Source: an uncultured Rivularia sp.
GTDB taxonomy: Bacteria > Cyanobacteriota > Cyanobacteriia > Cyanobacteriales > Nostocaceae
DNA length: 64,000 nucleotides
Direction of reading: 5' to 3'
Assembly: GCA_963665115.1 (NCBI GenBank)
Contig: OY762007.1
Coordinates: 864,001-928,000 of the forward strand
Below, one piece after another: positions 1-64,000 of the stretch (position 1 is its first letter; each line of letters starts with the position of its first letter). The translations under genes were made by a program, and so were the position numbers. The notes under the pieces were generated by a model. It had not been told where the DNA came from, made no database searches, and saw only the letters and a program-made list of their open reading frames with translations.

Positions 1-2792
1 AACGAACAATTCTTCCCGTACCTTCCTTCACAGGTTCCGCACCCACTAACTCCAATAAAATACCTAAAGATTCGCCCTTTGTTTTGATAGCATCCAATCC
101 CCACAACATTACCGCTACCGTCTCCGGATAGCTGCCGTTTTCTTGTAAATGCTGCTCAATAATCTTCTTAGCAACCTCCCTTCCTCTTTCATAAGCAGCA
201 GGAGAAGGCATTCTGTAGGGATCTAAAGCATGAATATTTCTTCCCGTCGGTAACACGCCAGCACCATCCCGCAACAAATCCCCCCCCGGTGCAGGTGGAA
301 TATATTCGCCATTCAAACCCCGTAATAAATTCGTTAACTCATCCGTACTTTGCATCAACAAATCTTGAATTTTCTCTTCCTCTTCCCCACGTTGCAAACT
401 TTTCTCCGATGTCGAGAGAGGCTTTAAAGTCTTTGAGTTTCTCCGGGGGCTGGGGGGTTAGGTTTTTCGTTGACTCCTCCCCAAAATAAGCATCCAAATA
501 AGACTTCATCTGCTCCTGATTTGGTGCTTTCCCCAAAATATGTAACCCAGAAGAAAACAACCGATTTTCCAAAACCTGCAAATATTCGTACAGCTTCACC
601 AAATAATCGTTAAAAGCATTTTGGCTAAACATTCCGATATTTTCAGGTGTAAACTCAATTCCCAACTTCTTCGCTTCCTCAAACGGACAATCAGCATCCA
701 ATCCAGAATCAACAATTTTTTTGCAAATCCCTTCTTTAACTACATAATTCTTTTGCGGATCTTCCCGATACTCCGCAATTAAATCCCGTAGCTCAGCCGT
801 CAACTTATACAAACCCGCACGTCCGTAAGGTGGTACGTTGTGAGAAATCAACACCCCATAACCGCGACGCTTCGCCAAAATCGACTCCGAAGGATTATTC
901 GCGGCATAAATGTATAGATTGGGTAAATCACCAAGTAAAATATCCGACCAAGAATAACCAGTATTGCCCAAAGGCGATCCGGGCAACCATTCCACAGTGC
1001 CATGCATTCCAAAATGAACCAGCGCATCGGCAGCAAACTCATTTTGCAACCACTTGTAATAAGCAGCATACTGGGGATGCGGCGTTAAATCGCGTTCAAA
1101 CATCAACCGCATCGGGTCCCCTTGAATCCCTAATGGTGGTTGAACTCCTATCCAAACATTGCCTAATTGGATACCGCCAACATGAAACTCATCCCCGTAG
1201 GTTTTGATACCGGAACCCGTCAGCGATTTCCACTGCTTTTCAACGCGGGTTGTTTGGAGGTATCCCAGCCATTTTTCCAAAGTTCTGACATTTACAGCTA
1301 CATTTTCGGGGTGCAATTCGTCCGCTTCTTTCACCAAACGAATCAATTCTTCCCCATCTTCCGGTAATTCTCCAACGTTGTAACCTTGTTCTTTTAAAGC
1401 GTGGAGAAATTTCAATAAGCTGCGGGGTACATTTAATAAAGCAGCCGTACCCGTCGCACCGTATCCCGGTGGAAAACCGTAGAGAATAACCGCAATTTTG
1501 CGCTCAGAGACAGGTGTTTGTCTGAGATTAACCCAACTTTTTACCCTACCAATTAATCTTTGTACCCTTTCCGGAACCAAGTAAATATCTTCTCCTACCA
1601 AACCACCGAGAGCAACCGTGTCAATCGCTCCATCTAATTCCGGCAATGAGTATAAAACAACACTTTGTAAACCGCCAATACCTTGACGAGTCCAGGAATG
1701 AATATCTTGAATTAATAAAGGTGCGGCAACAATATAAGGGACATTTTTCGCAGAGAGAATTCCCTTAGCAATATCTACCTGTCTTCCCGCTTCCATAGAG
1801 CCTGCGGGACCTCCCACCAAGGGGAACCCGATGGTAGAAATAATTGCATCGACTTTTCCAGCTTCCGGGGAAAGAGAAAGAGTTTCTTTATTACCTTGTT
1901 CCCGTTGTTGAGTTTCATAATCCGTAGTCATCCAATCGCGGACGGCAACGTGTCCTTCTACACCGTTGATGAATATCGGTACGGGAATTAAACCAGCTTC
2001 TTCAAAGTGTTTAATTAATTGCGGAATATAAGGTTGTTTTGTAATAACGTGTTTTCTATAGAGGAGAATTCCCACGGCTTGAGAGGGGGTAGAGGGGGTA
2101 GAATTTTTTTTATTTGTTCTTTTCTCATACCACTCTAAATATGCTTTTGGCGATTCAAAATAACCGTCATAATCGGGATGAAGCAATCCCATATTCGGAG
2201 TTTCTAAAGGTGCGGGAATATCGCCGACTTTTAAATCTAAATACTTTTCTGCTAACGTCCAAAATAGTGAAGCGACATTTTCCGAACCACCAGCATTCCA
2301 ATAACCGTAAATAACTAACCAGTTGCGTAAATCTTGTACTTTCTGTACTGGTACAAATTTTAATAATTTGGGACCAAGTTTCAAGAAGCTAATATAGCCA
2401 GCAAGTTTATCTTCTTCACGTCCGTTGCTGAACTTATCCAAGATGAATTTTACTGGTTTTGGCATTCCCTTGGGTTTATCGCCAATTGCAAAAGCACCGA
2501 TTTTGTTGCAACTCATCAACTCCAAAGCTGACTCAAACACCAAGCGGATGGGAATATCATTTACTCTTTCCCTCAACCATACAACTTGGTCGTAGTCGAA
2601 TAGCAAGCTACCAAAAAACACATCAGCGTCTTGAAGTGCAGATTCTACTTCAACCCGTTTGCTGCTGATATCGCGATCGCTAAATACCCGAATATCCAAA
2701 TCCGAGCAGCGAGATACGGCCATATCGGCGGCTTTGCGATATAAACCAGCATTGAAAGATTCAAACCCTGCAATCAAGACGATGCGCTTCAT
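1..2792 (-). CDS. bchH: Magnesium chelatase subunit H (BchH/ChlH-like paralog); C-terminal part runs off the window; apparent +1 frameshift near 445-457
   Basis: CobN/Mg-chelatase motifs (HFGMHGTVEWLPG, YIYAANNPSE). After ORF 339..2792 the protein continues in the next frame as ...QSTDELTNLLRGLNGEYIPPAPGGDLLRDGAGVLPTGRNIHALDPYRMPS... to position 1. Confidence 0.9.
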
Positions 2793-3012
2793 GTTGTAAA
2801 ACCACTCCAGTGTTTCATTCTACAACTTTAACGAAGTTAGACACTCAAATGGAAGCTGCTGCGTTGAACACCAAAATTTAAGGTAGCAAAATGATACCGA
2901 TTGTGAAAGCATAATTACTCAAATATTGAGAGATATTAAGTATTAAATAAGTATTAGATTAAAATTCAAAAAAAAACAGATATTTATTAATCAATACACA
3001 TAAAAACATAAT

Positions 3013-3028
3013 TGTAAATACTGATACA
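3013..3028. promoter_or_regulatory. Candidate NtcA binding site
   Basis: TGTA-aatactga-TACA is a perfect GTA-N8-TAC with T/A flanks in the divergent bchH/amidase spacer. No properly spaced TAN3T -10 box was found. Confidence 0.45.
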
Positions 3029-3217
3029 CAAGATATCAGTTATAGATAAAACCTTAGCACTAAGCTTTCAATTAGAGGAGAATATCAAGCACTAAATTTT
3101 AAGCAAATATTTTTTAAACAAAAATATAAAATGCAGTTGTATATGTGTAATTTAATTATCTTGACATCTACTATATTCAATGTTTTAAAAGTAATGTTTA
3201 ATATTTTCGGTAACTGT

Positions 3218-4159
3218 ATGAGATTTGGAATTGATATTGGACATAATTGCCCACCCGACACCGGAGAAAACGGAATAAAATACGAAGACAATTTAACATT
3301 GGATGTCGGGAATAGAGTAATGGGTAAATTGAAAGATTTAGGACATCAAGTAGTAAATTGTAAGCCAGCAAAATCTAGTAGTGTAGGAAATTCTCTCCGT
3401 CAAAGATGCGCGACAGCAAATGAAAGTAAAGTAGATATTTTTGTTTCCATACATTTTAATACTTTTAACGGCTTTGCTAACGGTACAGAAGTATTTTCTA
3501 TTAGCGACACGGGTAAAAAAATATCCAAGTCAGTATTAGATGAAATTGTTAAAATGGGATTTTTCAATCGCGGTGTAAAAAATGGTTCCCATTTATTTGT
3601 TTTGAAAAATACAAATATGCCTGCAATTTTAGTAGAATGTTGCTTTCTTGATTCTGCAAAAGACATGAAGTTATTTAGTTCAGAATCAATGGCAAATGCT
3701 ATTGTTAAAGGTTTGGCAGGTAAATTACCTTCTACTCCAGTTATCTCCGTTCCCGATGAAACATCAAATCCGGATGTATCTGTAATTAGATTACAAAAAA
3801 CTTTGAATCGTCTCAGAATGACCGATTACACCGGCAAACCTTTAGATGAAGATAATGAAATTGGGCCAGCAACAGCATCCACAATCAAGAGATTTCAAGA
3901 AATAGTTGATATTCAACAAACAGGCATTATTGGTAACACTACATGGAGCGCAATTAATCAAGTTTTAGCAAAACCAGTAATCAGAAAAAATCATGCCGGT
4001 GGTATAGTGATGAAATATTTACAATACCGTGTGGGTGCCGAAATCGACGGTATATATGGCTTATTTACAGAAGCTGCAATTCAACAATTTCAAAGATCAA
4101 ATGGTTTGTATGCTGATGGAATTGTTGGTAATCTAACTTGGCGTAAATTTATTGGGTAA
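3218..4159 (+). CDS. N-acetylmuramoyl-L-alanine amidase (Amidase_3) with C-terminal peptidoglycan-binding domains
   Basis: IDIGH, SIHFN, NGTEVF and PAILVECCF motifs; PG_binding_1-like repeats (LQKTLNRL; DGIYGLFTEAAIQQFQRSNGLYADGIVG). Start at ATG 3218 (MRFGIDIGH) preferred over 3131. Confidence 0.9.
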   Translation: MRFGIDIGHNCPPDTGENGIKYEDNLTLDVGNRVMGKLKDLGHQVVNCKPAKSSSVGNSLRQRCATANESKVDIFVSIHFNTFNGFANGTEVFSISDTGKKISKSVLDEIVKMGFFNRGVKNGSHLFVLKNTNMPAILVECCFLDSAKDMKLFSSESMANAIVKGLAGKLPSTPVISVPDETSNPDVSVIRLQKTLNRLRMTDYTGKPLDEDNEIGPATASTIKRFQEIVDIQQTGIIGNTTWSAINQVLAKPVIRKNHAGGIVMKYLQYRVGAEIDGIYGLFTEAAIQQFQRSNGLYADGIVGNLTWRKFIG

Positions 4160-4492
4160 TTTGAAAAAGTTAGGAGTGAGGAGTTAAGAGTATAGATTCA
4201 AATTTATATTATCAATATTAAGTTAACAATATTCATGGCAATCGTGTTGCCTGTTTCCAGTTATCAATTATCAATTACCGATTTAGTTGCCAGCGAGCAA
4301 GATGCTCGCACTACAAAATGAAAAATTTGGGATGCTTCCTCTCTCCTTATTTCTTTCCTCTGCGCTCTTTGCGTCTCTGCGGGTTTTTTTAATCGGTAAT
4401 CAAAAACCAGCTTTGATGTTGGGTTACGGCTCACTTCTACTTTTCATAAACCATAATAATTCGTGTGCCTTTAACCCAACCTACAATAAAGT

Positions 4493-5968
4493 TTAAAATT
4501 CCTCACTCCTAACTTCAAACTCTTCATTTCTAACTCTTAACTGATAATTTTGATAGCTATTCTGCTCGTGTACGTGGTAATTATGTCCTGCTAAAGCCAT
4601 AGCTAAAAATCCCCACAGCACCATACCAGCAACTTCTAACATTCCGCTGTTACCCGCTAAAGTGGATATCATAGCAATACCAATACCCCGCGATGCAGCC
4701 ATAAAAGAATCGAAACGACATTCGGTAAATTGAAATACTTGATAAACCAACAGCAGCATTCCACCTAAATAAAATACTGCTCCAAACCAACCTAATGTAA
4801 AAAAGCAATCGAGAAATCCACTGTCAATTACAATTGGTTCTAAAATACCTTGTTCGTTTAGAGTAAATGTGTTTCCTACTCCATTGCCGAAACCGTTAGT
4901 AAGGGCTTTATTTAAACCGTCCTCGTAAATTTTTTGTCTAACTTGAGCGCTATCGTCTTTTTCTAATTCGCCAAACGTTTCAAAGCGTTGTGTAATCGTT
5001 TCTGAAAATGGCTCAATCGTTGTTAAAGGTACAATACACAGCATCATCAATACAATAACTACAATCAAACGCATTTGAGACTGTGCTTTTAACGAACCAA
5101 ATAAAGTGACTAATCCTACTAACCAGGCACCCCACAAAGTACGTACAGATGTCAGCAAAAATGATAAATAACCCACAGCAGTAGCGGGTATGTTCAAATA
5201 ATGTGCATGAGTTAACAGTAATAATAAACCAGCCATCATTACACCTGAAAAAGGAGCGGGAGAAGCCATTGTACTCCATACACGCAATTCCAGAGGCTCC
5301 GGGTTTCCCATACTTTTAAGTTCAGTTTCTACAAGCCAAAATACATCCCATTCAGGTGCCACTATAAACTGCCAAACACCGTAAGCTCCCATTACTAAAG
5401 CACCCCAAATAAAAGTGCGCTGAAGCACTTGCCGATACTGAGGATATTCCCGCCATTTGATGAATAAGAAGAAAGCAAAAACAACGGGAGTCAACCAGGC
5501 AAAAATTCCCCGAGCTACAATCATAGGGGAAGTCTTGATTAGTCCGATCAGCGCACCATAGAAAACGCCCAAAAACGCCATTACAAAAGGTAAACCACCT
5601 TGCCGTAACGACTTAGGAAAATATATTAAAGCAGTATGTAAAGTTAATAAAGTTACTAAGTATTGTGATACAAGCATAAAGCGGCTGGGGTCAAAACCGC
5701 TTTTCCAGTCAACTATACGAGTTACAAATGGCGTAATGAACCACAGCCACCATGTAAAACCGATATAGAGGATGGGATATCGCAGATACAGAAACAGTCC
5801 CACCGCAAAAGAAACGGCAATATATCCATTTCGCAGGATAGCTGTAGCACCCGAAAAGATACATACCGCTGTAAACAATACAAATGCCAGAATCGCCGTC
5901 CAACCCAAAGGAGGCTCTAAACCAAAGGAAAATCTTTTTTTAGGAGTTGTGTTTAAAGTATGGTTCAC
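4493..5968 (-). CDS. O-antigen ligase/polymerase-like membrane protein of the HEP island
   Basis: Multi-TM protein with Wzy_C-like features (RVWSTM, TSVRTLW, GNGVG, DSGFL); last gene of the HEP cluster. Confidence 0.8.
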   Translation of the reverse strand: MNHTLNTTPKKRFSFGLEPPLGWTAILAFVLFTAVCIFSGATAILRNGYIAVSFAVGLFLYLRYPILYIGFTWWLWFITPFVTRIVDWKSGFDPSRFMLVSQYLVTLLTLHTALIYFPKSLRQGGLPFVMAFLGVFYGALIGLIKTSPMIVARGIFAWLTPVVFAFFLFIKWREYPQYRQVLQRTFIWGALVMGAYGVWQFIVAPEWDVFWLVETELKSMGNPEPLELRVWSTMASPAPFSGVMMAGLLLLLTHAHYLNIPATAVGYLSFLLTSVRTLWGAWLVGLVTLFGSLKAQSQMRLIVVIVLMMLCIVPLTTIEPFSETITQRFETFGELEKDDSAQVRQKIYEDGLNKALTNGFGNGVGNTFTLNEQGILEPIVIDSGFLDCFFTLGWFGAVFYLGGMLLLVYQVFQFTECRFDSFMAASRGIGIAMISTLAGNSGMLEVAGMVLWGFLAMALAGHNYHVHEQNSYQNYQLRVRNEEFEVRSEEF

Positions 5969-5977
5969 TGCTTCAAG

Positions 5978-6037
5978 TTAGAAATTAGGAGTTAGGAGTT
6001 AGGAGTTAGGAATTAGGAGTTAGGAGTAGGGAGTTAG
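5978..6037. repeat. STRR-type heptamer tandem repeat (TTAGGAG)n
   Basis: About 8 imperfect copies of ttaggag between two HEP genes. Confidence 0.85.
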
Positions 6038-6999
6038 TAATCAAATTTCTCCAATCCCCTATGCCCTATGCCCAATTCCCCATTGGTAACTGTTTGCAAC
6101 CCTTGCCAACGGCCGCGCCAGGATGCTAGTAATTTTTTGCCTGCTAATAAACCTTCGGAGGGAAGAAAGCGCAACCACTGTATGAAACCCATTGCTTCGC
6201 GGCTTCCTATTGTTACAGCCCAGAATAAAAATGCTATTTTTTGCAATGGTGAAAAGTATTCTAATAAAGCTACGGTTTCGTTGTGTACGGCGTTTGCAAA
6301 GGCAATTTGATTGAAACTGTTGCGCCGATCTTCGTCGAATCGCTTGGCTGGATAATGATTAACTGCTACTTGAGGATCGTAAATTAACTTCCAACCGGCT
6401 CGTTTTAATTTTAAAGAAAAAGCTAATTCAAAGTGAACCTGAGCGCCAGTGCCTTTCATCCGTTCGTCAAAGTGCCAGCCTTGAATGGCAGCGCGTCGAA
6501 AGCTCATGTTTACTCCTTTGAGTACGTCAACTTCCCGCGCTTCGCCAGTACCTATATGGTGATTGCCGATTACTCTACCAAACCAGCGCACTTGGCCAAC
6601 TATTCCCGAATTCCCATCTTCTAAATCGGTGCCGTGATAAACCCAATCGCGCCCCCCAACTCCACCGACGCGCTCGTCTGCGAGATAATGGCTTTCAATT
6701 CGCGCCAACCAATCGGGATGGGGAGCCGCATCATCATCTGTAAAAGCAACAATATCGGCCGAAGCTGCATCGAGGCCAACATTCATGGCTGCAACTACTC
6801 CGGTGATAGTTACTGTTGCAGTGCGTAATGCTAACTTCTTGCAATCAAAGGCTGCGAGAAATGACCAAGTTTCGGTATCCGTATCGCGGACTACCACTAT
6901 CACCTCATCAGCCAGTCGAGTTTGATTTTTCAATGCTTCCAGGCAGCGAGCTAGGTCTTGGCTGCGTCGGTAAGTTGGTATGATGAGTGCGATCGCCAT
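6034..6999 (-). CDS. Glycosyltransferase family 2
   Basis: IIPTYRR, AFTDDD and KGVNMSFRR motifs. Confidence 0.9.
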   Translation of the reverse strand: MAIALIIPTYRRSQDLARCLEALKNQTRLADEVIVVVRDTDTETWSFLAAFDCKKLALRTATVTITGVVAAMNVGLDAASADIVAFTDDDAAPHPDWLARIESHYLADERVGGVGGRDWVYHGTDLEDGNSGIVGQVRWFGRVIGNHHIGTGEAREVDVLKGVNMSFRRAAIQGWHFDERMKGTGAQVHFELAFSLKLKRAGWKLIYDPQVAVNHYPAKRFDEDRRNSFNQIAFANAVHNETVALLEYFSPLQKIAFLFWAVTIGSREAMGFIQWLRFLPSEGLLAGKKLLASWRGRWQGLQTVTNGELGIGHRGLEKFDY

Positions 7000-8147
7000 T
7001 ATTTATTAATCTCCTCAAATAAATCTACATATTGTTGGGCCATGCTTTTCCAGGTATTTTGCAGAGCAATTTCTCTCGCAGTTCGACCCATGTTACTTCT
7101 TAAATCGGGATTTACGCTTAATTTTTGCATTGCTTCTGCTAAGGCTTTACTATCATCTGGATTTGGTAAAACTATCCCAGCTTCTGGAGTAATTAAAGGA
7201 GCAGCACCCGTACAGCTTGCGGTAATTACTGGTAGCCCTGTCGCCATTGCTTCTGTAATTACTAAGCCAAAAGGTTCGTAGCGTGAAGGAAATACAAAGA
7301 AATCTACAGCTTTCATTAAAGAAGGCACATCGCGGCGAAATCCCAGGAAATGCACTCGGTCGTTAAGTCCCAGAGATTTCGCTAATTGCAGATAAGGGCT
7401 ACCATCGGTTACACCTACCACCGCTAAGTGTAAATCGGGAACTTCCACCAAAGCTTTTAGTACAGTGTCCAAATTTTTCCGAGGTAGTCTAATGTCCCCA
7501 ACAAACATTGCTAAAGGAACCCCATCGGGTAAATTCCATGTTTGACGACTACCACCGTTACCGGGTGAAAATTCCTCGATATCTACCCCATTACTAATGA
7601 CTCGAATTGCGTCTTGAGGTACCCCGATTTCTCGTAAATCTTCAGCAACTTTATCGGAAACTGCAACTACTATTTTTGTATTGTCAAATGCTTGTTTTTC
7701 CCAACGTGCGTTGAGTTTCGTATACAACCACTGATATGAATTATATAAAAATAGATATGGATTAAAGATAGTTTTATTGTTGGTTGCTGTAGCTTCTAAT
7801 TGAGAAAACTTCAACCAAGAATTATGAACGAAATGTACTGCATTCACATCTGAGTCAGCCCAGGTAATAGCACCATTTGCTTTAATTAAATCGAACTGCT
7901 GGCGATGTTTTCTCAACCAATTAGTGCTTTTATAAGCAAACACCATATTCCGCATTAATTCTGTCGGAACTTTTGCGGAAATAGTAACCCAATTAATAGA
8001 TAGATGTTTTTCTAATTCCGGAGCTATCTTACTTGCTAATACCGTTACATGGTGCCCGCGACGAATTGCTTCGCAGGCAACTTCATAATTTACCCTTCCT
8101 TGACCATCACCTTTAATTAAACTGTGAGTAACAATGCAAAGCTTCAC
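6999..8147 (-). CDS. Glycosyltransferase family 4
   Basis: FVFPSRYEPFGLVITEAMATGLPVI (EX7E); GTG start. Confidence 0.9.
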   Translation of the reverse strand: MKLCIVTHSLIKGDGQGRVNYEVACEAIRRGHHVTVLASKIAPELEKHLSINWVTISAKVPTELMRNMVFAYKSTNWLRKHRQQFDLIKANGAITWADSDVNAVHFVHNSWLKFSQLEATATNNKTIFNPYLFLYNSYQWLYTKLNARWEKQAFDNTKIVVAVSDKVAEDLREIGVPQDAIRVISNGVDIEEFSPGNGGSRQTWNLPDGVPLAMFVGDIRLPRKNLDTVLKALVEVPDLHLAVVGVTDGSPYLQLAKSLGLNDRVHFLGFRRDVPSLMKAVDFFVFPSRYEPFGLVITEAMATGLPVITASCTGAAPLITPEAGIVLPNPDDSKALAEAMQKLSVNPDLRSNMGRTAREIALQNTWKSMAQQYVDLFEEINK

Positions 8148-8358
8148 GATATTATCAGCCTGTTACAAGATTAATACGATCGGTTCTTCAGTACTAAGGT
8201 ACGCTAAATCGTTGGCGTAAAAGCTGAAACATATTCTATACAATGATTATAGGTTTAAACAAAACATGATTGATTAATCCTATTCCCTGTTCCCTCTTCT
8301 ACAACAATTTAATTAGCATCCCCTTGTACAAAATAACCATATAATTTATATTCATTCA

Positions 8359-9270
8359 TCAAGAAACAATTACTGAAGAAACTGCTTCCGATTGAGGAAT
8401 TTCTTTCTGTTGCCATAACAAATGAATGCGAGAACGACGAATAATTTCCGGCCAAGCTTGAATTGATCCTCGCTTTAATAAATATCCGCTCATATGAACA
8501 AAATATATAGTTAAAAAAGCCAGCAGCTTAATCGGATTGGGAAACAAATTTTTATAGCGTTTAATACCGATATAAAGTCTAGCTGCTTCTATATGTAATT
8601 CATAATTACTTACGCCGCCAATACCAGGTGCATTTAGTATGCTATCGGTGCTTCTTTCATTTACTTGTAACTCGGGACAAGATACGATTTTGTAGCCGTA
8701 TTTAATTGCTCGCAAGCAAAGTTCTGCATCTTCATAACCGAAAAAGATGTCTTCATCCCATTGTTCTTGAGAGAAAAACTGTCTGGGGAATAATGCTGCA
8801 TGAATTACTACTGTTTCGGGAGTACTTTCGGTAGCGCAAAAGTATCCTCGAAAAGATAGTTTCGATGGTAGCAGTTTCTCTCCTTGAGTACTCGTGCTAG
8901 AACCAGTAAGAATAGTATATTTCCTTTGCTCGTTTGGTATCTGAGAATATTTATTTACAGCATTAGCAATAAAATCGGGTTCAACACAAATATCATCATC
9001 AACAAAAGCCACAAAATCTGTTTCTAATGCCGAAGTTGCATTTACTGCGTTATTGCGATTAGCGCAAACACCGCGTCTGGGGCCTAAAATATAAGTTGTT
9101 CCTGGATATTTTTTAACAACTTCTTGATTGCTTCGCTGTACTTCAACATCTTGCGAATCATCAGAAACAATCACCAAATGGGGTTTAACTGTAGAATTCC
9201 ACAAAGCTTTTAAACAATTATCAAGTTGCTGGAAACGATTTCTGGTTGTGATACAAGCTGCGATACGCAT
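8359..9270 (-). CDS. Glycosyltransferase family 2
   Basis: CITTRNR, IVSDDS, AFVDDD and GYEDAE motifs; likely start ATG 9270 (MRIAAC). Confidence 0.85.
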   Translation of the reverse strand: MRIAACITTRNRFQQLDNCLKALWNSTVKPHLVIVSDDSQDVEVQRSNQEVVKKYPGTTYILGPRRGVCANRNNAVNATSALETDFVAFVDDDICVEPDFIANAVNKYSQIPNEQRKYTILTGSSTSTQGEKLLPSKLSFRGYFCATESTPETVVIHAALFPRQFFSQEQWDEDIFFGYEDAELCLRAIKYGYKIVSCPELQVNERSTDSILNAPGIGGVSNYELHIEAARLYIGIKRYKNLFPNPIKLLAFLTIYFVHMSGYLLKRGSIQAWPEIIRRSRIHLLWQQKEIPQSEAVSSVIVS

Positions 9271-9382
9271 ATGAAAATACCTTCCTTGATTTTGAAATAA
9301 TTGAAACGTATTGTTCCCTTCGTTGAGTGGGGAGTAGAAAATAGAGTGCAGGATTTGCTCTTCTACCTTCCTCACTGGAGTG

Positions 9383-10357
9383 CTAGAATTTAGCTGCAAT
9401 TTTAGGTGGAGTAAAACTTAGAATTAGTGCGGCTATTGTCCGCAAACTAAAGTGTTTTTTCAACGAATGGCAAAAGCGAATACGTGCTTCTGTGGAATTT
9501 TCACTCCGCATCAAGCCGATTCCCAAATTTGTATTAATTTGTCCCCATTTATGATGAAAATGAGGAAAAAGTTCTTTTAATTGCTCATCTTTCATAAACT
9601 GCTCGTAGCAGAAAAGATCGGCTTTGGCTTTGCGAATTTTACCTTGGAAATTACGTCTTCCACTTTGCATGGTTTCTGTTTGTTCGTGTTCGCGATATCT
9701 GGTTAATTTATCGGGGAAATAATAAGCTCCTAAACCGGAACGACAACACAGATAATTTAGATAAATATCCCACGAACCACCTACTTCTTGGGGTATATTA
9801 TCCCAATCAACAATCTCTCGGCGAATTACAGCTGCCGTAGCGCTGGAAATGGCTCTATCTATTAAACCCAATTTATGAAAAGGTTGGTAGATTCCTTCTT
9901 TTAAATTTTCCCGTTTATAAAAACGCGAACATCTTTTTGTTGCAGCAGCATCAATTGTGCCGTCTGTTTTAATAACATGATGGTCGCAGAAAGCTAAAGC
10001 TAAATTAGAATTGGCTTCTAAAGCAGGTACGAGCTTAGCTAAAAAGTCTTTTTCCCATACATCATCGTCTAATAAACAAGCAACATATTTACCTTGTGCC
10101 TTTTTAAAAGCATTCATAGTGTTGGCAAACATTCCCAGATTGCTCTGGTTGCGAAAAAAGCGGATTCTACAATCTTGAAAAGACTCAATTATTGACTGAG
10201 GATTTTGAGGACTGCAATTATCGGAAACAATAATCTCAATATTCTGATATGTTTGTTGAACGGCACTTGTCAGTGCTGCTTTCAAATATTCCGGACGATT
10301 ATAAGTAGGAGTTATAATACTGACTAAAGGTTGATTCTTTTGATTATTATTTGTCAT
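9383..10357 (-). CDS. Glycosyltransferase family 2
   Basis: PLVSIITPTYNR, IIVSDNCS and LLDDD motifs. Confidence 0.9.
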   Translation of the reverse strand: MTNNNQKNQPLVSIITPTYNRPEYLKAALTSAVQQTYQNIEIIVSDNCSPQNPQSIIESFQDCRIRFFRNQSNLGMFANTMNAFKKAQGKYVACLLDDDVWEKDFLAKLVPALEANSNLALAFCDHHVIKTDGTIDAAATKRCSRFYKRENLKEGIYQPFHKLGLIDRAISSATAAVIRREIVDWDNIPQEVGGSWDIYLNYLCCRSGLGAYYFPDKLTRYREHEQTETMQSGRRNFQGKIRKAKADLFCYEQFMKDEQLKELFPHFHHKWGQINTNLGIGLMRSENSTEARIRFCHSLKKHFSLRTIAALILSFTPPKIAAKF

Positions 10358-10367
10358 ATATTTAAAT

Positions 10368-11399
10368 TTATAGTCTTTTTCTCGTTTCGCCGGATTTTAC
10401 CATTTTCTGAATAACACTAATGGTTCTATTCCACAACATTATACGACTTGCCGACCTGAGAACTTTAGGAGATTTACTATAGCTTAATGCTGTTTTTATT
10501 TGCAGTAAACCCTCAGTTATATCGCCTTTTTTTATTAAAGAATCTGCTGACTCTAAAGCGAGAAAAGCACAATTTTGTTTTACAGTTCGAGCCAGCTTAG
10601 TATTTGTTTCTTCAGGTAAATAAGATTTAAAGATAGTTTCTACAGTATTGTAATTTTCCTGAATAAAAATTTCGCTTTTGGCATTAACATTGTTTGCTGA
10701 TTCTAAATGTACGCGCCACAGAGCTAAAGGTTCTGCTTCAAACCACATTGGATAATTAGCAAAAATTCTGGCCCACATCTCCCAATCTGCACTGATACCG
10801 CAGCGCCGATCGAATCCTCCAAGGTTTTCATAAACCTCGCGTCGCACTACTGCAAGGGAAGGTACGGAAATACAGCAAATTTCAGCAATTCTGTGCAGCC
10901 AACTTTCAGGCAAAATACCGCTGTTAGGCATCTCAAAATTGGACAAACCTTGCCATTGATTATGCTTATCAATCAATACACTGCGACAAAAAGCAGCACC
11001 TACTTCTGGATGCTCCTCGAAAGGCCGCGCCATCTTTTCATAAAACCCCTCCCTAACGCAATCGTCACTACACAGCAGATGAATCAACTTTCCACGAGAC
11101 AATTCAAAACAGGTTTGAAAATTATTCATAATACCTACATTGCTCGGCTGACGGTAAAATTCTACACGTCCTCCGCTTAATTCCTCTACAACTGCTGCTG
11201 GATCATCTTCTGTAGAGTTATTATCAACAACCACAATTTGCATCTTGTCTATGCCCGGATCTTGTGCCAAAACGGTCGCTAATGTATACCGTAGGTATTC
11301 CGCACAATTGTACGTAGGAATCATCACAGACCAAAGCGGACGCTTTACCTCTTCAGAAACCGGCAAAATGCTTGGGCGATAAGGATTTAAGTGATTCAT
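10368..11399 (-). CDS. Glycosyltransferase family 2
   Basis: WSVMIPTYN, VVDNNS, LCSDD and LGGFD..ADWEMW motifs. Confidence 0.9.
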   Translation of the reverse strand: MNHLNPYRPSILPVSEEVKRPLWSVMIPTYNCAEYLRYTLATVLAQDPGIDKMQIVVVDNNSTEDDPAAVVEELSGGRVEFYRQPSNVGIMNNFQTCFELSRGKLIHLLCSDDCVREGFYEKMARPFEEHPEVGAAFCRSVLIDKHNQWQGLSNFEMPNSGILPESWLHRIAEICCISVPSLAVVRREVYENLGGFDRRCGISADWEMWARIFANYPMWFEAEPLALWRVHLESANNVNAKSEIFIQENYNTVETIFKSYLPEETNTKLARTVKQNCAFLALESADSLIKKGDITEGLLQIKTALSYSKSPKVLRSASRIMLWNRTISVIQKMVKSGETRKRL

Positions 11400-12129
11400 A
11401 GCTTATTCTTCAAGATTTTTTTCTTGTATGAAGCGAGTACGATAATTAAAAGAGTAAATTTTATGTTTCGCTTGTTAGAACCATAATTAATTTGCCCTAA
11501 TAGGATGTTATGTACTGCAATACAGATTTAGAAGCACAAACAAATATGTTTGTTGATTAAACTAAATAAAGCTCCATACATTGAGTTGTTATTAATACGC
11601 TCTTACCTAAGTACAACAAGTTATTTGTAGATAATTGCTGTGTGTATCTTTTCAATAGGTTATATCAAAATATATGTATGTTAGGCGAGAGCTTTTAGAT
11701 GATTTTTTGGAATTAAAATCTTATAGATAATCTTCTTTATGAAAGCTTTAAATAAGGATTCGGTAACTACTAATATCTGCTTGGAAAACAGCGCTCGAAG
11801 GATTATACTCAGAAGAATCTAATTGCAACATATCTTTTAATCGTTTTATACAGATGATGCAATGGATGATATAACCTAGAAACAATATATAGATAACTAC
11901 AAGTTAATTTTTTTAAGAACGCAGTGACTATCAAATTAAATATTGCGTTTAGTAAATGAGATATGACAGTACAGCGATCAAAACTACATTATATTTGCTT
12001 GACCGATCCAGTGACAATACACTTTTGTGCAATAAAAATTTTACTTGGGTGTCTCTAAATTTTCTGTCAAAAATGATTTTATTATTTATTAAGAATTTTA
12101 TACAAAATTATTATTTTTTCAAATAAAAA

Positions 12130-12160
12130 GTAGAGACGCGATACTATTCACGTCTCTACA
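12130..12160. repeat. REP-like palindrome (GTAGAGACG...CGTCTCTACA family)
   Basis: Hairpin gtagagacgcgatactattcacgtctctaca; related copies at 26361-26386, 28564-28589 and 28777-28804. Confidence 0.75.
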
Positions 12161-12327
12161 AGAGTTTGGGATACCCCACAAATAAATTTCAAACACAAAT
12201 AAATTTAATACATCAAATAAGCAACGCCAAAAAGCAAGGCTTATCGCTGACAAGCCTAAACAAACATCTTTCAGTAAAGGATTTAAAAAATATTACTTTT
12301 ATAGATTCAAAAAGCGAGCTTAACTTT

Positions 12328-14170
12328 TTAACTTACCTGCCCTACTTCATTTTGCATTTGATGATATTTCCATAACTTACCGCGTTGTTGTAGTAAGTCT
12401 TGGTATTTTCCTTGCTCGACAATATATCCTCCCTCCAACACAACTACCTTATCGGCTTTAGCTATTGTAGAAAGCCTATGAGCAATAGCAATAACTGTTC
12501 TACCTACAGAAAGTTTTTCTAAAGATTCCTGAATCAAGCGTTCCGATACAGAATCCAAAGCGCTGGTAGCTTCATCCAAAATCAAAATCTGGGGGGTCGC
12601 GAAGTAATGCACGCGCTATGGCTATCCGCTGTCTCTGCCCTCCAGATAATCTGACTCCGCGATCGCCAAGTTGGGTATCGAAGCCTTGAGGCATATCTTC
12701 AATGAATTCTAGTGCATTAGCAAGCCGAGCAGCTTCTTTAATTTCCGCTTCGGTAGCGTCGAGGGTACCGTAAGCAATGTTATTCCAAACAGAAGTATTG
12801 AAAATAAACGTATCTTGACTAACAACAGCCATGTTTTTTCGCAGCGAGTAGATATCAATCTCTTTTAAATCCACTCCATCAATATAAATGTGCCCTTGTG
12901 TTGGATCGTAAAATCGAGGAATCAAATCGGCGAGGGTTGTTTTCCCAGCCCCAGACGCTCCCACCAAAGCAGTTGTTTTTCCCTTTTCAAGCGTAAGGGT
13001 AATATTGTGTAACACTAAATTGGTTGGTTCGTACCCAAAATCAACAGATACTATATCAATAGAACGATTTAACTGCTCAAACTCAGTAGAACCGTTTTGG
13101 AAGTAAGCTTGGTTATCGCTTTCTAAGAGTTGTTTAACATTATCCATCGAACCGTTCAAGGTACTAAGGAAAGCTATCGTTCCATTGATATCTTGAATGC
13201 TGGGTACAACGCGCATCAGAACAAAGAAAAATGTCAATAATGATGCAACTTGTAAGGTAAATACTGTAAAGGAAAGAATAATTAAACCGATAATAGCAGT
13301 AGTTGCAATAGCTGAAGCTATTGGCTTTACTAAAGTCCAAGCCTTTGCAACTTTTATGGAAGCGTTCAACAATTGACCGCTAACGCTGTAAAAACGCTGA
13401 CGTTCAAAGTCTTGCGTACCCGATGCGTGAACCGTGCGGATACCGTTAATAAACTCCGTAGCTGTTGAATGAAAAGCACCGTTAGCATTAGAAATACCAA
13501 AACTCGATTCTCGAACGCGAGCATTGAGCGTTGAAAGTCCTACACCTAACAGTGCAAATAGCAACACTGAAACAATTGAAAGCTGCCATGAAATTACAAA
13601 CATGGTGATAAAGTAAACAGCGACTGCCATGCCTCTGATTATCACAAAAGCAACACCACCGAAGCCTTGTTTTAATCTCTCAATTTCAGTGGTGATTGTA
13701 TTTATCAGTTCGCCGGAACGAGTTTTGACAAAGTAACTTAACGGTAATGCTTGTAAATGTTCAAACATCCGCTTACGCAAGCGATCTGCAAGGTTCAGTT
13801 GTGCTGATTCTGTATAGATCGAACTGAAGTAATCAAATATGGAGCGCAGCCAAGTACTTAACAATATTAAGATTGATATTCTATACATACGGCTGGTTGC
13901 GGAAGTTTTAATTCCCAGTATCCAGATATCAAACCAAGCAACACCTGTTTGAACTGGTTCCGCATCGGCTGCATTCGTTAAGCTTTGTAAAAAAGTTAGC
14001 AAAAAACCAATACTAAAACCTTCAAAAGCTGCTGCTAATATCGAAAAAACTATAGCAAAAATAGTAACTTTGCGAAAGTGCTTAAATTCTCGCAGCACTA
14101 AATAATTATTCTTCCAGAACTTGCTAGCTTTAAATAAGTTGCTTAATGGCTGGTATATTTTTGAATGCAT
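12328..14170 (-). CDS. hepA: Heterocyst differentiation ABC transporter HepA; +1 frameshift at G-run 12591-12596
   Basis: ABC membrane domain plus NBD ([22 protein letters not shown]). Removing one base joins RDP to [13 protein letters not shown]. Lies downstream of hepC. Confidence 0.88.
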
Positions 14171-14408
14171 ATATATTTTTTTAACTATTAGAGTCAGGGC
14201 GATATTTCAATTCTTCTCGATCTAAGAAGATTTTTGTGCAGTATAGCCAGTCCCCGCCTACCGCCAGGTTTTTTGTAATGATTGCGCTTGCGGGTAAAAT
14301 GCCAACACGAGAGGTAAAATATCGCTCTTAAAAATGCTGGCACTTTTTATCAGCTTTGTCTTTGAAGCATGAATAATATTAATTTGATAGAAAAAGCAGG
14401 TATATCAA

Positions 14409-15197
14409 TTAAGATGTTTGACTATCTAAATGTAATATGCTTGATTCTTCTGTCTCTACTTCCCAAGAACCCATAATTCCGGGTAGATTATTCAGTTGCT
14501 TCTGTGATAAAGGAGTTAACCTTACCGCATCTTCTAAAGTCCAGCAGCGAGAACCAAATAAGCCCATTTCGCCCCGAATTACATTCAACAATTGCGGTAA
14601 ATTATCCAAACCGTATTTACGCATCCATTTCCCTAATAGTGTAGTTGCTTTTGTTATCTCTTTGTTCTCGATTTTCTGATTTACAGATGTTGTGCGAAAT
14701 TTGATTAATTTAAATAATCTGCCTCTTTCACCGACATACCAAGAACGTTCAAACAATGGTGCTTGAACATCAATTTTCATTAATGCGCTTAATAACAGCA
14801 TTAGTGGACTAACTACAAGTAAAACCACGGTGGCGATCGCCCATTCGCAAAGGCGTTTCATCGATGATAAAAAGTTACTGTTGGATTTTGGCTGTTTTCT
14901 ATCGGTACCAATCTGTAAATATATTGGTTTAGAAGCCGAGTATGCAGCATCTGCCCAAAGCTTTACTTTCTCTTCCCCTAATTTCGGATCTATACGAACT
15001 AAGTTAACGGAAGAATGTTGCAAGCATTCTTTTAAAGATTCATAGGTATCTAATAAGGGCATATAAGGCTGCTTAACCGTACCTATAGGCTTTACCAATA
15101 ATTGATTGCGTCGCCATTGAAGAGTACAGTAAATCGAGCTATTAGCTTCAGATACACTAGAGCTATTGTTTACAGTTGCCAGTAAGTCAGTTTTCAT
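14409..15197 (-). CDS. hepC: Heterocyst glycosyltransferase HepC (bacterial sugar transferase family)
   Basis: N-terminal CTLQWRRNQLLVK..VNLVRID..LWADA domain plus Bac_transf domain (KFRT, LGKWMRKYGLDNLPQL); upstream of hepA. Confidence 0.85.
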   Translation of the reverse strand: MKTDLLATVNNSSSVSEANSSIYCTLQWRRNQLLVKPIGTVKQPYMPLLDTYESLKECLQHSSVNLVRIDPKLGEEKVKLWADAAYSASKPIYLQIGTDRKQPKSNSNFLSSMKRLCEWAIATVVLLVVSPLMLLLSALMKIDVQAPLFERSWYVGERGRLFKLIKFRTTSVNQKIENKEITKATTLLGKWMRKYGLDNLPQLLNVIRGEMGLFGSRCWTLEDAVRLTPLSQKQLNNLPGIMGSWEVETEESSILHLDSQTS

Positions 15198-15923
15198 ATC
15201 AATTTTAACTAATATAGTGGTAGACAGCTTGTCTTATATACAACGTGTCAAAATGCCTTTAATGCCCGTAATGTTTGGCTTGACTTCCCAAAAACGGAAG
15301 TTATCCAGGCAAATATTGTTAGAGAGAAAAGTTCCGTTGCGGTAATTGCATACCTATCATTTCGATTTTTGAAGATGTATGTTGAAAGAAGATGCGAGAC
15401 TATAGATAAATCTACCGAACCTCGCGATTACTTTTTCTTTTTACAACGGTATTCAATAAATAGGATATAGGAAACAATAGAAATAACGTTGTCTAAAATG
15501 AATTCTTTATTTATTCTTCAAATAGTTACTACTTTATTCTCGGAATTATTAAGGTACTATGAATTCTTTTTAGGTAACACTTAATTACCGTATTCTAAAT
15601 AGTCTAGGCGATTGTAACATAAATATTTTTTAGGATTTAATGAACCTTTCTATTTATCTGAGGTTTTTTCGTAAATAAACTAAATATATAAGGGAATTTA
15701 CGTAAACTTCATATATATCCCCTCAAACATCGTTCAAATTTAATAAAACTATAAATAAAAACAAGTGATTCGATTTTAGATTTGCGTCATTGAAAGCTAT
15801 TTTTGTACGCAGCTAACTAGCTTCAGAATTCCGAGCTTAGCCATTTATTATAGTTTTGTAAATTCTGTCATCAGATACCCTCTCCAAAGTATTAGAGAAG
15901 GTTGAGTTTCTTATCTATTTTGT

Positions 15924-15994
15924 CCCAGTCTGATTTGTCAGACTTTGTATATAAGTCTGGGAATTGATTCCAAGGCGGTTATGAAAGCTAATTG
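15924..15994. repeat. Dispersed palindromic repeat (CAGTC..GACT..GGAATT.ATTCC..GGCGG family)
   Basis: Closely similar to 44571-44640; more distant relatives at about 48026-48080 and 58047-58088. Confidence 0.7.
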
Positions 15995-16207
15995 CGAATG
16001 CCCCGAGATGTCACAAACCCACATCTTGCACGATTCTCAACAAGCCCAAAGAAGTCCAGTTTCTCTGGGTAAAACATGATTCTTTCGTAGTGCGACTCGT
16101 GCAGAAACCCGAAATCGAAACAAATTAAAAATATAAAAGGCATACGCTTAAATAGAAGCGCAGCCTTAAAAATAAACGATTATCTGGCGTTGCAGTTAAT
16201 TGAACAC

Positions 16208-18443
16208 CTATTCTTCCACGGCTGCTTTCAATGCTAATTGCTGTTGCTTCACGTTGGGGACGTAGCTGTAGCCAGTTTTTGAAACTCCATTTGCGACAAC
16301 CCCAAGTAAATTTAATTTACCCAGCATGGCTGTAGCTTGTGCGAGTTGTGTGCGAGTAACTCCTCCAATACTTGCTACCATAACTACGCCACGACAAGTT
16401 GATGCAGTGAGTAAAGCATCTACTAAACCAAGAACTGAAGCAGCGTCCAAGATGACTAAATCGTAGCTTTCTTCAAAGGCGCTCATTAATTCTTCCATGC
16501 GAGGAGAGCTTAATAGATTCGCAGGGTCCTCTGGAACTGGCCCTGCGGTTAAAATATCTATATAAGATGAGCCTGAAGATTGAAGAGTTATCTGGTTAGG
16601 TAAAGCTACATCGCTTGTCAGCAGAGTAGAAAGTCCTTGTTCGTTGGGCAGATTTAGATGTTTGTGTACGCTGGGATCTCGTAAATTCGCATCAATTAAT
16701 AGTACCTTTTTATGCAGACGAGCAGCACTCATTGCTAAACCTAAAGCCAAGGCTGATTTACCTTCATCGGGTAATGCCGACGTTATCATTAAAGATTTGA
16801 AGGCGGAAACAGAATTTAGTAATTCTATGTTTTTATAAATTAGGTCGAGTGATTCCCAGCGCGGTGGCGATTGCAATACCTGAATCGTCCAGGGAGCAAG
16901 CACTTCTGGCTTCCCAAAAGGTAGTTTAAACACCGATTCCTTAGTTTTAGCAACAGGTAATTTAGGAGTTGTTCCTAAAAGCGGAATCGCAAATTGTTTC
17001 TCTAATTCGGCAGTAGTGCGAACTGCATCGTCTCCTGCTTCCCTCGCGAAAGCCGCGATACCTCCTAACATTAAACCAACTACTCCACCTAATAGCAGGT
17101 TTTGTTGCAGGTTAGGGCCTAAAGAATCTCCTTCCTGGGGTTCTTCTACTACTTCCCAGTTAAATCCGCCTTTGTCAAGTTCTTGCTCTACTTTTTGTTC
17201 CGCTGTCAATAACTCCTGGAAGCGTTTTCGGCTGCGATCTACCTGGGGTTGTAAACGATTGTACTCAGCTAGCAAACGAGGAAATTTGGTCAGTTCTTGC
17301 TGTAGCTGCTGTTCTTTTTCTGCCAAACTTTGGTCGCGTGCGCGTAAAGCTAAAAGGTTTGTTTGGGTTTCTACTAAGGTGCTAGCAAGGTTGAGATCCG
17401 TTTGGGAAAGCTGTCCTTGACTGAGTAATTCACCAGTATTTACATTTTTTGCATCAATATTACTACCTCCCAAAGCTCGCCCTACTTCTTGTTGTAGTAG
17501 CTGCTTTTGCTCTGTAAGCTGTTCCTTGAGCTTTAACACATCGGGATGTTCGGCTGTAAAACGTAGATTTGCTTGAGCGATCGCAAGTTCGGTTGTTTGG
17601 ATTTCGTTAAGCAAAGACTGGTAGCGACTTGATTGACTCAAACGAGAAGAAACAAGCGCTTTTTGGGGAGTGCGTTTTAATTGTTTTTGTAATGAATCTA
17701 GGCGTGCTTGAGCTTCTTTATATTGGTTGTGAGTTGTGCGTCGTTCTTGTTGAATATTATTTAAAGCAGTTTCATAAGCTTGAGCTTGTGTTTGGGGGGT
17801 CTGTTAAATTTTGAGAGTTGCGAAACCTTAACAACTGAAATTCAGCTTTGTTTAACTCATCTGTTACCTTCTTTTTCTGTTCTCTAATTACTTTTAGACC
17901 ATTTCTTAAACGCTTTTTCTGCTGTTCTTCGTTGAAATCGAGATAAACTTCCCGTATGGCTTCTAATACTCTTTGAGTTTTGTTCGCGTCTTTAGCTGTA
18001 TACTCAACTTGAACAATTTTAGTTGCAGCGTCATCGTCTCTTGACCTTAATTTCTTTAAAGCCAAAGAACTTTTTATCTCTTTTACGGTAATTTCCGGGT
18101 ATTCGGGCTTTAGTTTTTCAACTGCTTGTTTAATAAGTGAAGACTTACCCATCAATTCTAATTGGGTATCCATATCTATCTTCACATTAGAGTCGGTAAA
18201 CTCATTTTTATCTAGCCCATTTCCTTCTGCTTTTCCCTGATAGTTTGGCTCCACCAACAGTTCCATTGAACTTTTAAAACTGGGCGGGGTTCTACGATAC
18301 ACATAATAACCCGCACCGACTGAAGCCAAAAATACTATCAAAAACCAAGGAAATCGCCGGATTAATACCGCAAACAGCTGCCCGTAACCCGGTTCTGAAT
18401 CAGCAGCTGGATTTACATGGGGACTTAGACTCGTTTGCATCAC
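16208..18443 (-). CDS. Wzc-like polysaccharide co-polymerase/tyrosine autokinase; +1 frameshift at G-run 17794-17799
   Basis: N-terminal Wzz TM, coiled coil, second TM and SALPDEGKS / LLIDANLR P-loop domain. The two ORFs join in frame after removing one base (...LTDPQTQAQAYETAL...SRLSQSSRY). Confidence 0.88.
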
Positions 18444-18459
18444 TTTTTTATTTCCTCGG

Positions 18460-19569
18460 CTAACAAATCAGGGACTGCGATCGCTGTAAGCTACTAGTTT
18501 GGTCGATGACTTTCTCGACTTTACTAAAAAATGCTTCTTCCGAAAAATTTGCTACAGCATGATTGCGGATGTTTTCGTAATTCCAATAGATTTCCCTGGC
18601 TTCTAATAAGGCAGTTTGTAGAGAGTCAGGCGTTTGCCTCTTGAAAAACACTCCTGTTTTTCCTGGCACCTGAGTATCTAAAACTCCTCCCGCTCCAAAG
18701 GCCACTACCGGGGTTCCGCTAGCATTTGCTTCTACCGGAACCAACCCATAGTCTTCTAAGGCTGCGACTATTACAGATTTCGCTTTCGCAAACAATTGAG
18801 TACGTTCTAAATCGGATACGTGACCTACAAATTCGATATTTTTCAATGCTTTTGATTGTAAGCGTTCTCTCTCTGGGCCGTCACCTGATATTTTCAGTTG
18901 CCACCCCAGCCAATTAAAAGCTTCAACTATTATATCAAGTCGTTTGTAACCGATCATTCTAGCTGATGCAAGAAAATAATCATCTTTTGATTGTGAATAA
19001 ATAAACTTACTGGTATCAATTGGATAGTTAATGACTATTGCTTTTTTACCGTAGATGCTCTTAATACGCCGTGCGACAACGCTAGAATTCGCAATATAAA
19101 GGTCTGGCTCTTGTGCATAAGTTAGGTCAACATTTCTCATTAATTGAAATACTCTTTCAATTAACGGAGCAAAATACTGATAATCAGCATATTCTCTTAA
19201 ATAAGTTTCGGTATCCCATAGAAAACGGGTAACATTATGACAAAAGCAAACGTGTCGTGCCTTGGGGTTTTTTCGTACTGCTTTAGCAAAACTAGTACTG
19301 CTACTGATAATTAAATCATATTCTTGCAAATCTAAAGCACGAAAGGCAGGAAAATAAAAGGGAGCCATTAACCGGAAATATTTGGCTGCACCAGGAATAT
19401 GTTGCAAATAAGTTGTCTTAACTATCCTTTCGCCTAAATCAATGGTTTTTTGAGCATCGTATAAAGATGTAAAAACGTCTGCTTGAGGAAAGCGTTTGCA
19501 AAGTAATTCAAAAACCCGTTCTGCGCCACCTCTTTGGGTTAAATAATCATGAACTAAGGCAATTTTCAT
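18460..19569 (-). CDS. Glycosyltransferase family 4
   Basis: MKIALVHDYLTQRGGAERV; EDYGLVPVEANASG. Confidence 0.9.
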   Translation of the reverse strand: MKIALVHDYLTQRGGAERVFELLCKRFPQADVFTSLYDAQKTIDLGERIVKTTYLQHIPGAAKYFRLMAPFYFPAFRALDLQEYDLIISSSTSFAKAVRKNPKARHVCFCHNVTRFLWDTETYLREYADYQYFAPLIERVFQLMRNVDLTYAQEPDLYIANSSVVARRIKSIYGKKAIVINYPIDTSKFIYSQSKDDYFLASARMIGYKRLDIIVEAFNWLGWQLKISGDGPERERLQSKALKNIEFVGHVSDLERTQLFAKAKSVIVAALEDYGLVPVEANASGTPVVAFGAGGVLDTQVPGKTGVFFKRQTPDSLQTALLEAREIYWNYENIRNHAVANFSEEAFFSKVEKVIDQTSSLQRSQSLIC

Positions 19570-19717
19570 TTTTTTTCCTATGAAATTACAGTTCGCCTGT
19601 AAGAGAGTTAAAAAAATAGTTTGAATTTTTATCGGAGCTTATATTTTAATCGGAATATATAACATTTATATTCATCGTTTTACAAATATTTTTTACTTTC
19701 AATAGTGAAAAATACAT

Positions 19718-20482
19718 TTAATCTTTAAAAAACATTTCGTAAGATGAATATATTGCCTGCTTAAAGCTGGAAGGCAAATTGGGGGTTTGCGATTCGTAAG
19801 CTGCAATTGCTTGATGCTTTTTTTGTTTAAAGCTACCAAGAGATAATCGGTAAAGATGACTATTTTTATGCAAATATTCATGTCTTGAGAGCGGATTCCG
19901 CCACAGCATCCAAATCGGATATTGCAAAAGTTCTATCTGCATTTTCGATTTTTTAATGGCACTCCGCACTAAAGAGTAAGTGGCTTCATGGTCTGGATGT
20001 CCATCCTGGGAATGTGGAACGTAAACTTCTTGTGGTTCAAAGGATTGGATAATTTCGACTAGTTTACTAATTAATAAGTTTTGTTTCTCTAAAGAGAGTT
20101 GACCTAAAGAACCATCAGTTTCGCCCAGGTATAGAGCCTGTGAAGGTTCGATTCCCAAAACTTCAAGAGCTTCCGCCGCTTCTTCTTGACGATATTGAAT
20201 AACATTCTCCGGTTTAACCCAATCTGGTTTACTACCGAAACGTCCATCTGTGAGAAACACTACTTTGACTGGTATTCCTTGAGAACGCTTGATAGCGATA
20301 GTTCCTCCACAACCTATAGTTTCATCATCTTGGTGTGGAGAAAAGACTATTGCTGGTTTATTGTTCGCCTCTATTGGTTTACTTTTGAAACGTAGCAACC
20401 AATTATAAAATACATTGTAGTTTGCATCTCTAACGGCTGCTCCTAAAGTTATTCGTAATTGGTTTAAAGGCAGTTTAAACAT
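19718..20482 (-). CDS. PIG-L/LmbE family deacetylase
   Basis: SPHQDDETIGCGG, VFLTDG and DGHPDH motifs. Confidence 0.88.
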   Translation of the reverse strand: MFKLPLNQLRITLGAAVRDANYNVFYNWLLRFKSKPIEANNKPAIVFSPHQDDETIGCGGTIAIKRSQGIPVKVVFLTDGRFGSKPDWVKPENVIQYRQEEAAEALEVLGIEPSQALYLGETDGSLGQLSLEKQNLLISKLVEIIQSFEPQEVYVPHSQDGHPDHEATYSLVRSAIKKSKMQIELLQYPIWMLWRNPLSRHEYLHKNSHLYRLSLGSFKQKKHQAIAAYESQTPNLPSSFKQAIYSSYEMFFKD

Positions 20483-21680
20483 AGGTTAATGATTCGTTTT
20501 TGATCCCGTATTGCAACATGATTTTTTCAATTGTTTCTCTATAAACTTGAACAAAATGCTCTCTTGTATGATTTTCTCGCACAAATTCCCAAGAGTTCTT
20601 AGCCATTTGTTCGAGTTCTGATGGATCTAATTGTGAAATATTCTCAATACTTTTCTTGATTTCTTCGACAGAATTTTCTTTTAAAATAACCCCATAATCA
20701 TCGCTAACATCTACGCTAGATTCATAACTCACAATTGGAACTAGTCCTGTATGCATACAGTTGATAACGCATCCGCCGCCGCCTTCGGAACAAGAAGGGT
20801 AAACAATAGCCAAACAACTGTTAACAATGTCTATAAATTTTTGAGAGGTAACATCAACCCAACCAACTGTATGAATGTTAGGAGTTTGATAAAGTTCTTT
20901 GTAAAAAGCTGCTTCAAATTCTTTTTCTTTATTAATCGGACCGCAAATGGTTAAATGTTTATCCGGCATTTGGGAAAAGGCATCTAGAAGTAAATCCAAT
21001 CCCTTATGAACTAAACCACCGCTACCAAACCAAAGGAAGTTTTTACGGCAAGCGGCAAAATCTTTATCTGGCCAAGGATATAGCGTTGGGGCAGAAATAG
21101 GAATTCGGTGCAGCGGTTTATTTGCGTATTTAAACGTATTCATCGTAAACTCGTTACCAAGAACCGTAGCGCAATCGGCGTATTCGATCGCTTTGTTTGG
21201 CGGCTCGAATCTTTGAGGACTCAAAGTAATACCGCGTCTTTGCTGCAATCCTAGTAACCTATTCGCTTCAGCTGCATTATGAAATAAAATATGCGCTGTA
21301 TCGGAGTGGAATATTTTTATGCAATCCTGATTTAAAAATGGTATGCATCTTTGTAAATTCCAACGTGTTTCTATAAAAAAGGTATAGTGTTTTTTAGGAA
21401 TAAATACGTCGTTGTAAAACCAGATAACATCAACGTTATAACCTAAGTCTAAATAAGTTTTAGCCATTTGCAGGCATTCCCAATGTTGGGTATGAAAAGT
21501 TGGGACGGGTTCGCCTGGTTTTAAAGTAAATGGGTTTAAAACATAGGATATTAGTACGTTTCCGACTGCTGGTTGATTTGGCTCTAATGAAATCATCCGC
21601 CGTCTTTCGAGACGACCTTGTATTTTGTCGGCTACTACAGCAACGTTATCTGTTACGCGCTTAATTAAATTGGTTTTCAT
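20475..21680 (-). CDS. Glycosyltransferase (GT4-like)
   Basis: HKGLDLLLDAF and YPSCSEGGGG..GLVPIV, a GT-B C-terminal signature. Confidence 0.8.
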   Translation of the reverse strand: MKTNLIKRVTDNVAVVADKIQGRLERRRMISLEPNQPAVGNVLISYVLNPFTLKPGEPVPTFHTQHWECLQMAKTYLDLGYNVDVIWFYNDVFIPKKHYTFFIETRWNLQRCIPFLNQDCIKIFHSDTAHILFHNAAEANRLLGLQQRRGITLSPQRFEPPNKAIEYADCATVLGNEFTMNTFKYANKPLHRIPISAPTLYPWPDKDFAACRKNFLWFGSGGLVHKGLDLLLDAFSQMPDKHLTICGPINKEKEFEAAFYKELYQTPNIHTVGWVDVTSQKFIDIVNSCLAIVYPSCSEGGGGCVINCMHTGLVPIVSYESSVDVSDDYGVILKENSVEEIKKSIENISQLDPSELEQMAKNSWEFVRENHTREHFVQVYRETIEKIMLQYGIKNESLTYV

Positions 21681-21854
21681 AAATGCCCCCTAACAAAGTT
21701 AGATAAAGTTTGAACTAACGGTAGAGAAATTGAATGTTGTGAGAAGAATCTATCAATATATTTCAGTTGAGGAAGACTCTTCACTACACAACTTATGTCT
21801 TCTAGGCTACTTAGATTAAATAATAACCCAACACATCTCTTTCTACACCGTTTT

Positions 21855-23168
21855 TTATCTAGCTATTGCCAAGGTTTTTGATGGAGCGAATTTTGCGTTT
21901 TGTTCTTCTCGCAGTTTGTCGCAAAGTCTACCTTGTGGTACTTCTACGTCATCGTAGGTGAGAACTTGGTCTTTGGAGATGTCTCGTTTTAAACGACATC
22001 CTTCGGCTAATCCCATTGGTAACAAGTTTTGTTCGCGAACTATTTCGGAGTTCTCGCATTGACCATAGGTCATATAGTAACCAATGCCATCAAGGGTTTC
22101 TCCAGCCTTGAGATTAATTTTAGCGGTGGCTACCACATCTACAAGGGGACCTCCCAAAGGAGCCATTACAGCATCTCCGAATAGTACCGCACGGGCTACT
22201 GACAGAGGTACTTCAAAATGGCACAAATGATAGGGGGTATAAAAGCTGTAAAGAGGACCTTCACCTAACTTATACAAATTGAGATAGTGCTGCTGTTTGG
22301 GGTCATCATGAGTTGCAAAAACGAATACTCCAGGACCGGGTTTAGCTCCGACAACGTAATCAACTATACCGCCAAGTTCCTTTAACTGGTCAATATCATA
22401 CATCGAAGTCATTTCATCAACATGACCTTTGAAGTCGTAGCCCAGCATTCCTCTTTGAGCAACTTTCATTCCCGTAGCATTAGCAACAATTGCTTGCTCG
22501 AAAGAAATTTTACTACCGTCGGCAAAGCTAGTTACCATATGAGGCTTTTGTCCCCAACGTTTAGCAAATGCTTCTTGAGTAGTTGGGTTGCGGTAAGGAT
22601 CTTGCAATCCCTTGATGTTTCCGCAAAGCAATGGAGTCAAACCAATACTCTTAACAAACCGATAGAGGTTCATTTCTACCCCTGGTTGATCTCCATCACA
22701 AGCTGAGAGAACGACTCCAGCTTTATCGGCATAAAGTTTCAATATTGAACCAATAGTACCGTCAAGTTCGGCATTCATCATAATGATATGCTTGCGATGA
22801 GCGATCGCCTCCATCACAACATGAGCGCCGAATTCAATCGCTCCGGTTACTTCGATAATTGCATCAATACCTTCAGCGCGACACAACAACATTGCATCTT
22901 CAGTTACTGCGTATTCACCTTTTTTTACAGCATTTTCCAAATCCGCTACATTGGAAATTTCTTTAATAGTTTCAATTCCCGCCTCACGATAAGCTCGTTT
23001 TGCAGCATCTACACTACGGTTAGAAATCGCCACCAATTCCATTCCAGGAACCGAATTTGCAATTTGGTTGGCAATTCCGCGCCCCATAAAACCCGCACCA
23101 ATCATTGCTACTTTGACTGGGTTTCCTGCTTGGGCGCGTTTTTGTAAAGCGTTGTCTATGATAATCAT
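21855..23168 (-). CDS. NAD(P)-dependent oxidoreductase with C-terminal SAF domain (homoserine dehydrogenase-like)
   Basis: IGAGFMG Rossmann motif, DGDQPG and the SAF region LKAGETLDGIG..LPMGL..LKRDI. Confidence 0.85.
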   Translation of the reverse strand: MIIIDNALQKRAQAGNPVKVAMIGAGFMGRGIANQIANSVPGMELVAISNRSVDAAKRAYREAGIETIKEISNVADLENAVKKGEYAVTEDAMLLCRAEGIDAIIEVTGAIEFGAHVVMEAIAHRKHIIMMNAELDGTIGSILKLYADKAGVVLSACDGDQPGVEMNLYRFVKSIGLTPLLCGNIKGLQDPYRNPTTQEAFAKRWGQKPHMVTSFADGSKISFEQAIVANATGMKVAQRGMLGYDFKGHVDEMTSMYDIDQLKELGGIVDYVVGAKPGPGVFVFATHDDPKQQHYLNLYKLGEGPLYSFYTPYHLCHFEVPLSVARAVLFGDAVMAPLGGPLVDVVATAKINLKAGETLDGIGYYMTYGQCENSEIVREQNLLPMGLAEGCRLKRDISKDQVLTYDDVEVPQGRLCDKLREEQNAKFAPSKTLAIAR

Positions 23169-23228
23169 AAATTTAATTCCTGTTTAGATATCTTGGTTTG
23201 AGTAATTTTGTTTGTGTTGTTTCTTATT

Positions 23229-23276
23229 CTAGTTCCCAGGCTCAGCCTGGGAACTAGGTTTTAGAGGCTCTGCCTC
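23229..23276. repeat. Palindromic REP-like element
   Basis: Perfect 14-bp inverted repeat ctagttcccaggct-c-agcctgggaactag followed by gaggctctgcctc. Confidence 0.7.
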
Positions 23277-23314
23277 GTTGTGATGTAGTCTTTATGTAGA
23301 TTAAAAAATAGCGA

Positions 23315-23866
23315 TTAAGAAGCACCCCCAACAGTCATCATTCTCATCAAAGGCCACTTAGTGTCTTTTTCAGACATTTCAGTTGCTTGTATGGGCCATT
23401 GGATGTTAAAAAATGGGTCGTCGTAGCGCAACCCTTTTTCGTATCCAGGGGTATAAAATTCACCGACCATATACATAACTTCACAACCATCAGTTAGTGC
23501 TTGGTAGCCGTGAGCAAACATTTCCGGTACGTATAAAGCACGGTGGTTGTCTGCTGATAATTCCACGCCGAAATGCTGTAAATAAGTAGGAGAGTCGGGA
23601 CGCATATCGATAATTACGTCGTAAATAGCACCTTTAGTACAGCGAACTATTTTTGTTTCAGCAGCTGGATCTGTTTGATAGTGCATTCCCCGCAAAGTAC
23701 CTTTTTTATGATTAAAAGACAAATTACATTGAGCAACCACTGGCTTTAAACCATGTGCTTCAAGTTCTTTAGCGCAGAAAGTACGAGCGAAGAAACCACG
23801 GTGGTCGTGTTTTTCTTCTAAATCGATGGTATAAGCCCCTTGAAGTTCGGTTTCGGTAAAAATCAT
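23315..23866 (-). CDS. rfbC: dTDP-4-dehydrorhamnose 3,5-epimerase family
   Basis: DHRGFF, GTLRGMHYQ, GAIYDVIIDMR and LYVPEMFAHGYQAL motifs. Confidence 0.9.
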   Translation of the reverse strand: MIFTETELQGAYTIDLEEKHDHRGFFARTFCAKELEAHGLKPVVAQCNLSFNHKKGTLRGMHYQTDPAAETKIVRCTKGAIYDVIIDMRPDSPTYLQHFGVELSADNHRALYVPEMFAHGYQALTDGCEVMYMVGEFYTPGYEKGLRYDDPFFNIQWPIQATEMSEKDTKWPLMRMMTVGGAS

Positions 23867-23978
23867 GACAACCCCTTTGCAATAATTAAATTTATTAATC
23901 TGGTGGTACTGGTTAATCGAAAAACTTTAGATTAGTAATCCAAAATCAATTAAACCGTACCTATTGGTTTTAATTTTT

Positions 23979-25007
23979 CTACTTCTTAGCCCAGAAGAAA
24001 TCTTTATCGATTTGTTGAGTGCGAATCAAATACTCTAACTGTTTTAAACGAGTAAATCCTCTAGAGAAAAATATTTCCTCAGTCATGTCAATTTGGTTAA
24101 ACACATCAAACAATTGTTTTGCTCCCGAACGGGCATCCCAATCGCATTTAAAGCCAGGTAAAACAGTATTAATTTTTTCAAAAGAAACTCGATAGCTGCG
24201 GTTATCTGAAGCACTATCGCCAAAGCTCAACTTACATCCAGGGAATGCTTCAGCAACAAATTCAGCTATTTCCTTGACTCGATAATTATTAGCGGTATCT
24301 CCAACGTTAAATATTTGGTTGTGTACGATATCGCGAGGAGCTTCCAAAGCACAAATAATCGCTTTAGAAATATCTAAGGCATGAACTAATGGCCTCCAAG
24401 GGGTACCATCGCTGATCATTTTTATTTCTTTGGTAGTCCACGCTAAACCAGCTAAGTTATTGAGAACAATATCAAAGCGCATTCTTGGGGAAGCACCGAA
24501 AGCAGTCGCATTCCGCATGAAGGTAGGAGAAAAATCATCGCTCGCAAGCGGTTGGACATCTCTTTCTACAAAGGTTTTACATTCTGCATAAGCAGTTTGG
24601 GGATTAACGGGGGATTCTTCGGTAACATCACCCTCGGTAGCAACACCATAAACGCTACAGGATGACATATATACGAAGCGGCGTATACCTGCCTGTTTCG
24701 CTAGTTTGGCAAGACGAACCGAACCAACATGATTGATATCGTATGTAATAGTTGGTGATAATTGTCCGGTAGGATCGTTGGATAGTTCGGCCATATGAAC
24801 TATAGCTTCTACGCCTTGCAAATCCTCTAAGGAGATATTACGAATATCTTTATTCAAGGTTTTGGCACTAGTTTCGGTACCGTTGTACAACCAACCAACT
24901 TTGTAGTAGCCAGTGTCTACACCAATTACTTCATGTCCCCGTTCAATTAACAACGGAGCTAACAAACAACCGAGATAACCTTCTGTACCAGTAACGAGAA
25001 TTTTCAT
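23979..25007 (-). CDS. NAD-dependent epimerase/dehydratase (extended SDR)
   Basis: TGTEGYLG, SSCSVYG and YAECK (YxxxK). Confidence 0.9.
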   Translation of the reverse strand: MKILVTGTEGYLGCLLAPLLIERGHEVIGVDTGYYKVGWLYNGTETSAKTLNKDIRNISLEDLQGVEAIVHMAELSNDPTGQLSPTITYDINHVGSVRLAKLAKQAGIRRFVYMSSCSVYGVATEGDVTEESPVNPQTAYAECKTFVERDVQPLASDDFSPTFMRNATAFGASPRMRFDIVLNNLAGLAWTTKEIKMISDGTPWRPLVHALDISKAIICALEAPRDIVHNQIFNVGDTANNYRVKEIAEFVAEAFPGCKLSFGDSASDNRSYRVSFEKINTVLPGFKCDWDARSGAKQLFDVFNQIDMTEEIFFSRGFTRLKQLEYLIRTQQIDKDFFWAKK

Positions 25008-25065
25008 TGATTTTGATTCCTATTAATTATTAATCATTCAGATAAGGATTTTTTACGAAATTAAA

Positions 25066-26284
25066 CTAGCAATTGACTGCTGCCGGTTTGAGATGCGCTT
25101 GTTCGGGAATTTCTGCCACTACAGCTTTGCCAATTTCTATAGAAGAGGTAGCTGCTGGAGAAGGTGCATTGCACACATGAACGGAGTTTTGACCTTTTAC
25201 AATCAAAAAGTCCTCTACTAACTTTCCATCGTTCATCAAAGCTTGAGCGCGAACCCCTGCGTGGGTGGGAATTACGTCTTCGGAGCGAACTTCAGGAATT
25301 AGTTGTTGCATACTTTTTACAAAAGCTGCTTTACTAAAAGAACGAATAATTTCTTTAATTCCTTCATCTGAGTGTTTTGCAGCGAGTTTCCAGAAGCCAG
25401 GATAACTCATTACTTCCGCAAAATCGCGTAGATTAAAATCTGTTTTCTTATAACCTTCCCGCTTCAAACTGAGTACGGCATTTGGTCCTGCATGAACGGT
25501 ACCGTCTATCATCCGGGTAAAGTGAACGCCAAGGAAGGGAAAATCTGGATTGGGAACCGGATAAATCAAACCTTTAACTAGATGACGCTTTTCCGGGACA
25601 AATTCGTAATATTCACCGCGAAAAGGTACAATCTTAGCCTGGGGATCGACTTTTCCTAATTTAGCTACACGGTCAGAATGCAAGCCAGCACAGTTAATTA
25701 GGAAGCGGGTTTCAAAACTGCCATTATTAGTTTCTAAAACCTGATTTTGACCGCTAGCAACTATCTTATATACTTTAGTGTTGAATTTGATTTCGCCACC
25801 TTGTTGCTGGATAATTTCCGCGTATTTCTGGCAAACTTGTTTGTAATTTACAATCCCAGTTGATCCGACCCAAATTCCTGCAACACTTTTTACGTGGGGT
25901 TCTTTTTCCTTGACTTCTTCACTCGTGATTTTTTTAACATCTAAACCATTTTCTAAACCCCGTTTGTAGAGGTTTTCTAAACGAGGAAGTTGTTCGGGAG
26001 AAGTGGCAACAATAACTTTACCGCAGACTTCATGGTCAATGCCGTGTTCCTGGCAAAATTGCACCATAGAAACGGCAACCTTCGCGGGAAAATTTGGCTT
26101 TGAAGCTACCAGGTTTATAATAAATTCCCGAGTGAATCACACCGCTATTATTACCAGTTTGGTGAAATGCTACTTGCTTTTCTTTCTCCAAAACCAAGAT
26201 TCTGGCCTTTGGATAGCGTTTCCCTAAAGCCATACTGGTAGAAAGACCGACTATACCCCCACCAACAATTACGAAATCATACAT
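25066..26284 (-). CDS. lhgO: L-2-hydroxyglutarate oxidase-like FAD oxidoreductase; +1 frameshift at 26070-26072
   Basis: [38 protein letters not shown] and [10 protein letters not shown] motifs, spread over two overlapping ORFs. Confidence 0.85.
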
Positions 26285-26392
26285 ATATTCTTCTTGGCTC
26301 CCCTGAAACTAAAGTAATTAAAGTAATTAAAGTAATCAAACAATTAACAATCATCCAAACAGACGTAGCAGTGCTACGTCTCTACAATTGAT

Positions 26393-27166
26393 TTACCAAA
26401 CCTTCCAAGGAGCTTCGTTATTCTTCCAAAGGTTTTCTAAATAATTTTTATCTCGTAAAGTATCCATTGGCTGCCAAAAGCCATCGTGCTTGTAAGCAGA
26501 TAGCTGTTCCATATCAGCCAGCTTTTCTAATGGATCTTTTTCCCAAACGGTAGAATCGCCTTCAATAAAATCTATAACTTGAGGTTCTAAGACAAAAAAT
26601 CCACCATTAATCCAAGCGTTATCTCCTTCTGGTTTTTCGCGGAAACTGGTAATCTTTGTTTGTTCTTGTCCTAGAACGATCGCACCAAAACGTCCTGGTG
26701 GTTGTACCGCACTTAAAGTGGCTAAAGTCTGTTGTTCTTGATGAAATTTAAGAATATTGGTGATATTTACGTTACTGACACCATCACCATAAGTAAAGCA
26801 AAAAGTTTCGTTACCAATATGCTCTTTGACTCGCTTTAATCTTCCACCTGTCAAGGTATTATCACCTGTATTTACCAAAGTGACGCGCCAAGGTTCGGCA
26901 TAACCAGAATGTACGTTCATCTGATTAAAGCGCATATCAAAAGTTACGTCTGACATATGTAAGAAGTAGTTGGCAAAATACTCCTTAATAATGTACCCTT
27001 TGTAACCACAACAGATAATAAAATCATTAATACCGTGAGCGGCATAAATTTTCATAATATGCCAAAGAATTGGCTTACCACCAATTTCTACCATCGGTTT
27101 TGGTCTAACGCTAGTTTCCTCACTTAACCGCGTACCCAAACCTCCAGCCAAAATTACTGCCTTCAT
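26393..27166 (-). CDS. rfbF: Glucose-1-phosphate cytidylyltransferase
   Basis: [31 protein letters not shown] and [16 protein letters not shown]. Confidence 0.95.
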
Positions 27167-27832
27167 AAAAACTGCCTCTAATTTTTTTTAAGGTAGATGA
27201 ATGAATAGTTCTCTTATGATTCAGATTAAGAGAAATTTTTATTTTCTCAGTATATAATCTAACCGTATTTTTACTTGATTTTGTAAAGACGAGATAAATA
27301 TAGCTGTTTTGTCTGTAAAAAAATGAAAAAGCTTGCTTTGCTATAAAATCGCGATTCAAGACTTTTGATGTTGCCAGATTAAAAATCACAAAATTACCTT
27401 TATCTACTTCTACAAAGCTAAGTGTAAATAAAGTTATATAAAGGATTTTTGATATATCAAAAATATAGAAAAAGAATCTATTAATTGACAATATTTTTTC
27501 TGTATTGCTTATCTAAAGAGTTATTATATCAAGTCCGGATAATTACGTATTATTCTCTGACAAAAATTAAAAAACTAAATTGATTGTCTGTACTAAGCCT
27601 CGTTTCAAAGAGATTTAGCGCTAATTTCATACCTATACTTCAGCTAGGTGCCATCCTTGAAGAATAATCTGGCAGGTTAAACAACTTAATATTTACTCCT
27701 CGCTCCTATTACAGACAAGCCATGAAGTAGAATTCTTATATTGATTGCAAAAGCTTCTAGTGCTTTAGTTTCTCTGTGTCATAGATTCGCGATTTATTAA
27801 GCCTGCACAAACTATGTTGTAAAAGAAAACAG

Positions 27833-27863
27833 ACGATACAGCATTCAGCGCGATCGCTCCGGC
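27833..27863 (-). promoter_or_regulatory. Candidate DIF1-like heterocyst-specific promoter for the HEP operon
   Basis: Minus strand reads GCCGGA-N18-GTATCGT: one mismatch to TCCGGA, followed by a TAN3T box, oriented toward rfbF. Confidence 0.3.
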
Positions 27864-28076
27864 ATTCACTCTTGAATATCTGGTAATAAACAACGAATAA
27901 TCAAAGAAAACAGTGAATTAATCTAGCTTGCTCAGGAGAGTAATATTACAGAATGTCTTTAAATATTTAAAGTATTAAAAGATACTTTACTATCCGTGCC
28001 AGCCTTTTTTATGTTGAATTTGGTTTTATCGTACTCGGCATATCAAACCTAAAAATTAATCAGCGCGGATGCGATA

Positions 28077-28372
28077 TAAGTAATTAAACAAAATTAATTA
28101 CACATTGTCATTGCGAGTGGAACGAAGTGAAATGAAGCATTCACCGAAGGTGTGGATCATCGCGACACTTTGAGATTACTTCGCGCAGCGAATAATGACA
28201 CAATTAATTTTGCAGACCCACTTATAAGTAATTAAACAAAATTAATTACACATTGTCATTGCGAGTTGAACGGAGTGAAACGAAGCATTCACCGAAGGTG
28301 TGGATCATCGCAAGGGTTGGGATTACTTCGCGCAGCGAATAATGACGGTAAATATTTTTGTTCACCTACTTA
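28077..28372. mobile_element. Tandem pair of 148-bp MITE-like elements with an internal GTCATTGCGAG...AATGAC palindrome
   Basis: Units 28077-28224 and 28225-28372. Each starts TAAGTAATTAAACAAAATTAATTA and ends in an imperfect inverted copy ...CACTTA / ...TACTTA. Confidence 0.75.
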
Positions 28373-28479
28373 GAATTGCATCCGCGCTTAATATGTAAAT
28401 CAATCTGTTTGTAATACAAATATATTATTGAAGAGCCTGCTATTAATTATTTATTAGCCGCATATTGTATGTAATCCTC

Positions 28480-28804
28480 GGGCACATTGATTTTGCCGGG
28501 TAAATTATTCGTAGTAGTTGATTGCATAAATTCTGAAAGGTTAGTTTTTCCCGTAACCTTCGGGAGACGTTATGTATAACGTCTCTACAACCCAGCAGAA
28601 TTATTGTGGGCAAGTACTAGTACTTGGGCAAATTGATTTTGTAAGGTTCGTAGTGAGGACTTCAGTCGTCTAATTTAGGGTTAAAGCCGCTACGTAGAAC
28701 CTTTGTTAGCCTTTATAACTGATGACGGTAAAATAGTGGATCGCATTAAGATGATTCATTTATTCCCAAAAAAATATAGAGACGCGATATATCGCGTCTC
28801 TACA
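28480..28804. repeat. Cluster of degenerate MITE/REP-like elements
   Basis: ggca(c/a)attgattttg left ends at about 28491 and 28627; aaggttcgtagt...gaacctt hairpin at 28643-28703 (relative at 38434-38499); two GAGACG..CGTCTCTACA hairpins. Confidence 0.6.
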
Positions 28805-28855
28805 ACTTTTCAGAATTAATAAAATAGATTACTAGTAGCGTTAGGGCATCAATTT

Positions 28856-31040
28856 TTATTGCTCTATTACACTTGTTTTTTGAAATAAGGTATCGCATTT
28901 GTTGTCAACAACAACGCAAATGCTGCTAAGTGCTTGCTGATAATTATCCATATCGTCTTTTTCCAGGGAAATTTTAGCCGCTTTTTGCAAATCTTCTATT
29001 GCTTGCTGACGATATGCATTGGATTCTCCTCCGCCATATTGTGCTAGTTCGTAGCGAACTAAACCCCGCTTTAAATACACTTTTGGTAGTTTAGAATTCA
29101 GCTGTAATGCTTGATTAAAATCTGTAAGAGCTTTTTTATATTCTTGCTCGAAGTTACTGCTGTATTGAGCTAATTGATAGCGGACTAAGCCTCTTTGATA
29201 GAAAGCTTCTGGTCTAGAGGAATTGATTTGTAAGGCTCGATTAAAGTCCTCAATTGCTCTTAAATAATCTTTCTGAGAATCACCGCTGAATTTTGCTATT
29301 TGAGAACGGACGATGCCTCGTCTAATGTAGGCTTCTACTTCGTCACGGTCAATTCTTAATGCCTGATTGTAGTCATCAATTGCCAACTTATATTCTTTGT
29401 CAGGGTCGCTGCTATATTCGGCAAGCATATAACGAACGTTACCACGATTGACAAGAGCTTTGATTGCGTTTGGATTTAATTTAAGAGCATGAGTATAATC
29501 TGTAAGGGCTGCTTCATATTCTTTTAGGTTATAGTGTGAATTGCCGCGATTGACGTAAGCTTTCGGACTGTCGGGATTTTGTTGTATTGCTTGAGCAAAA
29601 TTAGTAATGGCTTCTTCGTATTTCTTCCCTTTGTATGCAGCACGACCTTCTTTGTAATAATCTGTAAAGCTGCTTTTATTATCGACTGGTTTGGAACTTA
29701 TTAAAGTTTGTTGAGCGTATTGGTTTTCTTCAACTTTGGATGTTGTAAATTTAGTAACTATATCTAAATAACCCAATGTCAAGAAGCCGAGCAAACATAA
29801 AACGAGTGGATAAAATTTTGGCTTATTGTTTGGCTGATAGTAAGAAATCTTTCTACCAACTGGCGAAGGATGCTTCGGAGTCACGTATCTTGATGTGGCT
29901 ACCGTTGTAGCAGTCCTTCTTCTTGGGGTTGTAGTAGTACGTCGGCGATTCGCTCTGGGACGCGGCTTTAAGTGTTTCTTGCTGGCAACATCTTGAATTG
30001 ATGGAAAAGGATCTCTTCCACCCAATTTTGCACTACGTTCGCACCAAGGACATTTATGTAGGTGGTTGCTGTAAAGATGTTGGGGATTTTTCTGACAAGT
30101 ACGCAGGGCATCTTCTGCTTCAGCTAAAGCCAACAGCCATGTTTGAGCGTTCGGACGAATATTCGGGTTGTTATGGCCATCTTCAAAACAACGTATAAAA
30201 AGCTGTTGCAAAGTGGGATGAAGAATATCCCAAGATGGTGCAATAGGTGTTGGACTATAAGGTACGTGCCGATTCACACTGTAGGTAAAGTGCCCATTCG
30301 CAATACGGGCTTCATATGGTGGCGGTTCGCCTACCAAATGGTAAATTCCGGAAAATGGATGAGTACCTTCCATCAACAGCTGGAATATCAGTACTCCTAA
30401 ACCAAATAAGTCATGGGGAGTAGCGCGATCGTACTCGGAAAATGTTTTGTTTTGTAGTTCTGGGGGGGTAAATTCGGGTTTACCTACGGGAGTACGATAA
30501 ACAATATTAGTTTTTGGATCGCGGACTTGAAACGAATCGGTGTCCACAATTGTCACTAATGCCGTATCGCTAACTAAAATATTCGATTCGTTAACATCAC
30601 CAACGCAATATCCAGATTGATGTAAAGCAGCAAACGCCGCAGCCAAATTACGAGCAGTGCGTATGAGGTACTGATAGTTAAACAAAGGACAGTGTTGACG
30701 GCGAGTCCTTGGGTTATAAAAATCGATTACCGGACGCATCCCCCGAATGCGCGGCATCGTAAAACCAATAATATTATTACTACCGTCTGCGGCCCCGAAT
30801 TAGTTCGGAAGGCCAAGCAATAGAAATATGCCCTAAAGATGCTGTCGGATTTTCCGGTGGGTTAAGAACCATCACTTCCAGCTTGCTAGCCTTTTCTGCG
30901 TCAGGCTTATGGTAGACTTTGGCGACGGTTTCTGCATCTGAGGGTACTGTGTAGATGCACGCTTCACCACCACGCCCCAAGCTGACGTGGAGGTTGATCG
31001 GAACAATTTTTTGACTGGGAAGACAGTGTAGTACCTGCAT
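28856..31040 (-). CDS. Ser/Thr kinase (TerY-P triad/YegI-like) with Cys/His motif, TM helix and C-terminal TPRs; +1 frameshift at 30793-30796
   Basis: LGRGGEACIY..AKVYH (N-lobe, ORF 30780..31040) joins GDVNESNILV, VDTDSFQ, FTPPELQ and DLFGLG..GTHPF; followed by CPWC, hydrophobic FYPLVLCLLGFLTLGYL and TPRs (AYVNRGN, AYIRRG). Confidence 0.88.
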
Positions 31041-31108
31041 TTTTAAATTACAATGACTGTTGTTTAAATTTGACTGCGGTTCGATAGTATCGCTAATAAC
31101 TAATAAAT

Positions 31109-31891
31109 TTATGAATCGCTTAATGCTGCTATTATTAAAGTTAGATCGTCATCGGTACGTTGAGTAATTTTATCCGAACGTAAAAATTTAACTAGTTGTT
31201 CTTTTGCCCCTTTCAACTCTTCGGCATTAGCTACAAAGTCAAATAAAGGTAAGAAAAACGGCTTGTGCGGTAAACCCACAGACATATTTATTGCCAACAT
31301 TTGCAGCCCGTCGGTAAGAAGTGCAATGTTGGTAATACCCTGTCTCCATACGTTTACCTGTACCGAATCTAATGCCGTGGGCGAAGTCAAAAAGCTAGTT
31401 TCATTGATATATTCGCCACTATCGGGAACCGTTAAAGCTGTTAAATTTCCCGCGCTATCTTTAGCCACTGCTACGCCATCTCCTATTTGAGCCACTACAG
31501 CGACTATAGGTGTAGCTACCACAACAATTAAAGTTGTCGATAAATCCTTGGGTGGTCTATTTGAAGCTATCGCTTCTTCCTCAACTGCCGTTTTTGCAGC
31601 TAAGATTGCTTCACTTAATAGCGACTTTGCCGAGTTATCCCGATCTAGGGTTTCTCGATTTATCTGCTTAAGAGATATATTTTCAATCGCTGCTTCGACA
31701 GCAACCATTGCTCCTACCTTTCCCAAGCTAGCACTTCCAGCACCATCTGCTGCGGCTGCCACCAATATATTATCTGGCAACATCTCCCAGTGATGGGCAT
31801 CTTGACAAAGTTGTGAATTCCGAATGTGGCTGGTTCCACAAACTGATGCACCTACTACCCGCCAACGAAGCTGCTGTATTGAACTGTTCAT
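31109..31891 (-). CDS. PP2C-like Ser/Thr phosphatase (YegK-like)
   Basis: GTSH..CQDA, AADGAGSA, QIGDG, LLTDGL and RTDDDLTL motifs. Confidence 0.9.
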   Translation of the reverse strand: MNSSIQQLRWRVVGASVCGTSHIRNSQLCQDAHHWEMLPDNILVAAAADGAGSASLGKVGAMVAVEAAIENISLKQINRETLDRDNSAKSLLSEAILAAKTAVEEEAIASNRPPKDLSTTLIVVVATPIVAVVAQIGDGVAVAKDSAGNLTALTVPDSGEYINETSFLTSPTALDSVQVNVWRQGITNIALLTDGLQMLAINMSVGLPHKPFFLPLFDFVANAEELKGAKEQLVKFLRSDKITQRTDDDLTLIIAALSDS

Positions 31892-31935
31892 ATTAACAAT
31901 GTTTCGGGCTGTTTAATTGCTGTACTTGCACTATA

Positions 31936-32610
31936 TTAAACAGAACCCCAACCGATTGGTGGCAAAGCGACTTGTTCGTCCACTTTTGAATGAGAAACTG
32001 CTGACATACTAGCAGATAACCATACAAACATTTCGACAAAATTCAATCCATTCAGTTTTAAGGGGGTACGCACGGCTAATTGACTTAAGCGCGTCATGTT
32101 AGCATTCTCTACTCCTACGGAGAAAAAAGCAACACGTTTACTTGTTTCGTCACCCTGCAACCGCCGCGATGCCTGCTCTACAGTTTCATCCGGTTCTCCT
32201 TGTGGCTCGCCATCGGTAATCATAAATATCCAAGGACGATAGTAAGCCACTCCGTTAGAGCGGTACTGAGATTTACGTTCTTGAATCAAGTCTAAAGATT
32301 TGTGAATGCCAGCACCCATAGTAGTTAATCCTTGGGCTGTTAATATAGGCGGAGTAAATTGGTCGGCTGTCACAAAATCTTGTACTACGTTTATATTGCT
32401 ATCAAAGGTAACTATAGATACTTCGACTCTTCTTGATGCTAATGGATTTTTAGTTAATTCATCCTTAAAACTAAGCAAGCCTTGATTCAATGCTTCTATT
32501 GGCGCTCCTTGCATCGAGCCAGATGTATCTAATAACAGTACGCATGGACAACGAGGTTCGGGGTTCTCCGCGAAATCAACTACTTCGTCTAGTCTTAAGG
32601 TATCTGACAT
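31936..32610 (-). CDS. vWA domain protein (TerY/YegL-like)
   Basis: NPEPRCPCVLLLDTSGSM (MIDAS) and YYRPWIFMITDGEP. Confidence 0.92.
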   Translation of the reverse strand: MSDTLRLDEVVDFAENPEPRCPCVLLLDTSGSMQGAPIEALNQGLLSFKDELTKNPLASRRVEVSIVTFDSNINVVQDFVTADQFTPPILTAQGLTTMGAGIHKSLDLIQERKSQYRSNGVAYYRPWIFMITDGEPQGEPDETVEQASRRLQGDETSKRVAFFSVGVENANMTRLSQLAVRTPLKLNGLNFVEMFVWLSASMSAVSHSKVDEQVALPPIGWGSV

Positions 32611-33214
32611 AACTTTCGGTGTTATATTGAAGTTCTAAGGTTTGATTTTCGGTTGTACAAAGTATATAGTTTAAAGCCCCAAAGTAGCCATAGTTGTGGC
32701 ACTTTAGACAAAGGATATTTTCATAAAGGTTCGCACATTACTAATGCATTATTACTTATAAAGTTCGATATATCTTGACTATTATTTAGCTAAATCATAA
32801 GCAATTTTGTGGATTTTGGATGGCTAATTGTTAATGGCTTTATATACATAATATATCTAGAATACAATAAATTCGTACTTATGCATACGTGGAAACTTAA
32901 AGATTAGATGTAGAAAAAACAAATTATTGGATAAAAAAGTGAAGGCTTGAAAAACATATCTTACTAACAAGAGAATTGATTAACTAATATCCTCCACATG
33001 AATAGTAACTTTTAGTTTAATGTATTGAAGATACGCATATTCTCAAAACAAATGTAACAATTAGGCTGTGATGTAATATTTTTAGCTGGTAATATGTCCA
33101 TGTCAGAAGAGGGCAGATTGATTCATACAGAATATCCACTATGTATATACTTAATTAGATTCAATTGATGTTTACAAATATTTTATCTCCTACAACTGTA
33201 ATTCTCTATCCTAT

Positions 33215-34649
33215 ATGAATAATTTTGCGACTTTCACAAAACTGCCTCCCTTAAGTTTGTTAAGACACTTATCTAGTTGCTTCGAGAACACTTGTTTGCA
33301 AGTTCAAAGTCATTCGGTTAACTGGTGGATTTACTTAGAAGAAGGAAAAATCGCTTATGCGACTCATTCTATAGAACCTTTCGATCGACTAGAACGTCAT
33401 TTACGTCGGCTTTCGGTTCAAATTCCCGCTTTAACAAGTGAAATTCGCGTGCAGTTACGCATGATGTTTGAACCAGATTCGCAGCGTTTGTCAGACAGAA
33501 ATGTAGAAGATACATCATATTCAATATCCTCGGCTCAGCCTTCAGATTATCAAGCAATTTGCTGGCTAATTAGTCAAAAATATTTGAATCCAACACAAGC
33601 AGCTATATTAATTCAAGAGTTAGTTAAAGAAGTAATTGAATCATTTTTATTAATAAAAAAAGGTACATACGAATTTCATAAACATTTAAATTTATCCCCG
33701 AAAATTTGCCGACTTGATGCCGAAAAACTATTATCATTTTCTCAGGATAGATTACAAGCTTGGCATAATCTTAATCCTCAAATTACTTCTCCATTTCAAC
33801 GTCCCTATCTATGGATTAATACAAAAACTCAAATACAGAAAATATCGGAAGTTCAGCCGAATTTAGTCAATTGGATGAAGGGTTTTAGTTTGCGTCATCT
33901 TGCTGTAATTATGAATCAAGATGAACTTCAATTAGCACGAAGCTTATACCCCCATATCCAAAGTGGAGCAATTTTATTACACGAACCCGATCCACCATTT
34001 GATAAGCTACCTAAAACTGATGTTCTGTTATCTTATGCTCCTACAAAAATAAGGCAAGGTAATGTTAAAGAAGTAGCTGATACAAGTCATTTAAGAGAAG
34101 CTTTACCAGAAAATACTAAGCAAAAACAAAGCGTCCCCCTTCCAAAGCAGAGAATACCTGTTAATAAGGTAACAATTGCTCCAGTTACCCAACTTTCTTC
34201 CCCTTCTACAGAAAAAGTTGAAAAAGAAATAAAAAAAGATAACATTAAACCTGCTTCTCCTACCGAAACCTTACCACCACAAAAAGTTTACAAAATTGTT
34301 TCTGTAGATGATAGTCCCAGTAATGCTCAAAGAAATTAGTCGTTTTTTAGAAGACGAAAGTTTCTCTGTTGTGACTATAGACAATCCTCTTAAAGCTGTA
34401 ATGTCAGTTATTCGACATCAGCCAGATTTAATTTTGTTAGATTTAAACATGGAAGGAATTGATGGTTATGAATTGTGCCGAATAATACGAAACAACTCTA
34501 AATTCAAGAATACTCCCATAGTTATGGTTACGGGAAGTAAAGGATTTGTAGACAAAGTAAAGGCGAGATTAGTAGGAGCTAGCGGTTATTTAACTAAACC
34601 TTTTACTCGTGCCGATTTACTCAAAATGGTATTTATGCATTTAACTTGA
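33215..34649 (+). CDS. PatA-family response regulator (PATAN + REC); +1 frameshift at 34316-34318
   Basis: PATAN-like N-terminus (WWIYLEEGKIAYATHS, DYQAICWL, ITSPFQRPY). The REC domain is split at VSVDDSP|VMLKEI...PDLILLDLNM...YLTKPF. Confidence 0.85.
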
Positions 34650-34763
34650 TTTGTTGGGGCAATATCAGTTATAAATTCGTGACAAGTCAGCTATAAATGA
34701 TTCATCAAAGCATCGGATTGATTCGAGACTAGGATTACTAAATATGAATACTGAGGAAACAAC

Positions 34764-35126
34764 ATGGCTACAGTTTTAGTTGTTGAAGATACTCCTTCTC
34801 AACTGGAGTTGATGAACATTTTTTTGCAAGAAGCTGGGCATACGGTTCTTCGAGCAACTAATGCTAAAGACGGCTTAGAGAAAGCACGGCTGCATCAGCC
34901 TTCGGCGATTATTACAGATGTAGTAATGCCGGGAATGAGTGGTTTTGAATTTTGTCGTAAGCTAAAAAAAGATATAGATACTAAAAAAATACCGATTATT
35001 TTTTGTAGTTCCAAAAATAAAGATATTGACCGCATCTGGGGAATGAGACAAGGGGCGGATTTTTATCTGACAAAACCTTTCACCAAACAGCAATTAATTG
35101 GTGCGGTGAAATCAATTATCATTTAA
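34764..35126 (+). CDS. Single-domain CheY/PilH-like response regulator
   Basis: VLVVED, ITDVVMPGMSG and DRIWGMRQGAD.YLTKPF. Confidence 0.9.
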   Translation: MATVLVVEDTPSQLELMNIFLQEAGHTVLRATNAKDGLEKARLHQPSAIITDVVMPGMSGFEFCRKLKKDIDTKKIPIIFCSSKNKDIDRIWGMRQGADFYLTKPFTKQQLIGAVKSIII

Positions 35127-35641
35127 TAATTTCACTGAACTAATATTATTCTACAGTGCATCTACCTAAAATTCAACATTACTTTGCAAGTGCGTTAACA
35201 AAGTTTAACGCTCAATTTCTATATTCAGGATTTTGTCATTGATTACTTTTATAATTTTTCAGAGTTATCCTACATAAAAATGAAATTAATTCCAAACATT
35301 GGCGTTTGATTAGATACATTTAAAATAACTAATTACTTCTGCAAAACATAGATTATAAACTATTGATACTTAATAGAATGTTCGTTTAATTACTTGTAAA
35401 TAAAAATCGGCAAACTTTACAATCGGTATTCACTTGAACCAGAAACCAGGTTTCATACCAGCGATTTAATTCTCACAATGCTTACAAATATCAGATATTT
35501 GAGAGTGAAATGCTCAACCTTGTATTAACAACCCTTATACCTATTGCCTAATTCCCCATTGCTAATACCCCATTCCCATTTAAAATAGTCTTTGCGTGTT
35601 TATTTAATCGCTATTTTTAATCGGATAATCAAATATATTCC

Positions 35642-38081
35642 ATGCGTATATCTTTAAATTGGTTGCAGGAACTTGTAGAGTTAAAATTAAGTCCGGAAGA
35701 CCTAGCAGAAACACTGACGATGGCGGGGTTTGAAGTCGAAGAGATTGAAGACCGTCGCACTTGGGCTGATGGGGTTGTAATCGGGAAAGTGAAAAGCCGC
35801 GAACAGCACCCGAATGCTGATAAATTAAGCATTTGTCAGGTTGATGTAGGCAAAGGTGAAAATTTAAATATTGTCTGCGGCGCTGCTAATGTTCGTGCAG
35901 ATATATATGTGCCAGTTGCAACCGTAGGTACTTACTTACCAAACAAAGATTTGAAAATTAAACCTGCTAAACTACGCGGGGTACCTTCCCAAGGAATGAT
36001 TTGTTCTTTGCAAGAATTGGGTTTACCTACCGATGTAGATGGAATTCATATTTTTTCTGGGGAAAGCATCCAAATAGGTGATGATGTTCGTCCGCTATTG
36101 GGTTTGGACGATGTGATTTTAGATGTTACCGCTACTGCAAATCGCGCCGATGCTTTGAGTATGGTAGGGATAGCGCGGGAAGTCGCGGCGATAACTGGGG
36201 GTGAACTGAAAATTGCTCAGCCAGAAGAAATATCGGTTCCTCAAGGTGCGGGAAATTTAAGTATAGAAGTTGATGAGACTAAAGCTTGTCCGGCATACAT
36301 TGGAACGGCGATCGCACAAGTTAAAATTGCTCCATCTCCCGACTGGTTGCAGCAACGGTTATTAGCTGCGGGAGTTCGACCAATCAGCAATATAGTTGAT
36401 ATTACTAACTATGTCATGTTGGAATGGGGACAACCGTTACACGCATTTGACCGCACGCGACTGCAAAGTATTGCTGGTAGTGAGGATATTAGTATTGGAG
36501 TGAGGTTTGCGAGTAACGGTGAATCGTTTAAAACACTGGATGGAAAAAACCGCAACTTATCAACTCAGAATTTATTGATTACCGTTAACAATAAACCCGT
36601 GGCTTTAGCGGGAGTCATGGGTGGAGAGGAAAGCGAAGTTCATGACGGCACCGAAAACTTAGTTTTAGAAGCAGCTTTGTTTGACAATGCTGTGATTCGT
36701 CGTTCATCTCGCAGCGTTGGTTTGAGAAGCGAATCCTCTACCAGATACGAACGAGGAGTAAATCACGCCGAGTTGGAAATCGCTTGTCGTCGTGCAATAT
36801 CATTGATAGTAGAAATTGCTGGAGGTACTTTAGCAACTCAAGAGACTTCCGATACCCGCCCCGATGCTTCAGCTTGGACTCGTTCGATTGAATTGCGTTT
36901 GGATCGAGTTAATCAGATACTTGGGCCTGTAGACTTAGGGGAAGAAGAAACCGGAGAAATAAAAGGGGGAGATGTTGAGCGGATTTTAACTGCTTTGGGA
37001 TGTCGGTTAACTGTTTCTGGTGATGGAACATGGGCTGTTAACGTACCTGCATATCGCTACCGTGACTTAGAGCGAGAAATTGATTTAATCGAAGAAATCG
37101 CGCGTTTGTACGGTTACGATAACCTTTGCGATACTTTACCGGAAAAGCCAGAAGTTGGTTATTTACCAACAGATCAAGAATTAATTCGCAAACTACGAGC
37201 CGCATTCCGCGCAACCGGATTAACCGAATTAATGCACTACTCCTTGGTAAAACCGGGAGAAGAGAGACAGGTGGTTTTAAGTAACCCATTGTTTGCAGAA
37301 TATTCAGCATTGCGAACCGATTTGATATCCGGTTTAATTGCTGCATTTCAATACAACATCGAACAAGGAAACGGTGCGCTTAACGGTTTTGAAATCGGAC
37401 GAATTTTCTGGGAAGAAGAAGAAGGTTTTCAAGAAGCAGAAACCGTAGGAGGAATCATCGGAGGTGATATTACTTCCAGCAAGTGGATGAGCGGAGGTAG
37501 TCAAAAATCCATGAGTTGGTTTGAAGCCAAAGGTGTTTTAGAAAGCGTCTTTAAAGTCATGGGATTGCAGGTAGAATATCAGCCAGATAGACGTGACGAT
37601 CGCCTACATCCAGGGCGTACTGCTTCGCTGTGGGTGGGAGGAAACAGCTTAGGGGTATTCGGACAAGTACATCCCCAAATTCGCAGCGAAAAAGATTTAC
37701 CCGATGATATTTATGTATTTCAACTGAGCTTAGAAGTACTTTTAGATGCGATTGACGAAGACGATGTATTGACACCCAAATTCAAAACATTCTCTACCTA
37801 TCCGCCATCCGATCGAGATATAGCCTTCTTCGCACCCGTTAACTTAACAGTCGCCGACATCGAAAAAGCGATTACGAAAGCCGGTAAAAGTTTATTAGAT
37901 TCCGTCGAGTTATTTGACGAATATCAGGGCAAAAACGTACCCGAAGGACAAAGAAGCTTAGCATTTCGGTTAATTTATCGTTTAGGCGATCGCACTCTTA
38001 CCGATGCAGATGTCGAACCAGTTTCACCAAAAAGTTCGAGATACTTTGGTGGAAAAATTTGGGGTAAGTCTCAGGAGTTAA
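35642..38081 (+). CDS. pheT: Phenylalanine--tRNA ligase beta subunit; +1 frameshift at 38022-38024
   Basis: [23 protein letters not shown] and [10 protein letters not shown]. The corrected end is [21 protein letters not shown] (TAA 38079-38081). Confidence 0.95.
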
Positions 38082-38163
38082 TCAATTATCAATTATCAAT
38101 TATCAATGACCTAAATGATTGATAATTGATAATTGTTCATTGTTCACTGATAATTGAAAAATC

Positions 38164-38433
38164 ATGACTAAATACATAATGTGGGGCAGCTACTGCGAAA
38201 ACGTTTTGGAAAAACGCGCACCATTTCGCCAAGAGCATTTGGATGGATTAAAAAAGCAGAAAGAAGATGGTGTTTTAGTTACATTAGGTCCTACAAAGGA
38301 TAATACTAAAGTTTTTGGAATTTACGAAGCAGATGATGAAGCTGCGGTGCGTAAGTTAGTTGAAAATGATGCTTATTGGAAAAATGGGATTTGGACTGAA
38401 TATTTTGTCAAAGAATGGGTGCAGGCTTTTTAA
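38164..38433 (+). CDS. YciI family protein
   Basis: KRAPFRQEHL, LGPT and LVENDAYWKNGIW motifs. Confidence 0.85.
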   Translation: MTKYIMWGSYCENVLEKRAPFRQEHLDGLKKQKEDGVLVTLGPTKDNTKVFGIYEADDEAAVRKLVENDAYWKNGIWTEYFVKEWVQAF

Positions 38434-38512
38434 AAGGTTCGTAGTAGTGCTTCAGCGCCTCATGATTCAGGATTCGGAAGCGCTGAAGCGCAACTACGAT
38501 CCAAAAAATTCT

Positions 38513-41455
38513 TCACCCTTCCCCATTCCAAGCTCGATAAAAATCACCATAATTCATTTTTTCGGCACAATACCACAGCAGTTTATAACAGTGTCGATCT
38601 TCTTCTAAATTTACGTCGTTAAGTTCTTCTAAGAAACAATCTTTCAACGATGCAATTAATTTTGGCATCTGCTCGTTATCAATAATCTTCTTTAAATCTT
38701 CTGCGGCATTCTTTCTGTCGGAATCTTTTTGTGCTGATTTAAGTATGTTTATTAAAGTATCAAATGCAAGTTGATTTTGCGGTTGTAACTTCGCCAAACT
38801 AGAAGCCCTACGTCTTTTACTATCGTCGTTTTTCGCGGTTGCAATTCCTTCAACTAAAGCTGCAATTGCTTTTTCGTTATTTCTAGATTTATTCCTTGAT
38901 TTTCGCCGTGTTGGTTGATCGTTTCCCTTCGTCTTTTTCGATGCATTTACAGCAAGAGCAAGTTGATTTTCTGGAGCAAGAGTTAATAAATTTTCTGCTG
39001 CATATTGCTTTTGCTGTTTATTTGTTGATGAAGTAATAATTTTTTCTAAAGTTGAAATAGCAATTTGATTTTCAGGTTCGCACTTACCCAAGCTAAACGC
39101 TGCTTTTCTGCGAATGGATTCCTTTTTAGTTGATTGAATGATTTTAATTAAAGCTGTGATGGCGATAGGATTTCCCGCTTCAATTTTTCCTAAACTGTGT
39201 GCTGCTTGCAAGCGAAAGTTTTCATGATAAAAAGATGTAAGAATTTTTTCTAATGTCGAAATCGCTATTTTATTACCAGGATCGAAAAAATTTCCTAAAC
39301 TATAAGCCGCATTCCAGGTATCGAAATCGCTTTGACTCGATGCAATAAACTCTTCTAAAGCAGTAATAGCACAATTGCGATCGGTTTTTAACAAGCTAAC
39401 TCGCGCACCTTCCGCAATTGGCGAAGGATATCTCCACCATCTTTGCTGTGTGGAATGAAAACAACCGAAACGCCATTTTATTAACTGTTTTAAAATTGTT
39501 TCGCACAAAGAACAATCTGCAAATTCAGCGATTCCTTCCGCTGCTAAAAAATAAGCTTGATAGCTATAAAATCCACCGCAACCGTCTTTAAATTCGATTA
39601 AATACTTGATAAATTCCTCTTTGGTTGATTGCGGTACATCATCCCTACCAAACCAGAGTAGAATTACTTCGCGCCATTGGTACTCGAAGATTGGGGGATT
39701 GGAGAGGGGGAGAGGGGTAGAGGGGGGAGAGGGGGGAGAGGGGGGAGAATTTATGAAGAATTGCCAATCGTCGATCGCTAATGCTGCGAAATATTCTTGA
39801 AATGTTGGATGGTAAAAGGCGTATACTTTTTCACCTTGGGTTTCTGATATTCCTACTTGATTAAGCCAGCCGAGCTGAAGTGCTAATTGAAACAAGCCTT
39901 CATCGGGTGCGCCTAATACTTCGCATACAAAACGATGCCTGAGACGGAACTTGGTTTTTTCGTTGGTAATCGCCATTAGTGCAAGTTTGCCTAATGCTTG
40001 ATTTAACTGAGTTCTCTGGGTTGATGTGGTGGGAAATCTATCTTGTTTCCATTCGTAAATTGACTCCACAAATTTTTCGTAAAGCATGGCTTTAGTATTG
40101 GGAAATCCACCGCGTCTTAATCCCCAAATACCACACATCAAAGCTAATCGCAAAGGATTTTTGACGGCATCGCGAATCCTTCTGCGTGCGGGTTGTTCTA
40201 ATTCTGTCCGCAGATTTTCGCCTAATTCTGGATTCTCCTCAAACCAACAATTGATAAATTTCCCCATCAAATCTGAATTATTGGGATTACCATAAGTAAA
40301 ATTTAGGTTGCGAAAAGTATCAAAATCTGACAAAGCATTTTTTCCAGCATCCCAAACATTTAAACGGCAAGTAATAATCACAGATGCATCCGCTACCCAA
40401 CCTTTAAGATAATCGGCAATTTTACTTAAACCCAAGCTTGACTCAATCGCCATTTCATCCACAGCATCCAGCAGCAACCATACACGCCCTTGGTTAAATT
40501 GCTCGCAAAAATCATCTTCCATTTCTGGAGTAATACGACGCTTACGAGTAGCTGCTTTCAACCAATCTTCAATCAAGTAATCTTCTAAACTCTTTCCCTG
40601 TAAATCCGCAAGAGAAATCCAAATCGGTAAATATTCGGTATTATCCGCCAACCAGGTGGCAATTTTTTGTAAAAGCGTAGTTTTCCCTGCACCAGGTTCA
40701 CCTAAAATAGCGATGCGACTATTTTCTTTTGATTGCAACTGCTGTAGGAACTTATCCAACGTCAAAGTTTCACTAACATCACCCTCCTCCGACTCGTATA
40801 ATTGCGAACCTTTTCCCGGATGAACATCACCACCACGTCTTTCACGGCGTGAGCGCTTCACCAAACCCAGGGGAACGTAAACTTCATCTAACGCAAAAGT
40901 TACACCATCCGCACTTGTGAGAGGATTCGTAGTTAATCGTCGGTGATTATCCCTCTCCAAACTTTGACGACAAATTTCCATCCAGTTTAGGGAGGGGGTA
41001 GAAGAAAAATTCTCCTTGTCTCCTTGTCCCCTTGTCCCCTTTTCCTCTTTCCTCAACTCCCATTCTCGATCAAAATTTTCTAAATTAGCTTCCGTTTCCC
41101 AGCGAGAGTGCCAAAGATTTAAGGTAAAATGCCAATTTTCCGAACCCCCACGAGTTGCGCGATTATCTTCGAGAATTTCGAGAAAATCTGTAAACCGCTT
41201 AAGTGCTTCTTTAACTTGTTCGGCTTTCAACGGAGCTTCATTACCTTGCAAACCCGTTAATTCTTGCAAAAACCGAACCTTAGTTCTGATAACCAACCGT
41301 TTTTCTGTTAACCAGCGAACTTGAATATGGGAACGTATTGCATCAACTACAGCTTCGTTGCATACATCAAACTCATCGTTAGCATAAGCCAAAAGTGCAA
41401 ACAGCAAACATTTCGCTCGTTTCTGAACTTGTAAACCATAGCTAACTCTTGCCAT
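38513..41455 (-). CDS. NACHT (STAND) NTPase with C-terminal HEAT/PBS-lyase repeats
   Basis: Walker A GEPGAGKT, Walker B LLLDAVDE, ITCR, NPLRL and FYHPTFQEYFAA; HEAT repeats (AAYSLG, AAHSLGKI, AAFSLGK). Likely start MARVSYG at 41455. Confidence 0.88.
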   Translation of the reverse strand: MARVSYGLQVQKRAKCLLFALLAYANDEFDVCNEAVVDAIRSHIQVRWLTEKRLVIRTKVRFLQELTGLQGNEAPLKAEQVKEALKRFTDFLEILEDNRATRGGSENWHFTLNLWHSRWETEANLENFDREWELRKEEKGTRGQGDKENFSSTPSLNWMEICRQSLERDNHRRLTTNPLTSADGVTFALDEVYVPLGLVKRSRRERRGGDVHPGKGSQLYESEEGDVSETLTLDKFLQQLQSKENSRIAILGEPGAGKTTLLQKIATWLADNTEYLPIWISLADLQGKSLEDYLIEDWLKAATRKRRITPEMEDDFCEQFNQGRVWLLLDAVDEMAIESSLGLSKIADYLKGWVADASVIITCRLNVWDAGKNALSDFDTFRNLNFTYGNPNNSDLMGKFINCWFEENPELGENLRTELEQPARRRIRDAVKNPLRLALMCGIWGLRRGGFPNTKAMLYEKFVESIYEWKQDRFPTTSTQRTQLNQALGKLALMAITNEKTKFRLRHRFVCEVLGAPDEGLFQLALQLGWLNQVGISETQGEKVYAFYHPTFQEYFAALAIDDWQFFINSPPSPPSPPSTPLPLSNPPIFEYQWREVILLWFGRDDVPQSTKEEFIKYLIEFKDGCGGFYSYQAYFLAAEGIAEFADCSLCETILKQLIKWRFGCFHSTQQRWWRYPSPIAEGARVSLLKTDRNCAITALEEFIASSQSDFDTWNAAYSLGNFFDPGNKIAISTLEKILTSFYHENFRLQAAHSLGKIEAGNPIAITALIKIIQSTKKESIRRKAAFSLGKCEPENQIAISTLEKIITSSTNKQQKQYAAENLLTLAPENQLALAVNASKKTKGNDQPTRRKSRNKSRNNEKAIAALVEGIATAKNDDSKRRRASSLAKLQPQNQLAFDTLINILKSAQKDSDRKNAAEDLKKIIDNEQMPKLIASLKDCFLEELNDVNLEEDRHCYKLLWYCAEKMNYGDFYRAWNGEG

Positions 41456-41586
41456 AACAGTTATCAATCAACAATTATCAATTATCAGTTATCAATAACA
41501 ACTAATAACTAAATACTAACTCCTAACTCTCTTTAACTTCTTTCCTCCGCGCTCTTCGCGCTCTAGTAAGGTTTATTCCTAACTGC

Positions 41587-44049
41587 TCACTGTTCACTGT
41601 TCAATACTTCCTTAACCACATCACTCATCGGATGTAATTTGTCTTCAAAATCCAATGATATTTCACATCTAGTCAACGGAAACGGTTCTAACATTTTGCC
41701 ATCTTCCCAACTTTCCAATCGCCACCAAAGAGTTTGAACAATTATTTCTTTACCATCTACTATTTCAAAAGTTATTTCACCAACGTTGTTTAAACCAACA
41801 ATTTCTGTACCGTGTCCTTTCTTGCTAAGATATTCACGATAGTTTTTCGCCATTGACAAGTATTTTTCTAAAGCTTGTTTGCGGTTTTCTCCCGGTAGTG
41901 GAGCAATGACAGAAGTCGCTTCTTGGTTTTCGATTTTTGGTTTTTCTAATCCTTCGTCTTGAGATGCAAGGAAATCAATTCGATACCACCATTCTGGTTT
42001 TTTAGTAATTTCTAATTTCCGAAACATATTTCTTTGTTTCACTAAATCAATTGTCCCTGGAATACCTTTAATTTTCAAAGGGGTGCGCTGAAATATATCT
42101 TCCACAAGAAGACTCATATTACCAATAACAACTTCTTTTTCTTGTTTATTTTCCCATCCCAATACTTCTGCCGTTGGTAAATCGCTATTTACTCGAATCG
42201 GAATAAAACCTTGTCTGTGTGCCGAATGACTTCCACCTATTCCCCCGACTTCATTTTTAATCGAACTACTAGTTAATTGAGCAATTACTAATTTCGAGTT
42301 AACGAATTCGGGACTTTCAAAAGGATGTGTTGCCGAATATTGCAAACGCGCACCAAAACCATAGTGAACATCCCCAGATAAAAATACTACACGACTTTGA
42401 GAATTAGGTAATGCTCGTAATGCTAATCTAGCAATCATTCTTTCAAAAGCCGTTTTATTTAATGCCCAAGCTTCCGTATCAAAACCCCAAGCCGCATTAC
42501 CGATTTTCTCGTAAAAAGTTTTGGCGATTTTTTGTAGGTTTTCTATATAAGGTACTCCGATAAAAGGACCTGGGGAAATCACAAAACTAACTTCAGTATC
42601 ATCTTTACGCAGTTGTTTTGTTATTTGTTCGTCGTAACCTTCCTTACTTATAAGCGCGGGAAAATCAAATTCCTTACCGGGGAATTCCCGCCAAGTGCGC
42701 GTATCAAGTACTATAACTTCATAACCGGGGCCATTAACTATATAGTGCCAATTTAACGCTACATCCGAATGAGGTAATTTTTGTGAATTTTGTTGAATAT
42801 CTGCAACGCTAGGCAAACCAACTCGTCGAGCAATCTGTTCCTCAAATATTTTATTTTCACCACCACCGATACTCCAAGCCACAGCAGCTTTGAGTAATTC
42901 TTCACCATTTGTACCTTTTTCAAACTGTTCTGGTGTATTACCCCAAGCCTGACAAATAGCACAAGCGAGCATACCATTTTGCAATATCCGTTTTCCCAAA
43001 GGCTTATCGAGAATGCGGGAACACCAAGCCATATTCAAATACCAATCGTCGGTAATTTCGTGGTCGTCGAATATCATGTAGGTAGGAATATTCGCCAAAG
43101 CACGTCTTACACTTTTGAGAGTTGACCAAAATTCCTTAATATATCCAATTTCTCGTTCGTAAGCTTTTCTTGGATCGTTTTTAGCTTCCCTATGTTCCGA
43201 ATTCACATCATTAAAATCGGGAAAAAATTCGGGTTCAACCCACAATACATTACTCCAAGCAAATAAATGCATCGCCAAATATTCCCCGAAGGTAAATAAA
43301 TGACTTTCCGCAAGATCGGTTAGGTTATTTAATTTACCAATACTTGCCGTTAAACCAGCCGTTTTAGTTGCTAAATTATTACGTTTTCCCGGCTTTAATT
43401 CTTCCAAATGTTCAACATCCGGTAATTTTTCCGACCATCCCAAAAGCGTTTCACTGGCATCCATCAACATAAAAAGTAATACATCAGCGACATCATCAGC
43501 ATAAATTTGGTCGCCAGTTAAAAACAGTTGGTGCGGTCGCTTTTTGGGTTCTATTTGTAACGCTTCTTCGATCATTTTGTCCACAGCAGCAAGCGCATCT
43601 AAGCTTTCACCGTGGGGTTTGCGGCAAGAACCATGAATAATGCGTAAATCTCTTAAATCGCTAGGAGGTAAAGCAAAAGAAGGCAATGTATATTGAGGAT
43701 AAGTAATATCTTGAAGCGAACCATCCGCAGTTAATATACCAGGACTGCTAAGTAATTCACCATTACCAAAATGTAAATCGTAGAGATAATTTTCACCACT
43801 AATAAGTATATTTGAGGAAGCCTTGGCAGTCACAGCAACAACGTGTAAATTGATGCCAATTCTTGCCGTAGTTCTAGTACTTTCAAATAAGAAATTATGG
43901 TTTTCATCAAATATGGTTAAAGTGACATGACGATTTGCTTTTAAAGCCACCCATACAGTTACAGAATCGGGTTCCGTGCGTCGTAAAATTGGTCCAGCAA
44001 GAACTAAAGGTAGTTCATTAATACGTTGTCTTAATGGTGTCCATCCCAT
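41587..44049 (-). CDS. PhoD-like metallophosphoesterase with no evident signal peptide
   Basis: HGSCRKPHG, LTGDQIYADD, MIFDDHEITDDW, LDTRT and LSGDVHY motifs. Confidence 0.8.
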   Translation of the reverse strand: MGWTPLRQRINELPLVLAGPILRRTEPDSVTVWVALKANRHVTLTIFDENHNFLFESTRTTARIGINLHVVAVTAKASSNILISGENYLYDLHFGNGELLSSPGILTADGSLQDITYPQYTLPSFALPPSDLRDLRIIHGSCRKPHGESLDALAAVDKMIEEALQIEPKKRPHQLFLTGDQIYADDVADVLLFMLMDASETLLGWSEKLPDVEHLEELKPGKRNNLATKTAGLTASIGKLNNLTDLAESHLFTFGEYLAMHLFAWSNVLWVEPEFFPDFNDVNSEHREAKNDPRKAYEREIGYIKEFWSTLKSVRRALANIPTYMIFDDHEITDDWYLNMAWCSRILDKPLGKRILQNGMLACAICQAWGNTPEQFEKGTNGEELLKAAVAWSIGGGENKIFEEQIARRVGLPSVADIQQNSQKLPHSDVALNWHYIVNGPGYEVIVLDTRTWREFPGKEFDFPALISKEGYDEQITKQLRKDDTEVSFVISPGPFIGVPYIENLQKIAKTFYEKIGNAAWGFDTEAWALNKTAFERMIARLALRALPNSQSRVVFLSGDVHYGFGARLQYSATHPFESPEFVNSKLVIAQLTSSSIKNEVGGIGGSHSAHRQGFIPIRVNSDLPTAEVLGWENKQEKEVVIGNMSLLVEDIFQRTPLKIKGIPGTIDLVKQRNMFRKLEITKKPEWWYRIDFLASQDEGLEKPKIENQEATSVIAPLPGENRKQALEKYLSMAKNYREYLSKKGHGTEIVGLNNVGEITFEIVDGKEIIVQTLWWRLESWEDGKMLEPFPLTRCEISLDFEDKLHPMSDVVKEVLNSEQ

Positions 44050-44173
44050 TTAACTTTTGCCCCATCTACAGCCTTCTTTTATTGTTATAACGGGTTTGGG
44101 TTAAGAAGGGATATTTGATTTGAATTTTTCGGCGATTATCTTTTGGGGGATAGAATTTTATATTAGGGAAAAA

Positions 44174-44227
44174 TACCTGGCGGTTAAAACCGCGTCTACA
44201 CAAACGAAACCCACCTGCGTGGGTTAA
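44174..44227. repeat. Two-hairpin REP-like repeat (TACCTGGCG...CTACAC...AAACCC.CCTGCG.GGGTTAA)
   Basis: Direct-orientation copies at 45321-45384 and 45399-45463; related inverted doublet at 46683-46802. Confidence 0.8.
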
Positions 44228-44247
44228 TTATTGGTAGGATTTAGATT

Positions 44248-44493
44248 ATGCATAAAATTACAATTATTTTAGAAGACGAAATTTTTCAATTTATAGATTC
44301 TCAAGCAAAAGGCGTTCAAGGCGCTAGCGTTGCGGGTAATCGCAGTGCCTACATAAATGCAGTTTTAGCAAAACATCGTCGCTGTAGTTTAGAATTACAA
44401 ATGATTACGGCTCTACAAAGGGATGCTCAAGACTGCGAATACCAAGCTGAAATTGCTGCTTGGGATAATGTTGTAGAAGATGGGATTGTTTAA
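44248..44493 (+). CDS. CopG/RHH MazE-like antitoxin (orphan)
   Basis: KITIILEDEI..NRSAYINAVL RHH-like N-terminus and acidic AEIAAWDNVVEDG C-terminus, typical of antitoxins that precede MazF/PemK. Confidence 0.7.
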   Translation: MHKITIILEDEIFQFIDSQAKGVQGASVAGNRSAYINAVLAKHRRCSLELQMITALQRDAQDCEYQAEIAAWDNVVEDGIV

Positions 44494-44506
44494 TATAGCC
44501 CACACT

Positions 44507-44640
44507 CTCGTCTTGAAATTAATTTCAAGGCTCATATACAAAGTACGTTGGAAACGCACTAAAAGCCTTACCCAGTCTGATTCATCAGACTTTGTTTTTA
44601 AGCCTGGGAATTTATTCCAAGGCGGTTGTGAAGGCTAATT
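44507..44640. repeat. Composite palindromic repeat element
   Basis: cttgaaattaatttcaag hairpin at the left; the right half matches 15924-15994. Confidence 0.7.
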
Positions 44641-44664
44641 TAACAAACCACAATAATTAAACCT

Positions 44665-45303
44665 ATGGCAATTCTCCAGAGCAAAAATTTATCAATAGGA
44701 GATATCCACCGTCTTTTCAACTATCAAAGACAATACAATGATTCATTCACATCATTATTATCTCTAGAGCCTTTAACCGAAGTTGAACGACAAGAAATAT
44801 TACAAATTCGCACGGATTTTGATAATTACATTATAGAAAGTAAAGTATTAGAAGGATTAGTAAAAGCGTTAACAGTCTTTCCATTAATGCGATTAGCTGG
44901 CTTTTATCGTTCTCCCATCAAAATTGCTTTAGAAGAAAATATTGCCGATATAGTTATTGAAGACGAAGATACAAAAGTTACAGGTAGACTGGATATTTTA
45001 GCTGTTAATAAAGCAAAGTTGAACTCAGCTAAATCATATTTTTGGGTTTTGGTAATTGAATCAAAGAACAGCGGTATTGATGTATTCGAGGGTTTACCGC
45101 AATTACTCTCTTATGCATATGACTGTTTAGAACATCAAAAATCAGTTTGGGGTTTGACTACTAACGGAAGGGAATATCAATTTGTGTATATTCAACAGGG
45201 AAATCCTCCGATATATCAGTTAATGCCATCATTAAATTTGATGGAATCTCAGCGAGCGGTTGAATTGTTGCAGGTTTTGAAAGCGATTTGTGAGTTGGGT
45301 TGA
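44665..45303 (+). CDS. Stand-alone HsdR N-terminal-like PD-(D/E)XK nuclease
   Basis: GRLDILAV..VLVIESK..GLPQLLSY..WGLTTNG signature. Confidence 0.75.
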   Translation: MAILQSKNLSIGDIHRLFNYQRQYNDSFTSLLSLEPLTEVERQEILQIRTDFDNYIIESKVLEGLVKALTVFPLMRLAGFYRSPIKIALEENIADIVIEDEDTKVTGRLDILAVNKAKLNSAKSYFWVLVIESKNSGIDVFEGLPQLLSYAYDCLEHQKSVWGLTTNGREYQFVYIQQGNPPIYQLMPSLNLMESQRAVELLQVLKAICELG

Positions 45304-45320
45304 GATTCTATTGTTTGTTT

Positions 45321-45528
45321 TACCTGGCGGTTGAAACCGCTGCTACACAAACGAAACCCGCCTGCGCGGGTTAATAAATCAGCGTAAGTTTTTGATTTTA
45401 CCTGGCGAATAGAATTCACGGCTACACAGGCAAAACCCACCTGCGTGGGTTAATAAATCAGCGGTGTAAAAACAAATATAAATAGGTTTACGTAAAGCCC
45501 CCCTTTGTAAGGGGGGTTGGGGGGATCT
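45321..45528. repeat. Two tandem REP-like units plus a CCCCCCTT..AAGGGGGGTTGGGGGGATC element
   Basis: Units at 45321 and 45399 (78-bp period); G/C hairpin at 45495-45528. Confidence 0.8.
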
Positions 45529-45659
45529 CCATGTTTAGAACACAATATTTACCATTGTCGCTGTGTAATTTCATCGCTACAACCTGGGAAGAATAATAAG
45601 AGAAATTCTCACAACCACAAAAGTCAAAGTTGTTATTTTGGCTCGCTTTTATAAAACCA

Positions 45660-46590
45660 ATGAAAATCCAACCCACAGCAATCCTAGCCATATTTGTTAT
45701 CTTCCTATCCGCTTGTCAGGATTGCGATGCTAAAAAAACCTACAACTCTAACCATCTCAAACGACTACTAAAAACAAAAAAATGTCCCAAATGCGACTTA
45801 AGCGGTGCTGATTTGAGTAATGCCGATTTAGCAGGAGCTGACTTACGAGGTGCGGAATTATCAGCAGCTAAGTTAGATGGAGCCAATTTGAGTAATGCCG
45901 ATTTAACTGGTGCGGAATTGAGGTGGAGAGATGATGTTGGCGATAAAGGGAAAATGGGTATTGCAGAAATTGGTGATTTTAGCTGCAACGTTACTTATGA
46001 AGCAACGCTTATAGGAGTTAACTTACAGGGAGCTAAATTAGCTGGTGTGAATTTTTATTATTTGGATTTGAGCGGTGCTAATTTGAGTAATGCTAATTTA
46101 GAGGGAGCGAATCTTAGAGCAGCTGAAACTGGAAAAAGATAACTTAGAACGAGCTAATTTAAGAAGGGCTAATTTGAAGAGCATAGGATTAAGTAATGCT
46201 AACCTAAAAAAGGCTAATTTGACTGGTGCTAATCTTCATAATAGTAGACTATATGATGCTGATTTTACACAAGCAAATCTTAGCAGAGCTAATTTAAGTT
46301 ACGCTACAATGTTTGACACTATTTTAATAAAAGCAAAACTAAAAGGTAGTAATTTATTTAATGCCTACTTACTGAGGACTTTTCTTAAAGATACAGATTT
46401 AAACGGGGCAAATTTAAGGGATGCTAGTTTACGAAACGCCTATTTAATAGGTGCTAATTTACAAAAAATTCAATACGATTCTACAACTAAATGGATAGAT
46501 ATTTATTACGACGAAAAGACAATTTTCCCATCTGGATTTGACGAAAATATAAAAAAACAAATGCTGTTGTGGAAAGAAAATTCTAGATAG
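45660..46590 (+). CDS. Pentapeptide-repeat lipoprotein; +1 frameshift near 46126-46128
   Basis: Signal peptide with lipobox LSAC, LLKTKKCPKCDL and A(D/N)LxxA repeats. Removing one base links the two ORFs through ..ELEKDNLERANLRRANLKSIGL. Confidence 0.85.
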
Positions 46591-46682
46591 TTTCAATTTA
46601 GAAAGAAAAATAATTGTTATTATCGGTTTTATAAAAATCAAAAATTATCTATATAAACATGATGCGTTAATGCGCTCAATCA

Positions 46683-46802
46683 CCCTCACTCTAGAAGAGT
46701 GGGGCTATCGGAACAAAGCCCACCTTCGTGGGCTAAATTAGTCGTATTAGCCCACGAAGGTGGGCTTCGTAAATGTAGCCCCAGGCTTCTAGCCTGCGGG
46801 CG
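46683..46802. repeat. Inverted REP doublet, possible bidirectional terminator
   Basis: aagcccaccttcgtgggctaa-N-ttagcccacgaaggtgggctt between convergent genes. Confidence 0.75.
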
Positions 46803-46832
46803 ATTAAGTTGTTTAAGAGAATTCGCAATTAC

Positions 46833-47858
46833 CTAATACCGAATCCTCGGATCTACATAAGCATTCAAAATATCAATCAAAATACTCGCTCCAACAACAA
46901 TTGTCCCGAAAAATATCATGATTCCCTGCACGGTGGGATAATCCCTTTCGCTAATTCCCTGAAACAATCTATTCGCTAATCCCGGCCAAGAAAATGTTAC
47001 TTCGGTTAAAACGGCTCCACCAAGTAACGATGCAAAAGTTAATCCCAAAACCGTAATCACGGGAATCAATGCATTTCTCAAAGCATGAGAAAACAATATC
47101 TTTCTTTCTTGAATCCCTCTCGCTCTTGCTGCTTCCACATAATCCGACTGCATGGTTTGCTGTAAATTAACCCGCACAATCCGCTCGAAAATACCGCTGA
47201 GTAATATTCCCAAGGTACAGCAAGGCAATATCAGATATTGTATAGCTGTAAAAAACTGACCAAAATTACCGCTTAAAAGACTATCTATTGTATATAAACC
47301 AGTAAAACCTTCTGGAGAACCCATAGTTGCTGGAAAACGAGTTCCCAAAGGAAACCAACCCAACCAAACGGCGAAGATTAACTGTAGTATCATTCCCGCC
47401 CAAAACATTGGCAGAGCATAAGTAATAGTACCGAACAATCTTCCGCCCAAATCCAGCGCTGTACCCGGACGAGAAGCTGAAATAGTACCAACACCAATAC
47501 CAACAACCAGAGCAACTATAATCGCAAATATTGCTAATTCTGCCGTTGCTGGGAAATACTGCCAAATAATCTCCCAAACTTTCTGTCCGCGACTAGTTGT
47601 AGATTCGCCCATATCGAAGACAAGCAATTTACCTAAATAATTAAAATATTGCAGCCACAAAGGTAAATCTAAACCTAATTGCGTCCGTAATTCTTCCTTC
47701 GCACTTTCCGGCGCACGTCCACCTAAAATAGCATCAACCGGATCTCCAGGAGTCGCTCTTAGTAATAGGAAAACGATAGTAACAATAGTCAGAATTTGCA
47801 GCGGAGCCAGCAACAAACGAGTAGTAACGTAATACGCTAAAGCTTTTGAACGGGACAT
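46833..47858 (-). CDS. Peptide/nickel ABC transporter permease (DppB-like)
   Basis: PGDP, FPATAEL, DYVEAARARG..HALRNA and TEVTFSWPG. Confidence 0.92.
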   Translation of the reverse strand: MSRSKALAYYVTTRLLLAPLQILTIVTIVFLLLRATPGDPVDAILGGRAPESAKEELRTQLGLDLPLWLQYFNYLGKLLVFDMGESTTSRGQKVWEIIWQYFPATAELAIFAIIVALVVGIGVGTISASRPGTALDLGGRLFGTITYALPMFWAGMILQLIFAVWLGWFPLGTRFPATMGSPEGFTGLYTIDSLLSGNFGQFFTAIQYLILPCCTLGILLSGIFERIVRVNLQQTMQSDYVEAARARGIQERKILFSHALRNALIPVITVLGLTFASLLGGAVLTEVTFSWPGLANRLFQGISERDYPTVQGIMIFFGTIVVGASILIDILNAYVDPRIRY

Positions 47859-47874
47859 GATTTAAATTATATAA

Positions 47875-47920
47875 ATGGGCATGGGGCATTGGGCATTGGG
47901 CATTGGGCATTGGGCATTGG
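47875..47920. repeat. STRR heptamer (GGGCATT)n
   Basis: About 6 copies; complementary array at about 48128-48166. Confidence 0.85.
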
Positions 47921-48168
47921 TAATTGGATACTTATTTTTTGAAAATATTAATTGGTTATCTGGCGTTATATGTAAAGGGAGCAAGATGCTCCCACTACGA
48001 TATATTTAAATATTCCAATTTTATTCAGTCCTCTTTTAGAGGACTTTCGCTATTAGACGGCGGTTTGCAACCGTCGGCGAGATGGGGTTTTACGAAATGA
48101 AAAAATATTGAGAAAAATAAATTTTCTCATTCCCAATGCCCAATCCCCCATGCCCAATTCCCAATTCT

Positions 48169-49807
48169 TTATTTCTTAATATTCCGATATATCAAATTTT
48201 GGGTAGCATCTAATCCCACACCAGTAATTCCGTTTTGAGCAAATACATAATCTTTACTTTGCCATAAAGGAACGTAAGGTACTTCTTTAGCTAATATTTC
48301 TTGAATTTCTGCAAAGATTTGCTTCCGTTTTTCAGGATCTTGTTCTTCTCGTTCTTCCTTAATTAATTGGTTCATTTGCTGACTGTAGAAGAAAGAACCT
48401 TGACTCTGACTTCCTCCTTCAATGCATCCTTTTTCTACAGAACCTTTTTCACAAGATAAAAATGGCTGAATATAATTATCTGCATCTAAATAATCGGGAT
48501 ACCAATCGAGTAAAAATGCTGGATATAAACCTTTACGAATGTTTTTGAAAGCGGATGTCGATTCTACTGTATTAACATCAAATACCAGCATTCCATCCAT
48601 TGTTTTCTTCGCAATAGCTTTCAACACCAAAGCTGTTAAACTACGAGTTGCCGAACTTGAAGGATACCAAATTTCTACTACTGCGGGATTATCTTTAGAA
48701 AAACCTGCTTTTTTCAATAATTCTTTGGCTCTTTCGGAATTCCCTCCTTTACCGTATTTTTCTTTAAATACTGGTTTGTAAACATCAAAGGTTGTCGGAA
48801 TCATACTATAAACTTCTTCTGCTTGACCGTATAATACCCTGTCATATATTAATTTACGGTCAATCATTGCGGCGATCGCCTGTCTCACTTCGGGTATATC
48901 TAAGGGTTTTTGGTTGCGGTTGAGCGTCAAATAACTAACCACGCTACCTTCGTTGGGAATTGCTAACCATTTACCTTCCCTTGACATTTTTTCCAAACTG
49001 GTAATTTGGTCTGGATCTAAAGCAACGTAAGCAACATCTACGCCTTGTTTGCGGAAATTATTGTACAAATTCACTCCACTGCTAAGAATCTGCACGGTAA
49101 CGCCATTATTAGCGGGTTTTTCTCCCCAATATTTCTCGAATACATCAAATATCAGCGAATCTGTGCCAAATTTAGTTAATTTATAAGGGCCAGTTCCAAT
49201 AAACTTATTTGGCTCAAACTTCCCTTCACCTATTTCATAAGCTTCGGGAGAAAGCGCGGGAAACTCCAGCAAAAGCCAGCAATGAAGTAAATGCTGCAAA
49301 GGGCTGTTTTAATTTAATTGTTAATTCATATTCTCCCGTGGCTTTGAGTGACTCCACGCTATCGGAGAGTAAGAAAGATGGCTTACCTTTATTTTCGATA
49401 AAGCGACGCAAACTAAACTCCATAGCCTTTGCATCGAACTTCGTACCGTCGTGAAAAACCACACCTTCACGTATAGGAATAGTATAAGTTAAACCATCAT
49501 CGCTAACTGTAGGTAACGCCGTAGCCAATTCCGGCTTAATTTCGGTACTTCCAGGTGGGTAAGTGTAAAGGCGATCGCTCATGTTGTAAACCAGCGCAAG
49601 CGAAGCTAATTCGTAAGCATCTGCCGGATCGAGAGTACGCGGTTTTGCCGTTGTACCGATAGTAATCCGACCATTTCCAGAAGCAGAAGCTGACGGATTA
49701 ACCCGATTGCTAGCACAACTAGAAACCAGCAAAACACACATACATAACAGGGAGAATAACAATCTAATTCGCCCCCACTGTCTTACAGATAAGGAAAACA
49801 AACTCAT
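48169..49807 (-). CDS. Peptide ABC transporter substrate-binding lipoprotein (SBP family 5); +1 frameshift near 49258-49263
   Basis: Lipobox VSSC; TLDPA, FHDGTKFDA, IGTGPYKL, VRQAIA and WYPDYLD motifs. Confidence 0.9.
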
Positions 49808-50214
49808 AACATTAAGTATTAGATTGGTAAATAAAAATAAGCGGTGAGATATTTTACTATATGTTTGGCAATATCTCTACGTTTATTTCAGGTTAAAAGT
49901 TAGGAGTTAGAAATTAGTTATTTTTCCCTTAGTCCCTAATCCCCAAATTTCCAAATAAAAAATATTAAAAGCAAAAAAACCAAAGAAATTTATCTTAAAC
50001 TACTAATTTGATGGCAAGAGGTTTGATAAGCTTTCCTCGGGTCTTAGTTTTAGATTGAAACTGTATGAGTAGTGGTTGAGAAGTCGCCTCGTCAGTAAAA
50101 TGGGCGTGCAAATACAAATTAATACTGGGTTCTAGGGAGCAAAGGCAGCGATCGCCCCAAACCTTTGACCTCTCTCTTTGACCTGTTATTTAACTCTTGA
50201 TTGGGATATTAAAC

Positions 50215-50550
50215 GTGAAATATTTTTTCTTGTCCGATGGTTGGAAGATCGGTAGAGTATGGGCTTTTGATGGACTGTGGCAAGTATCAGCATGGCGAAG
50301 ACATCCAGAAATTGAACGATTAAATCTTTGCCTGGTGGAAGACGAGGAGGTGATGTGGCTTTATCAAGTTGAAGAAGCTATTGTCACAGTGGAAGTTCAA
50401 CCAGTATTATCTGTACCCAGAGACACACCACTTCAAAATATCGGTCAAGTCGTTTTAAAGCGTCTCATTAGCGCCGAACAGGTGATTGAACGTTTGGGAA
50501 ATGCTTCTGCTAAATGCCTATTGCAAGATATGCACTCAGTTGTAAAGTGA
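50215..50550 (+). CDS. Hypothetical protein (probably conserved in cyanobacteria)
   Basis: Clean ORF with a protein-like sequence (KYFFLSDGW..GRVW..GQVVLKRLISAEQV); GTG start at 50215. Confidence 0.7.
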   Translation: MKYFFLSDGWKIGRVWAFDGLWQVSAWRRHPEIERLNLCLVEDEEVMWLYQVEEAIVTVEVQPVLSVPRDTPLQNIGQVVLKRLISAEQVIERLGNASAKCLLQDMHSVVK

Positions 50551-51414
50551 CAAGGGAACGCCGGATCTGGGAACAGGGAAAGGTTATATAACTAAGCTGT
50601 AAATATATACATAATGCAGGCTTGAGTACTTCATTGGGTGCATCATCAAATCCCCTTCATTGAAAATCTTTTTGCTTCTTCTTAAAAGAAGAAGGCTATC
50701 CAAAATTAAATAGCTAAGAAAGGAGATTTCGCGATCTCAAACATTTTTAGTTTTTTATACATTACTTTAAGTAAAAATACTTTTATTAAACATAATTATA
50801 TAAAATTGTTTTTTTATGAGAGAAGTGATGAAAAATAACACTTCTATAGGCTACATCGACTCATATTAGAAGTTACTTTTAAGTATTATCATATTTGCTG
50901 CTGTTACCATATATCGGTATCAAGGCTGCTGTTAACACTCTTGCAAACAGTTCCATCAATAGTTAAAATTTTTAACAATCTTGACTTTTACTGTCTCACA
51001 TCTCACCCTCCTCGGGGAATGTGAGATCGGAGTGGAGGTAGAATTTATAGTATATATAGTATGTGGGTATAACCCAATAAATGCTTACCGCAGCCCACAA
51101 ACTCAAAAAACAAATCCGATCAAAAGACCGTGGGGCACACGGCTTTAAAGCTCAGTAAATGTCCTCATAAAGGAGTCACTGAGAAGCCTAAATCATAATG
51201 ATCTATGGTTTGATGAAGGTATGTCACAACATTCTCATTTTCACATGGCAATTTAGACCTATATGAAAATAATTTCATTAATGGGTTGTACCGTGTTAAA
51301 AGACTGCGTTTCTTTTTTATTAAGACGCGCTTAGTGCGAAAATCAAGTTTGCTAATAACAAAAACCCATTCCGAAAAGTTTGTAAACATAATTCATCTAG
51401 GAGGAGCGTAGTCA

Positions 51415-52944
51415 ATGGGACTACCCTGGTACCGAGTACATACAGTCGTTCTGAACGATCCAGGACGGCTTATTTCTGTACATTTAATGCACACAGCCTT
51501 GGTAGCTGGCTGGGCTGGTTCGATGGCTTTATACGAACTAGCTATTTTCGATCCTTCAGACGCTGTACTAAACCCAATGTGGCGACAAGGGATGTTTGTA
51601 CTTCCCTTCATGGCACGTTTAGGAGTTGTCGAATCTTGGGGCGGTTGGAGCGTTACTGGCAATCCTACTGGCGACCCTGGTTTTTGGTCTTTTGAAGGTG
51701 TAGCAGCAGCTCACATCGTTCTTTCTGGTTTGTTGTTCTTAGCTGCCGTTTGGCACTGGGTTTATTGGGATTTGGAATTATTCCAAGATCCTCGTACTGG
51801 CGAACCTGCTTTGGATTTACCAAAAATGTTTGGTATCCACCTTTTCTTATCCGGTCTTCTTTGCTTCGGTTTTGGTGCTTTCCACCTCACCGGCTTATTT
51901 GGCCCAGGAATGTGGATTTCTGACCCTTATGGATTAACGGGTCACATTGAAGCAGTAGCCCCGGAATGGGGACCGGCGGGTTTTAACCCGTTCAACCCTG
52001 GTGGAGTTGTAGCTCACCACATCGCTGCTGGTATTGTCGGAATTATTGCTGGTTTGTTCCACTTGACTGTACGACCACCCGAAAGGCTTTATAAAGCACT
52101 ACGGATGGGTAACATCGAAACCGTACTTTCAAGTTCCATTGCAGCAGTATTTTTTGCAGCATTCGTAGTTGCCGGTACCATGTGGTACGGTAGCGCCACA
52201 ACTCCAGTAGAATTATTTGGCCCAACTCGCTATCAATGGGACCAAAATTATTATCATCAAGAAATTGACCGTCGCGTTCAAGCTAGTCTTGCTAATGGTG
52301 AAAGTTTAGATCAAGCTTGGTCGAGAATACCTGAAAAACTTGCGTTCTTCGACTACGTTGGTAATAGCCCCGCAAAAGGTGGTTTATTCCGTACTGGTCA
52401 AATGAACAAAGGTGCGGGGATAGCGGAATCTTGGTTGGGACACCCAGTATTCAAAGATGGTGAAGGTCGCGTATTAGATGTACGTCGTCTTCCTAACTTC
52501 TTTGAAACATTCCCCGTGATTCTCACCGATGCTGATAATGTTATCCGCGCTGATATTCCCTTCCGTCGTGCAGAATCCAAGTACAGTTTCGAGCAAACTG
52601 GTGTAACTGTAAGCTTCTACGGTGGAGATTTAAATGGTCAAACATTTGATGACCCCGTAAAAGTTAAGGAATATGCTCGTAAAGCTCAATTGGGCGAACC
52701 GTTTGAATTCGATACCGAAACCTTGAACTCTGACGGTGTATTCCGTACCAGTCCTAGAGGTTGGTTTACATACGGACACGCTGTATTCGCATTATTGTTC
52801 TTCTTCGGTCACATTTGGCATGGTTCTCGGACAATTTACCGAGATGTATTTGCTGGTGTTGATGCAGACCTCGAAGAACAAGTGGAATGGGGTAGATTCG
52901 CCAAAGTTGGTGACAAAACTACTCGTACAAGAGAAACCGCTTAA
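51415..52944 (+). CDS. psbB: Photosystem II CP47 protein
   Basis: [26 protein letters not shown]...; 509 aa; AGGAG RBS. Confidence 0.99.
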
Positions 52945-53094
52945 TTACGTTTTAAGCGCCTCTAAGTAAAGAAATGTTAAAAATGGTCGCAAAATAAAAC
53001 TAAAAATCATTATTTGGCTTATTTGCGCGACCATTACCTCCTGTAGCTTGGTACACTAAGATTGCAGGCTGACAGTCAGCAGGAATTTAAAGAT

Positions 53095-53202
53095 ATGGAA
53101 AGCGTTGCATACATTTTGATTTTGGCCCTAGCGATCGGCACCCTGTTTTTTGCGATCGCCTTTCGCGAACCTCCTCGGATTGAAAATAAAGAGGAAAAAT
53201 AA
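53095..53202 (+). CDS. psbT: Photosystem II reaction center protein T (not in the ORF track)
   Basis: Manual translation gives MESVAYILILALAIGTLFFAIAFREPPRIENKEEK*. Confidence 0.97.
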   Translation: MESVAYILILALAIGTLFFAIAFREPPRIENKEEK

Positions 53203-53259
53203 GAAAACATTTTGTTAATGCCGAAATTTGCGGCAAAATACAAAAATACAAATTATGAT

Positions 53260-53304
53260 TAACCGCTGCTACCGATATTTAAGGGATAGCAGCGGTTATT
53301 TTTA
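53260..53304 (+). terminator. Terminator-like hairpin after psbT
   Basis: taaccgctgcta...tagcagcggtta stem followed by a T-run. Confidence 0.7.
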
Positions 53305-53662
53305 TATTTAGACAGAGGGGGGATGGGGAGATTCTTTAAGTAGAGAGTAGAGAGTAGCAAGTAAGGAATGGTTGAGCAGCCCGGTTGAGAATAAGAATTA
53401 TTTGTAATTTACTTTCTACTTCCTACTCCCTACTCCTTACTTATTTCCAACTCCCAATCTAAAATTTATTTGAGTATTAACGGTACAAAAAGTATTCATA
53501 TTTGATATAATTTATAATCTGAAAGTTGATGTGTGTTTAATCAGCTTTTCTGCGCTAGGATAATATTGGATATAAGTGTGAAGTGCCAAAACGAGGCGAT
53601 TGGATATACATCGCTAGGAGGCAAAAAAATTTTACGGAGAATAAAACCAGGAAACATAAAGC

Positions 53663-54899
53663 ATGGTAAATGTCAATCAGAAACCAACCAATGATATTGG
53701 GTTTACACACGACGATTTCGCGGCTTTACTTGATAAATACGATTATCACTTCAGCCCAGGGGATATAGTTCCAGGTACAGTTTTTAGTTTAGAGCCGCGC
53801 GGCGCTCTGATTGACATTGGTGCTAAAACGGCAGCATATATACCTATACAAGAAATGTCAATTAACCGGGTGGATAACCCGGAAGAAGTATTACAATCTA
53901 ACGAAACACGGGAGTTTTACATTCTCAGCGATGAGAATGAAGAAGGTCAGTTAACTCTTTCTATTCGCCGTATTGAGTATATGCGGGCTTGGGAACGGGT
54001 ACGTCAGCTGCAAACAGAGGATGCCACCGTGCGTTCCGGCGTATTCGCAACAAACCGTGGTGGAGCATTAGTACGAATTGAAGGATTACGTGGCTTTATT
54101 CCCGGTTTCTCATATAAGTACTCGCAAACCAAAAGAAGATTTGGTCGGCGAAGAACTACCATTAAAATTCTTAGAAGTAGACGAAGAGCGTAACCGACTC
54201 GTATTGTCTCATCGTCGGGCACTGGTTGAGCGTAAGATGAATCGCTTGGAAGTAGGCGAAGTTGTAATCGGTACAGTTCGCGGAATCAAGCCTTACGGTG
54301 CCTTTATCGATATTGGCGGTGTAAGCGGTTTGCTACACATCTCCGAAATTTCTCACGAGCATATTGATACACCCCACAGCGTATTCAATGTCAATGATGA
54401 ATTGAAAGTCATGATTATTGACTTGGATGCGGAAAGAGGTAGAATTTCACTTTCTACCAAGCAGCTTGAACCCGAACCTGGCGACATGATCAAGAACCGG
54501 GATGCGGTATTTGAGAAAGCAGAAGAAATGGCTGCTAAATTCCGCGAACAGTTGTTAGCTAAGGAACAAGGTATTACTCCTGAAGCTGCACCAGCTGCGG
54601 TAGAAGAATCACCAGCAGAAACTGAAGCAACCGTCGAGGAAGCAACCGTCGAGGAAGCACCTTCCTCAGAAGTTGAAGCAACCGTCGAGGAAGCACCTTC
54701 CTCAGAAGTTGAAGCAACCGTCGAGGAAGCACCTTCCTCAGAAGTTGAAGCAACCGTCGAGGAAGCACCTTCCTCAGAAGCTGAAGCAACCGTCGAGGAA
54801 GCACCTTCCTCAGAAGCTGAAGTTCAATCAGAAGCACCAGCAGAAACTGAAGTTCAAAATGAAACTCAAGAGGAAGTTGCAGCGGCTGTCGAAGAATAA
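53663..54899 (+). CDS. rpsA: 30S ribosomal protein S1; +1 frameshift at 54106-54108; acidic repetitive tail
   Basis: FAALLDKYDYHFSPGDIV and three S1 domains; the corrected junction is GFIPGSHISTRKPKE. Confidence 0.95.
54639..54818 (+). repeat. Five 36-bp coding tandem repeats (EATVEEAPSSE[V/A])
   Basis: gaagcaaccgtcgaggaagcaccttcctcagaag(t/c)t x5. Confidence 0.95.
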
Positions 54900-54950
54900 T
54901 GGATTTATCGTTATAGACGCTTATAACAGTTTAGAGTTTTGTAAATTATT

Positions 54951-54975
54951 AAAGAGGGGGAACCCTCTTTTTTTA
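54951..54975 (+). terminator. Rho-independent terminator after rps1
   Basis: aaagaggg-ggaa-ccctcttt plus T-run; followed by (GGTAATA)x6 at 54979-55020. Confidence 0.75.
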
Positions 54976-55060
54976 TTGGGTAATAGGTAATAGGTAATAG
55001 GTAATAGGTAATAGGTAATATCTAAAAACCTTTTCTTCCTACTCCCTACTCCTTGCTACT

Positions 55061-56113
55061 TCAATTCAACGAAACCAATTGCGATTCGATATCAGAAGAC
55101 TTCAAATCCTTACCGATAAAAACCAAACGAGTTTGTCTTGCTTCTTCAGGTTTCCAAGCCCTATCGTAAAATTGTTCAAAGCGATTTCCAACACCTTGCA
55201 TTACCAAACGCATCGATTTATCTGGTACGGCAACAAAACCCTTAATGCGGAAAATTTCTTGTTGTTGTACCAAAGTTTGTAACTGCTGCTTCAGCTTTTG
55301 AGGTTCAAAAGTACGGTTTAGAACTACATGATGAGAAGTAATTTCATCATCGTGTTCGTGTTCTTCTTCAAAGTCATGATGGGAAGGACGTTTATCTAAA
55401 TTGTCTTCAACAGCGGCTTCCAAACCTAATAATATAGACGAATCAACTTCGCTTTGATGACTTTCAATAATTTTCACAACTCGTGGTAATTCTTCCTTAA
55501 CTAAATTTATAACTTCAGCTAAGGTTTTTTCATCCACCAAATCCGTTTTATTTAACACCACCAAATCTGCACAAGCAAGCTGATCTTCAAACAGTTCTTG
55601 CAAAGGTGTTTCGTGTTCCAAACTATCATCAGCTTGCCGTTGCGATTCTACCGCTTCCAAATCGCTAGCAAAAGTTCCAGCCGCAACCGCTTCACTATCC
55701 ACCACGGTAATTACAGAATCAACTGTAGCAGCATTGCGAATTTCCTGCCAGCGAAAAGCTTTTACCAACGGTTTTGGTAAAGCCAAACCAGAAGTTTCAA
55801 TTAAAATGCAGTCGATGCTGTCTCGTCGTTTAATTAACTGCTGCATCGTTGGTAAAAACTCTTCTTGAACCGTGCAGCAAAGGCAACCGTTGGTTAATTC
55901 GTAGATATTATTATCATTATTGCTCTCTTCTTCCCCTTCCGGGCAAACTTGACAAGATTGTAGTAATTCCCCATCAATACCAAGTTCGCCAAATTCATTG
56001 ACAATAACAGCGATGCGTCTTCCTTGATTATTTTGTAGTAAATTACGAATTAAAGTAGTTTTTCCACTACCTAAAAAACCTGTGATAACAGTAACGGGGA
56101 TTTTTGCAGCCAT
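55061..56113 (-). CDS. cobW: Cobalamin biosynthesis GTPase CobW
   Basis: TGFLGSGKTT, NEFG, GCLCCTVQEEF, ETSGLALPKPL and His-rich SHHD..HEHDD. Confidence 0.93.
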   Translation of the reverse strand: MAAKIPVTVITGFLGSGKTTLIRNLLQNNQGRRIAVIVNEFGELGIDGELLQSCQVCPEGEEESNNDNNIYELTNGCLCCTVQEEFLPTMQQLIKRRDSIDCILIETSGLALPKPLVKAFRWQEIRNAATVDSVITVVDSEAVAAGTFASDLEAVESQRQADDSLEHETPLQELFEDQLACADLVVLNKTDLVDEKTLAEVINLVKEELPRVVKIIESHQSEVDSSILLGLEAAVEDNLDKRPSHHDFEEEHEHDDEITSHHVVLNRTFEPQKLKQQLQTLVQQQEIFRIKGFVAVPDKSMRLVMQGVGNRFEQFYDRAWKPEEARQTRLVFIGKDLKSSDIESQLVSLN

Positions 56114-56227
56114 GTGTATAAAAAGCTTTGTGTATCGGTGTTTGGAGCGTTTAGGGTATTGTTATTTTACGATGAAACGGTATATGAAATAGCAAAACTT
56201 TATAAAATGCCAAGACGAACGAATAAT

Positions 56228-56356
56228 ATGCCAAAACGTATTATCACGGAAATTTCCCAGGAGCAAGAAGCGATGCTTCCGAGCTATCGGGAAAAATGGC
56301 GATCGCTTTCAATATCCACCGAATTTATATATACCCAGAGAGAAAAAATGGAATGA
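56228..56356 (+). pseudogene. 5' remnant of a DUF6745-like gene
   Basis: MPKRIITEISQEQEAMLPSYREKWRSLSISTE resembles the recalled N-terminus (LTPEQEALIPVYREKWR..ALST) of a family of longer cyanobacterial proteins; it stops after 42 aa. Confidence 0.5.
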
Positions 56357-56931
56357 ACGAGTTTAGATACGTTATTGGGGCAAAAAGGGAAGTTAGGGAA
56401 GGTTTAATTTTCTGGGCTAAAAAAGCTAGAGAATATACTAATACTTATTATCAAGGAGATGAAGAAAACGCCAAAGGAACTAAATTCTATCAAAGTATCT
56501 TGAAAACCAGGCAAATGATAGATAGTTTATTAGAGAAAGAAGATGGTTTTAGAAGCGTAATTGATGATCAAAATTTATTAGCTTCCGTGTGCATTATTCA
56601 AGAAACATCAATTTTGATTGATGAGCAACTAACAGATTGTATAGAAATAGAAGGTATTGCTAACAGCCCTTGGAATACAATCAAGTATTCACTACCAGAG
56701 AAAAGAAAAGGGGCAGCTACATCACTAGTTGAAAGTATAATCAAAGAAAGTCGAAAAAGCGGATTAAGCGAAATATTAAAGCTGCTGGCGATACCAGATG
56801 CGAAAAGTTTTTACAGTGATTTAGGTTTTGAAGAAGTTAATGGCTCTGGAGAAATGAGAATGAACTCTAATGCAGCATCAATGCTTCTCCTCGACCTTGA
56901 GCAAAAAAGAAATTCCACAGCTTTTGATTAA
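56353..56931 (+). CDS. GNAT family acetyltransferase (putative toxin)
   Basis: IEIEGIANSPWN..RKGAATSLV..LLAIPDAKSFYSDLGF resembles GNAT motifs A/B; ATG 56353 overlaps the upstream stop (ATGA). Confidence 0.7.
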   Translation: MNEFRYVIGAKREVREGLIFWAKKAREYTNTYYQGDEENAKGTKFYQSILKTRQMIDSLLEKEDGFRSVIDDQNLLASVCIIQETSILIDEQLTDCIEIEGIANSPWNTIKYSLPEKRKGAATSLVESIIKESRKSGLSEILKLLAIPDAKSFYSDLGFEEVNGSGEMRMNSNAASMLLLDLEQKRNSTAFD

Positions 56932-56946
56932 AAAAGATTTAAGCAT

Positions 56947-57222
56947 ATGCCACAAGAATTGCCAAATATGGAAAAATCAAAAACTTACCAACCCACTCCA
57001 GAACAATTAGCAAGGTGGAAGCGTCTTGACGAAAATGATGGAGCTATTGCCGGACTATTGCCACCGGAAGAAGAACAGGCTCAAATTGTTAAAGAGTTCT
57101 TGAATACAGATTACGTAGCAGGACAGCTTGAGAAGGTACGTTCTCACAAAGCAAAACTTTTGAAAAAACTGAAATCTGCTGAAGAATACGAACAGTTATT
57201 GCTTGAAGAGCAGCAGAAATAA
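56947..57222 (+). CDS. Small hypothetical protein (possible GNAT partner)
   Basis: 91-aa charged, probably helical ORF, 15 bp after the GNAT stop. Confidence 0.65.
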   Translation: MPQELPNMEKSKTYQPTPEQLARWKRLDENDGAIAGLLPPEEEQAQIVKEFLNTDYVAGQLEKVRSHKAKLLKKLKSAEEYEQLLLEEQQK

Positions 57223-57325
57223 GATTGAAGTATCAAAAAAACCTGGAATTGCTTGTAAAGCTTTAACCAGTCAATTGTAGAATTTTAGATATTTCCCAAT
57301 CCCCAATTCCCAATTTACAATTTTT

Positions 57326-57985
57326 ATGATTGAAGCTGTAATTTTCGATATGGATGGTTTGTTGATTGATTCCGAACCATTATGGCAACAGGCAGAAATC
57401 ACTATATTCAAACAAGTTGATATCATTCTTATTCCTTCTATGTGTCTGCAAACCAAAGGGTTGAGAATTGATGAAGTTGTAGAATATTGGTACAAAAAAT
57501 ATCCTTGGGATAAATTATCCAAACTGCAAGTTCAAGAGGCAATTGTTGATAAATTAATTGAGTTTATTTATACTCAAGGTAAGGCTTTAGCTGGAGTTGA
57601 GGATGCCATTAATTTTGTCAAAGCTAAAAATATCAAAGTTGCTTTAGCTTCTTCTTCTTCATATAAAATTATCAATGCTGCTTTGGAAAAACTAAATATA
57701 GCTGATGATTTTGAAATAATTTATTCGGCTGAATCGGAAACTTTGGGAAAACCTCATCCCGGTGTTTATCTTACCACGGCTGAAAAACTTGGTGTATCTC
57801 CTCAAAATTGTTTGGCTTTGGAAGATTCCCTCAATGGAGTATTAGCCGCAAAAGCCGCCCAAATGAAATGTATCGCTATCCCAGAAGTGTCAGAATACCA
57901 TAACCCAAAGTTCGCGATCGCCGATATGGTTTTGGAGTCTCTAGAGCAGTTAGATGATAATATTTGGGATTATATTAATTCGTAA
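57326..57985 (+). CDS. HAD phosphatase (HxpB/YniC-like)
   Basis: FDMDGLLIDSEPLW, ALASSS, KPHPGVY and LEDSLNG. Confidence 0.9.
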   Translation: MIEAVIFDMDGLLIDSEPLWQQAEITIFKQVDIILIPSMCLQTKGLRIDEVVEYWYKKYPWDKLSKLQVQEAIVDKLIEFIYTQGKALAGVEDAINFVKAKNIKVALASSSSYKIINAALEKLNIADDFEIIYSAESETLGKPHPGVYLTTAEKLGVSPQNCLALEDSLNGVLAAKAAQMKCIAIPEVSEYHNPKFAIADMVLESLEQLDDNIWDYINS

Positions 57986-58104
57986 TTGATTAATTGTTCT
58001 CTTCTATTTTAGAAATCAAAAAATATCAGTCTTATTTATATTTATAAGACTTCTGCTATTAGCGAGCGCGTTTGCAACCCTGGGTGGATTATGGTTAAGC
58101 AACT

Positions 58105-58657
58105 ATGTACGAACATCTAGAACCTTTAAAGACAAAATTATTAATTCTAAAAATTGAAAAACCACCATCACCGTGGCAGCTTAAAACCGTTATTCCTGTA
58201 GGTGGATTATGTTCGGTGGGCTTTGATAGAGATACAGAGAATTTATTAATAGTATCCCATCAGGGTCGAGGTGTGGTTGATTGTTCGACTGGTGATAAAA
58301 CTGCGAGAGACTACGAAGATTATTACGAGAATCAATATCTTGAAGCTGAAGGCATTGGTTGTTTAAGAGGTAAAATTATTAGAATGGCTGGTATTAATGG
58401 TGGTGGTTTACCAACATCTACTGAAGACGATTGGTGCTTAGAATTAGTGACAATTAATTTTCCAGAAGAGATGATTTTACTGGTAGAAACCGGGTTCCGA
58501 TTTGTACGGTATTACTTATAATCGATCGGATAATTTTACCAAGATTGAACAACGAGAATCTATAAGAGCATACGGTTTTTCCTATACGGGTAACTCATTT
58601 ATGATTGCTACTAGCAGCGATTTAATAATCTATAATCGTTCCAATAAATTATCGTAG
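58105..58657 (+). CDS. Hypothetical protein; +1 frameshift near 58487-58489
   Basis: After removing one base the reading continues EPGSDLYG...IRAYGFSYTGNSFMIATSSDLIIYNRSNKLS*; beta-rich sequence. Confidence 0.7.
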
Positions 58658-58875
58658 TGCGTTAGCGTTCACGCGGAGCGTGCGGCTCAGCGTGTCTGAA
58701 AGACAAGCATCTTGCTCGCTAGAAGTAAATAAATCTTGCTCGCTAGGTATTATTTAAATATTCTCTTGCTTTAAATGATTTCGTTCAATTTTCTAGATAA
58801 TGTTGGGTTGTGCCAAAGGCACACCTAGCGGTGAACGTTCCTCTACCCAACCTACAAACTCAAAACTAAACCAAA

Positions 58876-58940
58876 TTAGGGGCAATATCCTTATAATTAC
58901 TAATACATTGCATCAGCAATCATAAGGATATCACCCCTAA
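58876..58940. terminator. Long hairpin downstream of heme oxygenase
   Basis: ttaggggcaatatccttat...ataaggatatcacccctaa inverted repeat. Confidence 0.6.
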
Positions 58941-58978
58941 AAATTAATTATTCAAGATTCCAATCTTACAATCTAATC

Positions 58979-59701
58979 TTAATCAGCAGTTGCTAATCCG
59001 GTTTCGTTATTACCACGATTGCGACGACGAGTAAGGGTATTGAACAACATTTGCCCAATCGCTTTAATCAAATTACCTTCCAACTCTTGGAACATTTTCA
59101 TGTTCATCCCAAAAGCTGCGTTTGCTTCATCAACAATTTTATCTGCTGTTGCTTCGTCGATGGGCATCTCATCTAAAGCTTGACGGTATTTTGCTTTAAA
59201 TGCTTTTTCGTCGTCAATCTCATCGAATTCGTAGAAAGCAATGCCTTCTCCTTCGTTGAGATTCATTGCTGTTTGAGCAATATTTTTCAAAATTTGTCCG
59301 CCGGATAAGTCACCCAAGTAGCGAGTATAGGAATGCGCTACTAATAATTCGGGTTCGTTTTGCGATACTTCGCGGATGCGATTTACGTATGCTTCTCCCG
59401 CTGGTGATAACTTTATTTGTTCGCGCCAGTTTGCACCGTAATAATAGCTAAGGTCTTGTTCTAAACTATGCTTTCTATAGAGTTCCTTGAAGTCAATTTT
59501 AGAAACAACTGGGTGGTTAGCGTGTTTTTCCAACTCTTCTTCCATCGCACTGTAAGCGTAGTAAAAGTTGGCAACTAATTTACGATAAGAATTTTTTTCA
59601 ACGACTCCTTTTAAAAAGCACTTAACAAAACCAACGTTTTCTGCCATTGTGTGGGCTTTTTTGGTGCCTACACGTAATTTGGTTGCTAAATTGCTACTCA
59701 T
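58979..59701 (-). CDS. ho1: Heme oxygenase (biliverdin-producing)
   Basis: LRVGTKKAHTMAENVGF, HSYTRYLGDLSGGQIL and EANAAFGMNM. Confidence 0.95.
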   Translation of the reverse strand: MSSNLATKLRVGTKKAHTMAENVGFVKCFLKGVVEKNSYRKLVANFYYAYSAMEEELEKHANHPVVSKIDFKELYRKHSLEQDLSYYYGANWREQIKLSPAGEAYVNRIREVSQNEPELLVAHSYTRYLGDLSGGQILKNIAQTAMNLNEGEGIAFYEFDEIDDEKAFKAKYRQALDEMPIDEATADKIVDEANAAFGMNMKMFQELEGNLIKAIGQMLFNTLTRRRNRGNNETGLATAD

Positions 59702-59894
59702 GCTAAATTTCTCAACAATAAAAAGGTTAACTATTCTAGTGGTCGTTTCAAAGTATGAAGTTTTAAGTGAGTGGAAGCTCCTAGAAGCTAGCTTGCAGTA
59801 GGTAAACGGAAGTTACAACGAGAATAAGATCCTCAATCCTAACTTATTTGCAACGATTCACCACTGAGCGCATCAATACTTAACTTCCTTCATC

Positions 59895-59909
59895 TGTAAC
59901 TGTGCATAC
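59895..59909. promoter_or_regulatory. Candidate NtcA site upstream of ho1
   Basis: TGTA-actgtgca-TAC (GTA-N8-TAC), about 195 bp upstream of the start. Confidence 0.35.
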
Positions 59910-60518
59910 TGGAAACAACTACTAAAAGGTAACATTAGAGCCAATTGATGATAATTTCTATTAAAATTTCTTAAGCATATTCTGTCTTGTCGGTTTCAAC
60001 ACTACGATACACAAATTATGTCGATTTCAAAAAGATTGTACTTTTGTTAATTTTTATTACAAAAGCTTAATTAATCGTATGGATGTTGGTCTTTTTTATC
60101 AAGCTTCTAGTTTGCAACAGTATTTTTTTTGAAAAAAACTACGTGTTAATTCTAGTGTGAAAAGATACAGGTAATTGGTATCTCATTCCTGATTAGAATA
60201 AGCTTTGAAATATATTAGAAGCATAATTTATAGAAATAATATAATTAACTTAGAAATGACTTTAAACTTACTTTAAATGCTCTTTAAACAAGTTTTTAAT
60301 CCTATCAGGGATAATACTGACTTGATTGAATCTTCATATTTGCTTGATAGAATTCATAAGTATGTTTGCTCAAAAGTACCTAAATTAGAATAAATTTATA
60401 GAGAGAAAAATAAAAAAGGTATATTAAACAGTCCTGATGGAAAGGTATTCAATAGGAATTGTTCAATCAAGTATAAAGTGTTATTCTCCTGTGTGAGTGT
60501 GTGGAGCTTTGTAAAGTT

Positions 60519-61994
60519 ATGGTATCATTTGTAACTAGAAGTCGCGGTGGTATTCGTGAGGACTCTGCTGGTGAGGCTAATGGATGGAAAAAAGCCTCTG
60601 CAAGCGGTTTTGGGCAGAATTCGTTGGTGCTGCCGAAATCTCCTCTATTCGGTACTGATGGAATTCGTGGAAAAGTTGGCGGATTGTTGAGCGCACCTTT
60701 GGCATTGCAGGTGGGCTTTTGGACGGGTATTGTGTTGCGTAGTCGTGCGGCTAATCTTGGCCCCGTGATTCTCGGACAAGACTCTCGTAATTCTAGCGAT
60801 ATGCTGGCAATGGCTTTGAGTGCTGGGTTGACCGCCGCTGGATTAGAAGTGTGGTATTTAGGCTTATGTCCTACCCCTTGCGTTGCTTATCTTAGTAGCA
60901 TTACTGATGCGGTGGGTGGAGTAATGATTTCTGCCAGCCATAATCCACCAGAAGACAACGGCATTAAAATTTTTGGTGCTGATGGTATTAAGCTATCCAA
61001 AGCATTACAGCAAGAGATTGAAGCGGGTTTGCGCGGTCAAGCATCACCTGCGGTCAGTATAAGTAACTGCGGACGGCATTACTCGCGTCCGGAGTTGATA
61101 CAAGAATATGCCCAAATATTAAAACAGCCGCTGCATGGAAATGTAAATCTCCAAGGAATGAAAGTTGTTTTAGATTTAGCGTGGGGAGCAGCAGTCGGTT
61201 TAGCACCTTCTGTATTTACACAGTTAGGCGCAGAAGTTATTTCCCTGCATAATGAAGCAGATGGCGATCGCATCAATGTAGATTGCGGTTCGACTCATCT
61301 AGGTATTTTGCGGGCATCTGTAAAAGAAAACAATGCCGACTTGGGCTTTGCATTCGATGGTGATGCAGACAGAGTATTGGCAGTAGACAATACCGGAAGA
61401 GAGATTAACGGCGATTACATTCTTTATCTTTGGGGTAAGTCTTTACAGCAGGAACAAGAATTACCGGATAATTTGATTGTTTCTACCGTAATGGCTAATT
61501 TAGGCTTTGAAAGAGCGTGGAACCGAGTCGGCGGTAAATTTACACGTACCGCAGTTGGGGATCGACACGTACAGGCGGAAATGCTGCGGGCTGGCGGAAT
61601 GTTAGGAGGCGAACAATCCGGTCATATTCTTTGCCGTCATTACGGCATAACTGGAGATGGTTTGTTAACTGCTTTGCACATAGCAACTTTGGTACATCAA
61701 GCAGACGTACCTTTGTCCGAAATGGTAAATCAAAGCTTTACAACTTATCCGCAATTATTGCATAACGTGCGAGTAGAAGATAGAGAAAAGCGGGTAAATT
61801 GGAAAGACTGTCAACCTTTACAACAAGCTATTTCCCGTGCCGAGACAGCAATGGGTAATTCTGGTAGAGTATTAGTTCGCGCTTCAGGTACGGAACCTTT
61901 AATCCGAGTAATGGTAGAAGCCGAAGCGGCCGATCTTGTTAACCACTGGACAAAACAATTGGTTGATGTAGTGCAGCAGAATTTGGCAGCATAG
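60519..61994 (+). CDS. glmM: Phosphoglucosamine mutase
   Basis: [31 protein letters not shown] and VRASGTEP. Confidence 0.93.
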
Positions 61995-62282
61995 AGAATT
62001 TGACGAATTTAGACTGGTAAAGCAGGGATAGTTGTTAGTTGTTAGTAGTTAATAGGTGGGGAACAGGCAACAGCAGACCCTACCCCACAAGGCGCAAGGG
62101 AGCCGACCAACATTGTATCGTTAGTTCTTTGTTCTTTTTTTATCCTTATCGACTAACTAGACTAACGAATACAATGTAGTAATGTTAGCTTTCGGATATC
62201 ATCGACCAACGACTATCTACTAACTACTATCTACTATCTACCAACCATCTTTAATTTACTAATCTAAAGTCTTAAATTTAAT

Positions 62283-63986
62283 ATGCTCAAGTCCAAGGGT
62301 AAAAAAAATAAGAATACAAAAAATAAGAATAAAAAAAAGCAGTCGAAAAAAGAACAGCCAAAACTCACTATCAAAGAGAAGTTAGCGCAAAAACGCAAGG
62401 CAACAAGAGCTAAGAAAGAACTGATAGACCTACTTTCCAAAGCTGGAGGAGTAGGTCTTGTTTTAGGGATTGCGGCATTTTTTGCTGGAGGAATCAAATT
62501 AGCCCTCCCTGCAACGATGGGAGTGATAGTACTAGCGCTTTCTTATAAATATCCCCGTCAAGCTTTGTTCGGGTTTATTTTCTACGTTCCGTTTGCAGGT
62601 ACGGTAACTTATCTGCTTGGTGGAAATGCGATACTTCAATTAGCAAAAGATGGCTTTTACGTTCCGGCAGCTTTGGCACTGTGGCAAAAATGCCGCAAGC
62701 AGAATTTACCTTTCATAATCCCGTCAGATATTAAAAAACCATTATTTATTTTATTGGGCTTATGTATTTGTACGCTGTTGTTTATCAATGGAATGCAACA
62801 GTTTAACCCACCTCCTCCACCGCTGTTTAAAACACCACCGAAGTCAATGCCGCTAGGGATGGGCATTCTGGGACTCAAGGTATTTATGGGTTACATACCC
62901 TTAATGACCTGTGCTTATTATTTAATTCGCAACAAAAAAGATTTTCTGTTTGTATCGAGAGTCCAAGTTATCCTCATACTCGTTTGCTGTTTGCTCGGAG
63001 TTGTGCAATATGCATTATTAGTTGTGGGTATCTGTCCGGGGACTCGTGGGGCTGTAGGAGTTGACTTATTTAAGGCAACATTATCCGCTCGATGCTTTAT
63101 TGGTGGTGCTTTGGTTTTCAGTCCCAGTCAAGGGATGATTAGGCTACCAGGTACCTTTGTAGCACCTTGGCAGTGGGCATGGTTTTTAATATCAAGCACC
63201 TTCTTCACCTTCGGTACTGGCTTCAGCGATCCTTCTGCAAAATGGAGGATAGTTGGTTTGCTTTCTTTAGCAGCAGTATTTGTCAATGCTGTAATTTCCG
63301 GACAAAGAATTGCTTTAGCATTAGTACCTGTTTGCTTAGTATTACTGCTATTGCTTACAGGTCAATTTGCCAACCTCAAGCGATTCGTTCCTATTTTCGG
63401 GGGATTAGTTTTGGTTTTGACAATTGCGATCGCCAGCAATCCCGCAGTTGTCCAAGAAAGACTTGATAGCTTTATTGACCGTTGGAATGCTTCGCCACCT
63501 TACGAATTTATCACCCAGCAATTTGAGGAAGTCGCTCACAATACCAAAAACCCATTAGGAAACGGTTTGGGAAAAGCGACCAACTCTGCGAGGATAATGG
63601 GACCAACCAAACTAGTAGAAACATACTATCCAAAAGTCATGTATGAAATAGGAATTTTGGGAGTATTAGGGTTTTTAGTCTTAGTCACTACCCTAACAAT
63701 TACTGGCTTCAAAACTTACCGTAAAGTAAAAAACCGTAATTTCCGTGGTTACGGAGCAGCTTTATGGGTGTTTATATTGTTTATAAGTTACAACACCTAC
63801 TACTATCCTTTAGATGTTGACCCTGTTGCTGTTTACTACTGGTTTTTCGCAGGAGTGCTTTTCAAACTGCCAGAAATAGACAAGCTAGAGAGACTTAAAG
63901 AGGAGCAAAAAGAGGTAATTGATGTATCCGCTGAAGTATCTACTAAAACTAAACGCAAACGCAAGATTGTAGAAAACCCACTGTGA
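62283..63986 (+). CDS. hpsL: Hormogonium polysaccharide biosynthesis protein HpsL-like (O-antigen ligase/polymerase fold)
   Basis: Lys-rich N-terminus (KEKLAQKRKA), multi-TM, RLPGTFVAPWQW and YNTYYYPLDVDPV. Confidence 0.8.
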   Translation: MLKSKGKKNKNTKNKNKKKQSKKEQPKLTIKEKLAQKRKATRAKKELIDLLSKAGGVGLVLGIAAFFAGGIKLALPATMGVIVLALSYKYPRQALFGFIFYVPFAGTVTYLLGGNAILQLAKDGFYVPAALALWQKCRKQNLPFIIPSDIKKPLFILLGLCICTLLFINGMQQFNPPPPPLFKTPPKSMPLGMGILGLKVFMGYIPLMTCAYYLIRNKKDFLFVSRVQVILILVCCLLGVVQYALLVVGICPGTRGAVGVDLFKATLSARCFIGGALVFSPSQGMIRLPGTFVAPWQWAWFLISSTFFTFGTGFSDPSAKWRIVGLLSLAAVFVNAVISGQRIALALVPVCLVLLLLLTGQFANLKRFVPIFGGLVLVLTIAIASNPAVVQERLDSFIDRWNASPPYEFITQQFEEVAHNTKNPLGNGLGKATNSARIMGPTKLVETYYPKVMYEIGILGVLGFLVLVTTLTITGFKTYRKVKNRNFRGYGAALWVFILFISYNTYYYPLDVDPVAVYYWFFAGVLFKLPEIDKLERLKEEQKEVIDVSAEVSTKTKRKRKIVENPL

Positions 63987-64000
63987 GGGAGATGGGGGGG

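Follow-up and report, generated by a model that had tools for sequence, protein, structure and literature searches.

Within a 64,000-nucleotide stretch of DNA from an uncultured Rivularia sp. (the window, to which all positions refer), we identified three genes at the head of the HEP island, encoding a vWA protein, a PP2C phosphatase and a Ser/Thr kinase, which judging from their sequences are a YegL/PphC/YegI-type (TerY-P) triad. We consider with moderate confidence that the triad is a membrane phosphorylation switch, on in maturing heterocysts, which helps to regulate envelope building, and we infer that the deposition of the envelope may come under its control.

The three genes are on the minus strand. 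The first (31936-32610) encodes a TerY/YegL-like vWA protein of 224 aa (PF00092, E 2.5e-12), the second (31109-31891) a PphC/YegK-like PP2C phosphatase of 260 aa (PF13672, E 3.7e-56) and the third (28856-31040) a YegI-type kinase of about 727 aa when a one-base error is allowed for; their counterparts in Anabaena PCC 7120 are alr2822, alr2823 and alr2824, respectively. A first reading of the sequence without database searches (here the sequence-only reading) had proposed a TerY-P-like triad, and this was borne out by the identities to the E. coli proteins, which were 56% to YegL, 37% to PphC and 34% (over 322 aa) to YegI. The MIDAS of the vWA protein is intact (D28-x-S30-x-S32, T96 and D133) and invariant in 33 aligned homologs, while D49 of the PP2C aligned with D46 of PphC, described as the residue changed in the D46N catalytic mutant. 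The co-oriented order vWA, PP2C, kinase was found in all 69 named loci with sufficient flank, so that the features of the TerY-P/YegL-PphC-YegI group, namely a MIDAS-bearing vWA protein, a PphC-type PP2C, a kinase with YegI motifs and a zinc-ribbon motif, and the gene order, are all present in the sequence. A predicted complex of the kinase domain, the PP2C and the vWA protein scored 0.79, compared with 0.74 in a control with the kinase replaced, and carries no weight either way.

The kinase reading frame is in two pieces (30780-31040 and 28856-30757, both on the minus strand) with matches to Pkinase and TPR families, and the split comes down to one surplus base at 30793. This base was absent from the contigs of runs X1, X3 and X5, three of the four sequencing runs compared, while those of run X2 end precisely at 30793 and give no call; in all 6 same-genus loci examined the kinase is one ORF of 725-731 aa. 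A true frameshift or a pseudogene was ruled out by these independent contigs and intact ORFs, and the frameshift is an assembly error. The kinase has one copy in its own genome.

The kinase is not of the canonical Hanks type, as the HRD and DFG motifs are replaced by VGDVNESN and DTDS. The YegI-type catalytic motifs GDVNESN and DTDS (30533-30601, minus strand) stand where HRD and DFG would be, and residues G147, D148, N150-N153 and D166-S169 were invariant in 88 of 88 distinct orthologs, with the final Ser of DTDS aligned with Ser-162, the autophosphorylation site of YegI. The predicted fold still matches protein kinases in Foldseek. Further elements, all on the minus strand, follow the kinase domain in the frameshift-corrected protein; the first four had been pointed out by the sequence-only reading. 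A predicted zinc ribbon, C-x5-H-x8-C-x2-C (30041-30097), was kept in all 88 distinct orthologs; the motif is a family feature and is shared by E. coli YegI. The basic, Thr/Pro-rich linker (29816-30004; 63 aa with 10 R, 7 K, 9 T and 9 P) is weakly conserved, with 6% of its columns reaching at least 95% conservation, and has a pLDDT below 50 at residues 370-410 of the structure model. A hydrophobic helix (29747-29809; residues 411-431 in the structure model) is the only predicted transmembrane (TM) segment, and lies between the kinase and the TPRs both by hydropathy (Kyte-Doolittle 19-mer maximum of 1.91) and in the model. Six TPR helix pairs, predicted to be periplasmic, were recognised by Pfam TPR families and the structure model (28961-29668), with consensus-TPR superhelices as top Foldseek matches and with dN/dS of 0.02-0.11 in three pairs, indicating purifying selection. 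The only cysteines past the helix are a Cys-x6-Cys pair in the capping region (28895-28918), both invariant in the 88 distinct orthologs, which could possibly form a disulfide.

The kinase is predicted to pass the membrane once, with the kinase domain and zinc ribbon in the cytoplasm and the six-TPR solenoid in the periplasm. Helix hydropathy was at least 1.6 in all 99 family ortholog loci, and the N-side of the helix, towards the kinase, was the more basic in 86 of the 99; this charge bias and the invariant Cys pair are consistent with periplasmic TPRs, and the extracytoplasmic placement of the TPRs foreseen by the sequence-only reading gained support as a prediction. The topology is nevertheless uncertain, because the helix, which terminates in a conserved G-Y-x-D, is short and contains a conserved Asp.

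The earlier idea that the triad had been rebuilt as a receptor-like module was not supported. YegI is already a membrane kinase with a zinc-ribbon motif, 28 of 32 other YegI-type kinases have a hydrophobic helix after the ribbon, and the kinase-TM-TPR layout also occurs in the sister family (f17), alongside a chemotaxis-like cluster. HepA was dropped as a heterocyst marker, as HepA-family genes above the cut-off were present in 5 of 5 f17 genomes; HetR was for this reason taken as the marker, and it was found in none of 4 f17 genomes. As YegI is membrane-bound and the same build exists in the HetR-less f17, this receptor-like layout did not originate with heterocysts. The triad is older than heterocysts and was recruited through relocation and new regulation, not through new architecture; what is novel in the heterocyst-formers is its fixation, relocation and developmental induction. 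The phylogeny behind this is a quick tree only.

All 131 family genomes searched have a full-length kinase, which is single-copy in 130 and accompanied by an additional partial match in the other. Its distribution outside the family is patchy: it was found in 34 of 192 further genomes from the class and in 35 of 143 from the order. The kinase precedes hepA by 9.8-18.7 kb on the same strand in 109 of the 131, and the remaining 22 include 9 with rfbF next, 1 abutting the far end of the island, 5 detached and 3 at a contig edge. The suggested synteny survey therefore placed the triad with the HEP island in 119 of the 124 family genomes that could be called, a count which leaves out the 3 contig-edge genomes and 4 genomes that were not retrieved. 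Next after the triad comes rfbF in 62 of 63 named loci with at least 4 kb of flank. At locus L024 and in 5 sampled genomes, an intact triad sits elsewhere than at the head of the island.

One of the genomes, G162 (98% complete), keeps both triad and island, and nifK was not found in it; the triad dN/dS there is 0.07-0.25, slightly above that of its island genes (0.06-0.12). Such purifying selection would suit a heterocyst-induced sensor of envelope stress or quality control that is not needed to make the polysaccharide layer and becomes important only under stress, for example from desiccation, metals or an oxygen leak. TerY-P triads have been proposed as metal or stress switches, and genetic definitions of the island leave alr2822-24 out. 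We regard this possibility as doubtful: the kinase is present in every family genome searched, and the induction of the orthologs tracks the developmental programme in unstressed step-down cultures.

In the window, the HEP island (4493-27166, minus strand) comprises rfbF, lhgO, epimerases, glycosyltransferases, wzc, hepC, hepA and an O-antigen ligase family gene, with profile scores of 836.6 bits for HepA (cut-off 725), 299.9 for HepC (140) and 468.7 for glucose-1-P cytidylyltransferase (300). The triad had been placed directly upstream of the HEP operon; the shared strand stands, but direct adjacency does not, as kinase and island are separated by 1690 bp, a gap that contains repeats with up to 79 genome matches and that measures about 0.3-1.0 kb in other genera. 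A terminator-like hairpin of 13 pairs plus a T-run (28775-28804, minus strand) begins 52 bp past the kinase stop, within a repeat having several genome copies; as sole evidence it is weak, because the gap holds 2 such sites compared with 1.1 in shuffles. Sigma-70-like sites in the gap were no more frequent than by chance (6 vs 7.7 expected). Owing to the 1.69 kb gap and the hairpin, co-transcription of triad and island is unsupported, and the triad is probably a transcript separate from the island.

Orthology to alr2822-alr2824 was established by gene order, six matching gene sizes and an 18-nt upstream motif, and the PP2C is 67% identical to BAB74522.1 (alr2823); the Anabaena arrangement ahead of the HEP island that the sequence-only reading had named was hence correct. 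The nitrogen step-down response that had been suggested as a check is already published, with strong co-induction of alr2822-24 and the hep genes. In those data, which come from whole filaments and have baselines of 1-3 reads, alr2822-24 rise 225- to 460-fold by 12 h (RPKM 0.15 to 39.5, 0.20 to 44.5 and 0.025 to 11.7, respectively), alr2825 goes from 0.067 to 39.4, hetP rises 10-fold and the divergent all2821 2.1-fold. Both sigma-factor mutant tables list alr2822-24 as down together with hep genes, that is, dependent on SigC and SigE. RNA contigs of relatives were rejected as expression evidence, being contigs only and covering intergenic DNA as well.

Two published definitions give the island as the 17 genes alr2825-alr2841 and leave the triad out, while two other publications set the border at alr2822 or alr2823. 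In position and in induction the triad goes with the island, and it falls outside the alr2825-alr2841 definition. HetZ peaks have been described for alr2825-41; tags of the alr2822-24 region and all2821 were not found in the text supplements of the HetZ paper, and the ChIP datasets may use other tags. The Fox- mutants of a 2005 transposon study reportedly mapped to island genes, with no such mutant in alr2822-24. In the literature searched, which included few subscription papers, we found no functional description, mutant, localisation or substrate data for alr2822-24, and the papers found to name them label them 'hypothetical' or 'hep island protein'; the NCBI name for the kinase family is 'tetratricopeptide repeat protein'.

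Upstream of the triad, a putative control region (32611-33214, no strand assigned) is common to it and a divergent patA-like gene. Conserved elements lie there some 60, 270 and 300 bp ahead of the vWA start, and conserved 8-mers occur in 78-79 of 92 upstream regions. A DIF1 (TCCGGA) promoter was rejected, the exact motif being present in 4 of 81 upstream regions vs 2.2 in shuffles. A degenerate DIF1 with at most 2 mismatches, mostly TACGWA, recurs at a fixed offset in 42 of 67 regions and is a lead only.

The divergent gene (33215-34649, plus strand) encodes a PatA-family regulator (DUF4388 and receiver), the counterpart of all2821; an assembly error of one base, at 34316, breaks its ORF in two. 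It was present in 64 of 64 named loci with sufficient flank and accompanies all 5 detached triads; one genus (g68) has lost it and kept the triad-island link. The link of the patA-like gene to the triad is older than the island link. Perhaps, then, the triad works with this regulator in polar or septal envelope signalling during differentiation, and the island is a neighbour with the same timing. In f17 the patA-like gene and the PP2C-kinase pair occur together, with cheW and an MCP gene next to them; in genome G221 the pair lies between the patA-like gene and cheA. Nonetheless, such a partnership seems unlikely, given that all2821 rises only 2-fold vs over 200-fold for the triad and that G162, G091 and G072 have no patA-like neighbour.

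TerY-P-like modules with an OB-fold kinase are described as anti-phage, others are described as travelling with restriction systems, and RNase III genes sit between the partners in some non-heterocyst triads; an anti-phage system guarding the differentiating cell was hence considered. We judge it very improbable: no PADLOC model matched the vWA protein or the PP2C and the kinase had only weak generic matches, the C-terminus is a TM helix with TPRs and no OB-fold, and the neighbours are hep and patA-like genes with no nucleases among them. Moreover, the triad is single-copy, family-wide and slowly evolving, TPRs included, unlike patchy defence genes.

Under the preferred reading of a membrane switch, a conserved protein in the periplasm, in the simplest case a component of the machinery that exports or polymerises the polysaccharide, would bind the TPRs and cluster the kinase. 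The clustered kinase would autophosphorylate the DTDS serine, as YegI does, and then act on envelope proteins by phosphorylating them; it would be reset by the PP2C, while the vWA protein would tune the cycle via its metal site. In favour of this reading are the family membership, the conservation, the linkage to the island and the co-induction of the orthologs. Counting against it are the island definitions that omit the triad, the HetZ peaks described for alr2825-41, the probably separate transcript, the intact triads found away from the island head, the persistence of the triad in G162 (where the island is also kept) and the greater age of the patA-like link. A more specific version, to which we attach only tentative belief, is that a TerY-P stress or defence triad was turned into an envelope checkpoint when heterocysts first arose. 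In the ancestor of the heterocyst-formers, the vWA, PP2C and TPR receptor kinase genes would have come to lie at the head of the polysaccharide cluster, under the control of differentiation sigma factors. The TPRs, in the periplasm, would sense and signal how the growing Hep layer stands, and phosphorylation would gate the export machinery before deposition of the glycolipid layer. On that account a core heterocyst regulator would have been overlooked because it lacks the HRD and DFG motifs, and the TerY-P triad family would gain a natural stimulus and substrate.

As recently as 2026, a paper described the regulation of the Hep layer as poorly understood. Here a kinase and phosphatase pair is family-wide, has strongly induced orthologs, sits at the island head and is available in a genetically tractable model strain, concealed by annotations such as 'hypothetical' and 'TPR protein'. 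The case also illustrates how a stress-type module of patchy distribution came to be fixed in a lineage of multicellular organisms.

PknB and PrkC are single-pass receptor kinases with a cytoplasmic kinase, a linker, one helix and an outside repeat domain; the Rivularia kinase differs from them in its non-canonical YegI motifs, its zinc ribbon, TPRs instead of PASTA repeats and a vWA partner gene. TerY-P triads, as described, consist of a TerY-like vWA protein, a PP2C and a kinase-zinc ribbon fusion (PMC11090510, PMC4978471). The Rivularia triad has the same three members, including the zinc-ribbon motif on the kinase. It differs from the TerY-P triads described in that it is family-wide and single-copy, lacks an OB-fold and has no neighbouring genes of ter, restriction, CoCoNuT or type VII secretion systems. 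The Hep phospho-regulators HepK, HepN, HepS, HenR, Alr3423 and All4160 differ in kind from the triad, since they are reported to comprise histidine kinases, a Ser/Thr kinase and a partner-switching module (PMC13555669); this set resembles the proposed role in that Ser/Thr phosphorylation acts on Hep layer formation, and HenR/Alr3423/All4160 are the described precedent for phosphorylation control of Hep synthesis. E. coli YegI is described as an inner-membrane kinase with two TM helices and both termini cytoplasmic, which PphC dephosphorylates in vitro (10.1101/819920, 10.1101/303594), and what stimulates it and what it phosphorylates are listed by its authors among the open questions. By sequence, the Rivularia triad is like YegL/PphC/YegI in gene order, zinc-ribbon motif, VGDxxxxS/N loop, D-S/T-D in place of DFG and a kinase predicted to be membrane-bound. 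Unlike YegI as described, its kinase has one predicted helix and a predicted outside TPR solenoid, and the triad's Anabaena orthologs show strong induction as part of a defined developmental programme.

We identified three co-oriented genes on the minus strand, as the sequence-only reading had claimed: a vWA gene (31936-32610), a PP2C gene (31109-31891) and a kinase gene with TPRs (28856-31040). The kinase ORF is split by one surplus base at 30793, which is absent from the contigs of sequencing runs X1, X3 and X5; contigs of X2 end exactly at this break and hence give no reading there. One-base breaks in lhgO (26070) and in the divergent patA-like neighbour (34316) are also gone in X1, X3 and X5, X2 agreeing with the window, and all three breaks are assembly errors. 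The kinase is a single ORF of 725-731 aa in 6/6 loci of the same genus, and an intact ortholog (L001, 97% identical) stood in for the split kinase in later analyses. Probably further assembly errors are the short hepA (12572-14170; 532 aa, profile positions 1-529 of 610), wzc spread over two ORFs (16208-18443) and pheT with 826 aa vs 811 aa in two relatives (35642-38122). Some genomes of the genus carry a second, distant triad, its kinase ~40% identical and its C-termini different (L017-L020).

The triad lies upstream of the heterocyst polysaccharide (HEP) island and on its strand, but not directly as had been read, since 1690 bp separate the kinase stop from rfbF. The downstream cluster has HepA, HepC and glucose-1-P cytidylyltransferase matches above their NCBIfam cut-offs. 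The gap holds a terminator-like hairpin 52 bp past the kinase stop, short palindromic repeats that match up to 79 sites in the genome and occupy part of the gap (28007-28810), and an exact TCCGGA at 27534-27539, ~370 bp upstream of rfbF; exact copies were seen at -368 to -374 in 6/73 rfbF upstream regions. This TCCGGA is possibly a HetZ-type promoter of the island. Given the gap with its repeats, hairpin and TCCGGA, the triad here probably forms its own transcript. Between vWA and patA-like, two elements are strongly conserved (32860-32930 and 32660-32680); one overlaps a predicted FurC box that did not pass an EMSA test in Anabaena, and the proximal one is absent from a locus with a detached triad (L099). 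An N-acetylmuramoyl-L-alanine amidase gene with peptidoglycan-binding domains (3131-4159) converges on the island's far end.

The full-length kinase was found in 131/131 genomes (65 genera) of the window's own family of heterocyst-formers. Outside it the distribution is patchy, with 35/143 genomes elsewhere in the order (E 1e-95) and 34/192 elsewhere in the class (E 1e-45). Among the family genomes, which are kin and whose counts are not independent events, 109 of 131 have the kinase on the strand of hepA and 9.8-18.7 kb ahead of it. Of the other 22, 18 were examined: rfbF is next in 9, the locus runs out at a contig edge in 3, the triad is detached with intact ORFs in 5, and in 1 it meets the far end of the island tail-to-tail. 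In 76 named loci (Rivularia, Calothrix, Scytonema, Stigonema, Nostoc, Dolichospermum and others), those with enough flank had vWA and PP2C ahead of the kinase (69/69), patA-like ahead of the triad (64/64) and rfbF next after the kinase (62/63); the linkage to HEP extends to other Nostocales. Genome G162 kept both triad and island, and a search of it did not find nifK; one heterocyst-less relative reportedly retains its hep cluster. In G084 (L097), whose kinase is the deepest family branch of a quick tree, triad, rfbF, hepC and nifK are present and the search found no HepA above cut-off.

The equivalence with alr2822-24 of Anabaena PCC 7120 proposed in the sequence-only reading agrees with gene sizes, a published box and an alignment of the PP2C protein. 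BAB74522.1, a 260-aa PP2C which we take to be alr2823, falls in the same cluster as the ortholog and shares 67% identity with the PP2C of the window. The lengths tabulated for all2821 to alr2826 in Flaherty 2011 (1474, 775, 883, 2299, 874, 1315), with 100 nt subtracted as presumed padding, become 1374, 675, 783, 2199, 774 and 1215; in close relatives, patA-like, vWA, PP2C, kinase, rfbF and lhgO have these sizes. An 18-nt box published 286 nt ahead of alr2822 recurs exactly ~282-289 nt upstream of vWA in 2/4 loci tested.

In the Flaherty 2011 data, from whole filaments with baselines of 1-3 reads, alr2822, alr2823 and alr2824 rise 262-, 225- and 461-fold within 12 h of step-down, and island genes alr2825 and alr2826 589- and 387-fold; neighbours all2821, asr2819 and hetP rise just 2.1-, 3.9- and 10-fold. 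The nitrogen step-down induction proposed as a check is present in these data, with its boundary between all2821 and alr2822. Signalling together with the PatA-like protein, whose gene lies ahead of the triad and outside this boundary, is an unlikely role. In a SigC/SigE study, alr2822-24 are reduced in both mutant tables, as are hep genes, and in a cse mutant they drop together with the island; published accounts variously place the island border at alr2825, alr2823 or alr2822. A literature survey that lacked several key papers, some supplements and the 2005 mutagenesis paper returned no functional account of alr2822-24. We propose, at about even chances, that the triad is a switch regulating envelope building in maturing heterocysts; its ligand, dimerisation, substrates and vWA role, the steps beyond sequence and expression, we infer. 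A heterocyst-induced stress sensor dispensable for the layer is an alternative that we consider rather doubtful, if marginally less so than the PatA-like partnership.

The structure model of the kinase (mean pLDDT 86.2, pTM 0.55, 37 sequences) runs from kinase, ribbon and disordered linker through one helix (residues 411-431) to six TPR pairs and a cap, with Foldseek matches to TPR superhelices and protein kinases. The single hydrophobic helix noticed earlier is likewise predicted, with hydropathy of at least 1.6 in 99/99 family loci and the kinase side more basic in 86/99 (some genomes counted twice), and a one-pass topology is predicted. The sole cysteines past the helix in aligned orthologs are one invariant pair, which would fit a periplasmic disulfide. 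Pairwise dN/dS of the triad is 0.02-0.10 within the genus, similar to island genes, and the low TPR values suggest that the TPRs bind a fixed self partner rather than a changing foreign one; this speaks against phage defence, the role of another TerY-P form, which we regard as very improbable here.

In a HetR-less sister family (f17), the kinase is present in 7/7 genomes. The 6 loci with enough flank show the order patA-like, PP2C, kinase-TM-TPR beside chemotaxis-type genes, their kinases 46-49% identical over the full length, and neither vWA nor hep genes were found there. The vWA gene is located elsewhere in 5/5 genomes, HepA-family genes lie away from the kinase in 5/5, and in one genome a HEP-like cluster occurs distant from both kinase and vWA. 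HetR was found in 0/4 genomes, which makes heterocyst formation unlikely in f17. The two families are joined at SH-aLRT 99 in a quick tree without bootstrap and with its root untested. Kinases of more remote triads carry WD40, PQQ, GUN4 or other TPR domains at their C-termini; a hydrophobic helix follows the ribbon in 28/32 non-family or second-copy kinases, three of the four lacking it being second-copy triads of the window's genus. From the sister-family loci and these helices, four traits are older than heterocysts: anchoring in the membrane, the TPR domain, a patA-like neighbour and a HEP-like cluster. This does not support a triad rebuilt as a receptor-like kinase module; linkage, fixation and induction came later. 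Other arrangements were also observed. The lone f17 vWA gene is flanked by an SNF2 helicase pair on one side and a polysaccharide deacetylase on the other (L139:7018-14153), and in G221 patA-like and cheA flank a PP2C-kinase pair within a chemotaxis-like cluster (L117:1802-13035). In another family, two or three genes are inserted between PP2C and kinase (L123:2580-9904, L124:2024-9781), one with an RNase III domain, plus a NACHT helical domain in L124.

Aligned with E. coli counterparts, vWA is 56% identical to YegL (E 3e-78), PP2C 37% to PphC (E 4e-41) and the kinase 34% to YegI over 322 aa (E 4e-56). The kinase carries the YegI signature (VGDVNESN, DTDS replacing HRD, DFG), and residues matching the YegI catalytic ones are invariant in 88/88 distinct orthologs. 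According to preprints (10.1101/819920, 10.1101/303594), the YegI form is active, prefers Mn2+, shows second-order activation kinetics and requires autophosphorylation at the serine following DSD, and PphC dephosphorylates YegI. The Cys/His cluster is common to the window kinase and YegI, and by sequence match it is the zinc ribbon reported for TerY-P kinases in PMC11090510 and PMC4978471. By all four sequence features tested, the genes are a member of the TerY-P/Yeg triads; the window triad differs from the anti-phage TerY-P form and is not that form.
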